A stretch of DNA of 64,000 nt, taken from contig JAEHCO010000003.1 in NCBI GenBank assembly GCA_020697715.1, positions 160,001-224,000 on the forward strand, in the 5' to 3' direction. The notes beneath the pieces are model-generated. The model was given only the letters and a program-made list of their open reading frames with translations. It ran no database searches and was not told the origin of the DNA. Origin of the DNA: Methanobacteriota archaeon. GTDB taxonomy: Archaea > Thermoplasmatota > Thermoplasmata > SG8-5 > JAGLSY01. Made by a program: the position numbers and the translations under genes. This document shows, one piece after another, positions 1 through 64,000 of this stretch; position 1 is the stretch's first letter, and each line of letters begins with the position of its first letter.

Positions 1-3000
1 TCCTCATCTGGGTCATTCGGGAAGTCATCCTCTGAGTCCGGCACGCCGTCTCCGTCCGTGTCAGTCTCCGTTGTTGTATTATCATCCGTGTCTGGTATTC
101 CGCTTCCTACTGTGATATTGAAGAATATGGTATCAGATGCTCCTAAGTCATCTTCGGCAGAGAACTGTATTAAGAATGTACCATTTGCAGTTGGGGTCCC
201 TATCAATGTACAAGCAGGATCCGTTATATTTGGAACCATGCCAAGCCAGGTATTATTTGTGTTCAATGTCCAGGAAATAGTATCATTCTCATCTATATCT
301 ATTACACTGATCACAATGCTCCATTCTTCTCCTACTGCTCCATCAGGAACCGTGAAGGTCTCAATAACTGGCGCATCATTGACATTGGTGACTGTCACGG
401 TCACAGTTGCATTCACAAGCAGACCGCTACCGTCTCCTATAGTGTATGTGAATGTATCCACACCATTGAAATCCGCATCTGGCACATATGTCACATTGAG
501 GCCGGAATCGATTATCGCGACCGCGCCATTGATTGGTTGTGTCACTGCAGATATGGTCAATGTGTCTCCATCCAGGTCACTGTCATTATCCAGTACATCG
601 ATAGTGGTCGCAGTGCTGTCCTCATCCACTGTGGCCGTGTCATTTACAGCCACAGGTGCTTGGTTTGGAGCGACAGCTTCTGGCTGAACAGTGACATTCA
701 CGGTCGCTGTATCCGATCCTCCATTTCCATCAATTATGGTATATGTGAATGAATCCGTGCCGCTGAAGTCTGTGTCTGGTGTATAAGATACATTGCCAGT
801 CTCGAGAATCACTGCACCGTTCGTACCCTGTGTCACTCCATCGATATTGAGGCTATCGCCATCTATATCTGTATCATTTGCCAGTACATCGATGTATATT
901 ATTCCACCATTCTCAATGGCTATTGCTGTGTCATCAAAGGCCATAGGCACATCATTGACACTCGTGATGGTCATGCTGACAGTTGCAGTATCTGTCAGAC
1001 CTTCCATATCCTCTATTGTGTAAGTGAATGAATCCACGCCAAAGTAGTCTGCATTTGGTGTGTAGGACAGATCAGCTCCGCCATTGGTGATGGCAACTAC
1101 TCCGTTCGTACCCTGTGTTATGCCTATGATGGTTATGGCATCACCGGCATCTGGGTCATTGTCATTTGCCAATACATCGATAGTGTTCGCTCCACTGTCC
1201 TCCAGAATAGCCGCAGGTGCATCATTGACCGCGTTTGGAGCTTCATTATTGGCTGTCAGCTCGAAATCCTCATTTGGATAAAGTCCATTGTCTGTGGATG
1301 ATGCATTGACATCCACAGTGCAGTTCAGGACATCTTCCACAGCAGATATGACTGTCACGTTTATGCTCCAGTATTCCACTTGCCCAACTGTCATGTTGCC
1401 TATCTCCCATGACAGATTGCTCTGCCCCCAGAAGATCATAGTCTGATTGCTGGAGACATAAAGAACATCAGCTGGCAGGTGTATGGTGGCATTGACCATT
1501 GTGGCATCTACAGGGCCGTAATTTGTCACTGTCACATTGTAGAACAGGGTGTCGCCTACCATTACTGGATCCGCTGAATCCGTGATATTGATCCCCAGAT
1601 CTGCAGAAGGTGGTGGTGTCAGAGCCGCGAATGCCTGCAAGAATGGGTAAGTGTAATTCTCATGAATTCCCCATATCGATGTGAAGTCCCAGTTGGTGAA
1701 AGTGGCCTGCATCATCATCTCAGTTGTGTTATAGGGCGTGATGTCTGGAGCCGGTCCACCACCGATAACTCCAATTTCGATATCTGTACCGGATGTTTGA
1801 TTGTCGAAATAACAGTCACTTATACCTCCATTTCCACGATATCCGATGAATCCACCGACCTCTGGCATAGTTCCTGAGGCATTACCTGTGGAATAAGATG
1901 TGAAAACTCCATTATAGTTCTGGCCTATAAGACCTCCAACATTCTGTAGGCCGATCACATCACCTTGTGCATAGCAATCTGTCACAGAGCTACCCCATTT
2001 GTTACCGATCAAACCTCCGGCATTATCACCTGTGGCATTTACGTTTCCTGTAGCGAAGGATTGTGATATTTCGATATCTGAAAATCCGCATAGACCGCCT
2101 ACATCCGTCACTCCATAGACATTCCCGGTGGCATAGGAAAATGATATGGTGCCTGTCGTGGATCCTACGAGCCCACCATGCCCAGTTCCTCCACTTGATC
2201 CGACATTTCCGGTGCTGTAGGACATGCTCACGGCCCCAGTATTATCGCCAATTAAACCACCAACATTGTTGCCTGTTCCATTGACACTACCAGTACTGTA
2301 GCAGTTAGATACCGTGCCCCCATCATTATATCCTATGAGTCCACCAACATCAATTCCAGTTCCGCTGACACTACCTGTGCTGTGGCAATCCGTGATATCA
2401 CCATTGCTCCATCCTGCAAAGCCGCCTGCATAATCCGATGAGCCACTGACGGCTCCTGTGCTGGAACAATTGTCTATTGTTCCAGAAGAAGATCCTGTAA
2501 ATCCACCTGCATATTCCATCGAAGCATTGGCCATACCAATGCTGGTACTATGCGAGATGGTTCCGAGATTAGCACCTATGAAGCCGCCAACATGGATACG
2601 GCCGCTGGAATTGCCAATACTGTAGCAATCTATTATATCCCCATCACTTCGTCCTGCAAAAGCGCCAACATAGTCATCTGTTCCATAAGCATCTCCAGTG
2701 CTGTGGGACATGTTCACGGTTCCCGTGCTGTAGCCAATTAATCCACCCACATTGATAGATGTTCCACTGGCCATTCCATGTGCTGAGCAACCATATATGT
2801 CGGCATCGCACATTCCAATAAGTCCGCCAACATTAGATGTTCCATTGACGTTCCCATAAGCCGAACTGTTACTGACCGAGGAACCCAGATCTGCCTCTGC
2901 AACGAGCCCGCCTACGTTCGCTGTCCCGGTCGTGTATCCGCTTGTGGTGCAATTCTCAACCATTCCATTACTGGTCAGACCACCGACGAGCCCGCCAGTA

Positions 3001-3809
3001 TTTGCATTTCCGGTGACATCTGCGAAGGTTGTACAATTGACCACATCTCCATTGGTCTCTCCAACAAGACCTCCAATGTAATTAGTTCCATTAACACTGG
3101 CAATTGAATATGTGTTGAATATATCTCCACCAACAGAAACACCTACGGCACCACCAATTATGGTTGTTCCCGTAACACTTCCCGTTACTGTACAATTATC
3201 CACCACACCGTTGAGCATCCAGCCAACCAGTCCACCAGAGCGATCGGCTGTGGAGGTAATGATACCATTATAAGAGGAGTGTTTCAAGGTCCCTCCTCCC
3301 AAGTAACCGACTATACCTCCAACACGACTATAACCTGTGATATTACCATTGATATTGCAATTGACCACAGAGCCTCCTGAATTACCGAATAGGCTCTGGA
3401 ATCCGACATCTGGACGGTTAATGAAAAGCCCATTTATGGAATATCCTCTGCCATCTAAGGAGCCAGAGAACCATGGTCCTTGATGAGTGGTCTGTGTTGA
3501 ATTGTCCGTATCATAGGCGATCGGCACGAATCCCTCGAAAGAGGTGGTGGTCGCATTCCAGCCCCATGTCAGGGTCGCGGTCGCATCAATGTCATTGCCC
3601 AGTGCATAATGCGCCATGAGATCCATGTTCATGGCCTGGAGTTCTGTCACATTCTGAATTATGTATGGATCGCCAATAGTACCAGTACCTCCGGCAAAAG
3701 GACTTTCTCCAATTCCTGATATTTCTCCAGAAATTCCTGGGATAATAACGCTCAAAGATACTGTACTCATCAATATTGCTAATGCAATTGCGGTGATTTT
3801 TCCTCTCAT
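1..3809 (-). CDS. Large secreted/surface protein (GLUG-type repeats, DUF11-like, tandem Ig/cadherin-like repeats, TSP3-like Ca-binding repeat); 3' end outside window
   Basis: Not in the ORF track, consistent with no stop inside the window. ATG at 3809 gives MRGKITAIALAILMSTVSLSVIIPG (signal peptide), then FAGGTGTIGDPYIIQ...HYALGNDIDA and many VGGLIG-type repeats; the same frame reads DTDGDGVPDSEDDFPNDPDE at the window edge. Confidence 0.85.
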   Translation of the reverse strand, partial: MRGKITAIALAILMSTVSLSVIIPGISGEISGIGESPFAGGTGTIGDPYIIQNVTELQAMNMDLMAHYALGNDIDATATLTWGWNATTTSFEGFVPIAYDTDNSTQTTHQGPWFSGSLDGRGYSINGLFINRPDVGFQSLFGNSGGSVVNCNINGNITGYSRVGGIVGYLGGGTLKHSSYNGIITSTADRSGGLVGWMLNGVVDNCTVTGSVTGTTIIGGAVGVSVGGDIFNTYSIASVNGTNYIGGLVGETNGDVVNCTTFADVTGNANTGGLVGGLTSNGMVENCTTSGYTTGTANVGGLVAEADLGSSVSNSSAYGNVNGTSNVGGLIGMCDADIYGCSAHGMASGTSINVGGLIGYSTGTVNMSHSTGDAYGTDDYVGAFAGRSDGDIIDCYSIGNSSGRIHVGGFIGANLGTISHSTSIGMANASMEYAGGFTGSSSGTIDNCSSTGAVSGSSDYAGGFAGWSNGDITDCHSTGSVSGTGIDVGGLIGYNDGGTVSNCYSTGSVNGTGNNVGGLIGDNTGAVSMSYSTGNVGSSGGTGHGGLVGSTTGTISFSYATGNVYGVTDVGGLCGFSDIEISQSFATGNVNATGDNAGGLIGNKWGSSVTDCYAQGDVIGLQNVGGLIGQNYNGVFTSYSTGNASGTMPEVGGFIGYRGNGGISDCYFDNQTSGTDIEIGVIGGGPAPDITPYNTTEMMMQATFTNWDFTSIWGIHENYTYPFLQAFAALTPPPSADLGINITDSADPVMVGDTLFYNVTVTNYGPVDATMVNATIHLPADVLYVSSNQTMIFWGQSNLSWEIGNMTVGQVEYWSINVTVISAVEDVLNCTVDVNASSTDNGLYPNEDFELTANNEAPNAVNDAPAAILEDSGANTIDVLANDNDPDAGDAITIIGITQGTNGVVAITNGGADLSYTPNADYFGVDSFTYTIEDMEGLTDTATVSMTITSVNDVPMAFDDTAIAIENGGIIYIDVLANDTDIDGDSLNIDGVTQGTNGAVILETGNVSYTPDTDFSGTDSFTYTIIDGNGGSDTATVNVTVQPEAVAPNQAPVAVNDTATVDEDSTATTIDVLDNDSDLDGDTLTISAVTQPINGAVAIIDSGLNVTYVPDADFNGVDTFTYTIGDGSGLLVNATVTVTVTNVNDAPVIETFTVPDGAVGEEWSIVISVIDIDENDTISWTLNTNNTWLGMVPNITDPACTLIGTPTANGTFLIQFSAEDDLGASDTIFFNITVGSGIPDTDDNTTTETDTDGDGVPDSEDDFPNDPDE

Positions 3810-3999
3810 ATCAAACACACTCTTGTCTGTATATCTACCAATTAGATAAAGAGAGGATATTTGTCATATATGATAAAGGTTATCTAAACAATGTTATAGT
3901 TGTACAATATAATTGAATTATCTTGTATTACCTTGTATTATCTCGATTTTGCCCTAAAGTTTATGATATGTAAATCATTGTCCGGGCTTGGAGATACAC

Positions 4000-5646
4000 A
4001 TGACCGAGTACAAGGCACCTAGAGGAACAGATATCACCTGCCAGAACTGGCGGATAGAAGCCATTTTGAGAACACTCCACAACAATCTGGAGAATGCCGA
4101 GAGGCCGGATGATCTTATCATCTATGGTGGAACAGGAAAAGCCGCCAGGAACCACGAAGCACTGGCTGCTATAGTCCGCTCACTCAGGGACCTAAAACCC
4201 GATGAGACCTTGCTTATACAATCCGGCAAGCCAGTCGGCATATTCCAAACCTTTGAGAACTCACCCCGAGTTCTGATAGCCAACTCCAATTTGGTTGGTA
4301 ATTGGTCCAATTGGGAGCATTTCAATGAGTTGGAAGCAAAGGGCCTGATGATGTATGGCCAGATGACAGCTGGCTCCTGGTGTTATATTGGAACTCAGGG
4401 CATAATTCAGGGAACTTATGAGACATTCGCCGCCCTCGCGGACAAGCATTATGATGGCTCTCTTGAAGGCAAGTTCTGTCTAACTGGCGGCATGGGCGGC
4501 ATGGGCGGAGCTCAACCTCTGTCCATCAAGATGGCTGGTGGTGTCGGCCTTGTCGTGGAAGTGGAGGAAAGCCGGATCAAGAGAAGGCTCGATGCAGGAT
4601 TCTGCGATGTCATGGTGGAGGATCTCAATGAGGCACTGGCCCTTATCGATCTGGCAAGGAAAGAAGGCAAAGCCACATCCATCGGCTTGCTGGGAAATGC
4701 CGCTGATATATTCCCCGAGATGGTCAAGCGGGGCATAGTGCCGGATGTCGTGACAGACCAGACATCCGCTCATGACGAATTGAATGGTTATGTGCCAAAG
4801 GGCTACTGGGGCGATAATTTGGCGGAAGCCGATGAACTGAGAAAGAACAACCCGGAGCAATACAAATCAGAATCCATGCAGTCGATGAAAGAGCATTGCA
4901 AGGCGATGGTGGACTTCCAGAAGATGGGGTCAGTTGTCTTCGATTACGGTAATAATCTCAGAGGCCAGGCGCAGAAAGCTGGACTCCAGGAGGCATTTGC
5001 ATATCCGGGCTTCGTGCTGGCATATGTGCGCCCATTGTTCTGCGAAGGTCGAGGACCATTCCGATGGCTCGCGCTCACTGGCGATCCGGAGGACATACTC
5101 AAGACTGATAGAGCGATAAAAGCCACTTTCCCAGATAATCAACTTCTCATGAATTGGATCGACCTGGCAGAGGAACACCTGCCATGGGAAGGCCTGCCGG
5201 CGAGAGTATGCTGGTTGGGATATGGAGAAAGAATGAAATTCGCGCTTATCATGAATAAAATGGTCCGAGATGGAGAGATCGGGCCAGTCGCGATCACCAG
5301 GGATCATCTGGACTCCGGTTCGGTCGCTTCCCCGAACCGCGAAACTGAAGGTATGAAGGACGGGACCGATGCAGTGGCTGACTGGCCATTGCTCAGCGCG
5401 CTGATAAACGCATCCGCGGGAGCCGATATGGTCGCGCTCCACAATGGAGGCGGAGTTGGAATTGGCCTCAGCCAGCATAGTGGGATGATAGTCGTTTGCG
5501 ACGGCACAGAGGACACGGACGAGCGCATAAAACGTGTATTCACGACAGATCCTGGCATGGGTGTCATCAGACACGCGGACGCGGGCTACGAGATCGCGAT
5601 AAGAACAGCCAAGGAAAAAGGCGTGAGAATTCCGATGCTGGAATAA
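4000..5646 (+). CDS. hutU: Urocanate hydratase
   Basis: Motifs [51 protein letters not shown]. Start placed at ATG 4000 after GGAGA. Confidence 0.97.
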
Positions 5647-5700
5647 GCATATTCTATGCATAATCATTCCAGCAGTATGTCAGTATTTTCCCAACGGCAT

Positions 5701-5742
5701 GCCCCGTCTGGATGATTCATAGATCATTCATCAGGGCGGGGT
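5701..5742. repeat. GC-rich inverted repeat (REP or IS200/IS605-end-like)
   Basis: GCCCCGTCTGGATGA...TCATCAGGGCGGGGT stem between convergent hutU and rnz. Confidence 0.5.
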
Positions 5743-5763
5743 ACTATATTCAATGAGGATTCA

Positions 5764-5829
5764 AGTGACAGTCACAGAGTGCTCTGATATTCGGAACCCC
5801 GTCAGGAGTTCAACGATGGACGGGGGGAT
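5764..5829. repeat. Dispersed intergenic element, copy 1
   Basis: AGTGACAGTCAC palindrome, 12 nt, TATTCGGAACCCCGTC...GACGGGG stem; same layout at 8650-8713. Confidence 0.6.
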
Positions 5830-5935
5830 CAATCTTTCTGAAGCCTCAAACCACGCCACCATCCGCTCCCACCCACACTGGGACAATGAACTTACCCACC
5901 CACGTTTGAGAGGATTGTAAGAATTATAACTACAA

Positions 5936-6853
5936 CTATTCCTCAGAATACCCTATCTTATACTCAGAAAAATCATCTGCCACAACCACATTGTCAAAGA
6001 CTGTTTTCGCATCAGCCAGCACGATATCACTGCTATCGTATCTTGGGCTGATGTGAGTTAAGATAAGCATCTTTACTTCGGCATCCCTGGCGATCTCCGC
6101 CGCCTGCTTCGCGGTCGAATGCCCGTATTCATTCGCCTTTTGCTCAAGGGTTGTATCGGCTGTCGCCTCGTGTATGAGGACATCCGCACCCTTCGCAAGC
6201 TCTTGGATGATATTACTGGGGCCAGTATCTCCACTGTACACCAGTTTGATCCCTTTTCTGGGGGGGCCGAGAACCATATCGGGAGTGAAGGTCTTGCCAT
6301 CATGCTCCACCTCCTTACCTTGCTGAAGCTGGCTGAATAATCTCCCCTCTGGAATACCAAGCTCCAAGGCCTTTGGCTTATTGAACTTCCCAGGTCTTTG
6401 ATGTTCTTCCAAGGAATAGGCCAGTGCGGGGATCGAGTGGTTTGCCTCAGCCACCCGGATACTGTATCCGTCATCCTCGAAGTTCAGTTCATCACCCGGA
6501 TAGACATCGTGTAGTTTGATCGCGTATTTCGATTCGAAATAACCCTGCTCCAGAATTGTCTGGACTGTCTTGATAGTCCCCTCGGGGCCATATACTTCCA
6601 AAGGCGAATCGCGATTGTTCAGGGACATGGACTGGATCAATCCCGGCAATCCGAGAAAATGATCTCCATGATAATGTGTGATGAATATGCGCTTTATCTG
6701 CATGAAAGAAACTGATGATATCATGAGCTGGCGTTGTGTCCCCTCGCCGCAATCAAAGAGAATTATTTCCTTACCTCTCTTGACTGCCAGTGCGGACACA
6801 TTGCGGTCTGGTGAAGGCCAACTTCCTCCGGTTCCGAGAAACACTATCTGCAT
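5936..6853 (-). CDS. rnz: Ribonuclease Z
   Basis: FLGTGG start, DCGEGTQRQ, THYHGDHFLGLPG, flexible arm GIPEG, SGDT, HEAT, GHST, LTHISPRY. Confidence 0.96.
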   Translation of the reverse strand: MQIVFLGTGGSWPSPDRNVSALAVKRGKEIILFDCGEGTQRQLMISSVSFMQIKRIFITHYHGDHFLGLPGLIQSMSLNNRDSPLEVYGPEGTIKTVQTILEQGYFESKYAIKLHDVYPGDELNFEDDGYSIRVAEANHSIPALAYSLEEHQRPGKFNKPKALELGIPEGRLFSQLQQGKEVEHDGKTFTPDMVLGPPRKGIKLVYSGDTGPSNIIQELAKGADVLIHEATADTTLEQKANEYGHSTAKQAAEIARDAEVKMLILTHISPRYDSSDIVLADAKTVFDNVVVADDFSEYKIGYSEE

Positions 6854-6972
6854 CGTGTTTGGATAAGTGATGAAGTATTAATAATTCTCCTTAATCGACT
6901 ATTTGGCGTATTATTTTATATTAATCTCACTTTGTCGGTGTCATCAAACCGGAGTCAAAAAGGAGTGAGAAA

Positions 6973-8496
6973 ATGACATTGATAATTGACGGAGACAGCC
7001 TGAAGATAGAGGACGTTGTTGCAGTGGCCAGACATGGCAAGAAGGTGGAGCTTGACCCACTTGCAGTGGAGCGCATAAACAAGTGCCGTGCGATGTTGGA
7101 GAGGAAGATCGAGGCCAATGAGATCATGTACGGTGTGAACACTGGCATTGGCGAGTTCTCCGAAGTTGTTCTCAATGATGACCAGGTCAAGGATTTCCAG
7201 AAATATCTCGTCTACAACCATGCTGCTGGCATCGGTGATCCAGCACCCCTCGAGTATGTCAGGGGAGCCATGCTGGGCAGGGTAAATGTCCATGCCCACG
7301 GCAACTCCGGCTGCCGCCTGAATATCACCCAGACCCTTGTCGATATGCTGAACAAAGGTGTCACTCCATTCGTATGCCAGAAAGGTTCTGTCGGCGCATG
7401 CGGTGACCTCGCCCCGATGTCCCAGATCGCACTTCTCATGATGGGCGAAGGCAAGGCTTATTTCCAGGGCGAACTCCTCGATGGAAAAGAGGCCATGGAC
7501 AAGGCAGGAATTCCAATACCTGGCTTGCAAGCCCGTGACGGACTGGCGACCATCAATGGTTCCAATGTTCTAACCGCGATGAGCGCGATCTTCCTTTATG
7601 ATGCAGGAAGATGGCTGAAGCAGGCGGAAATAGCCGCCGCGATGTCACTCGAAGCACTCAAGGCGAACATGAAGCCATACACCGCTAGGCTTCATGAAGT
7701 ACGCGGATTCCAGGGCGCGGTCAGGTCGGCCAATGCGATCAATATGTTGATAGCCGACGGCGATCTAAAAGAACAGCGCATCAAAGTGAAAGTTCAAGAC
7801 GCTTACAGCATGAGATCCAGTCCCCAGGTCATCGGAGCAGCCCACGATGCAATTCGATGGGCCAGAAGCCAAGTGGAGATCGAACTGAACGGTGTTGGTG
7901 ATAATCCGATCTTCTTCCCGGATGAGAACATGGCACTTTCTGGAGCCAATTTCCAGGGCTCGCCAGTATCCTTGCCGATGGACATGGCCGGCATCGCGAT
8001 CACCATGGTCAGCGTGCTCTCAGAAAGGCGTATGAACCGTCTCAATAATCCGGCTTTATCAGAAGGATTACCACCATTCCTGACAAAAGGCGCAGGAATG
8101 TTTTCGGGACTCATGCTCAGCCAGTACACGGCGGATATGCAGATAGTGGAGCAGAGGATCCTATCCGCTCCAGCAAGCATCCAGTCAATTCCAGCCGCCG
8201 CCGATCAGGAGGATTTCGTCTCAATGGGCATGAACACCGCCATCAAGAACTTCCAGATACTGGACAATGCTTACGGCATCTTGGGCATCGAGCTGATGGC
8301 TGCCGCTCAGGCATTGGATTTCAGGGATTTCAAATTCGGAATAGGAACGACCAAGGCGAAAGAGGTTATCAGAAGGCATGTGGACTTCCTTGACATTGAC
8401 AGGCCGCTGTATCCCGACCACACGAACATGAAGGAGCTCGTGAGATCTGGCGAGATACTGGAAGAAGTGGAGAAAGTGGTTGGCAGTTTGGGATGA
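6973..8496 (+). CDS. hutH: Histidine/aromatic amino acid ammonia-lyase with Ala-Cys-Gly MIO triad
   Basis: YGVNTGIG, GSVGACGDLAP, INGSN, VQDAYSMR, DNP, ANFQG, QEDFVSMG; hutU lies nearby. Substrate is inferred from context. Confidence 0.8.
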   Translation: MTLIIDGDSLKIEDVVAVARHGKKVELDPLAVERINKCRAMLERKIEANEIMYGVNTGIGEFSEVVLNDDQVKDFQKYLVYNHAAGIGDPAPLEYVRGAMLGRVNVHAHGNSGCRLNITQTLVDMLNKGVTPFVCQKGSVGACGDLAPMSQIALLMMGEGKAYFQGELLDGKEAMDKAGIPIPGLQARDGLATINGSNVLTAMSAIFLYDAGRWLKQAEIAAAMSLEALKANMKPYTARLHEVRGFQGAVRSANAINMLIADGDLKEQRIKVKVQDAYSMRSSPQVIGAAHDAIRWARSQVEIELNGVGDNPIFFPDENMALSGANFQGSPVSLPMDMAGIAITMVSVLSERRMNRLNNPALSEGLPPFLTKGAGMFSGLMLSQYTADMQIVEQRILSAPASIQSIPAAADQEDFVSMGMNTAIKNFQILDNAYGILGIELMAAAQALDFRDFKFGIGTTKAKEVIRRHVDFLDIDRPLYPDHTNMKELVRSGEILEEVEKVVGSLG

Positions 8497-8649
8497 AAAA
8501 CCTGATTGCAATAATATGCAAGGCAATAATTATTCGAGCATGCCCCAGGGCGAGTGTATTTTGCGTTAAATGCGCAAAATAATAGTTCGAGAAGCACAGC
8601 GATTCGAACTATGACGCAGACCTGGGGTATTATATTCTATATCTCAGTG

Positions 8650-8713
8650 AGTGACAGTCACCAATTGTTCCCTATTCGAAAACCCCGTATGTAGCGAAGC
8701 GAAGGGCGGGGAT
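8650..8713. repeat. Dispersed intergenic element, copy 2
   Basis: AGTGACAGTCAC, 11 nt, TATTCGAAAACCCCGT...GGCGGGGAT. Confidence 0.6.
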
Positions 8714-8778
8714 GTTCAAAATTTTGATATATCGATACATTTAACTATCAAAATCAAATTCAAAGGTCTGGTTAGAAC

Positions 8779-9732
8779 ATGAGATACATCGTTACTGGGG
8801 GCGCGGGATTCATCGGCAGCCACATCGTTGACAGGCTGCTTGCTGAAGGACATGAGGTTACTGTAATTGACAATATGACCACTGGTTTTCCAGAATATAT
8901 CAGTCAGCATGATGGCAATCCCAATTTTAAGTTAGATAAGTTCGATCTCAAGGACCTTGCCAGGACCAAGGAGGCTTTCAAGGATCAAGATGCTGTATTT
9001 CATCTTGCTGCCAATGCCGATGTCCGCGGAGGTCTGGAAGATAATTTCCGCGACCTGGAGAGAAATGTCCTGGTCACCCACAATGTGCTGGAAGCCATGA
9101 GGGCGAATGATATTTCCAAGATATTATTCTCCTCGACAGCCGCGGTCTATGGTGAGCCAGATGTATTTCCCACTCCCGAGACCTACCATCCCCGGCAAAC
9201 CTCATTTTACGGGGCCTCAAAGCTTTCATGCGAGGGCTTCATCGAGTCCTTCTGCGAGGCCTATGGATTCCAGGCCTGGATGTTCAGATTCGTTTCCATC
9301 CAGGGTGAGCGGCATCCTCATGGAGTTACATATGACTTCGTGAAGAAGCTGAAGGCCGATCCCACCCAGATGGAGATAATCGGCGATGGAACCTCCAAAA
9401 AATCATACTGCCACGTGGATGATTGTGTTGATGGTTTCATGATGGCCTTCGAGAAGGCCAATGATAAAGTGAACTTATTCAATATCGGCAATACCGAATA
9501 TGTGGATGTGACAAGCCTGGCTGGGTATGTGACCAGCGAGATGGGTTTGGATAATGTCAAATTCAATTACACTGGCGGAATGCGCGGATGGATAGGCGAC
9601 TCGCCACTGGTCCAGCTTGATATTTCCAAACTTCGAGCACTGGGCTGGGAGCCGAAGAACAATATCGAACAGACCGTCCGTCGAACAGTACGCTGGCTCA
9701 TGGACAATCCTTATGTTTACGGAGAAAGATGA
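8779..9732 (+). CDS. NAD-dependent nucleotide-sugar epimerase/dehydratase (extended SDR)
   Basis: [28 protein letters not shown]. Confidence 0.93.
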
Positions 9733-9755
9733 AGAGATCAATGCGGGTGTGAAAA

Positions 9756-10472
9756 ATGACCGAGGGGAAAGTGGAGCAGGCAGTGGTCTTATGCGGGGGA
9801 CTTGGAACCAGGCTTCAGTCGGTTTCCAAGGATATTCCCAAGTCCATGATGCCCATTGATGGGCGCCCCTTCCTCGAGATACTGGTGTCGCAGTTCAAGA
9901 ATCACGGCATCACTCGCTTTCTTTTCCTCACAAGTCATCTTCACGAGGTCATCGAGGAACACTTTGGAGATGGCTCTGCTTTCGATGTCGATATTGAATA
10001 TTCAACAGAGCCAGAGCCCATGGGGACTGGTGGAGCTCTGGAACTTGCCAAGGACAAGCTGGATGATGTTTTCTTCCTGGTCAATGGCGATACCATACTT
10101 CCAATTGATCCGACAATGCTCATTGCTGGATTCTACAGACAGAAATGTCTTGGATATGTCACGGTATATGACAATCACGAGGAGATCGCGGATAAAAATA
10201 TCATAATAGATGGAAAGGGCCAGGTATTGCTCTACACTAAACGGACATCTCTGCCGGAGATGACCGGGGTGGAAGCTGGCATGTCCATTCTGGATAAGAA
10301 GGTGCTGAAGATCTGCAAGAAGGAAAGCTATTCCCTGGAAATGGAGGTCTTCCCGAAATTAATAAATAATGGCCGTCTCTTTGGTTTATTAACGAGCCAG
10401 CGTTTCTACGACATTGGAACACCCGAAAGGCTGGAACTTGCAAGGAGTGTATTGAATGACCTTGGTTGGTAG
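9756..10472 (+). CDS. hddC: Sugar-phosphate nucleotidyltransferase (HddC-like heptose-1-P guanylyltransferase)
   Basis: LCGGLGTRL, PK, EPEPMGTGGA, NGD, FYDIGTPE; clustered with hddA, gmhA and gmhB. Confidence 0.75.
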   Translation: MTEGKVEQAVVLCGGLGTRLQSVSKDIPKSMMPIDGRPFLEILVSQFKNHGITRFLFLTSHLHEVIEEHFGDGSAFDVDIEYSTEPEPMGTGGALELAKDKLDDVFFLVNGDTILPIDPTMLIAGFYRQKCLGYVTVYDNHEEIADKNIIIDGKGQVLLYTKRTSLPEMTGVEAGMSILDKKVLKICKKESYSLEMEVFPKLINNGRLFGLLTSQRFYDIGTPERLELARSVLNDLGW

Positions 10473-11463
10473 AGCACCAGTTAGAATAAGTTTCGGGGGC
10501 GGAGGAACGGACCTGGCCTCTTATTACAAAAAGCACGGAGGAGTCGTGGTCAGCGCGGCCATAAACAAATACTTTTACACAATTCTGGAACTCAGGCAGG
10601 ACGAGCGCATCCAGATAATTTCTTCGGATCTACAGCTCAATCACACCGTGGAGGATTGCTACAGCCTGAAGTACGGCGAAGGACTGGACATACCAGTTGG
10701 TGTGCTGAAGCATATGCATGTCCGCAGAGGCATGAACCTTCTCATGGCATCCGAGATACCACCAGGCACTGGCCTGGGATCCTCGGGAGCAGTTACGGTC
10801 AATATAATCAATACGATCAATCACCTGGAACATCTGAAGATGACCAAGAAAGAGCTGGCGGAGATGGCATACCACATAGAATACAATGAGTTGGGTCTGC
10901 CCATTGGCAAGCAGGATGAATACGCATCTGCTTTTGGAGGACTAAATTTCATCACATTTGACAGGTCTGGCGACACCACGGTCGAGCCACTTCATGTTCC
11001 AAAGGAAGTGCGCATGAGGATGGAGGACGATGTCATGCTCTTCTTCACTGGCAGAACACGCCAATCATCCAAGATATTGAAGAGCCAGGACTCCTCGACC
11101 AAAGAAGATACGGGTGAAGTCGTCGAGCGCCTTCACGAGATAAAAAATATCGCTTTCAAAGTCAAGAAAGCGATAGAGATAGGCGACCTGACCGAGATGG
11201 GTCACCTTCTTGATATGAGCTGGCAGAATAAGAAGAAGCTGGCCAAAGGCATTAGCAATCCTCGTATAAACAAGATATACGAGACAGCTAAGAAAGAAGG
11301 AGCCGTGGGTGGTAAGCTGACCGGCGCAGGCGGCGGAGGATACATGATGCTCTTCTGCCACAAGAAATACCAGCCAGCAGTCAAAAAAGCAATGCATAAG
11401 GAAGGTCTTTCATTACTTGATTTCAAATTCGACCACAAGGGCGCGAAGACCATGCTGGGATAA
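10456..11463 (+). CDS. hddA: GHMP kinase (D-glycero-alpha-D-manno-heptose-7-P kinase-like)
   Basis: RAPVRISFGGGGTD, PPGTGLGSSG, GKQDEYA, GKLTGAGGGG. Confidence 0.85.
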   Translation: MTLVGRAPVRISFGGGGTDLASYYKKHGGVVVSAAINKYFYTILELRQDERIQIISSDLQLNHTVEDCYSLKYGEGLDIPVGVLKHMHVRRGMNLLMASEIPPGTGLGSSGAVTVNIINTINHLEHLKMTKKELAEMAYHIEYNELGLPIGKQDEYASAFGGLNFITFDRSGDTTVEPLHVPKEVRMRMEDDVMLFFTGRTRQSSKILKSQDSSTKEDTGEVVERLHEIKNIAFKVKKAIEIGDLTEMGHLLDMSWQNKKKLAKGISNPRINKIYETAKKEGAVGGKLTGAGGGGYMMLFCHKKYQPAVKKAMHKEGLSLLDFKFDHKGAKTMLG

Positions 11464-11591
11464 ATTATCTATGTCTAGACAATTAATCCATACCGGGATA
11501 GATTATCCTGATACGGATGATCAATCCACGCTGGGATAATCTATATCTAATACAACGATCATGATACATTGGAATAAGGGGACGTGATGAT

Positions 11592-12182
11592 TTGGACGAG
11601 TTCAGAAAAAAATTCATTGATGGCTATTTGAAAGACGTGATAGACTGTCTGGAGGATTACAGGAAGAACCCGGAGTTCTTCGACGAGCTGGCAACCATAT
11701 TTTTGGATGCCAGGAAGCGAGGTAATACTGTCTATTTCATGGGTAATGGGGGAAGCGCGGCAACAGCCAATCATTTTGTCTGCGACCTCGGAAAGGGTAC
11801 GATCGTGGAAGGATATCCAAGGTTCAAGGTTTTATCATTATCGGACAATATCCCGATGATGCTGGCATGGGGAAATGATGCTTGTTATGAGGATATATTC
11901 GTCGAGCAGTTGAAGAACTTGATGAACCCTGGCGATGTAATCGTCGGAATCAGTGGAAGCGGAAACTCTGGCAATGTTCTCAGAGCCATAGAATGGGCGA
12001 ATGAGAATGGCGGAATAACCGTCGGCCTCACAGGTTTTGCAGGTGGCAAACTGAAAGACATGGCCAAGCACGTGCTGGTCGTTCCAATCCACTACATGCA
12101 GAAGATCGAGGACATCCACATGCTGGTCGACCATCTTGTGACCTCGCTCATCAGGGAAGAGGAGATGTCCAACCTTGAATAA
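11592..12182 (+). CDS. gmhA: Phosphoheptose isomerase (SIS domain)
   Basis: GNGGSAA, ND..Y..IF..Q, GISGSGNS.NV, GLTGF.GG.L, IEDIH. Confidence 0.85.
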   Translation: MDEFRKKFIDGYLKDVIDCLEDYRKNPEFFDELATIFLDARKRGNTVYFMGNGGSAATANHFVCDLGKGTIVEGYPRFKVLSLSDNIPMMLAWGNDACYEDIFVEQLKNLMNPGDVIVGISGSGNSGNVLRAIEWANENGGITVGLTGFAGGKLKDMAKHVLVVPIHYMQKIEDIHMLVDHLVTSLIREEEMSNLE

Positions 12183-12675
12183 GGCCGTTTTTTTAGATCG
12201 TGATGGAGTAATCAATCGCCTGAATCTGGGCAAGTACGTGACCAAGTGGGAGCAGTTCGAGTTCCTTGAAGGCGTGCTGGACGCGATCAAGGATCTGGCA
12301 GCTGCCGATCTTAAAATAATTGTTATTACGAATCAATCCGCTATCAACCGAGGATTCATGACCGACTACGAACTGGAAGTGATACATGAGCATATGGTGG
12401 ATGCTATCCAGGAAGCTGGTGGACGTATAGACTCTATCTACCACTGTCCGCATGCGCCTCATGAGGAATGCACCTGCCGGAAGCCGGAGCCTGGGATGTT
12501 CGAGAAGGCGATAGGGGACCATGATGTTGATGTGACCCGATCATGGTTCGTCGGAGACTTCCAGAGCGATGAAGAGGCAGCCGCGAGAGTTGGCCTGAAA
12601 TTCAAGCTGGCCGAGGGCGATGGTGGGTTGAGAAGGGCGGTGGATGAGATCTTGAGGGAAAGTCAATCCCCATAA
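12175..12675 (+). CDS. gmhB: Heptose-1,7-bisphosphate phosphatase (HAD)
   Basis: FLDRDGVIN, TNQS, CPH...CTCRKP.PGM, VGD. Confidence 0.9.
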   Translation: MNKAVFLDRDGVINRLNLGKYVTKWEQFEFLEGVLDAIKDLAAADLKIIVITNQSAINRGFMTDYELEVIHEHMVDAIQEAGGRIDSIYHCPHAPHEECTCRKPEPGMFEKAIGDHDVDVTRSWFVGDFQSDEEAAARVGLKFKLAEGDGGLRRAVDEILRESQSP

Positions 12676-12745
12676 ATGCCCCCTTCATGATTATTTATTG
12701 AATGTACCCACCCACTGGATAGTTATTTTTCTGTGTGACCACGAG

Positions 12746-12753
12746 TTTATATA
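12746..12753 (+). promoter_or_regulatory. Candidate TATA box for the leader-tRNA-gatED transcript
   Basis: TTTATATA about 50 nt upstream of the 12801 hairpin; implies a start near 12775-12780. Confidence 0.45.
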
Positions 12754-12800
12754 TCATAATCATTTTGTGGATTTGACTCAAATAGTCAGTATATCACAAT

Positions 12801-12852
12801 AGCCCCGAAGTGTGAAGACGGAGCCAAGCTCCTTACTTTACACAACAGGGCT
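12801..12852 (+). ncRNA. Long interrupted hairpin with tRNA-Gln-like acceptor stem and CAA apical loop
   Basis: AGCCCCG/CAGGGCT (one mismatch), GTGTGAAG/CTTTACAC, GGAGC-CAA-GCTCC. Confidence 0.55.
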
Positions 12853-12876
12853 TCTGTAAATAAAACAAATCAATAC

Positions 12877-12950
12877 AGCCCCGTTGTGTAACGGTAGCAC
12901 GGGAGGTCTTGCACCTCCAGGCATCAGTTCGATTCTGATCGGGGCAACCA
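12877..12950 (+). tRNA. Non-canonical tRNA-Gln(UUG)-like gene with encoded CCA
   Basis: Full cloverleaf: AGCCCCG/CGGGGCA, D arm GTGT-AACGGTA-GCAC, anticodon arm GGAGG-TCTTGCA-CCTCC, T arm ATCAG-TTCGATT-CTGAT, A73, CCA. Deviations: A1.A72 mismatch, C33, C37. Confidence 0.8.
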
Positions 12951-12975
12951 TACCTATTAGCAAAAAGTGAGAAAA

Positions 12976-14796
12976 ATGATAGACCCCGAGAAAATCGACT
13001 ACAGGAAACTGGGCTTCAAGGCGGGCCTCGAGATACACCATCAGCTCAAGTCCTCCCGGAAGTTATTCTGCCACTGTCCAGCCGAGTTGTCGGCCGACCT
13101 GCAGAAGAACCCGGATTTTACATTCCACAGGCGCTTCAGGGCCGTGATGGGCGAGATGGGGGACTTCGACCCCGGTATGCTGGTCGAAGTTGAAAAGGGC
13201 TATCTGGTCATCTACCATGCGAATGACGCCCATGTGTGCACTTACGAGATGGACGATACTCCTCCATTCTGGCTGGACATGGAATCCGTGGATACTGGTT
13301 ATAAGCTGGCCAGTCTTTTCAATTGCGAGTCGCCAGCCGAGGAAGTTGTCATAAATCGAAAGCAGTACTTGGACGGTTCGATAACCACTGGTTTCCAGCG
13401 TACGATGATAATCGCCAGGGACGGTCATGTGAAGCTTGCCAGTGGCAAGAAGATCACTATCACGAATATCCTTATCGAAGAAGACTCGGCCAGGAAGATC
13501 AAGGCCGAGGATCGCGGTCGAACAGTCTATTACAATCTGGATAGGCTGGGTGTTCCACTTACAGAAATTATAACAGATCACAATGAGATCGACACGCCCG
13601 AGCTTTTAATTGAGGCCATAAAGATGATCGGTATCAATCTCAGATTAACGGGACTGGGTCGTCGCGGTATCGGTGTCGGCAGACAGGATGTGAATATCTC
13701 GATCGATGGTGGTGACAGAGTGGAGTTAAAGGGAGTTCAGGATCTTTCTTTATTGACAAAGTTCTGCGCCCACGAGGTTTGCAGACAGCACGCGCTCATC
13801 GATATTCAATCTAAATTAGCCAGCTTGAATCTGAAGAAGGAAGACTTCGAGCATAATTACATAGATATTACTCATTTATTCAATGATCTGGGTGAGGGAG
13901 AATCAGCCTTCGCGGTCAGGCTGCCCGGTTTTGAGAATATCCTCAAAACCGAAGTCCAGCCAGGCAAGGACTTTGGATATGAGATATTCGAGAAATGCAA
14001 TTTAATTACTGGCATCCTGTACGACGAAATGTTCCATTCGGGCGAGATGAGTCCGGGATCCATTCGCATGATGAACAGGTCGGATGATCTTTTCATCAAT
14101 AAGGGACAGGATGGCGAAATTCGAGCCATCCTGAAACTCGCACCAGGAGATGGATACGTAGCTGCCAGGGGTAGTGAGAAACCAGTTCTCCATACCCTGA
14201 AGAAGACAGTGGAGAGATGCAAGCAGGCCTTTGATGGCGTGCCCCAGGAGACAAGGCGAGTGTTGCCAGATGGTAATAACGAGTTCCTGCGCGTGATCCA
14301 TGGAAAAGGCCGTCTTTACCCGGATACGGACACTCCGCCAGCCCCCTATTCGATGGAGAAATTCCACGCGATAAAGGAAAAGGGCTGGACAAGACCACTT
14401 GACCTTCTCCAGAAATATGAGGAGAAGGGATTGAAATTGCCAATGCTGGAACTTATTATCCGCGATCAGAAGGTTCCATTGTTCCAGAAGTTGGTGGACG
14501 AGGCCAAGGTTCCAGTCTCTCTGGCTATTCGATTGACTGTGGAAATTCCCCGGTGGCTGAGGAGGAAAGGTCATGATTCGGAGATAATCAGCCAATTCAC
14601 AATGATCAGTATTGCTGGCAATGTCATGTCAGGAAAGCTACAGACAAAACACCTGCGCCCGATGATGAAGGAAATATGCATGGCTCCCAAGGAGAACCAG
14701 AGTTCGATAGTGACCAAATGGGTGGATCAGAACAATAAAAAGGATGAAGCGGGCGATGTAAGGGACAAATGGCCAGATGATGCGAGGTGTGTTTGA
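12976..14796 (+). CDS. gatE: Glu-tRNA(Gln) amidotransferase subunit E (divergent)
   Basis: GLEIHHQL..RKLFCHCP, RKQYLDGSITTGFQRT, EEDSAR, LDRLGVPLTEI, RRGIGVGRQDVNISI.GG.RVELKGV, VPQETR, RLYPDTDTPP. Confidence 0.9.
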   Translation: MIDPEKIDYRKLGFKAGLEIHHQLKSSRKLFCHCPAELSADLQKNPDFTFHRRFRAVMGEMGDFDPGMLVEVEKGYLVIYHANDAHVCTYEMDDTPPFWLDMESVDTGYKLASLFNCESPAEEVVINRKQYLDGSITTGFQRTMIIARDGHVKLASGKKITITNILIEEDSARKIKAEDRGRTVYYNLDRLGVPLTEIITDHNEIDTPELLIEAIKMIGINLRLTGLGRRGIGVGRQDVNISIDGGDRVELKGVQDLSLLTKFCAHEVCRQHALIDIQSKLASLNLKKEDFEHNYIDITHLFNDLGEGESAFAVRLPGFENILKTEVQPGKDFGYEIFEKCNLITGILYDEMFHSGEMSPGSIRMMNRSDDLFINKGQDGEIRAILKLAPGDGYVAARGSEKPVLHTLKKTVERCKQAFDGVPQETRRVLPDGNNEFLRVIHGKGRLYPDTDTPPAPYSMEKFHAIKEKGWTRPLDLLQKYEEKGLKLPMLELIIRDQKVPLFQKLVDEAKVPVSLAIRLTVEIPRWLRRKGHDSEIISQFTMISIAGNVMSGKLQTKHLRPMMKEICMAPKENQSSIVTKWVDQNNKKDEAGDVRDKWPDDARCV

Positions 14797-14855
14797 ATGA
14801 AGTCGCCATTGCTCCTCATTCAACTCGAAACCTCCAAAATTATGGAGGTTTCCCA
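14794..14855 (+). promoter_or_regulatory. Two-hairpin intercistronic element sequestering the Shine-Dalgarno sequence, copy 1
   Basis: TGAATGA...TCATTCA stem starting at the gatE stop, then AAACCTCCA-AAATTA-TGGAGGTTT; a second copy lies at 31865-31929. Confidence 0.75.
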
Positions 14856-16259
14856 ATGAGTGAAGAATACCAACCACCAGATGGTTACAGAGGTCCTCTT
14901 CTTGAGCGATTGGTCGAGGCCAAGATACGCACGTGGTCAGTGATCCAGGTGAATAAGACTGACGGATCACATTATGAGGGTGTGCTTCTGCCACGTTCCA
15001 TCCACACTTCTGATGATTATCTTTCCATCAAGGTGGACACTGGCTATAATATTGGCATCCAGCTTCCCGATGATGCCACAATAAAAGAGGTCGGCTACAA
15101 TGCGGGATCGTATCAAATTCCTGAGAAGATAGTGGAGAAGACAGCTGGACTTCCAAATGTCACGCTACTGGGCACAGGAGGAACAGTGGCCAGTCGTCTT
15201 GATTATCGAACTGGAGCCGTACTACCAGCCTTCACCCCATCCGAGCTTTTCTCCGCAGTTCCCGAGCTCATCGACATATGCAATTTAACTCCAAAGACCC
15301 TTTACCAGATACTTTCAGAGAACTTCTGCCCCGAATACTGGATAAAAACAGCTGAGGCAGTGGCCAAGGAGATCGAGGGCGGAGCAGATGGTGTGATAAT
15401 CGGTCATGGCACCGACACAATGAGCTATTCTGGCTCGGCACTTTCATACATGTTCCAGGACCTTCCAGTTCCAGTGGTCATCGTGGGCTCGCAGAGAAGC
15501 AGTGACCGCCCATCCAGTGATGGGCCCATAAACATGATGAACGCCACCACACTGGCCGCCTATGGTGATTTGGCAGAAGTGGTCGTCGTCATGCACGGGA
15601 CGACGAGCGACAATTACGACCTCATCCACAGAGCGACAAGGGTGCGCAAGATGCACAGTGCGCGGAGAGATACATTCCGCACTGTCAGTGATACCCCATT
15701 GGGCCAGATCAAGGATAAGGAGATCAAATACTTCAAGGACGATATCAGACGCCGCAGCCCGAAAGAGGACTTCCATCTGAACACCAAGATGGACGAGCGC
15801 GTGACCATGTTGTATTTCTACCCTGGCATGGAACCGGATGTCATGCACGCGGTCATCGACAAAGGCTATCATGGAATTGTCATGATCGGCACCGGATTGG
15901 GACATGTTGGCAAGCCCATGTATGAGGCTCTGGACAGAGCGCAGGAAGAAGAAATTCCTGTGGTCATTGTCGTCCAGCCAATGTTCGGCTTCTCACATCT
16001 TAGGGTTTACGAAACGGGCCGTGACATGCTTGCCCGTGGAGTGATAGAGGGCAAGAACATGCTTCCCGAGGCAGCACTTCCAAAACTCATGTGGGCGCTT
16101 GGCCAGACACAGGATGTGAAGGAAGTGGAAAAGATCATGCACACCAATCTCGCGGGCGAGATCACACAAAGAGAGCCATACAGTGGATTCCCAATATTCC
16201 AGGGTGGCGTTCCGAACTTCTATGATAATTATCGGAATGTCGATAGGCTGGAGAAGTAA
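14856..16259 (+). CDS. gatD: Glu-tRNA(Gln) amidotransferase subunit D
   Basis: N-terminal KVDTGYNIG domain, GTGGTVASRLDYRTGAV, HGTDTM, GSQRSSDRPSSD, RVRKMHS. Start placed at ATG 14856 after GGAGG. Confidence 0.93.
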   Translation: MSEEYQPPDGYRGPLLERLVEAKIRTWSVIQVNKTDGSHYEGVLLPRSIHTSDDYLSIKVDTGYNIGIQLPDDATIKEVGYNAGSYQIPEKIVEKTAGLPNVTLLGTGGTVASRLDYRTGAVLPAFTPSELFSAVPELIDICNLTPKTLYQILSENFCPEYWIKTAEAVAKEIEGGADGVIIGHGTDTMSYSGSALSYMFQDLPVPVVIVGSQRSSDRPSSDGPINMMNATTLAAYGDLAEVVVVMHGTTSDNYDLIHRATRVRKMHSARRDTFRTVSDTPLGQIKDKEIKYFKDDIRRRSPKEDFHLNTKMDERVTMLYFYPGMEPDVMHAVIDKGYHGIVMIGTGLGHVGKPMYEALDRAQEEEIPVVIVVQPMFGFSHLRVYETGRDMLARGVIEGKNMLPEAALPKLMWALGQTQDVKEVEKIMHTNLAGEITQREPYSGFPIFQGGVPNFYDNYRNVDRLEK

Positions 16260-16530
16260 AAATCACTTATTTAGGTCATTCATTATATCGAATTTATTTG
16301 TTGATCAATCATTCAGATATGATTTTGGTAGGGCCTGATATCGATTGAATATTTTAATTTATTATATTTATTCATATACCCTAAATAGCTATAATAAAAG
16401 CAAACCTTGATAAAGGAGGTCTCATATCGGGAAGCGCGCACACCCGTGCGCATATCAATCGCATAGTGATGTGTGTAATACGCGCATACTGTCGCGACCA
16501 TTACACATTAGAGAGAGAGGAGGATCATAA

Positions 16531-17598
16531 ATGATGGATCTCTATGAGCTCGTTGAAAGTATCGTCGTCATGCTAATTGGCTGGATCGACCAGTGGGTCC
16601 CAGATCAATTAGACTTTCTGATATCGCCTACTAGCATACATGCTTACGTGGTATTGGGAATGGCCGCCGTGATACTGGTGATATGTCTTTTGAATGTCGT
16701 CGTAATGATATGGATAGAACGTAAGTTCATCGCCAGGTTGATGGATCGCCGAGGTCCAACAGAAGTTGGTTTCATGGGTTTCCTTCAGAATGTCGCTGAT
16801 GGTCTGAAGCTCTTTCTCAAAGAGGTCATCACCCCACAGGGTGTCGATCGCTGGGTGTATGTCATGGCTCTCGTGCTGTACATCGGTTCCTCCATCACCG
16901 TATTAGCCCTTGTCCCAATGAGTGACAGGTTCTTCATGGCAAATGTAGAAGGCGGACTTTTCATGATATTCGCCATATTCACCCTGGCTCCCTTTTTCAT
17001 ATTCATAGCTGGCTGGTCGCAGAATAACAAATACTCCTTGATCGGGGGAATGCGTTCAGCCGCCCAGATGATCAGTTACGAAATACCACTTATGCTATCA
17101 GTTATAGGTGTGATATTGATGGCTGGCTCCCTGAGCATATCCGCGATAGTCAATGCCCAGAGCAGTATCTGGTTCATCATTCCTTCATTCATAGGATTCT
17201 TTGTTTTCATAATTGGTGTACTGGCTGAAGTCGAAAGAATTCCTTTCGATCTTCCAGAGGCAGAAGCCGAGTTGGTCGAGGGATGGACCACGGAATACGG
17301 TAGTATCAGGTTCGGCCTGATAATGTTCGTTTCCTATCTTCGTGGCTATGTCGGTTGTGCACTGGCGGTCTTCCTCTTCTTCGGAGGATGGCTTGGACCC
17401 TTCACCGCTTACATGCCACCAGAGGCCTGGTTCCTCATCAAGGTCTATATCCTTTTCATGATCTTGGTCTGGCTTAGAGCCTCCGCACCAAGGATAAGGA
17501 TAGATCAGCTTATCCAGATTGGCTGGAAGAGGTTATTGCCTTTGGCCATGCTCAATATAGTGATCGCAGTTATATTTACAACAATGGGGTGGATTTAG
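16531..17598 (+). CDS. nuoH: Complex I-like subunit H
   Basis: ERKFIAR..DRRGP, ADGLKLFLKE, NNKYSLIGGMRSAAQMISYEIP, RIPFDLPEAEAELVEG. Confidence 0.96.
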   Translation: MMDLYELVESIVVMLIGWIDQWVPDQLDFLISPTSIHAYVVLGMAAVILVICLLNVVVMIWIERKFIARLMDRRGPTEVGFMGFLQNVADGLKLFLKEVITPQGVDRWVYVMALVLYIGSSITVLALVPMSDRFFMANVEGGLFMIFAIFTLAPFFIFIAGWSQNNKYSLIGGMRSAAQMISYEIPLMLSVIGVILMAGSLSISAIVNAQSSIWFIIPSFIGFFVFIIGVLAEVERIPFDLPEAEAELVEGWTTEYGSIRFGLIMFVSYLRGYVGCALAVFLFFGGWLGPFTAYMPPEAWFLIKVYILFMILVWLRASAPRIRIDQLIQIGWKRLLPLAMLNIVIAVIFTTMGWI

Positions 17599-18360
17599 AT
17601 GGCTGATATCAAAATAAGAACATCATCCGATAGGCCTGATACCCGAGATCCAGGATTTACCACTGGTGCATCTGGATTCGTCAAGCTTGTCGTTAAGCCA
17701 ATGGGAGTTTCCATGAAGCAATTCCTAAGGAGCTTGAAGCGCCCAACTACCTTGATGTATCCGAGGGAAAGACCGGATGGTCAGGTGGAGCTGAAACCCG
17801 AGAACAGGTTCGGTGTCGAAGGGTGCTGGGAATTCTTTAGAGGATGTCATGGTCTGGATGAAAACCTATGTGTGAGCTGTGGGCTCTGTGAAAGGATATG
17901 CCCCAATAATTGCATCACACTGGTCGAATATGAGGGCAGGAAGCTTCCGCAAGTGGATCAGAGTCGATGTATGTTCTGCACTCTGTGTGTGGAGATATGT
18001 CCGAAAGACGCACTTGGTATGACCCATGATTTTGATATTTCCGGATTCACCAGGGAAGAACTTCTTTCCACGGTTGCGGACCTGATAGCCAGGAAAGATA
18101 GGATGGCGAGGCCAGCTCTACCTGCCAAGGTCATAGCATTCCCTGTTATCGATCTGGAAGGCTGTATTGGCTGTGCCAAATGTGCGAAGGAATGTCCACC
18201 TGGGGCTCTGGAAATGTATGAGCCAGCAGATCAGGTCGTTCCAGAAGGCAAGAAGCCGAAGAAGAAACCAAAGCTCAATCGTGAGATATGTGTTTCATGT
18301 GGCATCTGTGAGTCACAGTGTCCAAAAGATGTTATAGATATGAAGGAGGTAAATCCATGA
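17599..18360 (+). CDS. nuoI: Complex I-like subunit I with extra C-terminal 2[4Fe-4S] domain
   Basis: TLMYP...FRG.H; four CxxCxxCxxxCP motifs; Lys-rich KKPKKKPK insert. Confidence 0.88.
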   Translation: MADIKIRTSSDRPDTRDPGFTTGASGFVKLVVKPMGVSMKQFLRSLKRPTTLMYPRERPDGQVELKPENRFGVEGCWEFFRGCHGLDENLCVSCGLCERICPNNCITLVEYEGRKLPQVDQSRCMFCTLCVEICPKDALGMTHDFDISGFTREELLSTVADLIARKDRMARPALPAKVIAFPVIDLEGCIGCAKCAKECPPGALEMYEPADQVVPEGKKPKKKPKLNREICVSCGICESQCPKDVIDMKEVNP

Positions 18361-18629
18361 TAGATTTTGAACAGTTGGCATTCTTTTCAATAAGTGCCAT
18401 GATACTTGTATCGGCGATACAGGTGCTGCGATGTAATGAGATTATACACAGTGTCATGTGGCTTGGCCTATCCTTCATAGGCATAGCGGGCATATTCATT
18501 CTCCTGAATGCGGAGTATTTGGCGATAGTACAGATATTAGTATATGCAGGAGCAATAACAATTCTGATACTCTTTGCGGTCATGCTTACAAGGCGTCAGA
18601 TAATGGATCAAAAGGGGGGTGAAAAATGA
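18357..18629 (+). CDS. nuoJ: Complex I-like subunit J, N-terminal half
   Basis: HSVMWL...LNAEYLAIVQILVYAGAI.IL.LFAVML. Confidence 0.9.
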   Translation: MIDFEQLAFFSISAMILVSAIQVLRCNEIIHSVMWLGLSFIGIAGIFILLNAEYLAIVQILVYAGAITILILFAVMLTRRQIMDQKGGEK

Positions 18630-18856
18630 ACTCTTCTAATCTATTCAAGTCGGTCGTGGCTTTGATGCTCATCGTCTTCATGTTGTTCATTATCACTCAA
18701 GCCGATTTCGATGATGATACCAAGCAGGAATCATCAATGAACGATCTGGGAACCAGTCTGTTCGAGGACAATTACCTACCATTCGTGCTTCTGTCACTGG
18801 TATTGTTCGCGGCCATGATGGGCTCAGTATATATTGCGAAGGAGAGAGACGAATGA
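18626..18856 (+). CDS. Complex I-like subunit J, C-terminal half (J2)
   Basis: LGTSLFEDNYLPF.LLSLVLFAAMMGSVYIA matches the NuoJ C-terminus. Confidence 0.8.
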   Translation: MNSSNLFKSVVALMLIVFMLFIITQADFDDDTKQESSMNDLGTSLFEDNYLPFVLLSLVLFAAMMGSVYIAKERDE

Positions 18857-19155
18857 TACCTCTAAATTATTATCTGGTACTATCCGCCATGCTCTTTTGC
18901 ATTGGTGTATACGGTGTATTGACCAAGAAGAATGCGATATACGTGCTGATGTCCATTGAGATCATGTTGAACTCGGTGAACATCAACTTTGTCGCTTTCT
19001 CCACTTATAATGGAGATATGTCCGGGCAGGTATTCGCCCTCTTCTCCATCGCACTGGCAGCAGCTGAAGTGGCTATTGGATTGGCCATATTCCTGTTGCT
19101 CTACAAGAGGCATGGGACCGTGGAGCTCAACAATATAAGGATACTGAGGTGGTAA
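18853..19155 (+). CDS. nuoK: Complex I-like subunit K
   Basis: LFCIGVYG, LMSIEIMLN, GQVFALF..ALAAAEVAIGLA. Confidence 0.95.
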   Translation: MIPLNYYLVLSAMLFCIGVYGVLTKKNAIYVLMSIEIMLNSVNINFVAFSTYNGDMSGQVFALFSIALAAAEVAIGLAIFLLLYKRHGTVELNNIRILRW

Positions 19156-19156
19156 A

Positions 19157-21112
19157 ATGACATGGGTAGAATTTTCTTACTTGATACCGATCATACCTTT
19201 CATCGCCTTCCTGATAGTGGCTTTCTTCGGAAATAAGATGAAAGAAGGCGGAGCGCCAGTGACAATTGCAGCTGTCGCTACCACTTTCGTACTATCTGTT
19301 CTGGTATTGTTCGATGTAATTGAGAATGGATCTTATGAGACATCCATGAATTGGATCGCAGGAACTGGTCTGGAGGTTGGTATATACATCGACAGCCTGA
19401 CAGCTCTGATGCTCATCGTGGTCACCTTTGTTTCCCTGATGGTATCGATATACTCTCTGGGTTACATGCATGATGATCCATGCAAGAGGCGTTACTATGC
19501 CGAGATAGCCCTTTTCGTAGGCTCCATGCTCGGTCTGGTACTGGCCAATAATTTCCTATTGATGTTCATCTTCTGGGAATTGGTGGGAGTTTGCTCCTAT
19601 CTTCTCATTGGATTCTGGTATCAGAAACCCGCGGCTGCAAGCGCGGCTAAAAAAGCTTTCCTTGTTACCAGGATAGGAGATGTTCTTTTCCTAACTGGCA
19701 TAGCGATGTTGTATGTGAAGTTCGGAACATTGAACTTTGTTGAATTGGAACATCTAATGGGGCATGATGTCCAGGGACTTCTGCTTCCAGCTCTCCTCCT
19801 GTTCGCAGGAGCGGTTGGAAAGAGTGCGCAGTTCCCATTGCATGTCTGGTTACCAAATGCGATGGAGGGTCCGACCACGGTCAGTGCCCTTATACATGCG
19901 GCCACGATGGTCAAGGCAGGAGTGTATCTGGTAGCCAGATCGTACTTCATTTTGGAGCATGTTCCTGATGCTTTCCTTATTATAGCGATAATCGGAGGGA
20001 TAACAGCTCTCATGGCAGCGACAATGGCGCTTGTCCAGTACGATATCAAAGGCGTGCTGGCATATTCCACCATCAGCCAGCTGGGGTACATGATGCTGGC
20101 TCTTGGAGCCGGGGCTCATGCCTTTGGTTATACCGCTGGTATGTTCCATCTGATGAACCACGCCTTCTTCAAGGCTCTACTCTTCTTGGCAGCTGGCAGT
20201 GTGATACACGCGGTCGGTTCCAATGATATGCGGAAGATGGGTGGTTTGCACAAGCACATGAAGATCACATCGATAACCATGCTGATAGGCTCGCTATCTA
20301 TAGCGGGATTCCCATTTATGAGTGGTTTCTTCAGCAAGGACGAGGTACTTTCATCGGTCTGGCATGCGGCAGCTGATAACAATATCTACTACGTACTGTA
20401 CGCGATGGGAGTGATAACCGCTTTCCTCACAGCCTTCTACATGTTCAGGCTCTGGTATATGACATTCTCCGGAGAACAAAGGGACAAGAGCTATCATCCT
20501 CACGAGTCGCCAAAGACAATGACGATACCACTGATGCTTCTGGCCATATTGGCCGCAGGAGCCGGTTTCTCCTTCTTCTTCGGCTTCCAGGACTTCATTT
20601 ACTTCGGGCACGCACCGCATGTCACTATCGTTCATATGTTCGAGATGTGGCAGACCTGGCTATCAATTGCCGCTGGTCTGGGCGGTATCGGCCTCGCGAC
20701 CCTGGTCTACTATAAGGGAACGATATCACCAAGTACCTTCACCGCAGGACCTGGCAGAAGGGCAGTACGCCATATGCTGGAAATGAAATACTGGATGGAT
20801 GAGATCTACATGGGCATAGCGGAGAAAGGCGTGTACGGTCTATCTCTACTCATGGACAAGTTCGACAGAAATGTCGTGGACGGTGCTATCAATGGTATAT
20901 CCAGTGGTGGTATTGGCCTTGGTCATGCATCCAATGAGTTCGACAAGGGCGTCATAGACGGTGCTGTCAATGGATTGAGCAAGGGCTCTTTCAAGGGCGG
21001 AAAGGCACTCTGGAACCTCCAAAGTGGCAGGGTTCAGGATTATGCCTCGATGATGATATTGGGTGTTTGTGGATTGATTGTCCTTATGATGTTGACGGGG
21101 GTGATCTCTTGA
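19157..21112 (+). CDS. nuoL: Complex I-like subunit L with duplicated 26-aa amphipathic helix segment
   Basis: WELVG, KAFLVTRIGD, GKSAQFPLHVWLPNAMEGPTTVSALIHAATMV, HAFFKALLFL; repeat FDRNVVDGAING.../FDKGVIDGAVNG.... Confidence 0.95.
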   Translation: MTWVEFSYLIPIIPFIAFLIVAFFGNKMKEGGAPVTIAAVATTFVLSVLVLFDVIENGSYETSMNWIAGTGLEVGIYIDSLTALMLIVVTFVSLMVSIYSLGYMHDDPCKRRYYAEIALFVGSMLGLVLANNFLLMFIFWELVGVCSYLLIGFWYQKPAAASAAKKAFLVTRIGDVLFLTGIAMLYVKFGTLNFVELEHLMGHDVQGLLLPALLLFAGAVGKSAQFPLHVWLPNAMEGPTTVSALIHAATMVKAGVYLVARSYFILEHVPDAFLIIAIIGGITALMAATMALVQYDIKGVLAYSTISQLGYMMLALGAGAHAFGYTAGMFHLMNHAFFKALLFLAAGSVIHAVGSNDMRKMGGLHKHMKITSITMLIGSLSIAGFPFMSGFFSKDEVLSSVWHAAADNNIYYVLYAMGVITAFLTAFYMFRLWYMTFSGEQRDKSYHPHESPKTMTIPLMLLAILAAGAGFSFFFGFQDFIYFGHAPHVTIVHMFEMWQTWLSIAAGLGGIGLATLVYYKGTISPSTFTAGPGRRAVRHMLEMKYWMDEIYMGIAEKGVYGLSLLMDKFDRNVVDGAINGISSGGIGLGHASNEFDKGVIDGAVNGLSKGSFKGGKALWNLQSGRVQDYASMMILGVCGLIVLMMLTGVIS

Positions 21113-21143
21113 GACTACTGAATCAAGATAAGACCGCAATGAA

Positions 21144-22640
21144 ATGGAGGTCGATATAGTGGCTATCGCAGATCTACCTTTATTGACCATCACACTTCTG
21201 ATACCAGTTATCGGAACTCTAGCAGTGTTCTTCATGAAGAATGAGGATAATGCGAAAAAGCTAGCCCTCATATTCTCATTGATACCTCTTGGAATGTCCA
21301 TTCTCATATGGTCATTGTTCGAGATAGGTGGCGGATACCAGTTCATGGAATCCCATACCTGGATAGAATCCATCGGGATCTCATATACTGTGGCTATCGA
21401 TGGACTGAGCTTACCAATGCTCTTCCTCACGACCCTGCTGATCCCTCTTTCCATCGTGTTCGCATGGGATACCAAGAAAAGACAGAAAGAGTTCTTCGGG
21501 CTTCTTCTCATGATCGAGGTTGGACTGATCGGTGTGTTCGTATCACTGGATTTCTTCCTGTTCTACATATTCTGGGAACTTGTTCTGATCCCGATGTATT
21601 TCTTCATCGGCATTTGGGGAGGTCCAAGAAAGCATTATGCAGCCATCAAGTTCTTCATATTCACTCATGTTGGCAGTGTGATAATGCTTCTTGCTATATT
21701 CGCGCTTTACTTCGAGTCAGCCAGCGTATTAGGATATGCCACCTTCAATATGATGGACATCGCCACCGTGAGTCCGACCTTCACAGCGGCTTTCCAAGGA
21801 GCGGCTTTCCTTGCATTGTTATTTGGCTTTGCAGTGAAGATGCCAGCAGTTCCTGTTCATACTTGGCTTCCAGATGCTCATGTCGAGGCACCAACAGCCG
21901 GCTCAGTTATCCTGGCTGGAGTCATGCTTAAGATGGGCGGATACGGTCTGTTCAGAGTGGGTATAACGATGTTGCCAGAAGGCGCGATGGAGTATTATTG
22001 GGTCATGGCCGCCCTTGGAGTGGTGGGCATGATATATGGTGCTCTAATATGCCTCGCACAGGTCGATCTGAAAAAGATGATCGCTTATTCCAGTATCAGT
22101 CATATGGGATTCGTGCTGTTGGGTGCATCTGCTCTTAATCTGGTAGGTGTGGCTGGTGGAATTTATCAGATGTTCAGTCATGGTATTGTGACCGCTGTTC
22201 TTTTCATGATGTGCGGTGTCATTCACCATAAGACTGGAACAAGGGATATCCCAAAACTACAAGGTCTGATAACCAAAATGCCACAGGCATCTTTCATATT
22301 GATAATCGGATTCCTGGCATCACTTGGTCTTCCAGGTATGAATGGGTTCGTCAGCGAGCTCATGGTGTTCGTGGGTGCTTATGAAGCATATTCCATCTTC
22401 ATAGTCGTGCCTTTGATAACACTCGCTATTGGAGCCGCTTACTATATCTGGACTATGCAGAGGATCCTCATGGGCGATTTCAATGAGAAGCTGGGTAATG
22501 TCACAGATCTTGAAAAATATGAATTGATACCACTAGCAATATTGGTGGTATTCATAATATTCCTCGGTTTCTATCCAAACCCGTTACTTGATGTGATATA
22601 TCCTGCAGCTGAGGCAGTTCTTGGAGGTGTTTTGTTATGA
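21144..22640 (+). CDS. nuoM: Complex I-like subunit M, copy 1
   Basis: FYIFWE..LIPMY, VKMP.VP.HTWLPDAHVEAPT.GS..LAG..LKMGGYG. Confidence 0.93.
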   Translation: MEVDIVAIADLPLLTITLLIPVIGTLAVFFMKNEDNAKKLALIFSLIPLGMSILIWSLFEIGGGYQFMESHTWIESIGISYTVAIDGLSLPMLFLTTLLIPLSIVFAWDTKKRQKEFFGLLLMIEVGLIGVFVSLDFFLFYIFWELVLIPMYFFIGIWGGPRKHYAAIKFFIFTHVGSVIMLLAIFALYFESASVLGYATFNMMDIATVSPTFTAAFQGAAFLALLFGFAVKMPAVPVHTWLPDAHVEAPTAGSVILAGVMLKMGGYGLFRVGITMLPEGAMEYYWVMAALGVVGMIYGALICLAQVDLKKMIAYSSISHMGFVLLGASALNLVGVAGGIYQMFSHGIVTAVLFMMCGVIHHKTGTRDIPKLQGLITKMPQASFILIIGFLASLGLPGMNGFVSELMVFVGAYEAYSIFIVVPLITLAIGAAYYIWTMQRILMGDFNEKLGNVTDLEKYELIPLAILVVFIIFLGFYPNPLLDVIYPAAEAVLGGVLL

Positions 22641-24082
22641 TACCATATATATCTCTGATATTGTTGATAACCTTGTTAGGAGCGATCCTGACATACCTAT
22701 TGGGCAAGGAAGACAAAACTGCCAAGCTGGTAGCTATAATCTTCTCCATCATACCCTTGATCCTCACCATCGTGATGTGGGCGACAATGGACTTTAATCT
22801 ATTGGAATTCCAATTCGTGGAAGATATCCCCTGGATAAGCCAATTGGGAATATCCTACACACTTGGTGTGGATGGATTGAGCTTCCCGATGGTCCTATTA
22901 GCGACAATACTGATGCCATTGGCTCTCATATTCTCATGGGATGTCAAACACAGGGTGAAGGAATACTTCGCTTTGATGCTGATGCTGGAAGTCGCCATGA
23001 TCGGTGTGTTCGTATCACTGGACATGTTCCTCTTCTTCATATTCTGGGAAGTTGGACTCGTTCCAATGTACTTCCTCATATCGGTATGGGGAGGCCCAAG
23101 GAAGAAATATGCCGCAGTCAAGTTCTTCCTTTTCACCCAGGCGGCAAGTATCCTTGTCCTGCTTGGTATAGCGGCCATATACTTCGAGATCGGTTCTTTC
23201 AGCCTCATAGACGCTCTGGCGAATGCAGGATCTATGGCAAGGGCAGTTCAGATACCGATATTCTTGGGATTCCTGATAGGGTTCGGGGCAAAGATGCCTA
23301 TTGTGCCATTGCATACTTGGCTTCCAGATGCGCATGTTGAAGCTCCAACCGGAGGTAGCGTTATCTTGGCAGGTGTGCTTCTGAAGATGGGAGGATACGG
23401 CCTGATAAGGTTTGGTATTCAGCTAATGCCCGAAGCAAGGGAATATTTCATGCCAGTCATGGCCGTGATCGGTGTTATAAGTATGATATACGGAGCAATG
23501 CTCTGTCTAGCACAGACCGACTTCAAGCGTTTGATAGCATATTCCAGTGTGAGCCACATGGGTCTTGTTCTTCTTGGTATAGCCACCATGACGATGAGTG
23601 GCCTGAGCGGTGCGATCTATCAGATGTTCGCTCATGGTCTGGTATCTGGTGGTCTGTTCATGATGGCCGGTGTCCTGCTCCACAAGACGGGCACGAGGGA
23701 TATCAGGGTGCTCCGAGGTCTTGCTCCAAAGATACCTCTCGCGGTAGTGGCATTGATCACTCTTTCAATGGCATCACTTGGATTACCAGGTCTTGTTAGC
23801 TTCATAACAGAAGTTCTCATATTCGTGGGAACCTACGAGGCCTTTGGTCTCTGGGTGTTCGTGCCATTGATAGCAGCTGTTCTTACTGCCGCTTACTATC
23901 TGTGGATGCTCCAGAAGGTTGCTTTCGGGCCATACAATGAGGAATTGGGCAATGATCTACATGACCTCTATGGTTACGAGCTCATACCATTGGCCATACT
24001 GATGTTCCTCATAGTGCTCTTTGGAATATATCCTGCAGCGGTGCTTAACATGGTGACAGCCTTTTCAGGAGGGATAATATGA
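22637..24082 (+). CDS. nuoM: Complex I-like subunit M, copy 2
   Basis: Same NuoM motifs (HTWLPDAHVEAPTGGS); diverged tandem paralog. Confidence 0.92.
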   Translation: MIPYISLILLITLLGAILTYLLGKEDKTAKLVAIIFSIIPLILTIVMWATMDFNLLEFQFVEDIPWISQLGISYTLGVDGLSFPMVLLATILMPLALIFSWDVKHRVKEYFALMLMLEVAMIGVFVSLDMFLFFIFWEVGLVPMYFLISVWGGPRKKYAAVKFFLFTQAASILVLLGIAAIYFEIGSFSLIDALANAGSMARAVQIPIFLGFLIGFGAKMPIVPLHTWLPDAHVEAPTGGSVILAGVLLKMGGYGLIRFGIQLMPEAREYFMPVMAVIGVISMIYGAMLCLAQTDFKRLIAYSSVSHMGLVLLGIATMTMSGLSGAIYQMFAHGLVSGGLFMMAGVLLHKTGTRDIRVLRGLAPKIPLAVVALITLSMASLGLPGLVSFITEVLIFVGTYEAFGLWVFVPLIAAVLTAAYYLWMLQKVAFGPYNEELGNDLHDLYGYELIPLAILMFLIVLFGIYPAAVLNMVTAFSGGII

Positions 24083-25545
24083 ATTATCTGATACTTCTAC
24101 CACAGATCATACTCGTGGCAATAGCCATGTTGATACCAGCCATTGACCTTTACTTCAAGGACAAGACACGCATATTGCCATATCTGGCCGCCGGAGCCTT
24201 GGGAGTTTCCCTGTTAATATTGTCTATATTCACAGGCATCATCCCATTGGAGATATTCGATGTCACCATACCCACATCTTTGTTCGGTGGAATGCTGGTC
24301 GTCGATAGGTTCGCACTATTCCTTCAATTATTGTTCGGAATGGTCACCTTCTTCGTGGTCATGGCATCGTCATCCTACATCAAGCAATACGATCGCAACC
24401 AGGGTGAATATTACTCCCTACTTCTGATAGCGACCGTTGGTATGATGACCGTGGCAATGGCCAATGATCTGATAACTTTGTTCATCGGTCTCGAAGTTGC
24501 CAGTATATCATCCTATGCGCTTACTGGTTTCAGAAAGAACAGTAAGAAGAGTGCGGAAGCCGCGATGAAATACTTCATAATCGGGGCTCTTTCCTCATCT
24601 ATCGTTCTGTATGGTATATCCTTGTTCTACGGATTGACTGGCACAACGGACCTTGCCCAGTTTGGAACCCAATTGCAGAATATCGATCCAAGTCAGGATG
24701 GCCTGTTAGCGATGGCCACGATATTCCTTATAGCGGGATTCAGCTTCAAGGTGGCCGCCGCCCCATTCCATATGTGGGCTCCTGATGTTTACCAGGGCGC
24801 GCCAACGACAATAACCACCTTCCTGGCCGCAGCGTCGAAGAAGATGGGATTTGCCGCTCTGTTCAAGGTCTTCCTTTTCGGTCTGATAGCTTTCAAGGCG
24901 GATTGGGCCATTGCCTTCGGTGTCATGGCAGCACTTACCATGACAGTTGGTAATCTCGCGGCATTGAAGCAAGAGGACCTGAAGAGGATGCTCGCATACT
25001 CCAGCATTGCACAAGCCGGTTACATAATGATGGCTCTGGCAATTGCGACCCAGTACGCTCTGGGAGGTGCATTGTTCCACATACTCACACACGCCTTCAT
25101 GAAGACTGGCGCTTTCATAATCGTGGCAATGTTATCCGTCATGCTCATTGGCTCCAAGGTTGGAGACCTTCGCGGTCTGAGGATCAAATCACCAATTACA
25201 GCTTTCTGTATGGCGATAATGATGTTGTCCTTGGCCGGAATTCCGCCTCTGGCAGGTTTCGCTTCCAAGTTCGTGCTGTTCTCAAGCGCGATAGATGCAG
25301 GCGGCTGGCTCATATGGTTGGCTGTAGTTGCTGTGATAAACAGCGCGATCTCCCTGTACTACTATGCGAGAGTTCTGAAGGAGATGTACGTTCTGCCAAC
25401 TGATCATATACCGATCAGGATGAAGGAACCACTGGCGATGCTGATACCTGTCGTATTGACAACAGCAGCTGTGATCATCGTCGGTCTGTATCCAGAGCCC
25501 TTCATAGATGCGGCAATGGACGCGGCAAGAGCTTTGATCCCATGA
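24079..25545 (+). CDS. nuoN: Complex I-like subunit N
   Basis: GEYY, EAAMKYF, FKVAAAPFHMWAPDVYQGAPT, KRMLAYSSI, SLAGIPP. Confidence 0.95.
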   Translation: MNYLILLPQIILVAIAMLIPAIDLYFKDKTRILPYLAAGALGVSLLILSIFTGIIPLEIFDVTIPTSLFGGMLVVDRFALFLQLLFGMVTFFVVMASSSYIKQYDRNQGEYYSLLLIATVGMMTVAMANDLITLFIGLEVASISSYALTGFRKNSKKSAEAAMKYFIIGALSSSIVLYGISLFYGLTGTTDLAQFGTQLQNIDPSQDGLLAMATIFLIAGFSFKVAAAPFHMWAPDVYQGAPTTITTFLAAASKKMGFAALFKVFLFGLIAFKADWAIAFGVMAALTMTVGNLAALKQEDLKRMLAYSSIAQAGYIMMALAIATQYALGGALFHILTHAFMKTGAFIIVAMLSVMLIGSKVGDLRGLRIKSPITAFCMAIMMLSLAGIPPLAGFASKFVLFSSAIDAGGWLIWLAVVAVINSAISLYYYARVLKEMYVLPTDHIPIRMKEPLAMLIPVVLTTAAVIIVGLYPEPFIDAAMDAARALIP

Positions 25546-25619
25546 TGATGAAATCTTTTGATTTCATAGTGATGGAATACCTGATACCATAGGCAAGGTG
25601 AAGTAGGAAAGCAGAGAAA

Positions 25620-25655
25620 GGGGCATGGTTGAACATGCCCCACTTTTCCCTTTTT
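25620..25655 (+). terminator. Hairpin with pyrimidine/T tract after nuoN
   Basis: GGGGCATG-GTTGAA-CATGCCCC followed by ACTTTTCCCTTTTT. Confidence 0.6.
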
Positions 25656-25988
25656 AGTTTTTAGATAAGGCTATTTTCGTATATCGCTCCCACCACCTTG
25701 TGGTTCCCCCAGCTTGAATATTATTGAATATTCTCACCCTCGATCTTGGATGTGTAAAATCCTGCTCGATTTAATGGTCATAATTATCATTATTTTTACG
25801 AATTGATCATTAATGTATCAACTAATGCTCAATAAAGTTTATATTACTAAGTTTCTTTACCGCCCTTTATAGCTATACAATATATATTATACATAAGAGT
25901 GAAAAGAATAATATATCGTATATGGCCCAAGTTTGGAATCGCTATACATACCGAATGTCAAATTTGGGATACGGGAGGCACGAAATCG

Positions 25989-26543
25989 ATGACAGTTACT
26001 GATAAGAACAATGTCAAAAGTGATGAGATCATTACCGCGGATCAGCTCGATCTAAATTTCAAGTACGAGGTGGCCGAGGAAATAGGTGGCGAAGGAATTT
26101 TACAATGTTTTCAATGCGGCACCTGCACGGCCACATGTCCAGTTCGTAAATTCGATCCAGACTTCAATGTGAGAAGGGTCATCAGATTAACTCTGCTCGG
26201 AGCCAAAGAGAAGGTCCTTACCAGTGACTTTGTCTGGATGTGTTCCACCTGTTATTCGTGTTACGAGTTGTGTCCTCAAAATGTCAAGATAACCGATGTC
26301 ATGACAGCTCTGAAGAACCTGGCCGTGAAGAATGGCCATGCTCATCCGAATGTCAAGGTCCATATTCCGATCTTGGAAGAATTTGGTCATCTCGGGGAGA
26401 TAACCGAGTTCGAGAACACTATCAGGGAAAAGCACGGTCTCCATGAGATAGTCCAGAGCCCTGATAAGGTCAAACTTATTTTTGAAAAGCGCAAGTTGAA
26501 GCTCTTCATGGAAGGCAAGCTTAAAGACGAAGGAGGCGAGTGA
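25989..26543 (+). CDS. hdrC: Heterodisulfide reductase subunit C
   Basis: CFQCGTCTATCP and WMCSTCYSCYELCP; start placed at ATG 25989 after GGGAGG. Confidence 0.92.
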   Translation: MTVTDKNNVKSDEIITADQLDLNFKYEVAEEIGGEGILQCFQCGTCTATCPVRKFDPDFNVRRVIRLTLLGAKEKVLTSDFVWMCSTCYSCYELCPQNVKITDVMTALKNLAVKNGHAHPNVKVHIPILEEFGHLGEITEFENTIREKHGLHEIVQSPDKVKLIFEKRKLKLFMEGKLKDEGGE

Positions 26544-27422
26544 ATGGATTACTTACTATACACTGGATGTACTGTTCCTTTGAGGGCTGTTGGTTACGAG
26601 ATAGCGGCCATCAAGGTCGCGAAAGAACTGGGTGTCAATTTACTGCCAATGGAAGAATTCACGTGCTGTGGCTACCCGATAACCTTCCTTGATAATGACA
26701 GTTCCATGGCTCTGGCAGTTTTGAATATCTGCCTTGCGGAGGAGAAGGGATTGAACATCGCGACATTATGCAATTCATGCACCGGTAATTTAACTAAAGC
26801 AAATTACCGAATGAAGACTGAAGAGAAATTCAGGAACAGGATCAATGAACTTCTCAGCCCAACTGGTCACCAATGGAAAGGAACTATCGAGATCAAACAT
26901 TTCGCTCGTATCCTTTACGAGGATGTCGGAGAGGAAAAGATGAAGGCCAGGGTTACGAAAAGCTTGGCTGGCAGTAATATCGCTCCCATGTATGGCTGCC
27001 ATTATCTGAAACCCTCCAAGATCTACGATGGCTTTGATCATCCAGATCATCCAGAATCCATGGAGACATTGATCCGATCTACCGGGGCAAAGCCAGTTCA
27101 ATATGTTGAGAAGACCCTTTGTTGCGGAGGCCCAATATTGGCACTTGGAGAAGAGATGCCTATGAACATGTCCCAGCGCATACTGGACGGTATGAAGAGG
27201 GAGAAGGCGGACGTGGCTGTTGTCGTGTGTCCCTTCTGCAATGTGATGATGGGCGAGTACCAATCCACCATCGGCGATAAGGCCGGGACAGAGTATGGTA
27301 TACCCACTTTCTACATGCCTCAGATAATCGGCCTGGCCTTCGGTTTCACACCAAAGGAACTTGGCCTGAAGAAGAAACAGGTCAAGAAAGCATTTGGCGA
27401 TATCTTACAGGAGGATGAGTAG
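26544..27422 (+). CDS. hdrB: Heterodisulfide reductase subunit B (two CCG domains)
   Basis: YTGC, TCCG, CNSC, YGCHYLKP, CCGG, CPFC. Confidence 0.93.
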   Translation: MDYLLYTGCTVPLRAVGYEIAAIKVAKELGVNLLPMEEFTCCGYPITFLDNDSSMALAVLNICLAEEKGLNIATLCNSCTGNLTKANYRMKTEEKFRNRINELLSPTGHQWKGTIEIKHFARILYEDVGEEKMKARVTKSLAGSNIAPMYGCHYLKPSKIYDGFDHPDHPESMETLIRSTGAKPVQYVEKTLCCGGPILALGEEMPMNMSQRILDGMKREKADVAVVVCPFCNVMMGEYQSTIGDKAGTEYGIPTFYMPQIIGLAFGFTPKELGLKKKQVKKAFGDILQEDE

Positions 27423-27423
27423 T

Positions 27424-30400
27424 ATGACGGCTGACAAGAAAGGAGTGATGGTCATCGGAGGAGGTATTGGAGGTATCCAGTCCGCTCTTGACCTGGCAGA
27501 TTCTGGAGTGAATGTCTATCTGGTCGAGAAAGGCCCATCGGTCGGTGGCCGAATGGCCCAGTTGGACAAGACCTTCCCGACAAATGATTGTTCCATGTGT
27601 ATCCTGTCCCCAAAATTAGTAGCCGCGGCCAGACACCCGATGATCAACCTGCTGACAATGTCACAGGTCAAGACATTGGAGGGAGAACCAGGAAACTTCA
27701 AGGCCACTATCACCACCCATCCAAGATACATCGATATTAGCAAATGTGTTGGCTGTGGAGAGTGTGCGAAGGTGTGCCCCATCGAAATGCCAAATGAGTT
27801 CGATGTTGGAACCGCCACGAGGGGAGCGACATACATACCGTTCCCACAGGCCACCCCACTCAAATATTCAATTACAAGACACGGCACGCCACCTTGTGAG
27901 GCCGAGTGTCCAGCTGGAGTTCATGTTCAGGGTTATGTCGCACTTATTGCCAAGGGCAAGTACATGGAAGCTCTGGACCTTCACAGGGAGTTCAATCCAC
28001 TACCGATAATCTGCGGCAGGGTTTGTCCACATACCTGTGAGAGCGTGTGCAACCGTGCGGAAGTGGATGAGCCGATCGCTATCGCTCATCTCAAGAGATT
28101 CATGGCAGCTTATGAGATGGATAATAGGGATGAGCCAGTAGAACCATTCGACCAGACCGATGGTAAGACCGTGGCCATAATTGGTTCCGGACCCGCTGGA
28201 TTGACAGCCGCTTATTACCTGGCCAGACACGGCCACAAACCAACCATCTACGAAGCACTGCCAGTTGCTGGCGGTATGCTGAGAGTGGGCATCCCTGAAT
28301 ACAGATTACCCCGTGATCTACTCCAGGCCGAGATAGACTATATCAAGGCCAAGGGAGTGGACATCCAGCTTAATAAGAGACTTGGAACTGACATAATGCT
28401 GGATGATCTGAAGAAGGATTTCGATGCAGTGTTCCTGGCCATAGGCTCTCATGTCTCAAAATCCATGAGAGTGACAGCTGAAGACACTCCAGGCGTCATA
28501 CCTGGTGTGGATTTCCTGCGTGATGTCAACCTGGGCAAGGAAGTGCAACTTGGAAACAAGGTCGCCGTCGTTGGTGGCGGAGATGTCGCTATCGATGCTG
28601 TAAGGGTCGCTCACCGTCTGGGAAAAGAAGCCTTCATGATCTACAGAAGGACAAGGAACGAGATGCCAGCTCATGAAACTGAGATCATCGATACCGAGGA
28701 AGAAGGTATCGATATCAAATTCCTCACACAGCCAGTCCGCGTCGTCGAGACAGGCGGGAAGGTATCTGGTATCGAGTGCGTCCGCATGGAACTGGGAGAG
28801 CCAGATGACAGTGGGAGGCGCAGGCCAGTTCCGGTCGAAGGTTCTGAATTCATAATAGAAGTTGATAATATCATACCAGCTATTGGCCAGGATTCAGATG
28901 TTGAATATCTGAAGAAGGCCGGTATCAGTACGACGGACTGGAAGACCATCGTCGCTTGTGAGGAAACTTACATGACCAGTGATGAAGGCGTATTTGCCGC
29001 TGGAGATGCAGTATCTGGCCCATGGACAGTTGTCGGTGCGGTTGGCGGAGCGAAGAAAGCCGCCGATGCTATCAATTCCTATCTATTGGGCGAGGATTTC
29101 CCAATGGAATGCAAGCTTCAAGACGTGATAACATTTGAAGATCTGATGCTGGAGAAGAAATTGGAAACAGCTCCAAGAGCATGTGTTGACACTCTGGATG
29201 TCGAGCAGAGGGAATGCAATTTCAAGGAAGTTGTCGGCCAGCTCACAGAAGCACAGGCAGTTGCCGAGGCAGAGCGTTGCTTAGCCTGTGGTGGTTGTTC
29301 AGGTTGCTGGCAGTGTATCGGGGCTTGTGAGGCAGATGCTATAGATTTCTCACAAGAGGAATACGAGACCGAGGTCGACATAGGCTCGGTCGTCGTCGCC
29401 ACTGGCTTCGATCTTATAGACGCGGGCTTCAGGCCGGAGTACAATTACGAGAACTTTGACAATGTCATAACAGGTATCGAATTTGAAAGATACCTGAGTG
29501 CGTCCGGACCTACCAGCGGTCATCTTATCAGACCAAAGGATCATAAATCTCCCAAGAAGATCGCCTTCATCCAGTGTGTGGGATCCAGGGATGAGCATTA
29601 TGGGTGCGCGTACTGTTCCAGAGTGTGCTGTATGTACGCGATCAAGGAAGCCATGCTGATCCGGGGTCATGACAAGGATGTTGAAGATATCACAATCTTC
29701 TTCATGGACATAAGGGCCTTTGGAAAAGGATTTGAGCAATATTATGAGCGTGCGAAGGATGAGAACATAAACTTCTCAAGGTCCAGACCATCTCATTTCA
29801 TAGAGGATCCAGAGACTGGAGATGTATTGATCCAGACCGAGGACACGGAAACTGGCGAGATCAGTGAATATCGAGCTGACCTCGTGATCCTATCATCGGC
29901 CATGGTGCCATCAAAGGGAACTGACGAACTGGCTGAGAAGCTGGGTGTGGAACTTAATGAGTCCGGTTTCTTCAAGGAAGGCGAGACCGACAATATCCCA
30001 CTCGAAACGACCAGGCCGGGAATATATTCCTGCGGCTGCTCGTCCGGACCTAAGGATATTCCGGATACCGTATCTCAAGCATCTGGAGCTGCCGCTAAGG
30101 CAGGCGAATGGGTGAAGGATTACAGGTCAGCTCCTGAGAAGAAGGACATCACACCAGTTGATCCATACGGCAAGCCCAGGATAGGTGTGTTCATCTGTCA
30201 CTGTGGTCTGAATATCGGAGGTACTATCGATGTGGTAGATGTTGCTAAATTCGCAAAAGAACTTCCATATGTCGAGTACACGGATGCCAATGTTTACACT
30301 TGCTCGGAGAACACACAGGGCGAGATCCAGGATCTCATACACAGTGAGAAGCTGAACAGAGTGGTTATCGCTTCTTGCAGTCCTCGAACTCACGAACCGA

Positions 30401-31869
30401 TCTTCAGGCAGATGTGTGCTGAGGCAGGCCTGAATCCATATCTTTTCGAGATGGTGAACATACGTGATCAGGGTTCATGGGTTCATTTGAATGAGCCCGA
30501 AGCAGCGACCGAGAAGGCCAAGAGTCTGGTCGCGGCCGCGGTTGCCAAGTCCAGATTCCTGAAGCCATTGGTGGCTAGTGAACTGGAAGTCAATCATGAC
30601 GCGCTCGTCATCGGTGGCGGAGTATCCGGTCTCACAGCAGCCACAAGCCTGGCATCTTTGGGATTCAAAGTGAATCTTGTGGAAAAGTCAGATGTTCTCG
30701 GTGGCGCATTGCTGGATAAAGACCTACTGATACCATCCAATGTCAAGGCAAGTGACATGCTGGCCGACCTGATAAAGAAGGCCGGGGACAAAGGAGTGAA
30801 GTTCTTCAAAGAGACCGAGCTCATTGACCTTGAAGGCTTTGTTGGAAACTTCAAGGTCAAAGCCATGCAGAAGGGAACTGAGGAACTTGACTTCGAGGTT
30901 GGAGCAATCATTCTGGCCATAGGTGCGAAACTCTATGAGCCCACAAAGGGCGAGTTCGGTTTCGGATTGCATCCGAACGTCATCACTAACCAGGATCTGG
31001 AAGATCTGATGATGGAGCATCAGGGTGACAAACTCATGCTCAATGGAAAGGAGCTGAAGCGTGTTGCAATGATCCATTGTGTTGGCTCTCGTGACAAGGA
31101 AGGCTTCAAGGACTGTTCCAGATACTGCTGTCAAGTCACCCTCAAGCAGATAGACGAATTGAGGGCTCTGGGCATCGATACCGTGGATTATAACAGGGAC
31201 ATACGTGCCTTCAGCAAGGGAGCGGAGGAATTGTACAGGAAGACCAGAGAGGATGGTACAATGTACATGCGCTACACTCCTGAAGAACTTCCGGAGATCA
31301 TCCCAGATGGTGATGGTGTGAAGATAAGGACCTACGATGCCCTTGTTGGAGCGACTGTCGAATTGCCATTTGACGCTGTTGTTCTATCAGTGGGAATGAG
31401 AGCTCATGAGATAGATGTTAAACATTTGAGAAGCCTGATGAAAGTTCCAATGGGCGCGGATGGCTTCTTCTTAGAAAGCCACCCGAAGCTGGGACCTGTT
31501 GAGACCAATACCGCCGGTATCTATCTTTGTGGAACCGCACAGTTCCCCAAGGACGTGGTCGATACCATCGCTCAGTCATATGGAGCCGCCGCTAAGGCAG
31601 CCACAGTCCTGTCCAAGGACAAGCTCCTGGGTGTTGCCCAGATATCCAGTGTCGATCCTGAACTATGCATAGGTTGTGAGACCTGTATCGATATCTGTCC
31701 TTACAATGCCATCGAGAAGGAGAATGGCAAGGCCAAGGTATTGGAGGCCGTTTGTAAGGGTTGCGGATCATGCGCGGCCGCTTGCAGGAACGGTGCGATA
31801 CAGCAGGCTGGTTTCAGAGATGAATACATTGTTACTATGATAGACAATGCTCTTGAGGAGGTGGAATGA
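27424..31869 (+). CDS. hdrA: Large HdrA (HdrL-type): two HdrA modules with an inserted GltD/NfnB-like NAD(P)H/FAD module
   Basis: GGRMAQLDKTFPTNDCSMC; CP..CGRVCPH.CE..C.R, GSGPAG, GGGDVAID, EAERCL.C; CVGSRD..CSRVCC; second GVFICHCG.NI, GGGVSG, CVGSRD..CSRYCC; terminal 2[4Fe-4S]. Confidence 0.92.
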   Translation: MTADKKGVMVIGGGIGGIQSALDLADSGVNVYLVEKGPSVGGRMAQLDKTFPTNDCSMCILSPKLVAAARHPMINLLTMSQVKTLEGEPGNFKATITTHPRYIDISKCVGCGECAKVCPIEMPNEFDVGTATRGATYIPFPQATPLKYSITRHGTPPCEAECPAGVHVQGYVALIAKGKYMEALDLHREFNPLPIICGRVCPHTCESVCNRAEVDEPIAIAHLKRFMAAYEMDNRDEPVEPFDQTDGKTVAIIGSGPAGLTAAYYLARHGHKPTIYEALPVAGGMLRVGIPEYRLPRDLLQAEIDYIKAKGVDIQLNKRLGTDIMLDDLKKDFDAVFLAIGSHVSKSMRVTAEDTPGVIPGVDFLRDVNLGKEVQLGNKVAVVGGGDVAIDAVRVAHRLGKEAFMIYRRTRNEMPAHETEIIDTEEEGIDIKFLTQPVRVVETGGKVSGIECVRMELGEPDDSGRRRPVPVEGSEFIIEVDNIIPAIGQDSDVEYLKKAGISTTDWKTIVACEETYMTSDEGVFAAGDAVSGPWTVVGAVGGAKKAADAINSYLLGEDFPMECKLQDVITFEDLMLEKKLETAPRACVDTLDVEQRECNFKEVVGQLTEAQAVAEAERCLACGGCSGCWQCIGACEADAIDFSQEEYETEVDIGSVVVATGFDLIDAGFRPEYNYENFDNVITGIEFERYLSASGPTSGHLIRPKDHKSPKKIAFIQCVGSRDEHYGCAYCSRVCCMYAIKEAMLIRGHDKDVEDITIFFMDIRAFGKGFEQYYERAKDENINFSRSRPSHFIEDPETGDVLIQTEDTETGEISEYRADLVILSSAMVPSKGTDELAEKLGVELNESGFFKEGETDNIPLETTRPGIYSCGCSSGPKDIPDTVSQASGAAAKAGEWVKDYRSAPEKKDITPVDPYGKPRIGVFICHCGLNIGGTIDVVDVAKFAKELPYVEYTDANVYTCSENTQGEIQDLIHSEKLNRVVIASCSPRTHEPIFRQMCAEAGLNPYLFEMVNIRDQGSWVHLNEPEAATEKAKSLVAAAVAKSRFLKPLVASELEVNHDALVIGGGVSGLTAATSLASLGFKVNLVEKSDVLGGALLDKDLLIPSNVKASDMLADLIKKAGDKGVKFFKETELIDLEGFVGNFKVKAMQKGTEELDFEVGAIILAIGAKLYEPTKGEFGFGLHPNVITNQDLEDLMMEHQGDKLMLNGKELKRVAMIHCVGSRDKEGFKDCSRYCCQVTLKQIDELRALGIDTVDYNRDIRAFSKGAEELYRKTREDGTMYMRYTPEELPEIIPDGDGVKIRTYDALVGATVELPFDAVVLSVGMRAHEIDVKHLRSLMKVPMGADGFFLESHPKLGPVETNTAGIYLCGTAQFPKDVVDTIAQSYGAAAKAATVLSKDKLLGVAQISSVDPELCIGCETCIDICPYNAIEKENGKAKVLEAVCKGCGSCAAACRNGAIQQAGFRDEYIVTMIDNALEEVE

Positions 31870-31929
31870 ATGAGTTCATTTACATTCACCATTCATTTCG
31901 ACACCTCCAAAATTATGGAGGTGCAGTAG
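31865..31929 (+). promoter_or_regulatory. Two-hairpin intercistronic element sequestering the Shine-Dalgarno sequence, copy 2
   Basis: AATGAATG...CATTCATT stem over the hdrA stop, then CACCTCCA-AAATTA-TGGAGGTG. Confidence 0.75.
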
Positions 31930-32376
31930 ATGACTGACAATAATGAGAACAATGAGAATTTCGAACCAAAGATAATCGCCTTCCTCTGCACCTGGTGTTC
32001 ATATGCTGGTGCGGATCTGGCAGGCTCGGCAAGGATACAGTACCCGACCAATGTGAAGATAATCAAGGTCATGTGCTCGAGCAGGATCAACCCACTCTTC
32101 GTACTGAGAGCTTTCAGGAAGGGCGCGGACGGTGTGCTTGTTTCAGGATGCCATCCTGGTGATTGCCACTACTTGACTGGTAATTACTTCACTAGGCGTA
32201 GACTTATCTTATTCAAGAAACAGCTGGAATGGGTTGGAATTGACCCTAATAGATTCCATATGAGCTGGGTGTCCGCATCCGAAGGCCAGGGCTGGGCCGA
32301 TGTGGTGAATAAAGTTATTGACGATGTAAAGGAACTTGGTCCTCAGGACGAGATGCGAAGGAAGGTGGTTGAATGA
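31930..32376 (+). CDS. mvhD: MvhD/FlxD [2Fe-2S] subunit
   Basis: FLCTWCSYAGADLAG, MCSSR, GADGVLVSGCHPGDCHY, WVSASEG. Confidence 0.95.
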   Translation: MTDNNENNENFEPKIIAFLCTWCSYAGADLAGSARIQYPTNVKIIKVMCSSRINPLFVLRAFRKGADGVLVSGCHPGDCHYLTGNYFTRRRLILFKKQLEWVGIDPNRFHMSWVSASEGQGWADVVNKVIDDVKELGPQDEMRRKVVE

Positions 32377-33419
32377 GTGCTAAGAATGACCAACTGAGGA
32401 AAATAGCCAGGACACTGCTTGCCGAAGGCAAGGTCAAGTATTTCCTTGGTAATGTTAGAGGAGCCGATGGCTTTTCCTCAAAACCCACGACCGCCCGAAC
32501 TCCAGAAGAGGCAAATGAATTCGTATGGGATCCATCATGTGTCAATAATATGGCATCCTATCTCCATGAGGATAAAAAGAGAGTTCTCAAGAGAGGCGAG
32601 GAGCCAGATACAAGACCCATTGGCATATTTGTCAAGGGCTGTGACAGCCGCTCTGTCGCCCTGAACATACAAGAGCATATCTTCGAGAGAGAGCAGATAT
32701 ACATCGTTGGCGCGACTTGCGAAGGCGTGGTTGATGTTCCAAAGCTGAAGAAGGCCTGGATGAAGAGAGGATTGCCAGTGGCCGCGACAAACACCCTCCA
32801 GCTTTCCATTAATGGTGATGAGGTAATTGCCAGCTTCGATGGTAAACAGGAGAAGTTCGCAAAGGACGATGTCATCATGCAGAGGTGCAAGGTGTGCAGG
32901 TATCCGAATCCAGTGATCTATGATGAACTCATAGGTGAGCAGGTGGAACCCAAACCCGATGCTTATCCCGATCTGGAGGAGATGGAAGCCATGTCCCCGG
33001 CGGAGAGATGGGCCTTCTGGACCGAGCAATTCAGTACTTGTGTCAGATGTCTAGCTTGCAGAAATGTATGTCCTGCCTGTTACTGTAGGGAATGCTCTGT
33101 ACAAAGGAGTAACCCGGCCTTTGGACCTCGAACAACACCGACCGAGAAGATGGCCAAGGCACAGTTCTCGAACAAGACACCGACAATGGAGGACAATTTC
33201 AACTTCCACATGTCCAGAATGTATCACATGACTGGCAGATGCACCAATTGTGGCGAATGCAACCGTGTTTGCCCGGTCGGTATACCACTTAGGCTTCTGA
33301 CCAGGAAAATGGACAAGGATGTTAGAGAGACATATGACCATGAATCTGGACTGGACACCGAACCAAAGAATCTCCTTGCGGAGTATGATGATGATGATCC
33401 AGAGGGGGGCTTCCTATGA
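32373..33419 (+). CDS. FlxC-like (FdhB-related) Fe-S protein
   Basis: KGCDSRS, C..C..PNP, CVRCLACRNVCPACYC..C, GRCTNCGECNRVCP; position in hdrCBA-flxDCBA order. Confidence 0.8.
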   Translation: MSAKNDQLRKIARTLLAEGKVKYFLGNVRGADGFSSKPTTARTPEEANEFVWDPSCVNNMASYLHEDKKRVLKRGEEPDTRPIGIFVKGCDSRSVALNIQEHIFEREQIYIVGATCEGVVDVPKLKKAWMKRGLPVAATNTLQLSINGDEVIASFDGKQEKFAKDDVIMQRCKVCRYPNPVIYDELIGEQVEPKPDAYPDLEEMEAMSPAERWAFWTEQFSTCVRCLACRNVCPACYCRECSVQRSNPAFGPRTTPTEKMAKAQFSNKTPTMEDNFNFHMSRMYHMTGRCTNCGECNRVCPVGIPLRLLTRKMDKDVRETYDHESGLDTEPKNLLAEYDDDDPEGGFL

Positions 33420-34453
33420 CGACCTACAAGATATCTAAAGATAAGATGAATGAATTGCTGACCAGCATCAAAGGCTACGATGTCTATGTCCCTACTGAAA
33501 TGGGAGATAAATTCCAGTTCAGGGTGATGAAGGATGCTGGAGATGCCAAACTTGGCTATTCTCAATCTGCCAAGCCACCGAAGGACGTGATCTTCCCACA
33601 GAATGAAGTTCTCATGAATTATAAGATCCAGCCCAATGGCTTCGATGTAGAGAATTCATTGGACCACATTGGTAAGTTCGTCATATTCGGTATCCGGAAC
33701 TGCGACGCACGCGCCCTGAAATATCTGGACACCCAGATGCTCAATGGTAAGTATGTCGATCCTTACTATGCCAAGAGGCGTGAGAACACGACCGTGGTAG
33801 GTTTAGCATGTAATTCCCCACTCTACAATTGCTTCTGCAGATCTGTAGGAGCTGGCCCTCATCATAAAGAAGGACACGATGTCCACCTCACGGAGCTGGA
33901 CGATGGCTACCTTGTCGAGGTAATCACCGACAAGGGAAAGGAACTGCTGGCTAACTCCATGTCTTTATTGGCCGGATCATCCGATGCCGACACCTCCAAA
34001 CAGGCCGAGCTCAAACAGGCCTGTGAAGCGAAGTTCGTCAGAAAGATCGATGTCAAAGGCAATGACAAGAGGATGCTGGATATATTCGAATCCGACTACT
34101 GGCGTGATGTTTCAGATGGTTGTATTGGCTGTGGAATATGCACATTGCTGTGCCCGACCTGTTTCTGTTTCGATATCCAGGATATCGGAAGCAGAAAAGA
34201 AGGCCAGAGGGTTCGAGTGTGGGATTCGTGTCAATATCCGGAATACACCATGCACGCTTCCAGCCACAATCCAAGACCGGGCAAGAAGGAGAGGCAGAGA
34301 CAGAGATTCTTCCACAAGTACGTTTACAGCTACAAGAACAATCAGATGCTGGGCTGTGTGGGCTGTGGAAGGTGCATCAACCAGTGCCCGACCCAGATCG
34401 ATATAATCGATGTAATTGAAGGAGTTAAGAACGTAAAGGAGGGGTCTGAATGA
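33416..34453 (+). CDS. FlxB-like (AsrA/sulfhydrogenase beta family) Fe-S protein
   Basis: GIRNCD, DPYY..RR, CFC, CIGCGICTLLCPTCFCF, R.WDSC, CVGCGRCINQCP. Confidence 0.85.
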   Translation: MTTYKISKDKMNELLTSIKGYDVYVPTEMGDKFQFRVMKDAGDAKLGYSQSAKPPKDVIFPQNEVLMNYKIQPNGFDVENSLDHIGKFVIFGIRNCDARALKYLDTQMLNGKYVDPYYAKRRENTTVVGLACNSPLYNCFCRSVGAGPHHKEGHDVHLTELDDGYLVEVITDKGKELLANSMSLLAGSSDADTSKQAELKQACEAKFVRKIDVKGNDKRMLDIFESDYWRDVSDGCIGCGICTLLCPTCFCFDIQDIGSRKEGQRVRVWDSCQYPEYTMHASSHNPRPGKKERQRQRFFHKYVYSYKNNQMLGCVGCGRCINQCPTQIDIIDVIEGVKNVKEGSE

Positions 34454-35379
34454 GCGACAATCCATACGAACCAATGCCAGCAAGGGTGATCGGCGTATCC
34501 ATGGAAGCCGGAGGAATAAGGCCGGTGAAGAAGATACAGGTGGCCTTCATCAATGAAGAGGACAAGAACAATTTCAAGAACGTGCCAGGCAACTGCGCCA
34601 TTCTGTCCATGATCGGCCAGGGCGAGAGCATGATATCCATCACCTCCCCGCCTACCGAGAAAGACTTTTTGGAATTCGCCATCATGAAGGTCGGAGTAGT
34701 CACAACCGCACTTCACGAACTTGAAGTGGGCGATATCGTGGGAGTACGTGGTCCTTACGGGAACGCCTTCCCCATAGACGACTGGAAGGGCAAGGACATA
34801 GTCATAATTGGAGCCGGAATAGGAATGGCTCCTATCAGGTCGATATACAATTACATTCTGCACCCTGATAATCGTAAAGACTTCGGCAAAGTCACTCTGA
34901 TGTACGGAGCCAGAACACCAAATGACCTTTCTTTCAAGAAGGAATTGTTTGAGTATGAGGATCAAGCAGATCCGGATGTGTTCCTTTGCATCGACTGGAA
35001 ATTCGGACCCAATGGCATGATGGACGAGGACGCCCAGGAAGGATGGCCCAGGATCAATATGAAAGATGCTGGCGCGACCGTGATCCCGCCAGGCCAGACA
35101 CGATTCACATGCTTCGTACCACAGTTGGTGGAGATGATCAAGCCAAGTCCGGAAAATACCATCGCCATCACCTGCGGACCACCAATCGCTATCAAATTCA
35201 TCACCCAGAACTTATCAAAATTAGGATTCGATGATGAGCAGATATTCACCACCATGGAGAACAGGATGAAATGCGGTATTGGAAAATGTGGCAGGTGCAA
35301 TATTGGCGAAGTGTTCGTGTGCGTGGATGGACCGGTGTTCAACTACAAGCAGGTGAAAGAGCTATTGCCGGAATATTGA
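34450..35379 (+). CDS. FlxA-like FAD/NAD-binding [2Fe-2S] subunit (AsrB/PyrK family)
   Basis: ISITS, VGVVT, RGPYGN.F, GIGMAP, CGPP, E.RMKCGIGKCGRC..G...VCVDGPVF. Confidence 0.88.
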   Translation: MSDNPYEPMPARVIGVSMEAGGIRPVKKIQVAFINEEDKNNFKNVPGNCAILSMIGQGESMISITSPPTEKDFLEFAIMKVGVVTTALHELEVGDIVGVRGPYGNAFPIDDWKGKDIVIIGAGIGMAPIRSIYNYILHPDNRKDFGKVTLMYGARTPNDLSFKKELFEYEDQADPDVFLCIDWKFGPNGMMDEDAQEGWPRINMKDAGATVIPPGQTRFTCFVPQLVEMIKPSPENTIAITCGPPIAIKFITQNLSKLGFDDEQIFTTMENRMKCGIGKCGRCNIGEVFVCVDGPVFNYKQVKELLPEY

Positions 35380-35534
35380 TGGTCTGTGGTCTGCCCAGTA
35401 TGTCTTGGGTTAGACCCACCCCATGCAATTGATATGCCCCCCACCCAGCCACTGCGCTTGCTTTTCCCTTCCCCCAAAAGCCTGCTCGTGTCTGTCACTA
35501 ATTGCACTATTGCAATTAATTAGTTTTCATCGGG

Positions 35535-35888
35535 TTAGGCATTCTCTTTGTCTGACTCTTCAAGCCATCCCTTATGGGATTCAGGAAAAGACTCTGGTTT
35601 TGATTCAATAATTACTTTGCCAGTAAGGTAAATAGATAATATGGCAAATAATATAAAACCAACAAGAATGTAGATAAGAGGATTATCAATGATAATATCT
35701 ATCTGGCCTATAAAAGGAATAATTATCCAAAGGACCAGTACAAACATTGGGGCGATCTGGCCTTTCACAGACATTAGCAAGAAGCTTAAACGTGGCATAT
35801 CAATAAGAGCATCGAACCATGCAATGAATGCCTCTTTAAAACTAATCATCTTTTCCTTCTCCCTAAATCCCCTAAACTCTTCACACAT
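35535..35888 (-). CDS. Small hypothetical membrane protein
   Basis: Two to three hydrophobic segments; AT-rich; start uncertain. Confidence 0.45.
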   Translation of the reverse strand: MCEEFRGFREKEKMISFKEAFIAWFDALIDMPRLSFLLMSVKGQIAPMFVLVLWIIIPFIGQIDIIIDNPLIYILVGFILFAILSIYLTGKVIIESKPESFPESHKGWLEESDKENA

Positions 35889-35947
35889 ATAAATATCTCA
35901 CTCTATGGGCGAGGCTTAGCTACTGAGAAAACAAATTCAAATAGCCA

Positions 35948-36391
35948 TCAATACTTCGAAGGACATCCTATCTGTATCGCATAGGATTCGATGACGTACT
36001 CGCCATCGACTTCCTTGAAATCACCTTTTAGAACAACAATGGCATTATTGGTGAACCCATCTGGGAAGGCAGTTGTATGATTGGCATGAATGAAAGTAAT
36101 ATTATCACCCTCATCAACTAGTAAGAACTCATCAGATGAGACATTCCAATCCCTCACAACGCCCTTGATACTGATCTCCTTGTCAAGGTATTTGGCTGTG
36201 TCATCAGCCACCTGGTGCACCTCGTATATCTCTTCAGGGACCATGCCCCAGAGTAGGATGCCGACAATGACAACGACGACCACGATGAAAACACCGAGCT
36301 TGATCTGCTTCTCGGTGACCTTCTTCTTTGGCTTTGTTTCAGCCTTTATTTCAGGATCAATTACCTTCTCCTGAATCTCGGTTTCGTCCAT
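35948..36391 (-). CDS. ccmE: Heme chaperone CcmE (CxxxY variant)
   Basis: N-terminal TM helix, OB-fold-like region, C-terminal GCPSKY. Confidence 0.88.
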   Translation of the reverse strand: MDETEIQEKVIDPEIKAETKPKKKVTEKQIKLGVFIVVVVVIVGILLWGMVPEEIYEVHQVADDTAKYLDKEISIKGVVRDWNVSSDEFLLVDEGDNITFIHANHTTAFPDGFTNNAIVVLKGDFKEVDGEYVIESYAIQIGCPSKY

Positions 36392-36521
36392 CCATAACCT
36401 CCTTCAGCATTTTCATTTCCCTTCCCAATTTTTTCTGATCAAACATCAGCTTGACCAGATAAGCGAAGGTCAGTCCCCAAATTATAGAGTATCCAATGTA
36501 CATGTAAGTAATATCATCCAT
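36357..36521 (-). CDS. ccmD: CcmD-family small membrane protein (54 aa, below the ORF track cutoff)
   Basis: MDDITYMYIGYSIIWGLTFAYLVKLMFDQKKLGREMKMLKEVMDGRNRDSGEGN; GAGAGG upstream; lies between ccmC and ccmE. Confidence 0.8.
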   Translation of the reverse strand: MDDITYMYIGYSIIWGLTFAYLVKLMFDQKKLGREMKMLKEVMDGRNRDSGEGN

Positions 36522-36597
36522 CTTTAACCTCTCCATTCTGAATCTATGATTTTGTCGAGCTTTTCTGATGCTCTGTCCATACTATAATTCGAGCGCA

Positions 36598-37296
36598 TCA
36601 GAAATCACCTATTTCTTGCTTTATTTCTTCTATTTCTTCTCTAGTTGTCTCCAGGTCGGTCTTGATCATCAAGATACCCAGATAAAGGAATGTGAAGGCA
36701 AAGACCGCTGTTACCAGTGTCTGCACCATGGGAGTCTGAAGACTTCCACTTTCGGAAGCTATAACCGTGGGATGGAACTGTGTCCATATCCTATTGGCTG
36801 CAAAGCTCAGGGGGATGCATAGGAAGCCGATTATCCCGAAAACCGCGCTCATCCGGGCTCTCGCCTTGCCCGGATCGCTATTCGACCTTAGAGCGAGGTA
36901 AGCGATGAATACCAGCCACAGGACCATGGTCATGAACAATTTCATATCATCCCATATCCAGAAGACACCCCAAACACCCTTGGCCCACAATGCGCCAGTG
37001 ATGATGGCCGCGGTACAGAAGACCACGCCGATTTCGGCTGATGAGTAAGCCAATATGTCATATTTCATATTGGATGTTTTCAGATATAGAAGACTGCCGA
37101 GCAGAGTGATACCAAATGCCAGGTATGAGACCCAGGCCGATGCGACATGGAAATAGAAAATGCGCTGAACATCGCCCATTGTGTCATGGGTGGGAGCCCA
37201 AAGGAAGGCCATGTACAATCCTGTGAATGTAAGAGCCGCGGAGGCCAGTAACATAATTATTGTTAATATATTCTTCTTTGTCATGTCATTCCTCAA
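36598..37296 (-). CDS. ccmC: Heme exporter/chaperone loader CcmC
   Basis: QRIFYFHV, TGALWAK..WG.FW.WD, HP motif. Confidence 0.93.
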   Translation of the reverse strand: MRNDMTKKNILTIIMLLASAALTFTGLYMAFLWAPTHDTMGDVQRIFYFHVASAWVSYLAFGITLLGSLLYLKTSNMKYDILAYSSAEIGVVFCTAAIITGALWAKGVWGVFWIWDDMKLFMTMVLWLVFIAYLALRSNSDPGKARARMSAVFGIIGFLCIPLSFAANRIWTQFHPTVIASESGSLQTPMVQTLVTAVFAFTFLYLGILMIKTDLETTREEIEEIKQEIGDF

Positions 37297-37963
37297 TTAT
37301 GTAATCTATCATCAGGTAACCGCTGGCTACAAAGATTATATCGAATGCCAATATAAGCTTTATCCCATTGGATAGATCCGCCAAGACCGCTCCATCGAAT
37401 ATCTGGAAAGTGGCTTCCACCGATGTCATGATGACCGTGAAGAGCAGGATGGGTATGAGCAGGACCGGGAGCATGACCTGGCTCTGTGACAAGTTTGCCG
37501 AAATAGCCGAGATCAGATTTCCCAGAGCCGTGAAGCCGATGGTTCCCAGCACGATGATGCCCAGTAACATTCCCATATCTGGCATGGGTTGGGCGAAGAA
37601 GGCGAAGAATATCATTGTTGAGAATAAGTTCAATCCGAGTATTATGATGAAGGTTGCCAGGAACTTACCGAAATAGATGGAAGAAGCGGATATCGGAGCC
37701 AGCATCAATCCTTCTTTCGTTCCCTGCTCTACCTCTCTCTGGTAGATGGGAGCTAGTGCGAACATCCCGCTGAAGAAGAAAGTTATCCATAGGATCGGAG
37801 ACGCCAGTTCGGTCTCCGAGAAATCAATGAATTCGAATATGAACCTGAAGGAAGCCAGTATCATCAATGAAAGAATGAGCATGGAATTGATCATCTGCTT
37901 GTTCCTGAACTCGATCCTCAGCTCTTTCAGGAATATCGCACGGGTGGCACTAATGACCCTCAC
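37286..37963 (-). CDS. ccmB: CcmB permease
   Basis: KELRIEFR, LWITFFF, RE.E.GT.EGL.LAP, GKF, LPVLLIP. Confidence 0.9.
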   Translation of the reverse strand: MRVISATRAIFLKELRIEFRNKQMINSMLILSLMILASFRFIFEFIDFSETELASPILWITFFFSGMFALAPIYQREVEQGTKEGLMLAPISASSIYFGKFLATFIIILGLNLFSTMIFFAFFAQPMPDMGMLLGIIVLGTIGFTALGNLISAISANLSQSQVMLPVLLIPILLFTVIMTSVEATFQIFDGAVLADLSNGIKLILAFDIIFVASGYLMIDYIIEE

Positions 37964-38678
37964 CCCCTAATATCTCCTTGTATTTGGATAGGAATTCTCC
38001 TGTCTCCGCATTGTCATCGTCTATGATCTTTCCTTTGGACAGGATGCCTCTTCGCGTGGCTATCTCCATTCCTTTTTCTAGGTCATGGGTGATCATGAAG
38101 AATGTCACCCCTTCTTGATTCATTTTCTCGATGACCTTGTTCAGCATGGCCTGTGCATTGAGATCGAGACCGGAATACGGCTCATCCAGGAAAACAAGTT
38201 CTGGTGAGTGGAGAAGGGTTCTGGCCAGAGCCAGTCTCTGCTTCATCCCCCTGGAGAAGGAGCCCACCTTGTCGAATGACCTGTGATAGAGTTCCACCAT
38301 CTTCAGCATCTCTTCAATCCTTTTCTCTTTGTTTGGAATTGAATAAAGGTCTGCGAAGAAATCCAGGTTCTCATGAGCCGTGAGATCCCTGTAAAGATAT
38401 GGCTCATGGGACATGAATCCTATTTTTCTGCGAATGTCTTTGAGATCGTCCTCCGCGCTCATACCAAAGTGAGAGATCTCTCCTTTATCCGAGTGTATGA
38501 GGGTGGCCAGTATCTTGACCAGGGTGGTCTTACCGACACCATTGGAACCAAAGAGAACATAAACATCTCCTTTGTGAAGTTCCAGATCCAGACCATTGAG
38601 CACGTTCTTCTTTCCGAAGCTTCTACGTATGCCCTTGGCCTTGAGAATTCCATCTGCCATTGATACGATGGAATTCAT
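37950..38678 (-). CDS. ccmA: CcmA ABC ATPase
   Basis: GSNGVGKTT, FSRGMKQR, LDEPY, THD; adjacent to ccmB. Confidence 0.9.
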   Translation of the reverse strand: MNSIVSMADGILKAKGIRRSFGKKNVLNGLDLELHKGDVYVLFGSNGVGKTTLVKILATLIHSDKGEISHFGMSAEDDLKDIRRKIGFMSHEPYLYRDLTAHENLDFFADLYSIPNKEKRIEEMLKMVELYHRSFDKVGSFSRGMKQRLALARTLLHSPELVFLDEPYSGLDLNAQAMLNKVIEKMNQEGVTFFMITHDLEKGMEIATRRGILSKGKIIDDDNAETGEFLSKYKEILGGEGH

Positions 38679-38717
38679 TGTTATTATTAAAACCTTCTAA
38701 TATAGCAAAGGAAAGCA

Positions 38718-39422
38718 TCATCTTCTGGGTTCTTCCCCGAACATGTCGATGTCCTTGAGCTCATCAGGGTGATGGTGCTTCATCTGTTCACGTGTCATCT
38801 TTCCCGTGAGCCAGGTCATCTGCATTGGATCATCTGGTAGGAAATGCACATTGTAAAAGTGAGATATTATAACGACCAGTGTGGCGACGAAAGCCTCGTA
38901 GAAATGCATAACTCCGGCCAGGTTCACCCAGCCAAATGGTATGAATTTCAATGCAACGAAGGGGAACCATAGTATGAAACCAGATATTCCCATGACCAGT
39001 ATACCCCAGACAACACCCCAGTATTCCAATTTCTCCTTCCAGATATATCTATCCCAGGATGGCATCTCGCCAAAACCAAAGAGAGCTTTGAAGTATTGGA
39101 TCAATTCCCTCACGTCCCTTTTGCTGATCATCATTTTGTGCTTCATTAGGGATTTTATGTTCTTGTGATTGATCAAAAGATTGAATACGTGGTAAACTCC
39201 AAGAAGAACCATCAAAAGACCGGACCAATGGTGTATCTGTGTCCTCCACCACCATCCGCCCATGAGCTCCACGAGGAGCTTCGCCCACCAGGTTTCTGGG
39301 AAGCTTAGAGGGAAACCTGTGACTATCTGGGCTACGAACGTACCCAGCAGTACGATATGCTGTATGCGGGTGTTCTTACCCCATCGCAGGTACTCTTTTC
39401 CTGAATTCTCATCGCTTTCCAT
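38718..39422 (-). CDS. Membrane di-heme cytochrome b (FdnI/HyaC-like)
   Basis: RIQH...TG, QIHH.....H, RY...EKLEYW, SG..LW, MH.YEA......H.Y.VH, M..TWLTG.M......HHP. Confidence 0.85.
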   Translation of the reverse strand: MESDENSGKEYLRWGKNTRIQHIVLLGTFVAQIVTGFPLSFPETWWAKLLVELMGGWWWRTQIHHWSGLLMVLLGVYHVFNLLINHKNIKSLMKHKMMISKRDVRELIQYFKALFGFGEMPSWDRYIWKEKLEYWGVVWGILVMGISGFILWFPFVALKFIPFGWVNLAGVMHFYEAFVATLVVIISHFYNVHFLPDDPMQMTWLTGKMTREQMKHHHPDELKDIDMFGEEPRR

Positions 39423-40634
39423 TTACTCACCGCCCTCTTCTGCTTCAGCTTCTTCTTTCTGGGCTTCTCTATTTGCTTTCCACTTGTTCACTGTTCTTCC
39501 TACTATTTTACCCCAGCCAAAGTTCTCAAGGAACATGAGACCGATCAACCCGCCCATCATGCCTATGATCGCTAATTTGTATATCATTGGGATAAGTTCT
39601 ATGAGATTGAGACCAAAGATGTAGTAGACCTCTTCTCTCTCTCCGAGTGATCCTTCATAATGCACGTGTCCCTCTGCGACCAATTCCAGGTCCAGGTCGT
39701 TCCCGTGACAATCCTTATCACTGGATCCTCCAGAACATGTACTCGCGATATTATCTGGGTGGACGATAGAATCGGGATCTGAAACTGGTTTGATACCATG
39801 CACACCGTGGCAGTCTGGACATGATGCCACGATCTCTTCGCCAAACACCACATAAGCCCCATGATATGAATCCTGGAAGCTGTAGAACTTGGATGAGTGG
39901 CAATTGCCGCATGTGTCCGGGCTGTTCAATGTGTAAACTGGTGATTCTGGATTATTATGCTTTTCAATATGATGGATACCGTGGCAATCCGTGCAGGTAT
40001 TGGCCACAATGGTCTCTCCGTCTTCATTCATGATATATCCATTATGGATGCTGGTCTTGAACTCGGCAGATTCATTCGGATGGCATCCTCCGCATATTTT
40101 CAGGATATCCTCTCTTTCTGGCAATCCAATGAAATTACCACTCATTGCATCCATATCATTGTTTGGATCACCACCATGGCAATCCGCACAGGTAGTTCCG
40201 GCTTCCTTGTGGGTGCTGGAGAACCAGTCTTCACCTGCCATCGTGTAGTTGATATCCGCGTGGCAATCCGCACAGGTGATATCCACTGGAATATGGCTCA
40301 CATTCCAGTCATCATTAAAGGTGGCTGCCATTTTATCAGGATGGCAATCTGAACAATACATTTCATAATTCATGTGGCTGGGCCACCATTCATCACTGTG
40401 TATGGTGATGTCCGCACCTTCTATGTCACTGTGACATTCCAGACAGCTTAGGCCTGCAATTGGTGTCACATCTTCATATGTGAATTGTATTTCCGGTGCC
40501 TGATTCTCTCTCATTTCCTTGTCGACATTTTGGATATCTACGTAAATATATACCAGGAGTGAAATAACACAGACCAAATACAATATCCATGCATAATTCT
40601 TAATGAATCCCTTGATGCTGGATCGTGTAGCCAT
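39423..40634 (-). CDS. Membrane-anchored multiheme cytochrome c (8 CxxCH plus one CX8CH)
   Basis: CLECH, CSDCH, CADCH x2, CGGCH, CTDCH, CGNCH, CPDCH, CSGGSSDKDCH; N- and C-terminal TM helices; start placed after GGAGGAGG. Confidence 0.92.
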   Translation of the reverse strand: MATRSSIKGFIKNYAWILYLVCVISLLVYIYVDIQNVDKEMRENQAPEIQFTYEDVTPIAGLSCLECHSDIEGADITIHSDEWWPSHMNYEMYCSDCHPDKMAATFNDDWNVSHIPVDITCADCHADINYTMAGEDWFSSTHKEAGTTCADCHGGDPNNDMDAMSGNFIGLPEREDILKICGGCHPNESAEFKTSIHNGYIMNEDGETIVANTCTDCHGIHHIEKHNNPESPVYTLNSPDTCGNCHSSKFYSFQDSYHGAYVVFGEEIVASCPDCHGVHGIKPVSDPDSIVHPDNIASTCSGGSSDKDCHGNDLDLELVAEGHVHYEGSLGEREEVYYIFGLNLIELIPMIYKLAIIGMMGGLIGLMFLENFGWGKIVGRTVNKWKANREAQKEEAEAEEGGE

Positions 40635-40690
40635 CTCTAATTCCTCCTCCTGATCTCGGAATTCAGAATGCAATCACTTTGTTCTCGCAT

Positions 40691-41518
40691 TCAGCTACCT
40701 CCCGATCTTGATGTGAATCTAATAGCAATGGCGATCATTGAGATCAAAGCCAGGATCGTCAAGAAACCTGGGGCGGGTAATAGCTTATCATGCTGCTCAT
40801 ATACATCTTCTTCTAGATCGTATATACCCAGATCCTCTAGCAGATCTTTAGGTGGCACACCCACCGATATAAAAGTGGAGCCCGTTGCTGTGCCTTCAGA
40901 ATATTCTGCCTCTATTATGACCTCATGAGTTCCCGCTGCAGGAGCGATCTCGAATATCACATATCGCATCTCTTCCTTCTGGATCGTGATGCTCTTCAGG
41001 GTCTGTAGTATCTCACCTCCTACTGTGAGGGATACATTGACATCTCTTGCATTTCCATTTCCTGTATTGTTGATATAAGCGTAAATGAACATCTTCTGCC
41101 CTTCATAGGCATCCTTGGCAGATCTGTTGACATTGGTTATGATAAGGTGAGCTATGCGAGGAGATGGTATGGATGTGGCATCTCCAGGGTTTGAAGCATT
41201 CTCTATCTCATTCCTGTTGGGATAACCATCACCATCCGAATCAAGGTGGCCGATGGCGCTGATCGCACCCGCGGCATCGGATATATGATTCGCATCGGCT
41301 TCGAAATCCACGCCATATGGATTGAGCCCTGCAAAATCTCCTGGTGGATGGCATACATCACAATCTCCCTTGAGATCGCCTTCGATATAAGACCCGTAAG
41401 AACTATAGCCAGATGAGATAATACAGGTAACCAGTAGAAGAGTTATGAATACAGGGATAAGCAGGGCTATTTTGATCGATCTCGCCCTCCATTTTCTTTG
41501 TCCTTCCATGGTATTCAC
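40691..41518 (-). CDS. Secreted monoheme protein with CARDB-like domain and PGF-CTERM-like anchor
   Basis: CDVCH, LNPYG.DF, DSDGDG..N..EI, CARDB-like INNTG...A.DVNV, APGF followed by TM helix and Arg. Confidence 0.75.
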   Translation of the reverse strand: MNTMEGQRKWRARSIKIALLIPVFITLLLVTCIISSGYSSYGSYIEGDLKGDCDVCHPPGDFAGLNPYGVDFEADANHISDAAGAISAIGHLDSDGDGYPNRNEIENASNPGDATSIPSPRIAHLIITNVNRSAKDAYEGQKMFIYAYINNTGNGNARDVNVSLTVGGEILQTLKSITIQKEEMRYVIFEIAPAAGTHEVIIEAEYSEGTATGSTFISVGVPPKDLLEDLGIYDLEEDVYEQHDKLLPAPGFLTILALISMIAIAIRFTSRSGGS

Positions 41519-41603
41519 GCTCTTTTTTTCTCTCGATTTTATTTCCTGACTATATGATGTGATATTTATACATACTCTAAACGATAGTTAACTTTCAAAG
41601 TGC

Positions 41604-43142
41604 CTAATGCTGCCCCTTACCAGCATGTTTCTTTTTGTATTCCTTCGCTCTCTCCTTAAAGGCCTTGTCTTCAGGCATGACCATTTTTACAGCAGCCATT
41701 GCACCCATCCCAAGGTCCATGGCTATCTTCGGTATCGGTATTCCCTGCTTCGTGATCCCTTCAATGGATTTTCCAGGGTTCATTATGTCGTGAGGGTCCA
41801 GAACTGTTTTGATATCGAACATGAGCTCAGCAGCCTCGCCTCTTATCTTTGGCAGATTGCCTGCAAAGAGTAATCCAAGTCCAAGAGGACGGCCACCATG
41901 CTCGAAGCCTATGTCTCCCAGCTTTTTTGGGAAAGCCAAGCTGGTGGTTCCCTTGATGAGCTTTTTATCATCAAATATGAAGTATGGTAGTAATGCCACA
42001 GTGTTCCTGTCGGTTACCATTCCTATTACGGATGCCTCCATTCCCATATTGTCAACAAGCTCGTATATGTCCCTCAGCACATGGGGTAGCTTATTGAGCG
42101 GAACAACGATCTCACCAAGAGCGGCACTGAGACCAACCTCTCTTGGCCTGAACTCATATGCTCTCTCATTCCATTCATGCTCTGCTATGGAATCACTCAT
42201 CTTTTTGCCTTCGAATTGGGCGCTGAGATTATCCAGAACATCTTCCTCCACTTTCACAGATTCTATAGTTCCTTCCAGTGCGACATTTATCAAAGCACCC
42301 TTCCCTGGTGTGTGCTTTCCCATCATATCGAGGAATTGAACATGGATCTCATCAACATAAGAAATATTCAATGGTCTGATCTTGCTCCTGGTAATAGCTC
42401 TGATAAATGGAAATGCCTTGGCCAGTGTGTCGAACTGGTATGATGTCGGCCTTAGGATCTCAGGGGCTGGTTCGGCCATCAAAGTGACCTTTGTTATAAT
42501 TCCCAGGGTTCCTTCGCTTCCAACGAAAAGTCCGTTAAGGTTGTATCCCGCACTATGGTCGGAAACTCCACTGAAGCCAGTTTCTATTATTCTGCCATCT
42601 GGAAGAACTACTTCCATGCTCCTTATATTCTGACCAACGGATCCATATTTGTAACATCCGATCCCTATACCACCAGTATTGATCCATCCGCCCACAGTGG
42701 CGGCATACATACTTGAAGGGTAGGAAACTACGAACAATCCTCTTTTCAAGGCTATATCATAAACCTTTTTCCAAACTGCCCCGGCCTCGACAACGATCTC
42801 AAGATTATCCTGATCTACATGGATAACCCTGTCCATGGATGAGATGTCGATCACGATCCCGCCTTGACTTGGTATCGCACCTCCAAAGCCCCATGTTGCT
42901 GCTCCTCGAGGGATCACAGGAATATCGTACTTGATGGCCACCTTGACTATCTGTGATACTTCCTCCGCACTTTTTGGCCTGATAACAGCATCGGGCATGG
43001 TATTGAATGCCAGACCGACCTCTTTTGGCAATGGTGCCAGATCATGACTGTATAGTATCTTCTCGGTCTCCGTGATCTTAACCCTGTTTGGGCCAACTAT
43101 CTTTACAAGGCTCTCGAATATCTCCACATTGTCCCTTGTCAT
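41604..43142 (-). CDS. FAD-linked oxidase, GlcD/VAO (PCMH) family, substrate unknown
   Basis: PDAVIRP, PRGAAT...GG, YPSS...ATVGG, YKYG, GSEGTLGIIT, DP..IMNPGK. Confidence 0.85.
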   Translation of the reverse strand: MTRDNVEIFESLVKIVGPNRVKITETEKILYSHDLAPLPKEVGLAFNTMPDAVIRPKSAEEVSQIVKVAIKYDIPVIPRGAATWGFGGAIPSQGGIVIDISSMDRVIHVDQDNLEIVVEAGAVWKKVYDIALKRGLFVVSYPSSMYAATVGGWINTGGIGIGCYKYGSVGQNIRSMEVVLPDGRIIETGFSGVSDHSAGYNLNGLFVGSEGTLGIITKVTLMAEPAPEILRPTSYQFDTLAKAFPFIRAITRSKIRPLNISYVDEIHVQFLDMMGKHTPGKGALINVALEGTIESVKVEEDVLDNLSAQFEGKKMSDSIAEHEWNERAYEFRPREVGLSAALGEIVVPLNKLPHVLRDIYELVDNMGMEASVIGMVTDRNTVALLPYFIFDDKKLIKGTTSLAFPKKLGDIGFEHGGRPLGLGLLFAGNLPKIRGEAAELMFDIKTVLDPHDIMNPGKSIEGITKQGIPIPKIAMDLGMGAMAAVKMVMPEDKAFKERAKEYKKKHAGKGQH

Positions 43143-43912
43143 GCTACAACCTCATTTGTGATCTCATTATCCTGCTTTTGTTCCGCGGTTTCGATGGTCT
43201 CTTCGACCGCTTCAACTTTAACTACTTCTTCTATTTCGACTACTGGGTCCTGATAAAGACGGCCAGTCAATTCCCTGTACCATAGATAATGGTATTTTCT
43301 AACATACCATTCTGGTAGAGTTCCAGTGACAAAATATGCTCTGAACTTGACCATGTCTCTTTTTCTTAAGTGAAGGGAAGCCCTGTAGAAAACGAACCAT
43401 ATCAGGAATATTCCCATGATGATATGGATCAGAAATCCGTATTCATGCAGGGATGCTATTTGCATTATTCCTGCCGTGATGCCCAAAACTCCGATCTTGA
43501 AAATGAAAGCGATGTAAGAAAGTCTTTGATGGCCCTGATATTTTCCATGGCTCCCCATCTCTTCTCTTGGAGCCAGGAACATCAGGAAAAGGAAGGTGTG
43601 AATGACACCCTTGATCTCTTTTGCTGGATTCTTGGGCAGGATCTCGACCTCTTTGCGTCCTATGTTCAATACAACATGCAGGGCACCGACACCCAGAAGG
43701 CCAATGGCAGAGTACATGTGAACATCTATCATCCATGAGAAGTGCGGGATCTCGTTAAATATCCCTCCATATATATCAAGCTCATGGAACACGAATTCCT
43801 TGAATAATATCCCTCCAGAAATGACCACGCCACCGAGGAGAATCAACACTAACCAATTGATGACGACCGCATCTTTTCCAAAGATCTTGATCTCCTTCTT
43901 TTTCTCTCTCAT
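43139..43912 (-). CDS. Membrane cytochrome b-like protein
   Basis: Four TM helices, DVH.....LH, GKYQGHQRL.Y, LIH, ..VTG.LP..Y....H..WY.E pattern as in the FdnI family. Confidence 0.7.
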   Translation of the reverse strand: MREKKKEIKIFGKDAVVINWLVLILLGGVVISGGILFKEFVFHELDIYGGIFNEIPHFSWMIDVHMYSAIGLLGVGALHVVLNIGRKEVEILPKNPAKEIKGVIHTFLFLMFLAPREEMGSHGKYQGHQRLSYIAFIFKIGVLGITAGIMQIASLHEYGFLIHIIMGIFLIWFVFYRASLHLRKRDMVKFRAYFVTGTLPEWYVRKYHYLWYRELTGRLYQDPVVEIEEVVKVEAVEETIETAEQKQDNEITNEVVA

Positions 43913-43924
43913 ATTCTACCTCTC

Positions 43925-45274
43925 TCATGGTCCGTGTATCTTGCCTAGTTCCTCAGGGCTATGGCAACCGCAACCATCTGTTTCATTGTCGTGGAATGAT
44001 GGTACGGTATGACAGCCATTGCATCTATCCCAATTCACAATTATACTACCATGTTCATTATGGCAATTTATGCATTCCTGGGATTTGTGATATGCCTCGC
44101 CCAGATGTTCGACCTGGTCTGAATGGCATTCTGAGCAGAATGAATTGGATATCATGAAGGATGTCTCCAATGTGATGGACAATGGGCTGTGAGCTCCTGT
44201 GGTGTGGCAGCTCAGGCAATCATCATACGGAGCGCCAGTCATATGCTGGATATTGTCGCTGTTGTGACAATCATCACAATCTGGACTGTATTTATGATCT
44301 GTGTGACATTCTGGACATCCATCTTCCCATCCATGGGCGGAGTCAGAATTTGTTAATTTATCGTAGGTGTCTGAATGACAATCTGAGCAGAAGCTGGAAT
44401 CGACCTTGAAAATACCATGTTCCTGAACTATCTCATAAGGAACACGAGCGTCCTCCGGGTGTAGTCTATCATGGCAGAACATACAATTATCCATGACCGT
44501 TCTGTGGCCTATGAACTCTGGCTGTGTGTGGCAATCTCCCATCCCACAGGTCCTATCCCTGTGGAGGTCTATCTCTTCCGAGCTCAGATCATGGCAGGTG
44601 GGGCATGCGAATCTTGTGAAACCAATACCATTCATTCTCTGATCGTGGCAGTCGACACATGTCTCCTGGGATTCCAACTCTGAGTAATCAGTTCCATTCT
44701 CTGTTAGAGGATGCCAGATCATGCGGGTTGGCCAGGTGGTCGTACCATCTTCATCCGTGATATGGGATGAACCTCTGGGCACTGGAGCCTCTATTTTCCA
44801 ATCCAGAACATCATGACAACCCTTCAGGCAATTTTCAGCCGGAACGAATCCATGAAGATTGTCTGGATCATAATTGTCCAATATCAAATAGACAAGGTCT
44901 TTGGTCCCATCAATGGTAACGGCCTCTACCTGGCCTATGATTCCTTCTCCTGTGTGACAATCAACACACAGTACCTCTTTATCCAGATGTGATATCATGA
45001 TCGAATTGTTCTGGGGATTCAGGTAACTGTCATAATACGGGACCATTGGATGGCATGTGAGACCACAAAATTCTGGCTCTTTGTGGTAATCGATAAGTAC
45101 CCAGGAGGCCAATATTATGGCTCCCAGAATTATCAAAAGAGAGAAAACATAAGCGATGCCCTTCAAGTTGATCTTATCACCTCGGAATCTTTTCAGCATG
45201 TACATTATTGCGAATGACCATGCTCCAGTTATCACGAAGAACAGTATGAACCCGATCAAGACTTCCTTCAACAC
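43925..45274 (-). CDS. NapC/NirT-like N-terminus fused to a multiheme cytochrome c (11 CxxCH plus 4 variant motifs)
   Basis: Two TM helices, PEFCGLTCHPM..YY.S...SH...CVDCH; further CxxCH motifs, CX3CH x2, CX4CH, CXCH. Confidence 0.9.
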   Translation of the reverse strand: MLKEVLIGFILFFVITGAWSFAIMYMLKRFRGDKINLKGIAYVFSLLIILGAIILASWVLIDYHKEPEFCGLTCHPMVPYYDSYLNPQNNSIMISHLDKEVLCVDCHTGEGIIGQVEAVTIDGTKDLVYLILDNYDPDNLHGFVPAENCLKGCHDVLDWKIEAPVPRGSSHITDEDGTTTWPTRMIWHPLTENGTDYSELESQETCVDCHDQRMNGIGFTRFACPTCHDLSSEEIDLHRDRTCGMGDCHTQPEFIGHRTVMDNCMFCHDRLHPEDARVPYEIVQEHGIFKVDSSFCSDCHSDTYDKLTNSDSAHGWEDGCPECHTDHKYSPDCDDCHNSDNIQHMTGAPYDDCLSCHTTGAHSPLSITLETSFMISNSFCSECHSDQVEHLGEAYHKSQECINCHNEHGSIIVNWDRCNGCHTVPSFHDNETDGCGCHSPEELGKIHGP

Positions 45275-45450
45275 TTATTTCACCTATCTCTCGCTTGCCA
45301 AGTAGGCATTCGAGGTCATACTTTAGCAATATATATGGTTTATGTATAGTTTTATGGCGTTATCTTGACTATATTGCTCATATTCTTATGCTTCAGCTTG
45401 GGAATAATTATATATTCCAATCTTTGATTGCCCATTCTGGAGTCTGATAA

Positions 45451-47151
45451 ATGAACTCACCATATATTGCCAAAAATAGAATGACCATGGTCATAGTTAC
45501 AGTCTCACTTCTATTTTCATTATCATTGCCTACGCTTTCCTCAGCACAGGATCCAGCATGCCCTGTTCCAGAACCCGGATTGGGTATGATATCTTACCAC
45601 GAGCTCATGTTATTCCAGGGTGATAATCCAAATACCCCTGAAATTGAGCCAGATAGTTTGGTAAAAGCAAGTGACAAGACAAGATGGATAGTCCCATGGA
45701 ATGCTTCTTATGTTTATGTTTCAGTTCCAGAAAGTTCATACAATGTGGCCATAACGAATGTCGAATATGATGGTGTGGACTTTGTCGCAGGAAGGTATAA
45801 TCTTCCAGATGGGACGATGCCACCTCAATATTCTCTGGTCACCACTGGCAATGCCGCTGGTTCTTACAAATGGGAAATTCCTGCTGAAGCACCTCGTTAT
45901 ACAACGGTGAAGGCACTTTACAATTCATCAGGACTTGATCAAGCATATGACAATGATACTGGCATGGCAAATATTGATGAATGGAACTTCACCCAGGATT
46001 CGATGAGATTGGCTGCTGGCATCCCTTCAGCCAATTACACTTCCAAAATGGAGAATATTGGCTATGATATTGTTTCCATCAATATCAGTCTGAACTCATC
46101 ATCAAACTCGGATAATATCACCTTTCTGATATCTGAGGACGATGGCGATAACTGGATGGAGGTGGAGTTTGGAATGCGGATGGAGATGTCTGCGGTATCT
46201 GCCGAAATGCGATTCATGATCCAAATGTCCCAGGATACGGATCTCAATAATACACCCGTGATAGACGATCTCCTTATGGATATCGAATTCATTCCAGACA
46301 ATATCGATGTCTGGCTGGAAACAAGTTATGATATAGATATACCTGCAGATGGCATTGATTTCTCAATTCATCTGACTTACGATATCCCGGATATGCCCAT
46401 TTATTATGTGGGATACTTTGATGAGGAAATTCATGTGGAGAGTGGCTTCCAGGTCACCACAACTGCTTTCGAAACACTACCTGGAAAGATGGTTTACATG
46501 ACCATGGGTGAGGGACACAGTGATCACCTTTCCTTCTCTATCAGAATGCCCACATCCTCTAATGAGATGTCCACATCGACCTCGGTGATCATAGTACTTA
46601 TATTCGTGATACTGACAATGAGCATCGTGGGTCTTTATCTTAGAAAATATGCTTTGTCCGATGATAAGGATGAGTCTGAGGATGAGAAAGATGAGAACGA
46701 TCCTCAAACAAGCGAAGATGAATCATCTGTATCCGAATCTTCAGCAAAGGACATCATTGAAGACAAACCAGATAGGTCGGATATCACTAACAGAAAAAAG
46801 ATCCTGGAGGACACCATCGCCAGGTTGGATACAGAAGTAAGTTCTGGCTTGATCAGTGCCAGTGTGGCAGAACGGATGAAGACATCTTATAATGAAGAAC
46901 TGGATGAGATAAACAGCCAGTTGGGAGAAGAGGGTGATATCGATGCCTCCTCTGATAACGATATCATCGAAGAAAGATCTGCCGAGCTCGAAGATCTCAA
47001 ATCCAGTAAATCCGAGGTCATAAATAAATTGAAAGACCTGGATCAGAGACTGGAGAACGGAGAGGTGTCTGATGAAGAGCATGCGATCCTAAAGGCCAGT
47101 TACAAGAAGCAAGCCATTGATATCATGAAGAAAATGGATTCAATTGAATAA
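45451..47151 (+). CDS. Secreted single-TM protein with acidic linker and CcmI/CycH-like C-terminal repeats
   Basis: Signal peptide, TM near residue 380, two L..LD.....G.(I/V)S......K.SY motifs; directly upstream of ccmF. Confidence 0.6.
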   Translation: MNSPYIAKNRMTMVIVTVSLLFSLSLPTLSSAQDPACPVPEPGLGMISYHELMLFQGDNPNTPEIEPDSLVKASDKTRWIVPWNASYVYVSVPESSYNVAITNVEYDGVDFVAGRYNLPDGTMPPQYSLVTTGNAAGSYKWEIPAEAPRYTTVKALYNSSGLDQAYDNDTGMANIDEWNFTQDSMRLAAGIPSANYTSKMENIGYDIVSINISLNSSSNSDNITFLISEDDGDNWMEVEFGMRMEMSAVSAEMRFMIQMSQDTDLNNTPVIDDLLMDIEFIPDNIDVWLETSYDIDIPADGIDFSIHLTYDIPDMPIYYVGYFDEEIHVESGFQVTTTAFETLPGKMVYMTMGEGHSDHLSFSIRMPTSSNEMSTSTSVIIVLIFVILTMSIVGLYLRKYALSDDKDESEDEKDENDPQTSEDESSVSESSAKDIIEDKPDRSDITNRKKILEDTIARLDTEVSSGLISASVAERMKTSYNEELDEINSQLGEEGDIDASSDNDIIEERSAELEDLKSSKSEVINKLKDLDQRLENGEVSDEEHAILKASYKKQAIDIMKKMDSIE

Positions 47152-47272
47152 CTGATAAAATGATCTGCATAAATTGTTTATTAATTATTTTATTCAAATA
47201 ATGGATGATATTTGCCCATAATCTGCTTTTTCATGTGAAAGATATATATATCCGGCCAAATTCCACATATCA

Positions 47273-49396
47273 ATGGAATTCGGTAATGCCCTTGTGAACA
47301 TCAGTCTTATTCTTTCTATAATTGGTATAGTTCTATCAATACTCAGAATAAAGACCAAGCAGGACAATTTCGAGCAATATGCCAGGATGGTTTCATTACT
47401 TCTTTTCATCACCGTGTCAGCCACTCTGCTTTACCTGTATATATTGTTCATCACTTCCGATCTTTCCGTATTGTATGTATGGACCTACACTGATAGTTCA
47501 TACTCACTCGTCTACAAGCTCTCTGGAGTGCTGGCCGGTATGGACGGCTCCCTCCTATTTTGGATATGGCTGGTCATTCTCCCATGGTTCTATGAGGAGA
47601 TGAAGGCCATAAAAAAGCCAAAGGACACCGATCTTATGGATTGGACCAGGGTATTTCTTTTTGGCGTGATGGCTGTTCTATTGCTCATATTGTCAGTTCA
47701 CGAGATATTCTCATTAACACCACCAGAATATCTAAGTTATAGGCCAGATGGAAATGGTATGAACCCGATATTACAGACCTTCCTCATGGCTATCCACCCG
47801 CCCATAGTTTTCGTTGCCTATGGTCTCTTCGCCATGCCCTTCGCGGCTGGCCTGGCCTTCCTCGTTACCGGCAATACGAAATGGACCGACCTCTGTATAA
47901 ACTGGAGCCGGATAGGCTGGTTCTTCCTGACATTGGGAATTGGGATAGGGGCCTTGTGGGCTTATGTCGTCCTTGGTTGGGGAGGTTATTGGGGATGGGA
48001 TCCGGTCGAGACCTCTTCATTATTGCCGTGGATATTGCTCACTGGCTTCCTGCACGTGCAGTTGATGTACAGGCGTAAAAAGGATTATCCGATACTTGCA
48101 CCGCTCCTTGGTATCTTCAGTTTCATATTGGTGATATTCGCCACCTTCGCAACACGCGCGGGAGGTCTCTGGGTGTCCGTTCATACCTTTGGACAGGCCG
48201 ATGTCAGTATCGATGCCTTCACAAGATTCAAGGACGTGATGGCTGAAAGTGATACAGTTCCCTATTATTTCGCCATGATGATAGGCATGATCGTTCTGGC
48301 TGCCATACTGGTGATGTACAGACAGAGAAAAATGAGATCCAGCCTATCTGACGAAGAGAAGTCCTACACCCTCTCTGAATTGATAAATGACGATATTCTC
48401 ATGCTGGGCACATCCTTCCTGCTTATTCTTCTAACCGCTGTGACCATGCTTATCCTGGTAAGGGGTATTAATGGTCTGGCTCCAGAGAATTTTGATGGGC
48501 CAGTTGGTATCTTGACATTGATACTGATACTCGTGATGGTCGTTTGTATCAGCTGGAGAGTTCTTGGAAAGAAACTCGTCACCCAGCTTTTGTTCGTGAC
48601 CATTATGATATCCGCCATAATGATGGCCATATATCCTGGTAAAGTGATCGCGGCCGGAGCCTTTCCGATACTCATCGCAGCTCTAGTGATGATATCTTAT
48701 TCAATTATCAAGAAATATAATTCAAAGAATCCGTGGCAGTCATTGAAACTCATTTCGGCTCACCTTATCCATCTGGCAGTGGTCCTTCTTGTGATCGGCT
48801 ATGTGGGTAGTAGCTTCATGGCCTCGGAACAAAGTGTGGAAATACACATTGGAGAAGAAGTGGAAGCTATGGGATACTCCTTCGAGGTGGTAGGGACCGA
48901 GCCAGCAGAGGATTTCATATATGTGGATGTTAACATTTACAAGGATGGTGATTTCATTGGAAAGGCGAGACCCGGAATATCTATAATCGATGGTACTAGT
49001 CGATCTGAGATAGATGTCAAGGACACCTTGCTGGAAGATATTTACATCATCTATGATTTCAATGCAGATTCATTCAATCATGGAGCAGTAGATCTTGAGA
49101 TCAAGATACTGCCTCTGATGAAATGCCTGTGGGGTGGAATGTGGCTGATGTCCATTGGTATCATATTACGTGTCGCACTTGAGATACTTCTGCCAAGAAA
49201 GAGAAAGACAGGCGAAGCACTGGACAAGGACAATGATGATACCGTCAAAGAGATGATTGAGGATCCTGGTGACCGACAATCCGATAAGATCGAGCCAATT
49301 GAGACCAAGGAAAAGGTCAAGTCATCCGAGGTAAAGGATGACGCCCACTACGAGGCCATGCTGGAGGCCGAGTTGGATGGAACAGATAGTGAATGA
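47273..49396 (+). CDS. ccmF: Cytochrome c heme lyase CcmF
   Basis: GSLLFW, G.GMNPILQ...MAIHPP, WAY..LGWGGYWGWDPVETSSLLPW, SVHTF. Confidence 0.96.
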   Translation: MEFGNALVNISLILSIIGIVLSILRIKTKQDNFEQYARMVSLLLFITVSATLLYLYILFITSDLSVLYVWTYTDSSYSLVYKLSGVLAGMDGSLLFWIWLVILPWFYEEMKAIKKPKDTDLMDWTRVFLFGVMAVLLLILSVHEIFSLTPPEYLSYRPDGNGMNPILQTFLMAIHPPIVFVAYGLFAMPFAAGLAFLVTGNTKWTDLCINWSRIGWFFLTLGIGIGALWAYVVLGWGGYWGWDPVETSSLLPWILLTGFLHVQLMYRRKKDYPILAPLLGIFSFILVIFATFATRAGGLWVSVHTFGQADVSIDAFTRFKDVMAESDTVPYYFAMMIGMIVLAAILVMYRQRKMRSSLSDEEKSYTLSELINDDILMLGTSFLLILLTAVTMLILVRGINGLAPENFDGPVGILTLILILVMVVCISWRVLGKKLVTQLLFVTIMISAIMMAIYPGKVIAAGAFPILIAALVMISYSIIKKYNSKNPWQSLKLISAHLIHLAVVLLVIGYVGSSFMASEQSVEIHIGEEVEAMGYSFEVVGTEPAEDFIYVDVNIYKDGDFIGKARPGISIIDGTSRSEIDVKDTLLEDIYIIYDFNADSFNHGAVDLEIKILPLMKCLWGGMWLMSIGIILRVALEILLPRKRKTGEALDKDNDDTVKEMIEDPGDRQSDKIEPIETKEKVKSSEVKDDAHYEAMLEAELDGTDSE

Positions 49397-49504
49397 TCCA
49401 ACAACTCTTTAGGCCCTTATCTATTCTAATCGATATTCCTTAATATAAGGTTGATAATGTGGGCTGATAGTTATCAAATATCATCCGGTATATGAGTTGA
49501 GCCT

Positions 49505-50803
49505 ATGGGAAAGGATAAGAAACCCGAGATAAAGAAACCCAAATCACAGGTATCCGATCTGGTCAAGAACAAGGCACCTTATCTTGATGACCTGACCGCC
49601 TGCATGCAGTGTGGTTACTGTCAATCTGTTTGCCCGGTCTATGAAGAGGGTAAATGGGAGTCCCTTTCACCCAGAGGCAAATTATTCTTAATGAAGGATC
49701 TTACAAGCAAGAACAGCGCTCTCCAGAGAATACTTGGAAAGAAGCTCACTAACAAGATCACTGGCTCTGTTGAGATAGATCATGAAGAGTTCATGAATGC
49801 CATTTATAGATGCACACTCTGCAGCAGATGTGAAACAGTTTGTCATGTTGAGATCGAATTCCATGAGTACTGGGATCATCTGAGAGAATGGATGGTGAAG
49901 AATGGCATCAGGCCTCCGGAAAACACTGTCAACATGTACAAGGACATTGCCAATACTGATTTTAATAATCCCTTCAAGGAAACGAAGGACAAGAGGGACG
50001 AATGGTACAGGGATGATTATCCAGAACTGCCAGCCACCGCGGAAGTGGTATATTATATTGGATGTATGACCTCCTTCTATGAATATCAGGTTCTACTGAA
50101 CACCATGAAGATCTTCACGAAGGCTGGAGTGAATTTCACAACCCTCGGACAGGAAGAGGTTTGCTGCAGTGCGATAAACGTCATGACTGGCCAGACCGAG
50201 AACTTTGCCGATATTGCCAAGCGCAATGTCGATGCCATCAAGAAGAGAGGGGCAAAGAGAGTTGTGACCGGATGCCCAGGATGCTTCCGCGCCCTCAGAA
50301 AATATAAGAAATTCGTTGATTATGATTTCGAGGTCATTCACACTATCGACCTGTTACACGAGGTCGTCACCCAGGGCAAATTGGAATGGAAGAAGGATTT
50401 CAAATCAAAACAATTGCCAGTCATATACCATGATCCATGCGAATTGGGTCGAATACTGGAGTTCGAGGACAAGCCCCGATATGATCAGCCAAGAGAGATA
50501 TTATTGGCTGTTCCTGGAATAGACGAGGTCCTGGAGTTCCCCACCAATAAGCTGGACAGTGCTTGCTGTGGTGGAGGTGGTGGATTGAAGGCCACTGACT
50601 ATGACCTCAGTGCGCAGATAGCCCTGAAAAAGGTGGAGGCCGCTATCGAGATCGGAGCCAAGACCATTGTGTCCACTTGCCCCAATTGTAAGAACCAGAT
50701 CGGTGTCGCGGTGGAAATGAAGAAGGCCGAGCTGAAAAAGCAGGGTGAGAAGTTCAAGATGAACGTGATGGATGTTACTGACGTAGTTTCCAAATCCATT
50801 TGA
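49505..50803 (+). CDS. 2[4Fe-4S] plus two CCG-domain protein (HdrD/GlcF-like)
   Basis: CMQCGYCQSVCP, SPRGK, CTLCSRCETVC, GC, CCS, CPGC, YHDPCELGR, CCGGGGG, CPNC. Confidence 0.9.
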   Translation: MGKDKKPEIKKPKSQVSDLVKNKAPYLDDLTACMQCGYCQSVCPVYEEGKWESLSPRGKLFLMKDLTSKNSALQRILGKKLTNKITGSVEIDHEEFMNAIYRCTLCSRCETVCHVEIEFHEYWDHLREWMVKNGIRPPENTVNMYKDIANTDFNNPFKETKDKRDEWYRDDYPELPATAEVVYYIGCMTSFYEYQVLLNTMKIFTKAGVNFTTLGQEEVCCSAINVMTGQTENFADIAKRNVDAIKKRGAKRVVTGCPGCFRALRKYKKFVDYDFEVIHTIDLLHEVVTQGKLEWKKDFKSKQLPVIYHDPCELGRILEFEDKPRYDQPREILLAVPGIDEVLEFPTNKLDSACCGGGGGLKATDYDLSAQIALKKVEAAIEIGAKTIVSTCPNCKNQIGVAVEMKKAELKKQGEKFKMNVMDVTDVVSKSI

Positions 50804-50817
50804 TCGGTGGTCCGATA

Positions 50818-51813
50818 ATGGTGAAATTGTTCCGTCTTGGAGATATTTTTTGGGAAGATACTCAATTGATATACCATGCTCTGGCCAATCTCAATATCGA
50901 GGCATTGGTGCTTGATTCTCCCAAAGAGGAGTATGTTTGCCTTGGTTTTCATCAGAATCCAGATGATGAGTTGGATCTGGAGTATTGCGATCGGAACAAT
51001 ATAGGTGTGTTCCGGAGGGAGATCGGTGGTGGTTCGGTCTGGCTGGATAATCGCCAGGTGTTCTACAATATCATATTGAGAAAGGACAATCCCATTGTGC
51101 CAAGGCTGACACAGAACTACTTCTCCAAATTCCTCAAGCCAGTTGTTTCCGTATGCAGGAACCTGGGCATGGAAGCTGAATTCAACCCCATCTGCGATAT
51201 CTTGGCCAGTGGCAGGAAGTTCTCCGGGAACGGAGGTGGCGAGATAGGCGAGTGCAAGGTGATCGCTGGCGGCCTTCTTCTGGATTTTGAATTTGACAAA
51301 ATGGCGAATATCATGAACCTCAATTCCTCAATGAAGGATCATTTCAGAGAGAGTATGGATAATAATCTGACAACGATACAGAATGAGATGGGCCAGACTC
51401 CTTCAAAAAATGAGATATTTGATGGTCTTATCAGAGAATTCGAGGATATTCTGGGCCCCTTCGAAATATCTTCCATCACCCCGGAGATCCGTGCGGAGAT
51501 GGATCGCTTGAGATCCTATTATTTTTCAGATAAATGGATGCACCAGAGAGGGGTGAACAACCTTGGCAGGGAGATCAAGGTCAGGGAAGGATATTACATC
51601 CTGGGTGTGGATGTGAACTTCAAGGGTGATGATCACCATCTTGCCATATTCTCGGAAGATGGCCAAGTCAGTGAACTGAAGATAACTGGCGATGGATCTA
51701 CGGATAGAATTGAGGATCAAATTGAGCTAAAAAAGAGATTGTCCACTATTATCAAAATGGACTATGATCAAAGAAAAATAATAAATGCGATTAGTGACAT
51801 GATATACCTGTAA
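50818..51813 (+). CDS. Lipoate/octanoate-protein ligase (LplA catalytic domain)
   Basis: VCLGFHQ....E, RREIGGGSVWLD, DI...GRKFSGNG, LL.DF. Confidence 0.88.
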   Translation: MVKLFRLGDIFWEDTQLIYHALANLNIEALVLDSPKEEYVCLGFHQNPDDELDLEYCDRNNIGVFRREIGGGSVWLDNRQVFYNIILRKDNPIVPRLTQNYFSKFLKPVVSVCRNLGMEAEFNPICDILASGRKFSGNGGGEIGECKVIAGGLLLDFEFDKMANIMNLNSSMKDHFRESMDNNLTTIQNEMGQTPSKNEIFDGLIREFEDILGPFEISSITPEIRAEMDRLRSYYFSDKWMHQRGVNNLGREIKVREGYYILGVDVNFKGDDHHLAIFSEDGQVSELKITGDGSTDRIEDQIELKKRLSTIIKMDYDQRKIINAISDMIYL

Positions 51814-51834
51814 TGATAACAGGGAGGCTGAAGT

Positions 51835-52266
51835 ATGCTGGTTATAAATGACATGAAATTCCCGCTTGACAGGAAATATTACACGAAGAATGGAGCCCAT
51901 ATGTGGCTCGCTGAAGACAATGGCCAGATAAAGCTTGGTCTGGATGCCTTTGCCTCGGAGATGGCAGGCTTCCTCACATTCTTCGCTGTGACCTCGGAAG
52001 AGCCGAATGTGGGAGAGGCCATTGGCAGTTTTGAATCTGCCAAGTTCGTCAGCCGATTTTATTCCCCGATAAGTGGAAAGATCGTGGAGGTCAATAAAGC
52101 CGCGATGGCCAATCCCAAGTTGATCAATGACGATCCCTATTCCGCATGGATAGTGGCTATAGAACCACGCGATATTTCCGAATTGGATTCCGAGTTCATC
52201 ATAGAGGGCGAGGAAAAGGTCAGCCAATGGATACATGAGGAATTAAGAAAGATGGAGGAGGAATGA
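51835..52266 (+). CDS. Lipoyl carrier protein (GcvH/LbpA-like)
   Basis: H.W, G.D.FA...AG, ESAK (lipoyl Lys), SP.SG.IVEVN, INDDPY..W. Confidence 0.88.
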   Translation: MLVINDMKFPLDRKYYTKNGAHMWLAEDNGQIKLGLDAFASEMAGFLTFFAVTSEEPNVGEAIGSFESAKFVSRFYSPISGKIVEVNKAAMANPKLINDDPYSAWIVAIEPRDISELDSEFIIEGEEKVSQWIHEELRKMEEE

Positions 52267-53306
52267 CCTTCATGGAAAGCCCTGGATATGTTAGGATAAG
52301 TACTGCAGCCGCCATGACACTGAAGCTTGTTCCTGGCAAGTTCAATAGAGGCGAAAAGTTAGGATGCCTCAATCTCCTGATACATTATGATGAAGGATGC
52401 AGGGCGAATTGCAGTTACTGTGGTCTTTCCGGTACAAGAGATGCTGTGACCGATGACCCATCTTCCGATACATTTATCAGAGTGGACTGGCCACTTGTGG
52501 AAATTGATGATATAATCCGCAGGGCGAATGAACACGCACCTCATCTTCAAAGGGTGTGTGTTTCCATGATCACTCACAATAAATCCTTCGATGATATGAT
52601 ATCCATCATGAATAAGTTCAAGGAAGAGACCGATCTGAGCATAAGTGGCCTGATCGCTCCAACCATGATGATGGACATTGACAGTGCGTTCAAGATCAAG
52701 AAGGCGGGAGCTGACATGATAGGTGTCGCGATAGACGCTGCCACCCCGGAACTATTTGACGAGATGAGAGGTAGCGGCGTGATGGGCCCACATAGTTGGG
52801 ATCATTACTGGCAGGTGCTGGATTGGTGTGTGGATGTGTTCGGAAAGGGAATGGTAGGTATCCATATCATCGTGGGTCTTGGAGAGACGGAAGAGGAAAT
52901 GATATCCGTCATCCAGAAGGCGCAGGATAAGGGAGCGAAGACCCATCTTTTCTCCTTCTTCCCGGAGGGTGGAAGCTCCATGAGCAAATGGCTCCAACCT
53001 TCATATGGCAGGTACAGGAGGGTTCAATTGGCCAGATACATAATCAATGAAGAGATATCCGATATGGGCCAGATGAAATTCGATAGTGAGGGTCAATTAA
53101 TAGATTTTGGTATAAATATCAATCCAATTGTGAATGAGGGAATTGCATTCATGACCTCCGGATGTGCTGGAAGTGATGGCATGGTGGCTTGCAATCGCCC
53201 GTATGGAAATGAAAGGCCTTCCAATCCTATTCGAAATTATGCCTTCATACCTGAGGAAAGGGACGTCAAGCAAATATGGTCGCAGATATTCGATTACACA
53301 GAATGA
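52263..53306 (+). CDS. lipS2: Radical SAM sulfur insertase, LipS2-type
   Basis: CRANCSYC and C-terminal TSGC.......ACNRP, a variant of the TXGCPXC(N/D)RP motif. LipS1/LipS2 numbering follows my recall of the Thermococcus motif definitions. Confidence 0.75.
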   Translation: MTFMESPGYVRISTAAAMTLKLVPGKFNRGEKLGCLNLLIHYDEGCRANCSYCGLSGTRDAVTDDPSSDTFIRVDWPLVEIDDIIRRANEHAPHLQRVCVSMITHNKSFDDMISIMNKFKEETDLSISGLIAPTMMMDIDSAFKIKKAGADMIGVAIDAATPELFDEMRGSGVMGPHSWDHYWQVLDWCVDVFGKGMVGIHIIVGLGETEEEMISVIQKAQDKGAKTHLFSFFPEGGSSMSKWLQPSYGRYRRVQLARYIINEEISDMGQMKFDSEGQLIDFGININPIVNEGIAFMTSGCAGSDGMVACNRPYGNERPSNPIRNYAFIPEERDVKQIWSQIFDYTE

Positions 53307-53340
53307 TGGATAGATCCAGTCAATATTTTAAAGGGATAAA

Positions 53341-54894
53341 ATGAAAAAACTCACCTTACTGGACACCGGCATGATGACCGCGGCCCAGAATATCGCACTT
53401 GATGAAATCCTTCTGCAATTAAGAAATGAGGATAAGATACCCGATACACTGCGGCTTCTTCAGTTCAAGCCGCATTCTGTGCTTGTCGGATACCACCAGA
53501 GCATTGAGCAGGAAGTGAGGATCGAATTTTGTCAGCAGAATGGCATCGATATAAATCGCCGGATAACTGGTGGCGGGACCATATACCTGGACGAGCCTCA
53601 GATCGGATGGGAATTGATCGCATCCAGATGGGACCCGGACATTCCGAAAGATATTGACAAATTATATGCCAAGGTCTCCGAGGGCGCTGTCCAGGGTTTG
53701 AAGAACCTGGGCGTGGAAGCCGAATTCCGACCTCGGAATGATATCGAGGTCGATGGAAAGAAGATATCTGGCACTGGTGGTTCTTTTGAAGCCAATGCTT
53801 TCTTTTTCCAAGGCACTCTTTTAACGGATTTCGATGTCGAGACCATGATCCGGGCTTTGATGATACCCCTGGAGAAACTGAAGGCCAAGGAACTGGAATC
53901 CGCAAAAGAAAGAGTAACTTGCCTGAAGTGGGAGCTGGACGAACTTCCATCGATCCAGGCCATCAAGGAAGCCATTGTCAAGGGTTTTGCCGATGTCTTC
54001 GATGTGGAGATCGAAGAGAGGGAACTAACACCATTGGAGCTTCAGATATTGGAGGAAAGAACATCGAAATTCGAAAAACCGGATTGGATATACGGCATAA
54101 GGAGGCCAGTGGAGTCCCGCCAAGTTATTCGATCCATATACAAAGCACCTGGTGGCCTGATACGCTCCAGCTTGATCGTGGACATTCCGAACAAGAGGAT
54201 CCAGGCGGCTCTCATAACAGGTGATTTCTTCATATTCCCTAATCGTACGGTTCTGGACTTGGAAGCGTCCTTGAAGGACGCCTCTATGGAGCCGGGCAAA
54301 CTCACGGCTATAATTCGTGAGTTCTTCAACTCTCGCGAAATAGAAATGCCAGGCATCCTGCCGGATGACTTTGTAAAGGCGATTCTCAAAGCAGTTCAGA
54401 AGCTGGAATACCTGGACATTGGTATTCCATTGGAGCATATCAATAAAGTATTCAGGGTGTGCGATCCTCCAATGAGCCTGAAGGATTGCAAGACCATTCT
54501 TCTCCCTTACTGCGCGAAATTACAAAAATGCGGATACAGAAGATTGAATGATTGTGCGGAATGTGGCGAGTGCGATATCGGGGATGCGTACACTTTGGCG
54601 AAGCAACTCGGGATGGAGCCCATAACGATAATCAGTTTCGAGGATCTGATGGAGAATTTAAACAGATTAAAAGTCGAGGGAGCCAGCATGTTCCTCGGTA
54701 GCTGTTGCGAGGCCTTTTATGAAAAGCATCTGGAGGATTTCGAGGAAGCCGGGCTACCGGGTTTCCTGATCGACATCGACAGCACCACCTGCTACGACCT
54801 GGGAAGGGAGCAGGATGCGTACGTGGGAGACTTCGAGAATGAGACCGAGCTGAGGCTGGAGCTCATCAAAATGGTGCTGAAGAAGATGAGCTGA
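53341..54894 (+). CDS. Lipoate-protein ligase (catalytic plus accessory domain) fused to a Cys-rich DUF116-like domain
   Basis: NIALDE, RRITGGG, RPRND...GKKISGTG, K.PGGL, ITGDFF.P; tail PYCAK..C.....C..CG.C, GSCC, CYD. Confidence 0.85.
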   Translation: MKKLTLLDTGMMTAAQNIALDEILLQLRNEDKIPDTLRLLQFKPHSVLVGYHQSIEQEVRIEFCQQNGIDINRRITGGGTIYLDEPQIGWELIASRWDPDIPKDIDKLYAKVSEGAVQGLKNLGVEAEFRPRNDIEVDGKKISGTGGSFEANAFFFQGTLLTDFDVETMIRALMIPLEKLKAKELESAKERVTCLKWELDELPSIQAIKEAIVKGFADVFDVEIEERELTPLELQILEERTSKFEKPDWIYGIRRPVESRQVIRSIYKAPGGLIRSSLIVDIPNKRIQAALITGDFFIFPNRTVLDLEASLKDASMEPGKLTAIIREFFNSREIEMPGILPDDFVKAILKAVQKLEYLDIGIPLEHINKVFRVCDPPMSLKDCKTILLPYCAKLQKCGYRRLNDCAECGECDIGDAYTLAKQLGMEPITIISFEDLMENLNRLKVEGASMFLGSCCEAFYEKHLEDFEEAGLPGFLIDIDSTTCYDLGREQDAYVGDFENETELRLELIKMVLKKMS

Positions 54895-54928
54895 AGCTGG
54901 AACTCATAAAGATGGTACTGAAGAAGAT
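54847..54928 (+). repeat. Imperfect 41-bp tandem duplication of the ligase 3' end
   Basis: 54847-54887 versus 54888-54928, five substitutions. Confidence 0.9.
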
Positions 54929-54931
54929 GGT

Positions 54932-55972
54932 CTAACTTCTACTGGCCAGAAACTTCAATCTCTTGACATATTTATCCGCTTTTTCCGGGCTAGCCAGATT
55001 CTCCTCGATAAAACCAACATCTCTCAGGCCAAGCAGACCAGCGGCTTCGAGTTTTTCATCATAAGCCTTTGCAAGATCGATATCATTATTTCCCATGTGC
55101 TCGAAGGTGATCTCCGCGGCTATCTGGCCGGATCTCATAGCATAATAAATTCCCTCGCCAGTTCCAGGATAGACAAAGCCGCCAGCATCCCCCGTTAGCA
55201 GTATTCTTCCTGATGACAATGTGCTGAGTGGGCCGGACATGGGTATGGAATGCGCTTCTTTTCTCAATAGCGTTCCTTCATCTATCTTGGGAGCGACAAG
55301 CGGATTGTTAATGAACAGCTCGATCATTCCCCAGATATCTGGCTTTCTATCGGAGAGAATGCCGATACCGACCTTGACGCCGCCTTTCATGGGGCTGATC
55401 CAGCCGTATCCGTATTCCATGAGATAATACACTTCGAACCAGTTGCCGATCCTGTCATCGACCATGTCCTCATCCAGGCTGAATTCGTACTGGGCGGATA
55501 TCGCGATCTTATCTATCTGGGTGTCGCAGACCCTTCTGGCCACGGATGCAGTTCCTTCTGCTCCGATAACATACTTTGCTTCGACATCTCCGCTTCTGCC
55601 TTTGAGCAAATAGTGATCATCCATATCCTCGATCTCAAAGATATGGTTCTTGACAACGGAATTTTTCAGATCCTTGATCAGGAATTCATCGAACTTATCT
55701 CTTTGAACGATACATCCAGGCTCTGGAAATGATGATTCAACGACATCCTTGGATGGTCCGAAGACCCTGTATCCTTTCAGCGGTCTTTCGATGATATCTT
55801 CCGGGATGTCCAAAAGTGAATGGATCTTGGGAGAAAGCACACCGGCGCATGGCTTGTTCCTGGGGAATTCCGACCTGTCTAGTATGATGTAATTCGCTCC
55901 GAGCTCTTCGAGCTTCCTCGCGGCCATCGCACCAGCGGGCCCCGAGCCCACGATCGCATAATCATGTATCAT
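54932..55972 (-). CDS. Geranylgeranyl-reductase-family FAD oxidoreductase (LipT-like by context)
   Basis: IVGSGPAG, FPR.KPC.G, GAEG..S.., GYGWI.P, GDAGG.V.P.TGEGIYYA..SG; start placed at ATG 55972. Confidence 0.8.
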   Translation of the reverse strand: MIHDYAIVGSGPAGAMAARKLEELGANYIILDRSEFPRNKPCAGVLSPKIHSLLDIPEDIIERPLKGYRVFGPSKDVVESSFPEPGCIVQRDKFDEFLIKDLKNSVVKNHIFEIEDMDDHYLLKGRSGDVEAKYVIGAEGTASVARRVCDTQIDKIAISAQYEFSLDEDMVDDRIGNWFEVYYLMEYGYGWISPMKGGVKVGIGILSDRKPDIWGMIELFINNPLVAPKIDEGTLLRKEAHSIPMSGPLSTLSSGRILLTGDAGGFVYPGTGEGIYYAMRSGQIAAEITFEHMGNNDIDLAKAYDEKLEAAGLLGLRDVGFIEENLASPEKADKYVKRLKFLASRS

Positions 55973-56074
55973 CGATATACTTGAGAGGAATATTGGATAT
56001 AAATTTTGGGTATGGTATATTGGCAAAATGGGGAAAAACTTTAAACAATATCCAGTCATCCGCGGAATGTTACA

Positions 56075-57052
56075 ATGCACAGCAATGATACAGATAATAT
56101 CAAGACCCTGCGAAATAGGGACTTGCCCTGGCTTCTTGAGAAAGCCTGGACCCTGCGAACTGCAGAATTCCCGAATGAGCTGTTAATCTCATCACCTGGG
56201 GCCAAGACATACATCACTGATCATCACAGGAATGAGAAGAATACTTTTGTCAATGTCAGTGTGACTGGCACCGACTGCGCTCTCAGCTGCGAGCATTGCA
56301 ATAAGACACTTCTCGAGACCATGGAATCCGTCAGGAGCCCGGATGAACTGATCGCTCTGGGAGATGACCTTGCATCGAAAGGCTGCGAGGGATTATTGTT
56401 GAGCGGAGGAGCTGACATACATGGCGAGGTCCCCATTCTCCAATATGGGGATGCGATAAAATATCTGAAAAACCTGGGATTGAAGATCCTCGTGCATTCC
56501 GGCCTGGCAACGAAAGAAACAGCCCGGATGTTGAAGGAATCCGGGGTGGATCAGGTCCTGCTGGACGTCATAGGTTCGGAGTCCACTCTTAGGGAAGTAT
56601 ATCATCTGGATAAGACACCGGATGATGTTTACAATTCTCTGAAAGCCCTGGTGGACGAAGGTCTGAATGTGGTACCTCATATCCTTGTGGGACTTCATTA
56701 TGGAAGGATCGATGGGGAATTCAATGCCCTCGAGATGATAATGAGAGCTGGTGTCAAACACATTGTGATAATTGTGCTCATGCCCAAGAGAGGCACGCCC
56801 ATGGAGAACTCGCCAACACCTACACCCCTGGAGGTTGGCAAGATCATCGCTGTTGGGCGCATACTGAATCCCAAAGCGAAGATAACTTTGGGATGTGCCA
56901 GGCCCGCTGGTGATGACAAGCTGATGATGGAAAAATACGCCATTCAAGGCGGGGTGAATGGCATCGCTTATGCGACGGATGAAGCAATGGATATAGCGGA
57001 AGAGCTGAATTTAACTCTGAAATTCAGCGATACTTGCTGCTCTTTGTTGTAG
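56075..57052 (+). CDS. lipS1: Radical SAM sulfur insertase, LipS1-type
   Basis: SVTG..CALSCEHC, LGCARP and terminal CC (DTCCSLL). Confidence 0.78.
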   Translation: MHSNDTDNIKTLRNRDLPWLLEKAWTLRTAEFPNELLISSPGAKTYITDHHRNEKNTFVNVSVTGTDCALSCEHCNKTLLETMESVRSPDELIALGDDLASKGCEGLLLSGGADIHGEVPILQYGDAIKYLKNLGLKILVHSGLATKETARMLKESGVDQVLLDVIGSESTLREVYHLDKTPDDVYNSLKALVDEGLNVVPHILVGLHYGRIDGEFNALEMIMRAGVKHIVIIVLMPKRGTPMENSPTPTPLEVGKIIAVGRILNPKAKITLGCARPAGDDKLMMEKYAIQGGVNGIAYATDEAMDIAEELNLTLKFSDTCCSLL

Positions 57053-57125
57053 AGCAGCTTCTGAAACCCCTAAATACCCAAACGAAAAATAGATATGTTC
57101 TGTAACCTTCTCCCATTATGAGGAA

Positions 57126-59705
57126 GTGGAAGAGATTAGAAAGTTCGTATCTATCTGGCTATGCTTTGTTATGGTGGCAGGGTCTGCTATTGTTATGGTT
57201 GATAATCAAGATATTGTGGATGCTGGAAATGTATCTTATAACACTTTAAAACTCAACCCTCCACCGATCGATCAGTTGGCTTTTAACGAGATAAAAAAAT
57301 TAGTGGCTAGTGATGGCGTAGCATCGGACTATTTTGGTTATTCAATATCTCTATCTGGTGATACAGTGATTGTAGGTGCACGCAATCATGATGTTGGTGG
57401 AAATGAAAAACAAGGCTCTGCTTATATTTTTGAGCAAAATGAAGGCGGAGAATACAACTGGGGTGAGGTCACCAAGCTTGTTGCATCTGACGGAGCATCA
57501 GGTGACGAATTTGGTCGCTCAGTCTCTATACATGGCGACACGGTGGTTGTTAGTGCATTTATTGATGATATAGACGGAAATACAGATCAAGGTTCTGCTT
57601 ATATTTTTGAAAGAAATGCTGGCGGAGTTAATAACTGGGGCGAGGTCACCAAGCTCACTGCATCTGATGGAGCACCTGATGACATTTTTGGTCTTTCAGT
57701 CTCTCTATCTAATGACATATTGGCTGTAGGTGCACCTTATGCTGTCATCAGTGGAAATATTATGCAGGGCTCTGCATATATTTTTGAGCGAAATATGGGC
57801 GGTGCTGATAACTGGGGCGAGGTCACCAAACTCATTTCATCAGATGGCGTAGCAGGCGATTATTTTGGCTATTCTGTTTCCATGTTCAATGATACTTTAG
57901 CTGTTGGCGCAATCCATGCTGAGGTCGGTGGGAATGCTGATCAAGGCTCTGTATATGTTTTCGAGCGAAATATGGGCGGTGCTGATAACTGGGGTGAGGT
58001 CACCAAGATTGTTGCATCCGATGGAGGAAACGGTGACTCTTTTGGCTATTCAATTTCCATATTCAATGATATTTTGGCTGTAGGTGCAGAACGTGCTGAT
58101 GCATTCCGGGGCTCTGCTTATATATTCGACCGAAATACAGGAGGGGCCGATAACTGGGGGCAGGTGTCTAAGCTCACAGCATCCGATGGAGCGGCGAGCG
58201 ATTATTTTGGCGAATCAATTTGCATATCCAATGACACGTTGATTGTAGGTGCTTATGCTGCCGATATCGGTGTAAATATCCGGCAGGGTGCCGCGTATCT
58301 TTTTGAGCGTAATGCTGGTGGTGCCGACAACTGGGGGCAGGTTAATAAGCTCATAGCATCCGATGGAGCGGCGAGCGATTACTTTGGTCGTTCAGTTTGC
58401 ATATCTGATGAAACACTAGTTGTGAGTGCATATTCTGATGATTTTAAACAAGGCTCTGCATACATTTTTTCTTTGCATATTGAGCCAATGATATCACTTC
58501 TATCTCCTGCAAATAACTCAGTTATAACTTCTGGGACAATAATAGATATTGAAGTAACGGGCTCTCACTTTATCAATGTGAATTATTCAGTGAATGGAGG
58601 GCTAAACACAACCCTCCCTGCACCATATGACATTGACACCACTCTCTGGGCTGATGGGTCATATATGATCGAGGTTCATGCAAATAACACTCCTGACAAT
58701 AATATTTCAAGCTCTTACAATTTCATTATTGATTCATCAGCACCAGAGATCATCCATCAACATATTATTTCTACTCCCACCATCCAGTCTGTAAATATAA
58801 CAGCCAATATAACAGACATTGTTGGAGTTAATGAGGTCTATCTCAATTACACCGACACCAATGGAATGAATCACAATGCCTCAATGAACCAATGGGGAGG
58901 AAATTGGTCTTATGATATCCCTGCTCAGAACAGCCTCGGATTTGTAGATTATTTCATCTGGTGTGATGATCTTTTCGACTATGCGAATCAAACGCCTATT
59001 TACCACATCCAAATAATCGAACCATTCTCCATAGCGGACATCGAGCCAGATTCAATCGCATTACCGATCTATCCAAACTGGAATCTCATCTCAATACCGA
59101 GAGAACCACTGGACAAAGGCAGTGATGGTAAATTCACTGCCTTCGATTTGCTTCGTGAGATTCAGGAAGACCTCGGCGTCTTTTCTTTCAGCGTGGCCAG
59201 GCATAATGGTGGAATCCCCAGTTCTTATACCGTCTTCGATTCTGGAACTATGGAAGGGGCCTTCAATGACTTCGAGATAACCAATACAGATGCCTACTGG
59301 CTATACGCGCCAGCGGTCTATGGAATGGTGAATATCGAAAGCCAGGACATAGCCAACTGGGGAATTGATAATGTCAAGGTACTGGATGCTGGCTGGAATA
59401 TGCTGGGATTCCCACATAACAATTCAGTGGGTGGCGCACAGCCAGGTGGGTGGAACACGCAGCTGAGAGCGCACCATTTCACAGATGGCACGATCGATCC
59501 CGATCTCGTTGTTGGAGTTGTGGATCAAGATATGATAATCGCCACGCGCTGGATACCGACAACTCACCAGTATGAGAGCTATCTTGTGAATACTACATTT
59601 TCAGGAATTGCCAGCAAGGATTGGTATTACGATTCTTATTATTCAATAGGGTACTGGCTATGGGTTGAGAATAGTGTTGAAGTTACCTTCGATACAGAAT
59701 TCTAA
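57126..59705 (+). CDS. Secreted FG-GAP seven-bladed beta-propeller surface protein with Ig-like domains
   Basis: Seven KL.ASDG...D.FG.S repeats with GSAYIF/NWG motifs; C-terminal WNLISIP/GWNMLG domain. Confidence 0.85.
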   Translation: MEEIRKFVSIWLCFVMVAGSAIVMVDNQDIVDAGNVSYNTLKLNPPPIDQLAFNEIKKLVASDGVASDYFGYSISLSGDTVIVGARNHDVGGNEKQGSAYIFEQNEGGEYNWGEVTKLVASDGASGDEFGRSVSIHGDTVVVSAFIDDIDGNTDQGSAYIFERNAGGVNNWGEVTKLTASDGAPDDIFGLSVSLSNDILAVGAPYAVISGNIMQGSAYIFERNMGGADNWGEVTKLISSDGVAGDYFGYSVSMFNDTLAVGAIHAEVGGNADQGSVYVFERNMGGADNWGEVTKIVASDGGNGDSFGYSISIFNDILAVGAERADAFRGSAYIFDRNTGGADNWGQVSKLTASDGAASDYFGESICISNDTLIVGAYAADIGVNIRQGAAYLFERNAGGADNWGQVNKLIASDGAASDYFGRSVCISDETLVVSAYSDDFKQGSAYIFSLHIEPMISLLSPANNSVITSGTIIDIEVTGSHFINVNYSVNGGLNTTLPAPYDIDTTLWADGSYMIEVHANNTPDNNISSSYNFIIDSSAPEIIHQHIISTPTIQSVNITANITDIVGVNEVYLNYTDTNGMNHNASMNQWGGNWSYDIPAQNSLGFVDYFIWCDDLFDYANQTPIYHIQIIEPFSIADIEPDSIALPIYPNWNLISIPREPLDKGSDGKFTAFDLLREIQEDLGVFSFSVARHNGGIPSSYTVFDSGTMEGAFNDFEITNTDAYWLYAPAVYGMVNIESQDIANWGIDNVKVLDAGWNMLGFPHNNSVGGAQPGGWNTQLRAHHFTDGTIDPDLVVGVVDQDMIIATRWIPTTHQYESYLVNTTFSGIASKDWYYDSYYSIGYWLWVENSVEVTFDTEF

Positions 59706-59721
59706 AAATAGAGGTATTTCC

Positions 59722-60165
59722 TCAATCCTTTATCTTCAACTGGAATTCTAGTGGGAAATTGACCGCATTCGTGACAGTGCAATGTGCTCGGGCCAGATCG
59801 AACACTTTCTCGATCTTTTCCTTGTCCGCACCATCTGTCCAAACCGATAATTTCATGCTTCCGGCAACCACACGTTCCTGGCCTTCGACAAAATCTGTTT
59901 CAGTTTTCACATCCACCGATATGTCGCTGACATGAATCCTGGATTTGTGGGCTGAATAAAGGAATGTGGTCATCAAGCACGACCCCATTGCGGAGGAGAA
60001 TATCTCCAATGGCGCGGGAGCTGTGTTCGTACCAAAAAGGCCTTTAGGTTTGTCGCATGCGATCTCCATGCCTCTTATCAGGGAAGTTGTCTTCAGACCG
60101 CCTTCCCACATTACCTTTGCTCTTGCCTCGCTCTTTGCTTCTCCAGACATCCAATTCAGCTCCAC
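59722..60165 (-). CDS. OsmC/Ohr family protein
   Basis: DKP...GTN.AP.P.E.....GSC, HCTV.N. Confidence 0.85.
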   Translation of the reverse strand: MELNWMSGEAKSEARAKVMWEGGLKTTSLIRGMEIACDKPKGLFGTNTAPAPLEIFSSAMGSCLMTTFLYSAHKSRIHVSDISVDVKTETDFVEGQERVVAGSMKLSVWTDGADKEKIEKVFDLARAHCTVTNAVNFPLEFQLKIKD

Positions 60166-60268
60166 TACTGTAATGTTCTAAGCCTGTATTATATATAATT
60201 ATTACTGCTGAATATTGATCTTCAAACTGGCAAATATTTAATATCGAATTGGCCATTCCTGTAAATAC

Positions 60269-60967
60269 ATGAAAAGAACCCCCATCCAGAAATTCTATTT
60301 CGATATTTCTAAGAGATACGAGGTGGTCAATACCTGCATCACCATGGGTCTTGATAAGCCATGGCGCAGGAAGGCCGCGAAGACCGCGTCCTCCCTAGGT
60401 GGTAAGATGTGGCTGGACATGTGCTGTGGCACAGGAGACATGTCCGCGGATCTGAACCAGCACATTGGCCAGGATACGAGATTGGTGATGGCGGACTTCT
60501 CTCAGGAAATGATGGATATCGCCAATAGCAAACCAGGATTGGAGGACAAGGACAAGACCCTGGCCGATGCTTTCAATTTACCTTTCAAGGATAATTCTTT
60601 CGACCTGGTGACCATATCCTTCGCCACCAGGAACCTGAACCTTGGCCAGAGTGGTCTGGTAAAGGCATTTTCGGAGTTCAACAGGGTGTTGAAGCCAAAT
60701 GGAAAGCTGGTCAATATCGAGACAAGTCAGCCCAAGTCAAAGTTTGTAAAGTCCATGTTCCACCTTTATGTTGGGACGATAATCAAGCCCATTGGCTATG
60801 TTTTCACGGGGGACAAGACCAGCTATACTTTCCTGGCTTCTTCCATAACCAATTTCCTTGATCCGGAATCTTTCAATGAAGTATTGACCCGATCTGGTTT
60901 TTCAGACACGGCCTTCGAACCTCTTTTGTTCGGAGCTATTTCCATACACACGGCTAATAGCCAATGA
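60269..60967 (+). CDS. menG: UbiE/MenG family C-methyltransferase
   Basis: I..RY...N...T.G.D..WR, LDMCCGTGD, DFS..M, DA..LPF.DNSFD.VTISF..RN, RVLKP.G, Y..L..S. Confidence 0.85.
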   Translation: MKRTPIQKFYFDISKRYEVVNTCITMGLDKPWRRKAAKTASSLGGKMWLDMCCGTGDMSADLNQHIGQDTRLVMADFSQEMMDIANSKPGLEDKDKTLADAFNLPFKDNSFDLVTISFATRNLNLGQSGLVKAFSEFNRVLKPNGKLVNIETSQPKSKFVKSMFHLYVGTIIKPIGYVFTGDKTSYTFLASSITNFLDPESFNEVLTRSGFSDTAFEPLLFGAISIHTANSQ

Positions 60968-61013
60968 TGCCCCCTCATTCGATCATCACAATAGATAAAG
61001 GTAAATATTTCAG

Positions 61014-61679
61014 TTGTATAATCAGGGCTGCATGTGTTCGAAAGTCACCACTTCCATTCGGTCAGTGATGTTCACGTCTATCATTGCCGTGTTCCTACTC
61101 ACAATAGCTCTGGGTCATGCTAGTGGCGATGATAATGGCAAGGGCGATCTGGATGACACTTGTATCGGATGCCATTCGGACGGCGGTAGCGGAACTGTAT
61201 CTATCAGTTCCGAGCTTGACACCTATGAGGCCGGCCAGGATGTCATAATATCCGTCCCGGTCAATATGGATTCCAGTGATTCGGATGCCATGATGCCCGG
61301 TGTCATGATATTATCTGGAGCTGGGGACAATGTTAAGGATGCTGGCTGGATAATATCATCCGATCCAAATAACAATGCCCAACCTATGAACTATAATGAG
61401 ATGTCTGGGATATCTGGCGAGACTGAATTTCAATGGATCCTGAAAGCTCCTGTCACTCCTGGTGATCATGTGATCTACGCCAGACTTATTTACGATGATG
61501 GCGGAGCAAAATATCTGGAGACCGAGCCCCTTTCTTTCACAATAACGGAATCAACATCGGCGACATCTGGAACAGATACCACTGGTGAAGATGCAGACCC
61601 AACACCCAAAGCTTTAAGTTTCGGAATATTAGTAGGCATTGTAGGAATAATGATCATAACAATATTGAGGCGTAGATGA
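61014..61679 (+). CDS. Secreted monoheme/Reeler-like protein with C-terminal TM and basic tail
   Basis: Signal peptide, TCIGCH, F.W..KAP, Thr/Ser linker, TM, RRR; start may be 61032. Confidence 0.65.
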   Translation: MYNQGCMCSKVTTSIRSVMFTSIIAVFLLTIALGHASGDDNGKGDLDDTCIGCHSDGGSGTVSISSELDTYEAGQDVIISVPVNMDSSDSDAMMPGVMILSGAGDNVKDAGWIISSDPNNNAQPMNYNEMSGISGETEFQWILKAPVTPGDHVIYARLIYDDGGAKYLETEPLSFTITESTSATSGTDTTGEDADPTPKALSFGILVGIVGIMIITILRRR

Positions 61680-62767
61680 TGGCGGGCGAGGGAACTCCAA
61701 AGAATGCAGGCAAATCTGCGGGTCCGGTCGGGATCTTAGTGCTTATCCTAGTTGTGGCCATCGCGGTGGTCATTGTCCTTGCTTCCTACTCGGCCTATAT
61801 TGATTTTGCAGGTGAAGAGGCACCTGTCCTACACGTGGAGATCAGGCTAAGCGATGGGGAATATGATGATAATGCTGATAGATGGATAACCCAGATACAG
61901 TCATACGGCCCATATGTCAAGAATCTGAGCAGCGATGTCGAAGTATCATTAATATATGTAGATGCATTGGAAGCTCCCGCAGATGGAACATTCCTACTTG
62001 GTGAGAGGCCAGTTCTGGTGGTATATGCTTTCAATATGGATGATAATTGGAAGACTGGCAAGGCCTCTACAAAATACATAGGCCCGGGAGATTATGTATT
62101 GAATATAACCTTCCCACATACTCCTCAAACAGGAGACCTGATAAAGATCGTCTTCGAGGTTGCTTATGACAAGGATGTATATCCGACCGAAGACGCATAT
62201 CCTCTATTCGATTTTGATCGTTCCACTGTCGTATATCGATGGGGTGTTCCCAATATGGATGTTGGCCTTAATAGGTTCGCTAGCTCTGAATTTAATAGGG
62301 AAGCAATAGAGAAAGCAGATGGTGCTGTAGAGAGTTATAGATGGTTCGCAGACCCTGAAGAAGGCGTGGTCTTTGGATCTCCAGATAAAGCCATGACATC
62401 CATAAGTGCTACTGCGGATGGCACCTATGAGATTGTTATTGAAGCGACAGATGCCCAGGGCAATATAGGCTATGATTCATTCATCATGTTATGGGATACC
62501 ATCGCTCCCTCCGTGGATATTGGACCTGATGTGAATAGCACTCTGCCAATTAATAAAGTTGCAGTGGCCAGTGATGCCAATGGTATATCGAATTATACAT
62601 GGTCGAGAGTATCTGGCCCGGGTTATGTAACATTCAGTTCCCAATATGCTCCGATCACTGACATAAACGCATCAGTTCCTGGTAATTACACCATACAATT
62701 GAATATAATCGACAAGGCTGGAAATGTGGCTGTTGATGAGTTTATTTGGGTTTTCGAACAAGCTTAG
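61676..62767 (+). CDS. Membrane-anchored extracellular protein with PKD/Ig-like repeats
   Basis: N-terminal TM; SYRW/NYTW...SGPG...G.Y.I.L...D.AGN repeats. Confidence 0.6.
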   Translation: MMAGEGTPKNAGKSAGPVGILVLILVVAIAVVIVLASYSAYIDFAGEEAPVLHVEIRLSDGEYDDNADRWITQIQSYGPYVKNLSSDVEVSLIYVDALEAPADGTFLLGERPVLVVYAFNMDDNWKTGKASTKYIGPGDYVLNITFPHTPQTGDLIKIVFEVAYDKDVYPTEDAYPLFDFDRSTVVYRWGVPNMDVGLNRFASSEFNREAIEKADGAVESYRWFADPEEGVVFGSPDKAMTSISATADGTYEIVIEATDAQGNIGYDSFIMLWDTIAPSVDIGPDVNSTLPINKVAVASDANGISNYTWSRVSGPGYVTFSSQYAPITDINASVPGNYTIQLNIIDKAGNVAVDEFIWVFEQA

Positions 62768-62933
62768 TGTATAAAGAAAACGCCTGACATATTATCTACT
62801 ATATAAGGATAATACTTAACAAATTAACAATATTTATATACGATGTCTCTAATTATCATCCAATCCAAAACAGATTGAAAAATGAGAGAATGATTCTCCG
62901 AGATATCTCGGAGTTAGAAAAGAAGGTGAATAA

Positions 62934-63566
62934 ATGAAAAATAGATCTATAGTTCTAGCAGTATCAGTACTGTGTGTTGGAATAATGATTATGCCGTATA
63001 CGGTATCATTGTTCAGCACCCAGCATGACTGGAAGGCCGGGGCTGACGTGAATTGTATGACCTGCCACACGGACATAACCGAACCAGGCGCAACATACAT
63101 GCACGGCACCCTGACATCTGGAACAGCACAGGAATACTGTACAAGCTGTCATCAGCTTGGCTCACCTGGCTCTGGTGACGGTGTCACAGGAGAAGGTGGC
63201 TTTGATGATGAACATGCGGCAGTTTCCGTTGAGTGTCTAGATTGCCATGAGGCAGACGATGTCAATGGCGAAGGCACAGCAGATGTATGGTATTCCGGTA
63301 GTGGAGCTGAAGATGCTCTGGCAACTACTGAAAAGGCTTTTATAAACAATGCATCAGAAGCCCACAGTAATATGACCGGAACAGCCTCATTGGACGAGGG
63401 AGCATGGGCATCAGATTACCTTGCTGGTAACAACGAGGCCTGTATCGCATGTCACACAAATGTGACACTCGAAGTCTACATGACCTCAACCGCTCAGACA
63501 CTGAACATCACTGCTAGTGAGAACATATGGGGCAACTGGACTGTAACCTTTACAGCCAAGCCATAA
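62934..63566 (+). CDS. Secreted tetraheme cytochrome c resembling archaeal extracellular cytochrome nanowire subunits
   Basis: Signal peptide ending P.T.SLF..QH; CMTCH, CTSCH, HAA..VECLDCH, EAH, NEACIACHT; beta-rich C-terminal tail. Confidence 0.8.
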   Translation: MKNRSIVLAVSVLCVGIMIMPYTVSLFSTQHDWKAGADVNCMTCHTDITEPGATYMHGTLTSGTAQEYCTSCHQLGSPGSGDGVTGEGGFDDEHAAVSVECLDCHEADDVNGEGTADVWYSGSGAEDALATTEKAFINNASEAHSNMTGTASLDEGAWASDYLAGNNEACIACHTNVTLEVYMTSTAQTLNITASENIWGNWTVTFTAKP

Positions 63567-63584
63567 GCCATGAAATAAAGAATG

Positions 63585-63624
63585 AAGAAGAAGGCTCATA
63601 CCTTCTTCTTTCCCTTTCCTTTTT
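63585..63624 (+). terminator. Hairpin with T-rich tract after the tetraheme gene
   Basis: AAGAAGAAGG-CTCATA-CCTTCTTCTT followed by TCCCTTTCCTTTTT. Confidence 0.55.
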
Positions 63625-63678
63625 GATAATTTCTTTTTGATATCTTTTATATCGATGAAGGTCAATGGAAGAAATAAC

Positions 63679-64000
63679 ATGGCAGCGAAAAAAGAAAAAC
63701 AAAAACTGGACGAGAAGGGCCAGACCAATCTAAGGAATAATATATTCTTTGTAGCCTCATCTCTGATGATAGTGGCCACGATCATCCTTCAGAATCCCTT
63801 GATCGTCTTTTCTCTCTTCCTTCTGACAGTACTTCATTTAATGCATCATTCCAAAGCAAATGGCAATGAAGCGCCCAAATCATTCTTCAAAACACTGATA
63901 GACTACAGGAAGAAAAAGCGGATAGAACGCCTCACACAGAACCGCATGGCTCTCATAAGGGGTAAGCTGTATCGTCCTCGAAATTTTATTCTATTTGTCC
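63679..64000 (+). CDS. Hypothetical membrane protein, 3' end outside window
   Basis: MAAKKEKQKLDEKGQTNLRNNIFFVASSLMIVATIILQNPLIVFSLFLL..., open to the window end. Confidence 0.55.
   Translation, partial: MAAKKEKQKLDEKGQTNLRNNIFFVASSLMIVATIILQNPLIVFSLFLLTVLHLMHHSKANGNEAPKSFFKTLIDYRKKKRIERLTQNRMALIRGKLYRPRNFILFV

Follow-up and report, generated by a model that had tools for sequence, protein, structure and literature searches.

tRNA gene leaders that copy and counter-copy the 5′ end of their own tRNA in an order of Thermoplasmata, with a possible role in tRNA maturation

The window, by which we mean the whole stretch of DNA analysed here, comprises 64,000 nucleotides of a 2.12-Mb genome assembly in 34 contigs (G000). 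Its GatE is nearest to proteins of Thermoplasmata genome bins, one of them named Candidatus Proteinoplasmatales. The sole tRNA gene of the window, as found by ARAGORN, lies in a 300-nt gap between the end of a gene for a HAD-type phosphatase (12675) and the start of gatE (12976). The same gap holds a hairpin that copies the beginning of this tRNA. The features of the locus are as follows:

12746..12753, plus strand: predicted TATA box TTTATATA, 47 nt 5′ of the hairpin, putative promoter element
12789..12796, plus strand: second TATA-like word, a repeat of the first box's core to which no use is assigned
12801..12852, plus strand: leader hairpin unit, a three-part fold of 52 nt
12801..12813, plus strand: mimic arm, which copies tRNA positions 1-13 except that U8U9 is replaced by AA
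12820..12832, plus strand: inner stem-loop GGAGC-CAA-GCTCC (GGAGC 12820-12824, CAA 12825-12827, GCTCC 12828-12832)
12838..12852, plus strand: antisense arm, reverse-complementary to tRNA positions 1-15 apart from a single mismatch, opposite C6
12853..12876, plus strand: spacer and immediate 5′ leader of the tRNA, 24 nt, A/T-rich
12877..12950, plus strand: atypical tRNA-Gln(UUG), found by ARAGORN and by the Rfam tRNA model (45.8 bits, E 2e-08), with the cloverleaf drawn
12976..14796, plus strand: gatE (Pfam GatB_N, E 3.7e-41), with relatives in 29 of 41 genomes
14787..16259, plus strand: gatD (Pfam Asparaginase, Asparaginase_C and GatD_N), following gatE

The tRNA combines an A1.A72 mismatch, C33, C37 and an encoded CCA. 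A preliminary description of the window had already pointed out the mismatch and C33, and both are confirmed. It had also placed a hairpin 24 nt upstream of this odd tRNA, which is borne out by the sequence, by ARAGORN and by the fold. As RNA, positions 12801-12852 reach −24.8 kcal/mol, compared with −10.5 ± 2.4 kcal/mol for 200 dinucleotide shuffles (z = −5.91), and none of the 200 shuffles was as stable; the hairpin thus exceeds chance. Folds of the region contain, by inspection, one 1x1 and one 2x2 internal loop, and the hairpin is closed by A12801 and T12852.

Two relations tie the hairpin to the tRNA. The mimic arm reads AGCCCCG-AA-GTGT and the tRNA start (12877-12889) AGCCCCG-TT-GTGT, in agreement with the word AGCCCCG-NN-GTGT that had been described as shared; the distance from copy to tRNA is 76 nt, start to start. 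This direct repeat (family D1, 21 nt, 76%) extends 8 nt 5′ of both the mimic arm and the tRNA start. The antisense arm forms an inverted pair (I1) with tRNA positions 1-15, over 15 nt at 93% and with 24 nt between the arms. The cap GGAGC-CAA-GCTCC lies where it had been reported.

Several known kinds of element were considered for the hairpin. A cmscan of 12400-13300 on both strands against curated RNA families (E ≤10) returned only the tRNA and four chance-level snoRNA or miRNA rows with E >1. The match to the tRNA model (RF00005) covers 12877-12947 only, and ARAGORN reports no tRNA in the window beyond this one, so the hairpin was rejected as a tRNA. By inspection we saw neither the two 3-nt bulges and 4-bp helix of a bulge-helix-bulge intron or a split or permuted tRNA, the tRNA itself being complete, nor the 3-nt bulge with tandem G.A pairs of a K-turn. 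The same holds for a C/D box small RNA: neither box word lies beside 12838-12852, and a D/C-like word occurs by chance in a single relative (G003). By eye and in the Rfam scan, we saw no element that would pair with the NCCA 3′ end of the tRNA and thereby switch a terminator or a ribosome-binding site. Dispersed or mobile palindromes of the REP or MITE kind were rejected since the units are confined to tRNA leaders, as judged by blastn-short in this genome and a word search in a relative of another family (G008). A tRNA fragment left by an integrated element was rejected as well, as the copy lies 76 nt from the tRNA and the plus strand holds no open reading frame of at least 60 amino acids between 12676 and 12966. 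Loss of RNase P, as a cause of odd leaders, does not apply, because the gene for RNase P RNA is present; it scores 135 bits.

The putative TATA box at 12746-12753 is kept, together with its 5′ flank gaccacga-, in L031 and L032, both gatE leaders with the mimic hairpin. In this genome a similar box is found 23-31 nt before the mature 5′ end at ordinary tRNA genes and at the gene for RNase P RNA. Before units elsewhere, a canonical TATA box lies 27-39 nt 5′ of the copy (47 nt at the 12801 unit), so that the distance from TATA box to copy would be roughly that from TATA box to tRNA in genes lacking a hairpin. In archaea, transcription starts about 25 nt downstream of the TATA box, and the transcription start of the gatE-leader unit may be placed from the box at 12746-12753. 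The second TATA-like word (12789-12796) belongs to a further repeat family (D3), in which 12750-12760 and 12790-12800 are 91% identical. If this word is active, transcripts start past the mimic arm, which counts against reading the unit as a transcribed module. Our promoter scan relied on simple TATA words and is of limited use, many genes having no match.

A tRNA-Gln gene stands just 5′ of gatE in the window and in five of seven close relatives (L031-L034 and L036; not L035 and L040), with an A1.A72 mismatch in every case. GatDE makes use of an A1-U72 pair. The mimic hairpin occurs at two of the five gatE-linked tRNA-Gln genes of relatives. L031 has the stems as in the window, with a 20-nt insertion that turns the CAA triloop into a 23-nt loop, and L032 has a short form with an exact 12-nt copy and a 6-nt antisense arm. 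Inspection of L033, L034 and L036 revealed no mimic hairpin.

The window hairpin can also be aligned with the hairpin of tRNA-Gln(CUG), at a mean column identity of 73%, which indicates that the gatE-linked and tRNA-Gln(CUG) leaders are paralogous. In the reading we prefer, the copy in the gatE leader came along with its tRNA-Gln gene, and the module is tied neither to glutamine nor to gatDE. Among four aligned homologous hairpins, 86% of the cells are paired, compared with 31-50% when the partners are slid, and four pairs between copy and antisense arm are altered on both sides. The inner stem is kept in all four, with one double change from G-C to A-U, and its loop is not kept. The RNAalifold consensus is the pairing of the antisense arm with the tRNA, again with pairs altered on both sides; between the window and G003, two such pairs have changed on both sides. 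As to the conservation that the preliminary description had asked for, the hairpin is kept with paired changes, and the CAA loop occurs in one of the four homologues.

The arrangement recurs within the genome. Besides the gatE-linked gene, the genome has two further tRNA-Gln genes, with canonical UUG and CUG anticodons, and all three are preceded by such a hairpin, each with its own acceptor word (AGCCCCG, AGTCCCG and AGCCTCG). The same layout of copy and antisense arm is found at tRNA-Lys(CUU) and tRNA-Asp, and a looser version at tRNA-Cys. Under a strict rule (a copy and an antisense word of positions 1-7, each with at most one mismatch, 8-95 nt apart and within 300 nt upstream), 5 of 35 tRNA genes were positive (the three Gln genes, Lys and Asp), compared with 18 of 948 mismatched pairs of tRNA and leader (binomial P = 5e-4). 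The 35 genes are the 38 Infernal hits of the genome minus three that were partial or below the cut-off. In all five the antisense arm stops 22-24 nt short of the tRNA, and over the other units of this genome the range is 20-25 nt. The five units themselves, searched against the genome by blastn-short, gave only self-matches and chance words of at most 17 nt, and no similar leader was found at the RNase P RNA gene, the sole other stable RNA gene tested.

The tRNA loci of seven other genomes were put through the same tests, leaving out tRNAs with less than 140 or less than 300 nt of upstream sequence in the locus. As the genomes are related, the following counts by the strict rule are not independent of each other:

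G003, same genus: units at 5 of 32 tRNA genes
G001, same genus: units at 6 of 22 tRNA genes
G002, same genus: units at 3 of 17 tRNA genes
G004, same family but another genus: units at 1 of 14 tRNA genes, null level
G008, same order but another family: units at 8 of 28 tRNA genes, with a high null rate of 12% (75/620)
G020, same order but another family: units at 3 of 23 tRNA genes
G033, another order, complete genome: units at 1 of 28 tRNA genes, null level

A looser test, based on a 12-mer antisense word, found 8 of 34 leaders of G003 with at least 9 of 12 positions complementary, compared with 2.7% of mismatched pairs, and in all eight the word starts at −32 to −36. In G033, none of the 28 leaders reached 9 of 12. 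The units are found in the genus of the window at tRNAs for Gln, Glu, Asp, Lys, Thr, Cys and Ala, and in other families of the order at those for Gln, Glu, Gly, Met, Cys, Lys and Pro. Even within the order the distribution is patchy, as a comparison of tRNA-Gln genes in 22 of its genomes shows units in some genera and none in others.

Arrays of units occur in G008: tRNA-Glu(UUC) and tRNA-Glu(CUC) are each preceded by three tandem units, tRNA-Met by two and tRNA-Gln(UUG) by about five. At tRNA-Met the copy spans 21 nt, with positions 8-9 bulged out. In this genome, the spacers behind the units repeat the leader of the respective tRNA, with a canonical promoter-like box 5′ of the first unit. Types of inner hairpin are common to the Gln and Glu arrays and absent elsewhere in the genome; an inner-hairpin word, searched with up to three mismatches, occurs three times, always in tRNA leader arrays.

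Two comparisons of orthologous genes illustrate how the units come and go. Among 27 tRNA-Glu genes across the class, the 12-mer test detected a proximal antisense arm at three of the four from the order and at none of the 23 from ten other families. At tRNA-Thr(UGU), G003 has a unit and its TATA box ends at −78, while the orthologue in the window's genome has no unit and the same box ends at −28, which shows that a unit may appear or vanish in one step. Two metagenome scans yielded no further homologues. Where GC-rich genomes showed units at a great distance from the tRNA (G111, G088, G071 and one in G033), these were judged to be chance, given the null rates. A wider pattern search returned 119 stretches with a pattern that was too unspecific, and the records listed were unrelated to the lineage and nearly all bacterial. 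Among the genomes sampled, the module appears to be specific to one order within Thermoplasmata.

The units change together with their tRNAs. At tRNA-Gln(UUG) of G002, the tRNA reads AGTCCTG, the copy AGTCCTG and the antisense arm CAGGACT; in the counterpart of the window's genome these are AGTCCCG, GTCCCG and CGGGAC, so that the change at position 6 is present in all three strands. The antisense arm of tRNA-Asp is identical in the two genomes, including the same two mismatches and 7 further nt, and the spacer and inner part differ. Positions 8-9 are mismatched in 14 of the 17 units of the genus, often through a change of U8 to A in the copy arm (hand count from a table of 32 units, which are the 37 units found minus five with a fold weaker than −12 kcal/mol).

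The three strands were further compared at positions 8-13 only, as positions 1-7 had been used by the detection rule. In 24 units proximal to a tRNA, 78 of 133 positions of the antisense arm are complementary to the tRNA and 66 of 133 to the copy; 10 units have an arm that fits the tRNA better than the copy, 3 have one that fits it less well, and 11 show no difference. Copy and tRNA are identical at 103 of 133 positions. This direct repeat is the strongest of the three relations, and plain duplication also accounts for it. Selection on a plus-strand RNA normally favours G.U over A.C, and the stems of the 32 units contain 592 Watson-Crick pairs, 23 G.U and 28 A.C, without an excess of G.U. Among the units, the plus strand gives the more stable fold 19 times and the minus strand 17 times.

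The antisense arm has two possible partners, and the predicted folds use both. That the repeated AGCCCCG would permit strand-swapped folds had been foreseen in the preliminary description, and the minimum-energy fold of 12775-12980 is indeed swapped: the hairpin is lost, the tRNA's 5′ end being taken up by the 3′ arm and its 3′ acceptor strand by the 5′ arm. For 12778-12950, the separate folds of leader and tRNA sum to −52.7 kcal/mol and the joint minimum with leader:tRNA pairs is −58.4 kcal/mol; these nearest-neighbour energies ignore tertiary contacts and modifications of the tRNA, and the preference for the swapped fold may fail in the cell. At least eight leader:tRNA pairs are present in the predicted joint folds of 22 out of 24 precursors. 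By eye, the pairing of the copy arm with the 3′ acceptor strand is not kept in G003. Pairing within the leader and pairing between leader and tRNA are predicted to be mutually exclusive and of comparable stability.

We tentatively read the unit as a module of the transcribed pre-tRNA leader, in which the antisense arm competes with tRNA folding and the upstream copy neutralises the antisense arm. This is the explanation we lean towards, at somewhat short of an even chance. The module would comprise a copy of tRNA nucleotides 1 to 12 or 13 (the 5′ strand of the acceptor stem, positions 8-9 and the 5′ strand of the D-stem), usually a variable inner hairpin, and the antisense arm. The spacer that comes next, about 23 nt long, would repeat the leader found immediately before the tRNA itself. 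It would be transcribed from an upstream promoter, here the TATA box at 12746-12753. When the antisense arm pairs with the upstream copy, the hairpin would be closed, the tRNA free to fold and RNase P able to cut at 12876/12877. When it pairs instead with the 5′ end of the tRNA, the cloverleaf would be blocked and the RNase P site buried. In this way the module may set the speed at which the precursor reaches a fold competent for RNase P, or whether it does so at all, and RNase P would then remove the module with the leader. The sequence relations, the recurrence at many tRNA genes, the conservation with matching changes and the predicted bistability are what the analysis shows; transcription of the module, strand exchange in the cell and an effect on RNase P are inferred.

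A serious rival, as the lack of a G.U excess makes clear, is that the units are relics of events at the DNA level. They could stem from a duplication combined with an inverted copy, similar to a template switch, at the promoter-proximal end of tRNA genes, with no role for RNA structure; we consider this unlikely on balance, yet a real contender. The units would then expand by unequal recombination of direct repeats, and their similarity to the tRNA would be kept by conversion or by the needs of the promoter. Both the missing bias of G.U over A.C and the missing strand preference are what such relics would give, and the direct repeat covers 8-22 nt of leader besides the tRNA start. The clean presence in G003 and absence in the window's genome at tRNA-Thr(UGU) looks like a single insertion event, tandem arrays and a rearranged order of units between close relatives fit the same picture, and the promoter-like word in the spacers of G008 hints that promoter modules may be what was duplicated. 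However, units in front of the orthologous tRNA-Glu(UUC) gene are found in several families of the order whose GatE proteins are only about 38-40% identical, a distance at which neutral stretches of 50 nt should be lost. Mismatches are conserved and not erased, as in the antisense arm of tRNA-Asp, and they cluster at positions 8-9, while the inner hairpins vary in sequence and always pair. Arms of 12-15 nt are, moreover, short for recombinational homogenisation.

The resemblance to an acceptor stem could also have another use: RNase P, perhaps with tRNase Z, might excise each unit as a hairpin RNA, a pseudo-substrate that would then work as decoy, competitor or small RNA. In its outer 7 bp each unit is identical to the cognate acceptor stem, and it is preceded by a spacer that repeats the leader of the tRNA. 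On the 5′ side positions 8-9 lack a partner, as in bulged hairpin model substrates described in one report (PMC12439589), and another reports cleavage of model hairpin substrates by archaeal RNase P (PMC3035440). Against this, the first base pair is often lost (it is paired in 22 of 32 units), the units have neither a T-loop-like cap at 12 bp nor a CCA-like 3′ tail, and the better fit of the antisense arm to the tRNA than to the copy is left unexplained. We regard a minihelix of this kind as improbable.

Far less probable still is the reading favoured in the preliminary description, namely a glutamine-specific sensor (a T-box-like switch or a kissing loop that displays the codon CAA) or a decoy for GatDE that controls the tRNA or gatED. 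It draws on this one copy, with its CAA loop, its A-U closing pair and its position in the gatE leader. The closing pair exists (A12801-T12852) and occurs in only one of the four aligned homologues; the loop, with its complementarity of 3-4 nt to the anticodon, exists as well, is kept in no homologue and is treated as chance. Display of a Gln codon does not hold up where the loop has 23 nt (G003, the closest orthologue), reads TAAA or TTAA (the tRNA-Gln(CUG) paralogues) or has no inner hairpin to carry it (G001), and a loop of 3 nt is in any case a poor kissing partner. As for the T-box, the Rfam scan of 12400-13300 matches only the tRNA, there is no covariance-model match to RF00230, and the CAA specifier loop, in one of four homologues, is not conserved. 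Control of gatED is contradicted by the same module at non-Gln tRNAs that have no linkage to gatDE (Lys and Asp in this genome; Glu, Thr, Ala, Cys, Gly, Met and Pro in relatives), and a link to gatE by its absence at three of the five other gatE-linked tRNA-Gln genes. Finally, a chance structure in an intergenic region has only the general frequency of hairpins in its favour and is practically negligible in view of the stability relative to shuffled sequences and of a recurrence that follows rules of position and sequence.

Archaeal tRNA 5′ leaders are usually viewed as short, unstructured and simply removed by RNase P. In the lineage studied here, up to a quarter or more of the surveyed tRNA genes have self-copying leaders, which match the first 13 nucleotides, are sometimes repeated and follow the changes of the tRNA. 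A full-text literature search found no description of tRNA leaders that copy and counter-copy the tRNA 5′ end, and this family of leader modules at tRNA genes is apparently previously undescribed. If the module acts as RNA, tRNA maturation would be gated gene by gene via strand exchange; if it exists as DNA only, the units would bear witness to an unusual kind of mutation that recurs at the promoter-proximal end of tRNA genes. In both cases, the reading as a codon display or an archaeal T-box is corrected, and the leader of the atypical gatE-linked tRNA-Gln becomes an ordinary tRNA-gene leader for its lineage. The most far-reaching interpretation, which we put forward as doubtful, is that of a natural RNA device in this order of Thermoplasmata: with a decoy copy and an antisense arm it would make the precursor bistable and control folding and RNase P maturation gene by gene, with arrays at some genes. 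Engineered RNase P riboswitches would then have a first counterpart in nature, and a new control layer of archaeal tRNA supply would come to light.

Parts of this architecture are familiar from other systems. Bacterial leaders of the attenuator type form mutually exclusive hairpins, 1:2 or 2:3, and control the termination or translation of mRNAs. The module likewise has three segments of which the middle one pairs with either neighbour, but it has no terminator, and its third segment belongs to the tRNA itself, being the 5′ end. T-boxes, which are found in bacteria and respond to a tRNA in trans, share with the module a leader RNA whose logic involves tRNA, whereas the module is complementary in cis to the tRNA downstream and shows neither an Rfam match nor a conserved specifier codon. 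Archaeal split-tRNA genes have complementary flanks and archaeal introns form bulge-helix-bulge motifs, so that archaeal tRNA loci with added sequence able to pair elsewhere in the precursor are known. In our case, however, the downstream tRNA is complete, the folds contain no 3-4-3 bulge-helix-bulge, and the two regions that could serve as junctions share their sense and lack complementarity to each other.

Partial tRNA gene fragments can be left behind by integrating elements or by CRISPR activity, as one study reports (PMC9897764), and they resemble the units in being a partial copy close to an intact gene. Such fragments flank kilobase-sized elements, whereas the copies described here lie 50-100 nt upstream, are joined to an inverted copy and recur at orthologous genes across families, with no element between. 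Hairpin model substrates of acceptor and T-arm, with a bulge between the two domains, are cleaved by protein-only RNase P according to PMC12439589. Like the units, they have an acceptor-like stem of 7 bp, followed by nucleotides left without a partner on the 5′ strand and then another helix; they are laboratory constructs with a T-loop, whereas in the natural units the inner hairpins vary and a T-loop is absent.

There is also a likeness to synthetic RNase P riboswitches in tRNA 5′ leaders, which are designed and ligand-controlled (PMC7897497, PMC8925977). Both they and the proposed module have a structured 5′ leader in which two alternative pairings expose or sequester what RNase P needs. In the synthetic switches, it is the single-stranded leader that is sequestered. 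The module, in contrast, is natural, carries a built-in decoy copy as the proposed competitor, has no recognised aptamer and uses for sequestration an arm antisense to positions 1-15 of the tRNA body.

Leader units, which consist of a copy of the tRNA start (copy arm), often an inner hairpin, and an antisense arm, differ in number even between congeneric species. A 26-nt unit followed by a 20-nt spacer precedes tRNA-Thr(UGU) in G003 (L047), which belongs to the same genus as the window genome, G000, and is absent from the G000 orthologue (G000:C32:24071-24144). Both genes retain the same TATA box, whose end lies at -78 in G003 but at -28 in the G000 orthologue. One unit has been cleanly gained or lost at this gene.

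Units can also be multiplied. In G008, a member of the same order but of another family, arrays of 2 to ~5 tandem units of ~77 nt are found before tRNA-Glu, tRNA-Gln and tRNA-Met (L235, L236, L173 and L227). All array spacers, including the one adjacent to the tRNA, carry a promoter-like (BRE/TATA-like) word, which lies a mere 2-13 nt from position +1, nearer than the usual spacing rule allows for a promoter serving the tRNA. Repetition was seen in G000 as well, where the first 12 nt of tRNA-Lys(CUU) are present in three upstream copies (L156, G000:C11:391600-391840), two of them within a 49-nt tandem repeat formed by antisense arm, spacer and copy.

At tRNA-Gln(UUG), a stem-loop of ~40 nt, whose arms are a second antisense/copy pair, lies within the leader hairpin in G000 (L154/L159), but in G003 (L049/L160) it precedes the copy arm. 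The units have changed order between these close relatives. Before tRNA-Gln(CUG) of G000 (L155, G000:C32), antisense arm, spacer and tRNA start together make a perfect 19-bp palindrome; its spacer part stays paired in G003, where both sides have changed.

In the window itself, a second TATA-like word at 12789-12796 repeats the core of the predicted box at 12746-12753. If it were used, transcripts would start downstream of the copy arm, and the antisense arm would be left unopposed. The two genes upstream of the leader (11592-12675) code for a SIS-domain protein and a phosphatase of the HAD type, by appearance a sugar-phosphate isomerase/phosphatase pair with no relation to the leader hairpin.

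The gatE-linked tRNA-Gln (12877-12950) has an A1.A72 mismatch in all six genomes having the gene; in three of these its anticodon loop also has C33 and C37. Between G000 and G003 it is identical at 63 of 70 positions, whereas 19 of 27 tRNA pairs are identical at 70 of 70. The gatE-linked tRNA-Gln is therefore evolving faster than ordinary tRNAs, and it may not serve in decoding as a normal tRNA does.

What the first reader, a model, noticed from the sequence alone, without database searches (positions are those of the whole stretch)
12877..16259. Non-canonical tRNA-Gln(UUG) directly upstream of a divergent gatE-gatD pair: candidate dedicated tRNA/amidotransferase system
Seen: a 74-nt cloverleaf with encoded CCA ends 25 nt before the gatE ATG. 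The D, anticodon and T stems are fully paired, but the anticodon loop is U32-C33-UUG-C37-A38 and the first pair is an A1.A72 mismatch. GatE departs from the usual motifs (RKQYLDGSIT instead of RKxVIDGSN) and its C-terminal helical tail looks shortened. Known: U33 and a purine at 37 are near-universal in elongator tRNAs, and A1-U72 is the main GatDE identity element in archaeal tRNA-Gln. Inference: changes limited to decoding and identity positions, with stems intact, do not look like random decay. The RNA may be a ribosome-excluded carrier that co-evolved with this GatDE variant (for example Glu/Gln-tRNA for a non-translational use) or a tRNA-mimic regulator of the operon. From memory the D arm and A72-A73 look bacterial, hinting that the unit moved as a module.
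Basis: partly seen in the sequence, partly recalled or inferred. Interest (0 to 1): 0.85.

Follow-up and report, generated by a model that had tools for sequence, protein, structure and literature searches.

The report
Odd extra tRNA-Gln beside tail-less GatDE
An archaeon that already has a bacterial-type glutamine tRNA synthetase and two normal glutamine tRNAs also keeps a third, rule-breaking glutamine tRNA next to an unusual amidotransferase, which suggests a separate tRNA-enzyme pair whose use is still unknown.

Summary
Window 12877-12950 (+) is a 74-nt tRNA-Gln(UUG) with an A1.A72 mismatch, loop U32-C33-UUG-C37-A38 and an encoded CCA. It ends 25 nt before gatE (12976-14796), which is followed by gatD (14856-16259).

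- **Not an artefact.** Eight orthologues from Thermoplasmata of order SG8-5 pair in 160 of 160 stem cells, and 10 of 20 pairs show compensatory changes. A1, A72 and A73 are invariant.
- **C33/C37 is not universal.** It occurs in 4 of the 8. The other 4 have U33/A37.
- **Linkage.** In the 22 genomes of the order, this tRNA class occurs in exactly the 7 that carry this divergent GatE clade.
- **The enzyme.** The clade keeps the catalytic core and is under purifying selection. In the window's subclade it has lost about 40 C-terminal residues of the tail, which is implicated in D-loop recognition.
- **New context.** The genome also has a bacterial-type GlnRS, AsnRS and two canonical A1-U72 tRNA-Gln genes.

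Best reading (0.5): the tRNA is this GatDE's own substrate and runs beside the GlnRS route. Charging, amidation and exclusion from the ribosome are inferred, not shown. Rivals are an ordinary decoder, a cis-acting leader element, and a synthetase-binding RNA.

The parts
12746..12754 (+). TATA-like box TTTATATAT, the likely archaeal promoter of the unit
   Evidence: Read. It lies in a block identical between G000 and G003 and is aligned with a TATA box in G001. Promoter function is inferred.
12796..12857 (+). Leader hairpin that starts (12801) with the same AGCCCCG as the tRNA acceptor 5' strand; possibly the remnant of a duplicated tRNA
   Evidence: Folds at -28.1 kcal/mol, z -6.5, with 0 of 200 shuffles folding as well. 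G001 carries a 27-nt acceptor-like minihelix at the same place. Function unknown.
12877..12950 (+). Non-canonical tRNA-Gln(UUG), here called tRNA-Gln*: A1.A72, A73, C33, C37, encoded CCA, no T-run terminator after it
   Evidence: Eight orthologues pair in 160 of 160 stem cells and 10 of 20 pairs have compensatory changes.
12976..14796 (+). gatE of the second GatE clade (606 aa), catalytic core kept, C-terminal tail truncated
   Evidence: TIGR00134 355.3 bits (cut-off 319.55); NF003107 422.6 bits (below cut-off 456). Pfam finds GatB_N only. 76 of 89 family-conserved columns are kept. Tail alignment. It is the only GatB_N-family gene in the genome.
14828..14851 (+). 8-bp hairpin in a G000-specific 59-nt gatE-gatD spacer; it covers the gatD Shine-Dalgarno GGAGG (14844-14848)
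   Evidence: Read. In 7 of 8 relatives the gatE stop overlaps the gatD start (NTGA). Any regulatory role is inferred.
14856..16259 (+). gatD (467 aa from the ATG at 14856)
   Evidence: TIGR02153 504.1 bits (cut-off 324). Pfam Asparaginase, Asparaginase_C and GatD_N. The start agrees with homologues.

Best explanation
The RNA is a genuine, structurally constrained third tRNA-Gln gene. It is specific to part of the Thermoplasmata order SG8-5, and I call it tRNA-Gln*. It is transcribed from its own promoter together with a fast-evolving GatDE of a second clade.

Proposed mechanism: the archaeal GluRS loads glutamate onto tRNA-Gln*, whose YUG anticodon is kept in all orthologues. The adjacent GatDE then amidates it to Gln-tRNA-Gln*. 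This GatE has lost the tail that normally reads the D-loop, so rejection of tRNA-Glu (G1-C72) would rest on the first base pair. An open A1.A72 gives the strongest contrast with G1-C72.

In this genome ordinary Gln decoding is already covered by a bacterial-type GlnRS and two canonical A1-U72 tRNA-Gln genes. The open first pair, C33 and C37 together predict that tRNA-Gln* is a poor substrate for EF-1alpha and the ribosome. The pair therefore looks like a side channel parallel to the GlnRS route. Where Gln-tRNA-Gln* ends up is unknown: inefficient back-up decoding or a non-ribosomal use.

Shown here: existence, conservation, covariation, linkage, co-inheritance, purifying selection, tail loss and the presence of GlnRS. 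Inferred: charging by GluRS, amidation by this GatDE, and poor use by the ribosome.
For: 1. The tRNA fold is under selection. In 8 orthologues 160 of 160 stem cells pair and 10 of 20 pairs carry changes on both sides; 0 of 500 shuffles reach the observed pairing or covariation score. A1, A72 and A73 are invariant.
2. The loop UCUUGCA is identical in 4 species whose gatE synonymous sites are saturated (G000 vs G001: dS 2.8), while the stem beneath it changed by compensation.
3. Y34, U35 and G36 are kept in 8 of 8. GluRS/GlnRS-type enzymes read positions 34 and 35 (PMC2978374, section 12).
4. Linkage: the tRNA lies 25-55 nt upstream of gatE with no T-run between them in 6 lineages. In this genome most other tRNA genes shown are followed directly by T-rich runs.
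5. Co-inheritance: the covariance model scores 86-97 bits in exactly 7 of 22 genomes of the order. These are the 7 that carry this GatE clade. The other 15 genomes reach at most 72 bits. Within family f4, 2 genomes have both and 11 have neither.
6. GatDE is maintained although GlnRS is present. dN/dS is 0.036/0.395 for gatE and 0.015/0.538 for gatD (G000 vs G003). 76 of 89 family-conserved columns are kept and the changes are conservative.
7. The tail is truncated (143-155 residues after RxYPxTD) in all 6 lineages where the tRNA abuts gatE, and full length (188-189) in the 3 where it does not. The tail of GatB/GatE is implicated in D-loop recognition, and GatDE recognises the first base pair and the D-loop (PMC2811023, passages).
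8. The genome has GlnRS (TIGR00440 700.6 bits), AsnRS, and two canonical tRNA-Gln genes with T-run terminators.
Against: 1. Four of 8 orthologues have an ordinary-looking U33/A37 loop. They could decode normally.
2. G004 (83% complete) and G017 (70% complete) show no other tRNA-Gln and no GlnRS. If that is real, tRNA-Gln* must serve translation there. G017 has the C33/C37 loop.
3. G002 and G018 have canonical tRNA-Gln genes but no detected GlnRS. This GatDE may therefore also act on canonical tRNA-Gln, so it need not be dedicated.
4. G36 is conserved although the archaeal non-discriminating GluRS lacks the G36-recognition loop. That points to decoding or to GlnRS as the constraint on position 36.
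5. Literature says A1-U72 is recognised by GatDE. A mismatch could just as well be an anti-determinant.
6. There is no RNA, charging or binding evidence of any kind.
7. The co-inheritance count rests on few independent events, because the genomes are related.
Confidence: 0.5

Rival explanations
1. Ordinary decoding isoacceptor. tRNA-Gln* is simply the translational tRNA-Gln of the indirect pathway (GluRS then GatDE) in this lineage. It is co-transcribed with its enzyme for dosage, and the ribosome tolerates the A1.A72 and C33/C37 oddities.
For: Four of 8 orthologues have U33/A37 loops and all 8 keep a Gln anticodon, including G36. G004 and G017 show no other tRNA-Gln and no GlnRS. In G002 the tRNA-Gln* carries CUG and no canonical CUG species was found.
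Against: In G000, G001 and G003 both canonical isoacceptors and GlnRS are present, yet the loop with C33 and C37 is held identical. It is the only one of 31 tRNAs in G000 without U33. All 25 canonical tRNA-Gln sequences of the order listed have A1-U72, U33 and G37. The two genomes with no other tRNA-Gln are 70% and 83% complete, and G004's lone CUG species cannot read CAA, so at least one gene is missing from that assembly.
Confidence: 0.25
2. Cis-acting tRNA-like leader. The cloverleaf serves as an RNase P / RNase Z processing signal that frees the gatED mRNA, or as a site where GatDE binds its own transcript for autoregulation. It is not a charged tRNA.
For: No terminator lies between the tRNA and gatE in 6 lineages, and the spacer is only 25-55 nt. 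G000, G003 and G001 carry a further structured leader element upstream, with an acceptor-like 5' strand. The leader block is identical between G000 and G003.
Against: In G017/L091 the same tRNA has its own TATA box at about -40 and a T-run directly after it, with a glutamine-synthetase-like gene on the other strand between it and gatE. A binding decoy or processing signal would not need the YUG anticodon or the GG and T-loop elbow motifs, yet both are kept in 8 of 8.
Confidence: 0.12
3. GlnRS-directed RNA. The pre-opened first pair suits the bacterial-type GlnRS, which has to melt pair 1-72. tRNA-Gln* would then be a GlnRS substrate, or a synthetase-binding regulator in the manner of mascRNA.
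For: The G000 GlnRS aligns over its full length with E. coli GlnRS (674 bits). It keeps the length of the unpairing loop and the Arg402, Arg410 and Arg412 positions. G36, which GlnRS reads, is conserved in 8 of 8. A distant relative, G036, has a similar odd tRNA-Gln (A1.C72, loop UCCUGUA, CCA) about 230 nt downstream of its GlnRS. All 4 genomes with a C33 loop whose GlnRS status is positive fit this reading (G000, G001, G003, G036).
Against: tRNA-Gln* follows GatDE, not GlnRS. It was not found in the 12 genomes of the order that have GlnRS without this GatE clade, and it is present in 4 genomes with no detected GlnRS. GlnRS genes are instead flanked by canonical A1-U72 tRNA-Gln in 10 of the 15 GlnRS-bearing genomes of the order.
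Confidence: 0.08
4. Decaying pseudogene or assembly error.
For: Several near-universal tRNA positions are violated at once.
Against: Stem pairing is 100% with 10 compensatory pairs across 8 orthologues. The same odd bases appear in independent assemblies and metagenome contigs.
Confidence: 0.02

Closest known systems
Archaeal indirect Gln-tRNA pathway: non-discriminating GluRS + GatDE + tRNA-Gln (M. thermautotrophicus, P. abyssi)
   Same: GatD and the GatE catalytic core are conserved. It matches the solved GatE chains 1zq1_C (302.5 bits) and 2d6f_C (259.4 bits). The tRNA has a Gln anticodon and A73. gatE and gatD are adjacent in 9 of 9 loci.
   Different: The first pair is A1.A72 instead of the recognised A1-U72. 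The GatE tail is truncated and no GAD or GatB_Yqey Pfam match is found. DGSN is replaced by DGSI. Gene order is gatE-gatD with a tRNA gene in front. It coexists with GlnRS.
Non-proteinogenic tRNA-Gly of Staphylococcus (peptidoglycan bridge synthesis)
   Same: An extra isoacceptor sits beside normal ones, and sequence elements needed for the translation machinery are replaced while the acceptor function is kept (PMC9976931, passages).
   Different: Those tRNAs lose EF-Tu determinants in the T-stem, not the first pair or U33/R37. Their consuming transferases are known. No consuming enzyme was found here, and the organism is an archaeon.
Duplicated, tRNA-specific routes in bacteria (H. pylori GluRS1/GluRS2 with GatCAB; Deinococcus GlnRS plus GatCAB)
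   Same: Direct and indirect amide-tRNA machinery coexist, with discrimination centred on the first base pair (PMC9976931 and PMC2978374, passages).
   Different: In those cases the synthetase is duplicated, or GatCAB serves Asn. Here the tRNA is the duplicated and specialised partner, and AsnRS is present.
tRNA-like regulators (mascRNA with GlnRS; tRNA-mimic mRNA operators)
   Same: A cloverleaf with a non-standard anticodon loop lies next to genes of the aminoacylation machinery and is possibly cut out of a longer transcript (passage on mascRNA).
   Different: The anticodon triplet is conserved here, and one lineage keeps the RNA as a stand-alone gene.

Membership tests
tRNA (Rfam RF00005) | Cloverleaf scoring above the gathering score | tested here: met
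   45.8 bits against 29; ARAGORN calls Gln(ttg).
tRNA (elongator, decoding-competent) | U33 and a purine at 37 | tested here: not met
   C33 and C37 in the window and in 3 further species (4 of 8 sequences). In G000, 30 of 31 tRNAs have U33 and 29 of 31 have R37.
tRNA (elongator, decoding-competent) | Paired 1-72 | tested here: not met
   A1.A72 in 8 of 8 orthologues; flagged as non-standard by cmscan.
tRNA (elongator, decoding-competent) | Elbow motifs: G18G19 and a T-loop of the UUCRANU type | tested here: met
   GG and TTCGA.T are invariant or nearly so in alignment A2. The 15-48 pair is standard in only 3 of 8, by my reading.
Archaeal tRNA-Gln as GatDE substrate | A1-U72 first pair | tested here: not met
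   A72 in 8 of 8. All 25 canonical tRNA-Gln sequences of the order listed have A1-U72. The role of this pair comes from the literature.
Archaeal tRNA-Gln as GatDE substrate | YUG anticodon and A73 | tested here: met
   UUG in 6 and CUG in 2 of the 8; A73 in 8 of 8.
Archaeal tRNA-Gln as GatDE substrate | Charged by GluRS and amidated by GatDE | not testable with these tools
   Needs biochemistry.
GatE (TIGR00134 / NF003107) | Whole-protein score over the curated cut-off | tested here: inconclusive
   TIGR00134 355.3 bits, over 319.55. NF003107 422.6 bits, under 456.
GatE | Conserved catalytic cradle residues | tested here: met
   76 of 89 columns that are at least 90% conserved in 28 other GatE are kept in all 7 clade members. 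The 13 differences are conservative or gaps.
GatE | C-terminal YqeY-like tail domain (D-loop recognition) | tested here: not met
   No GatB_Yqey match, although canonical and Asgard GatE match it. The last 45-50 aligned residues are absent. 154 residues follow RxYPxTD against 177-212.
GatD (TIGR02153) | Score over cut-off and asparaginase-type domains | tested here: met
   504.1 bits against 324. Asparaginase, Asparaginase_C and GatD_N found.
Non-proteinogenic (ribosome-excluded) tRNA | Escapes the elongation factor and ribosome; a dedicated consuming enzyme exists | not testable with these tools
   No consuming enzyme is conserved nearby. Neighbours differ between genomes.
Cis-regulatory tRNA mimic | Always part of the regulated transcript | tested here: not met
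   G017/L091 keeps it as a separate gene with a TATA box and T-run terminator, 1.7 kb from gatE.

The most novel reading that the evidence does not exclude
tRNA-Gln* is a non-proteinogenic tRNA. It is charged and amidated by its own tail-less GatDE but kept off EF-1alpha and the ribosome by the open first pair and the C33/C37 loop. It then delivers Gln (or Glu) to a non-ribosomal acceptor, or acts as a charge-state sensor. This would have arisen after a bacterial GlnRS took over Gln decoding in this archaeal lineage.
Probability: 0.25. Interest if true: 0.9.

Novelty: new variant of a known kind. Interest (0 to 1): 0.72.

Why it matters
Reviews from 2022 state that archaea make Gln-tRNA only through GatDE. 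They suggest the peculiar archaeal tRNA-Gln is what kept GlnRS out (PMC9499178 and PMC8762117, passages). In this order, GlnRS scores over the family cut-off in 19 of the 41 Thermoplasmata genomes searched, and GatDE was not found in many of them.

One sub-lineage keeps a remodelled GatDE welded to a remodelled tRNA-Gln. That gives a natural case for two questions: how a tRNA-enzyme pair re-specialises once the main route has been replaced, and whether archaea have tRNAs that work outside translation. A naturally insulated tRNA/amidotransferase pair would also interest people who engineer orthogonal translation parts.

My searches found no paper describing an archaeal GlnRS, an A1.A72 tRNA-Gln, or a tRNA gene fused to gatDE. 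Subscription journals and supplementary files were not searchable.

Tried and rejected
- **Expression data.** The look-up of sequencing runs listed no RNA holder and one run with a 0.06 share of the sampled words. I did not lay reads, so nothing can be said about expression or editing.
- **5'-end repair of the mismatch.** No Thg1-like gene (PF04446) was found in G000, which is 94% complete.
- **GatDE needed for Asn.** Rejected: AsnRS is present (418 bits over cut-off 342.6) and the neighbouring tRNA has a Gln anticodon.
- **tRNA-dependent route as the only source of Gln.** Rejected: two glutamine-synthetase-like genes are present in G000.
- **Viral origin.** A scan of viral contigs with the anticodon-arm motif gave 28 stretches. 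None is this tRNA; 2 lie in a phage tRNA-Ile on the other strand.
- **Wider survey for the C33 loop.** A loop-plus-T-arm pattern over 401 genomes of the class gave 18 matches in 17 genomes, against 8 matches for the reversed control. Real tRNAs with this loop are only G000, G001, G003, G017 and G036. One further match lies in an unrelated tRNA-Ala of a tRNA array in G141, in another register. The other 12 matches are not tRNAs by ARAGORN or Rfam.
- **Six-base-pair anticodon stem.** Positions 32-38 are Watson-Crick compatible in 8 of 8 with four pair types. However, 11 of 31 ordinary tRNAs of G000 also have compatible 32-38 letters, so I do not build on it. That GlnRS-bound tRNA-Gln extends its anticodon stem is recalled from Rould et al. 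1991; I saw only its reference-list entry.
- **Bacterial origin of the tRNA.** Not supported.
- **GatE tree.** The careful treekit search did not finish. The tree cited is the quick IQ-TREE run with SH-aLRT support only and a midpoint root. One duplicate row (RS_9_71, identical to G002) was left out, and G004's fragmentary GatE was not included.
- **Metagenome and genome-collection scans.** They added only 2 further loci with the tRNA (L090, L091) and 2 without (L092, L017).
- **Not used.** No structure prediction or complex prediction was run.

Full report
**What is at the coordinates**

ARAGORN finds one tRNA in the window, Gln(UUG) at 12877-12950 on the + strand. Rfam's tRNA model scores it 45.8 bits against a gathering score of 29 and marks position 1 with 72 as the only non-standard pair.

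- The sequence gives acceptor pairs 2-71 to 7-66, A1 opposite A72, A73 and an encoded CCA.
- The anticodon loop is U32-C33-UUG-C37-A38.
- The gatE ATG follows 25 nt later at 12976. gatE ends at 14796, and gatD runs from the ATG at 14856 to 16259.

**The organism and its other Gln machinery**

Record titles of the closest GatE loci name Thermoplasmata of the SG8-5 / 'Candidatus Proteinoplasmatales' group.

- **Two canonical tRNA-Gln genes** (UUG and CUG). Both have A1-U72, A73, loop C-U-YUG-G-A, no CCA, and T-run terminators.
- **An archaeal GluRS and a GlnRS** (TIGR00440 700.6 bits, cut-off 425.8).
  - The GlnRS aligns over its full length with E. coli GlnRS (674 bits).
  - It keeps the length of the 'unpairing loop', with Tyr at the Leu136 position, and the Arg402, Arg410 and Arg412 positions (read against PMC2978374 section 12).
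- **AsnRS** is present.
- **This gatE is the only GatB_N-family gene** in the genome.
- **Glutamine-synthetase-like genes** are present.

The direct routes to both Gln-tRNA and Asn-tRNA therefore exist. By the textbook role, GatDE would be redundant here.

**The tRNA is a conserved family, not decay**

A DNA search in 41 relatives, a scan of a genome collection and a metagenome scan found orthologues in G001, G002, G003, G004, G017 and G018 and on contig L090.

- In the 8-sequence alignment A2, A1, A72 and A73 are invariant.
- All 160 stem cells pair.
- Ten of 20 pairs change on both sides. None of 500 shuffles reaches the observed pairing or covariation score, and sliding the partner columns drops pairing to 31-48%.
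- All 25 canonical tRNA-Gln sequences of the order listed have A1-U72, U33 and G37.

The anticodon loop splits the family in two.

| Loop | Found in |
|---|---|
| UCUUGCA (C33, C37) | G000, G003, G001, G017 |
| CUCUGAG | G002 |
| AUCUGAU | G004 |
| GUUUGAC | G018, L090 |

- C33/C37 is therefore a feature of half the family.
- It is still held identical across species whose gatE synonymous sites are saturated (dS 2.8, G000 vs G001), while the stem beneath it changed by compensation. That argues for selection on this loop rather than drift.
- CCA is encoded only in G000 and G003. Three other tRNA genes of G000 also encode it.

**Linkage with the enzyme**

- The tRNA lies 25-55 nt upstream of gatE, with no T-run between them, in G000, G003, G001, G002, G004, G018 and L090.
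- In G017/L091 it has a TATA box near -40 and a T-run directly after it. A 503-aa glutamine-synthetase-like gene on the other strand separates it from gatE.
- A covariance model built from A2 scores 86-97 bits in exactly 7 of the 22 genomes of the order. All other tRNA-Gln genes score at most 72 bits.
- Those 7 genomes are the ones that carry this GatE clade.
- Within family f4, two genomes have both the tRNA and the GatE clade, and eleven have neither.
- None of the canonical gatE loci examined has a tRNA within about 1.5 kb.

**The enzyme**

GatD is orthodox (TIGR02153 504 bits). GatE passes TIGR00134 (355 against 319.55) but not NF003107 (422.6 against 456).

*Phylogeny (quick maximum-likelihood tree of 35 GatE).*
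- One clade holds 19 canonical Thermoplasmata sequences.
- The second holds 16: seven 'second copies' that mostly coexist with a canonical GatE in the same genome, two Asgard sequences, and the seven tRNA-linked sequences.
- The tRNA-linked group sits on a long stem branch (1.08) and is sister to the Asgard pair (SH-aLRT 97).
- Identities agree: 41-42% to Asgard against 31-38% to canonical Thermoplasmata.

*Shared features of the second clade.*
- Gene order is gatE-gatD, as in the Asgard loci, rather than gatD-gatE.
Canonical sequences have RK.V.DGSN, and both solved GatE chains likewise carry DGSN (RK[IQ]VIDGSN).

*Core kept, tail lost.*
- The catalytic core is intact: 76 of 89 columns conserved in the other 28 GatE are kept in all seven, and the changes are conservative.
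- The genes are under purifying selection in the GlnRS-bearing genus (dN/dS about 0.09 for gatE and 0.03 for gatD).
- The tail has changed. Pfam finds only GatB_N, while canonical and Asgard GatE also match GAD and GatB_Yqey.
- The last 45-50 aligned residues are missing in G000, G003, G001, G002 and G018.
- The six lineages with the truncated tail (143-155 residues after RxYPxTD) are exactly those with the tRNA directly upstream. The three with a full-length tail (188-189: G017/L091, L092, L017) have it 1.7 kb away or not within 2.4-2.5 kb. This is probably a single evolutionary event.
- According to PMC2811023 (passages), GatDE recognises the first base pair and the D-loop, and the tail domain is implicated in D-loop recognition.

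**How it most likely works**

The YUG anticodon is retained, and GluRS/GlnRS-type enzymes read positions 34 and 35. A catalytically intact GatDE is retained alongside. Gene, transcript and inheritance are tightly coupled. Together these make tRNA-Gln* the natural substrate of this GatDE.

Without the D-loop-reading tail, rejection of tRNA-Glu would rest on the first pair. In G000, tRNA-Glu has G1-C72 and a 9-nt D-loop. An open A1.A72 maximises that contrast. This step is my inference.

In G000, G001 and G003, GlnRS and both canonical isoacceptors are present. There the tRNA carries C33 and C37, and it is the only one of 31 tRNAs in G000 without U33. These features, together with the open first pair, should weaken use by EF-1alpha and the ribosome. 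That expectation rests on general tRNA knowledge and was not tested. I therefore read the pair as a side channel parallel to the GlnRS route, with an unknown destination for its product.

**What speaks against this**

- Half the orthologues have normal-looking loops.
- G004 and G017 show no other tRNA-Gln and no GlnRS, at 83% and 70% completeness. G004's single CUG species cannot read CAA, so that assembly is demonstrably short of a tRNA-Gln gene.
- G002 and G018 have canonical tRNA-Gln genes but no detected GlnRS. This GatDE may therefore also serve canonical tRNAs.
- G36 is conserved although the archaeal GluRS does not read it.
- A1-U72 is the reported GatDE determinant.

These points keep 'ordinary decoder' alive as a rival (0.25). 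They also leave room for a GlnRS-related role (0.08). The latter gets some help from G036, a distant relative: its GlnRS is followed about 230 nt later by a tRNA-Gln(CUG) with A1.C72, loop UCCUGUA and CCA.

A purely cis-acting role (0.12) is weakened by the stand-alone gene in G017. It gains some support from the structured leader in G000, G003 and G001.

**Comparison with what is known, and novelty**

The system works like the archaeal GluRS/GatDE route. It fails two of that route's membership features: the A1-U72 pair and the GatE tail. It also coexists with GlnRS.

The nearest functional analogies are the non-proteinogenic tRNA-Gly of staphylococci and the tRNA-like mascRNA that binds GlnRS (PMC9976931, passages). 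Neither is homologous.

Five literature searches found no description of it. Two 2022 reviews state that archaea, or almost all of them, lack GlnRS.

I rate it a new variant of a known kind, and interesting mainly for three reasons. The oddities are conserved. They sit at both functional ends of the tRNA. They coincide with a replaced main pathway.

**Limits**

- There are no RNA, charging or binding data.
- Most genomes are incomplete MAGs.
- The tree is a quick search.
- Counts across relatives are not independent.
- The search of earlier findings and paper supplements were closed.

Noticed in passing
G000:C32:22304-23878 (L019:832-2523, minus strand); outside the window: A bacterial-type GlnRS in an archaeon: TIGR00440 700.6 bits and 674 bits to E. 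coli GlnRS chains. GlnRS scores over the cut-off in 19 of the 41 Thermoplasmata genomes searched, and no gatE was found in many of these. Two 2022 reviews say archaea, or almost all of them, lack GlnRS.
   Followed up: partly
L019, L021, L022, L027, L028 and the, 51 coordinates: GlnRS genes are flanked by canonical A1-U72 tRNA-Gln genes: within 5 kb on the same contig in 10 of the 15 GlnRS-bearing genomes of the order. G023 has three tRNA-Gln genes around GlnRS, two of them with G73, the bacterial discriminator base.
   Followed up: partly
L023:2081-2156 (G036): A second kind of odd tRNA-Gln(CUG): A1.C72 mismatch, loop UCCUGUA (C33, U37), encoded CCA. It lies about 230 nt downstream of GlnRS, in another family of the class.
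   Followed up: partly
window 12746-12857: A TATA-like box (12746-12754), a palindrome TGACT-N5-AGTCA (12774-12788), and a strong hairpin (12796-12857: -28.1 kcal/mol, z -6.5) that begins with the tRNA's own AGCCCCG. The block is identical in G000 and G003. G001 has a 27-nt acceptor-like minihelix instead (L004:1455-1481).
   Followed up: partly
window 14797-14855: A G000-specific 59-nt spacer lies between gatE and gatD. Its 8-bp hairpin (14828-14851) covers the gatD Shine-Dalgarno sequence. In 7 of 8 relatives the gatE stop overlaps the gatD start (NTGA), which suggests translational coupling.
   Followed up: partly
L091:1335-2846 (minus strand); also L092:635-2050: A glutamine-synthetase-like gene is transcribed divergently from gatE in the two lineages with a full-length GatE tail. 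In L091 it lies between the tRNA and gatE.
   Followed up: partly
L063, L052, L064, L065, L066, L062: Second-clade GatE 'second copies' coexist with a canonical GatE in G005, G008, G022, G027, G029 and G031. No tRNA gene lies directly upstream of gatE in any of them (the only one found, a tRNA-Met in L063, lies downstream on the other strand). In G005 and G008 gatD is transcribed divergently. Their role is unknown.
   Followed up: no
L132:1091-2754 (G141): A dense array of at least 12 tRNA genes on one strand, several with unusual sequences. It looks like the tRNA array of a mobile element.
   Followed up: no
L108:1503-1800 (G007): A tandem pair of tRNA-Gln(CUG) genes. The 3' end of the second copy is degenerate.
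   Followed up: no
window 10456-12675 and 16531-18360: The neighbours are heptose-pathway genes upstream (HddA-like kinase, GmhB-like phosphatase) and nuoH/nuoI downstream. The upstream set is shared only with G003, and nuoH with G003 and G001.
   Followed up: yes
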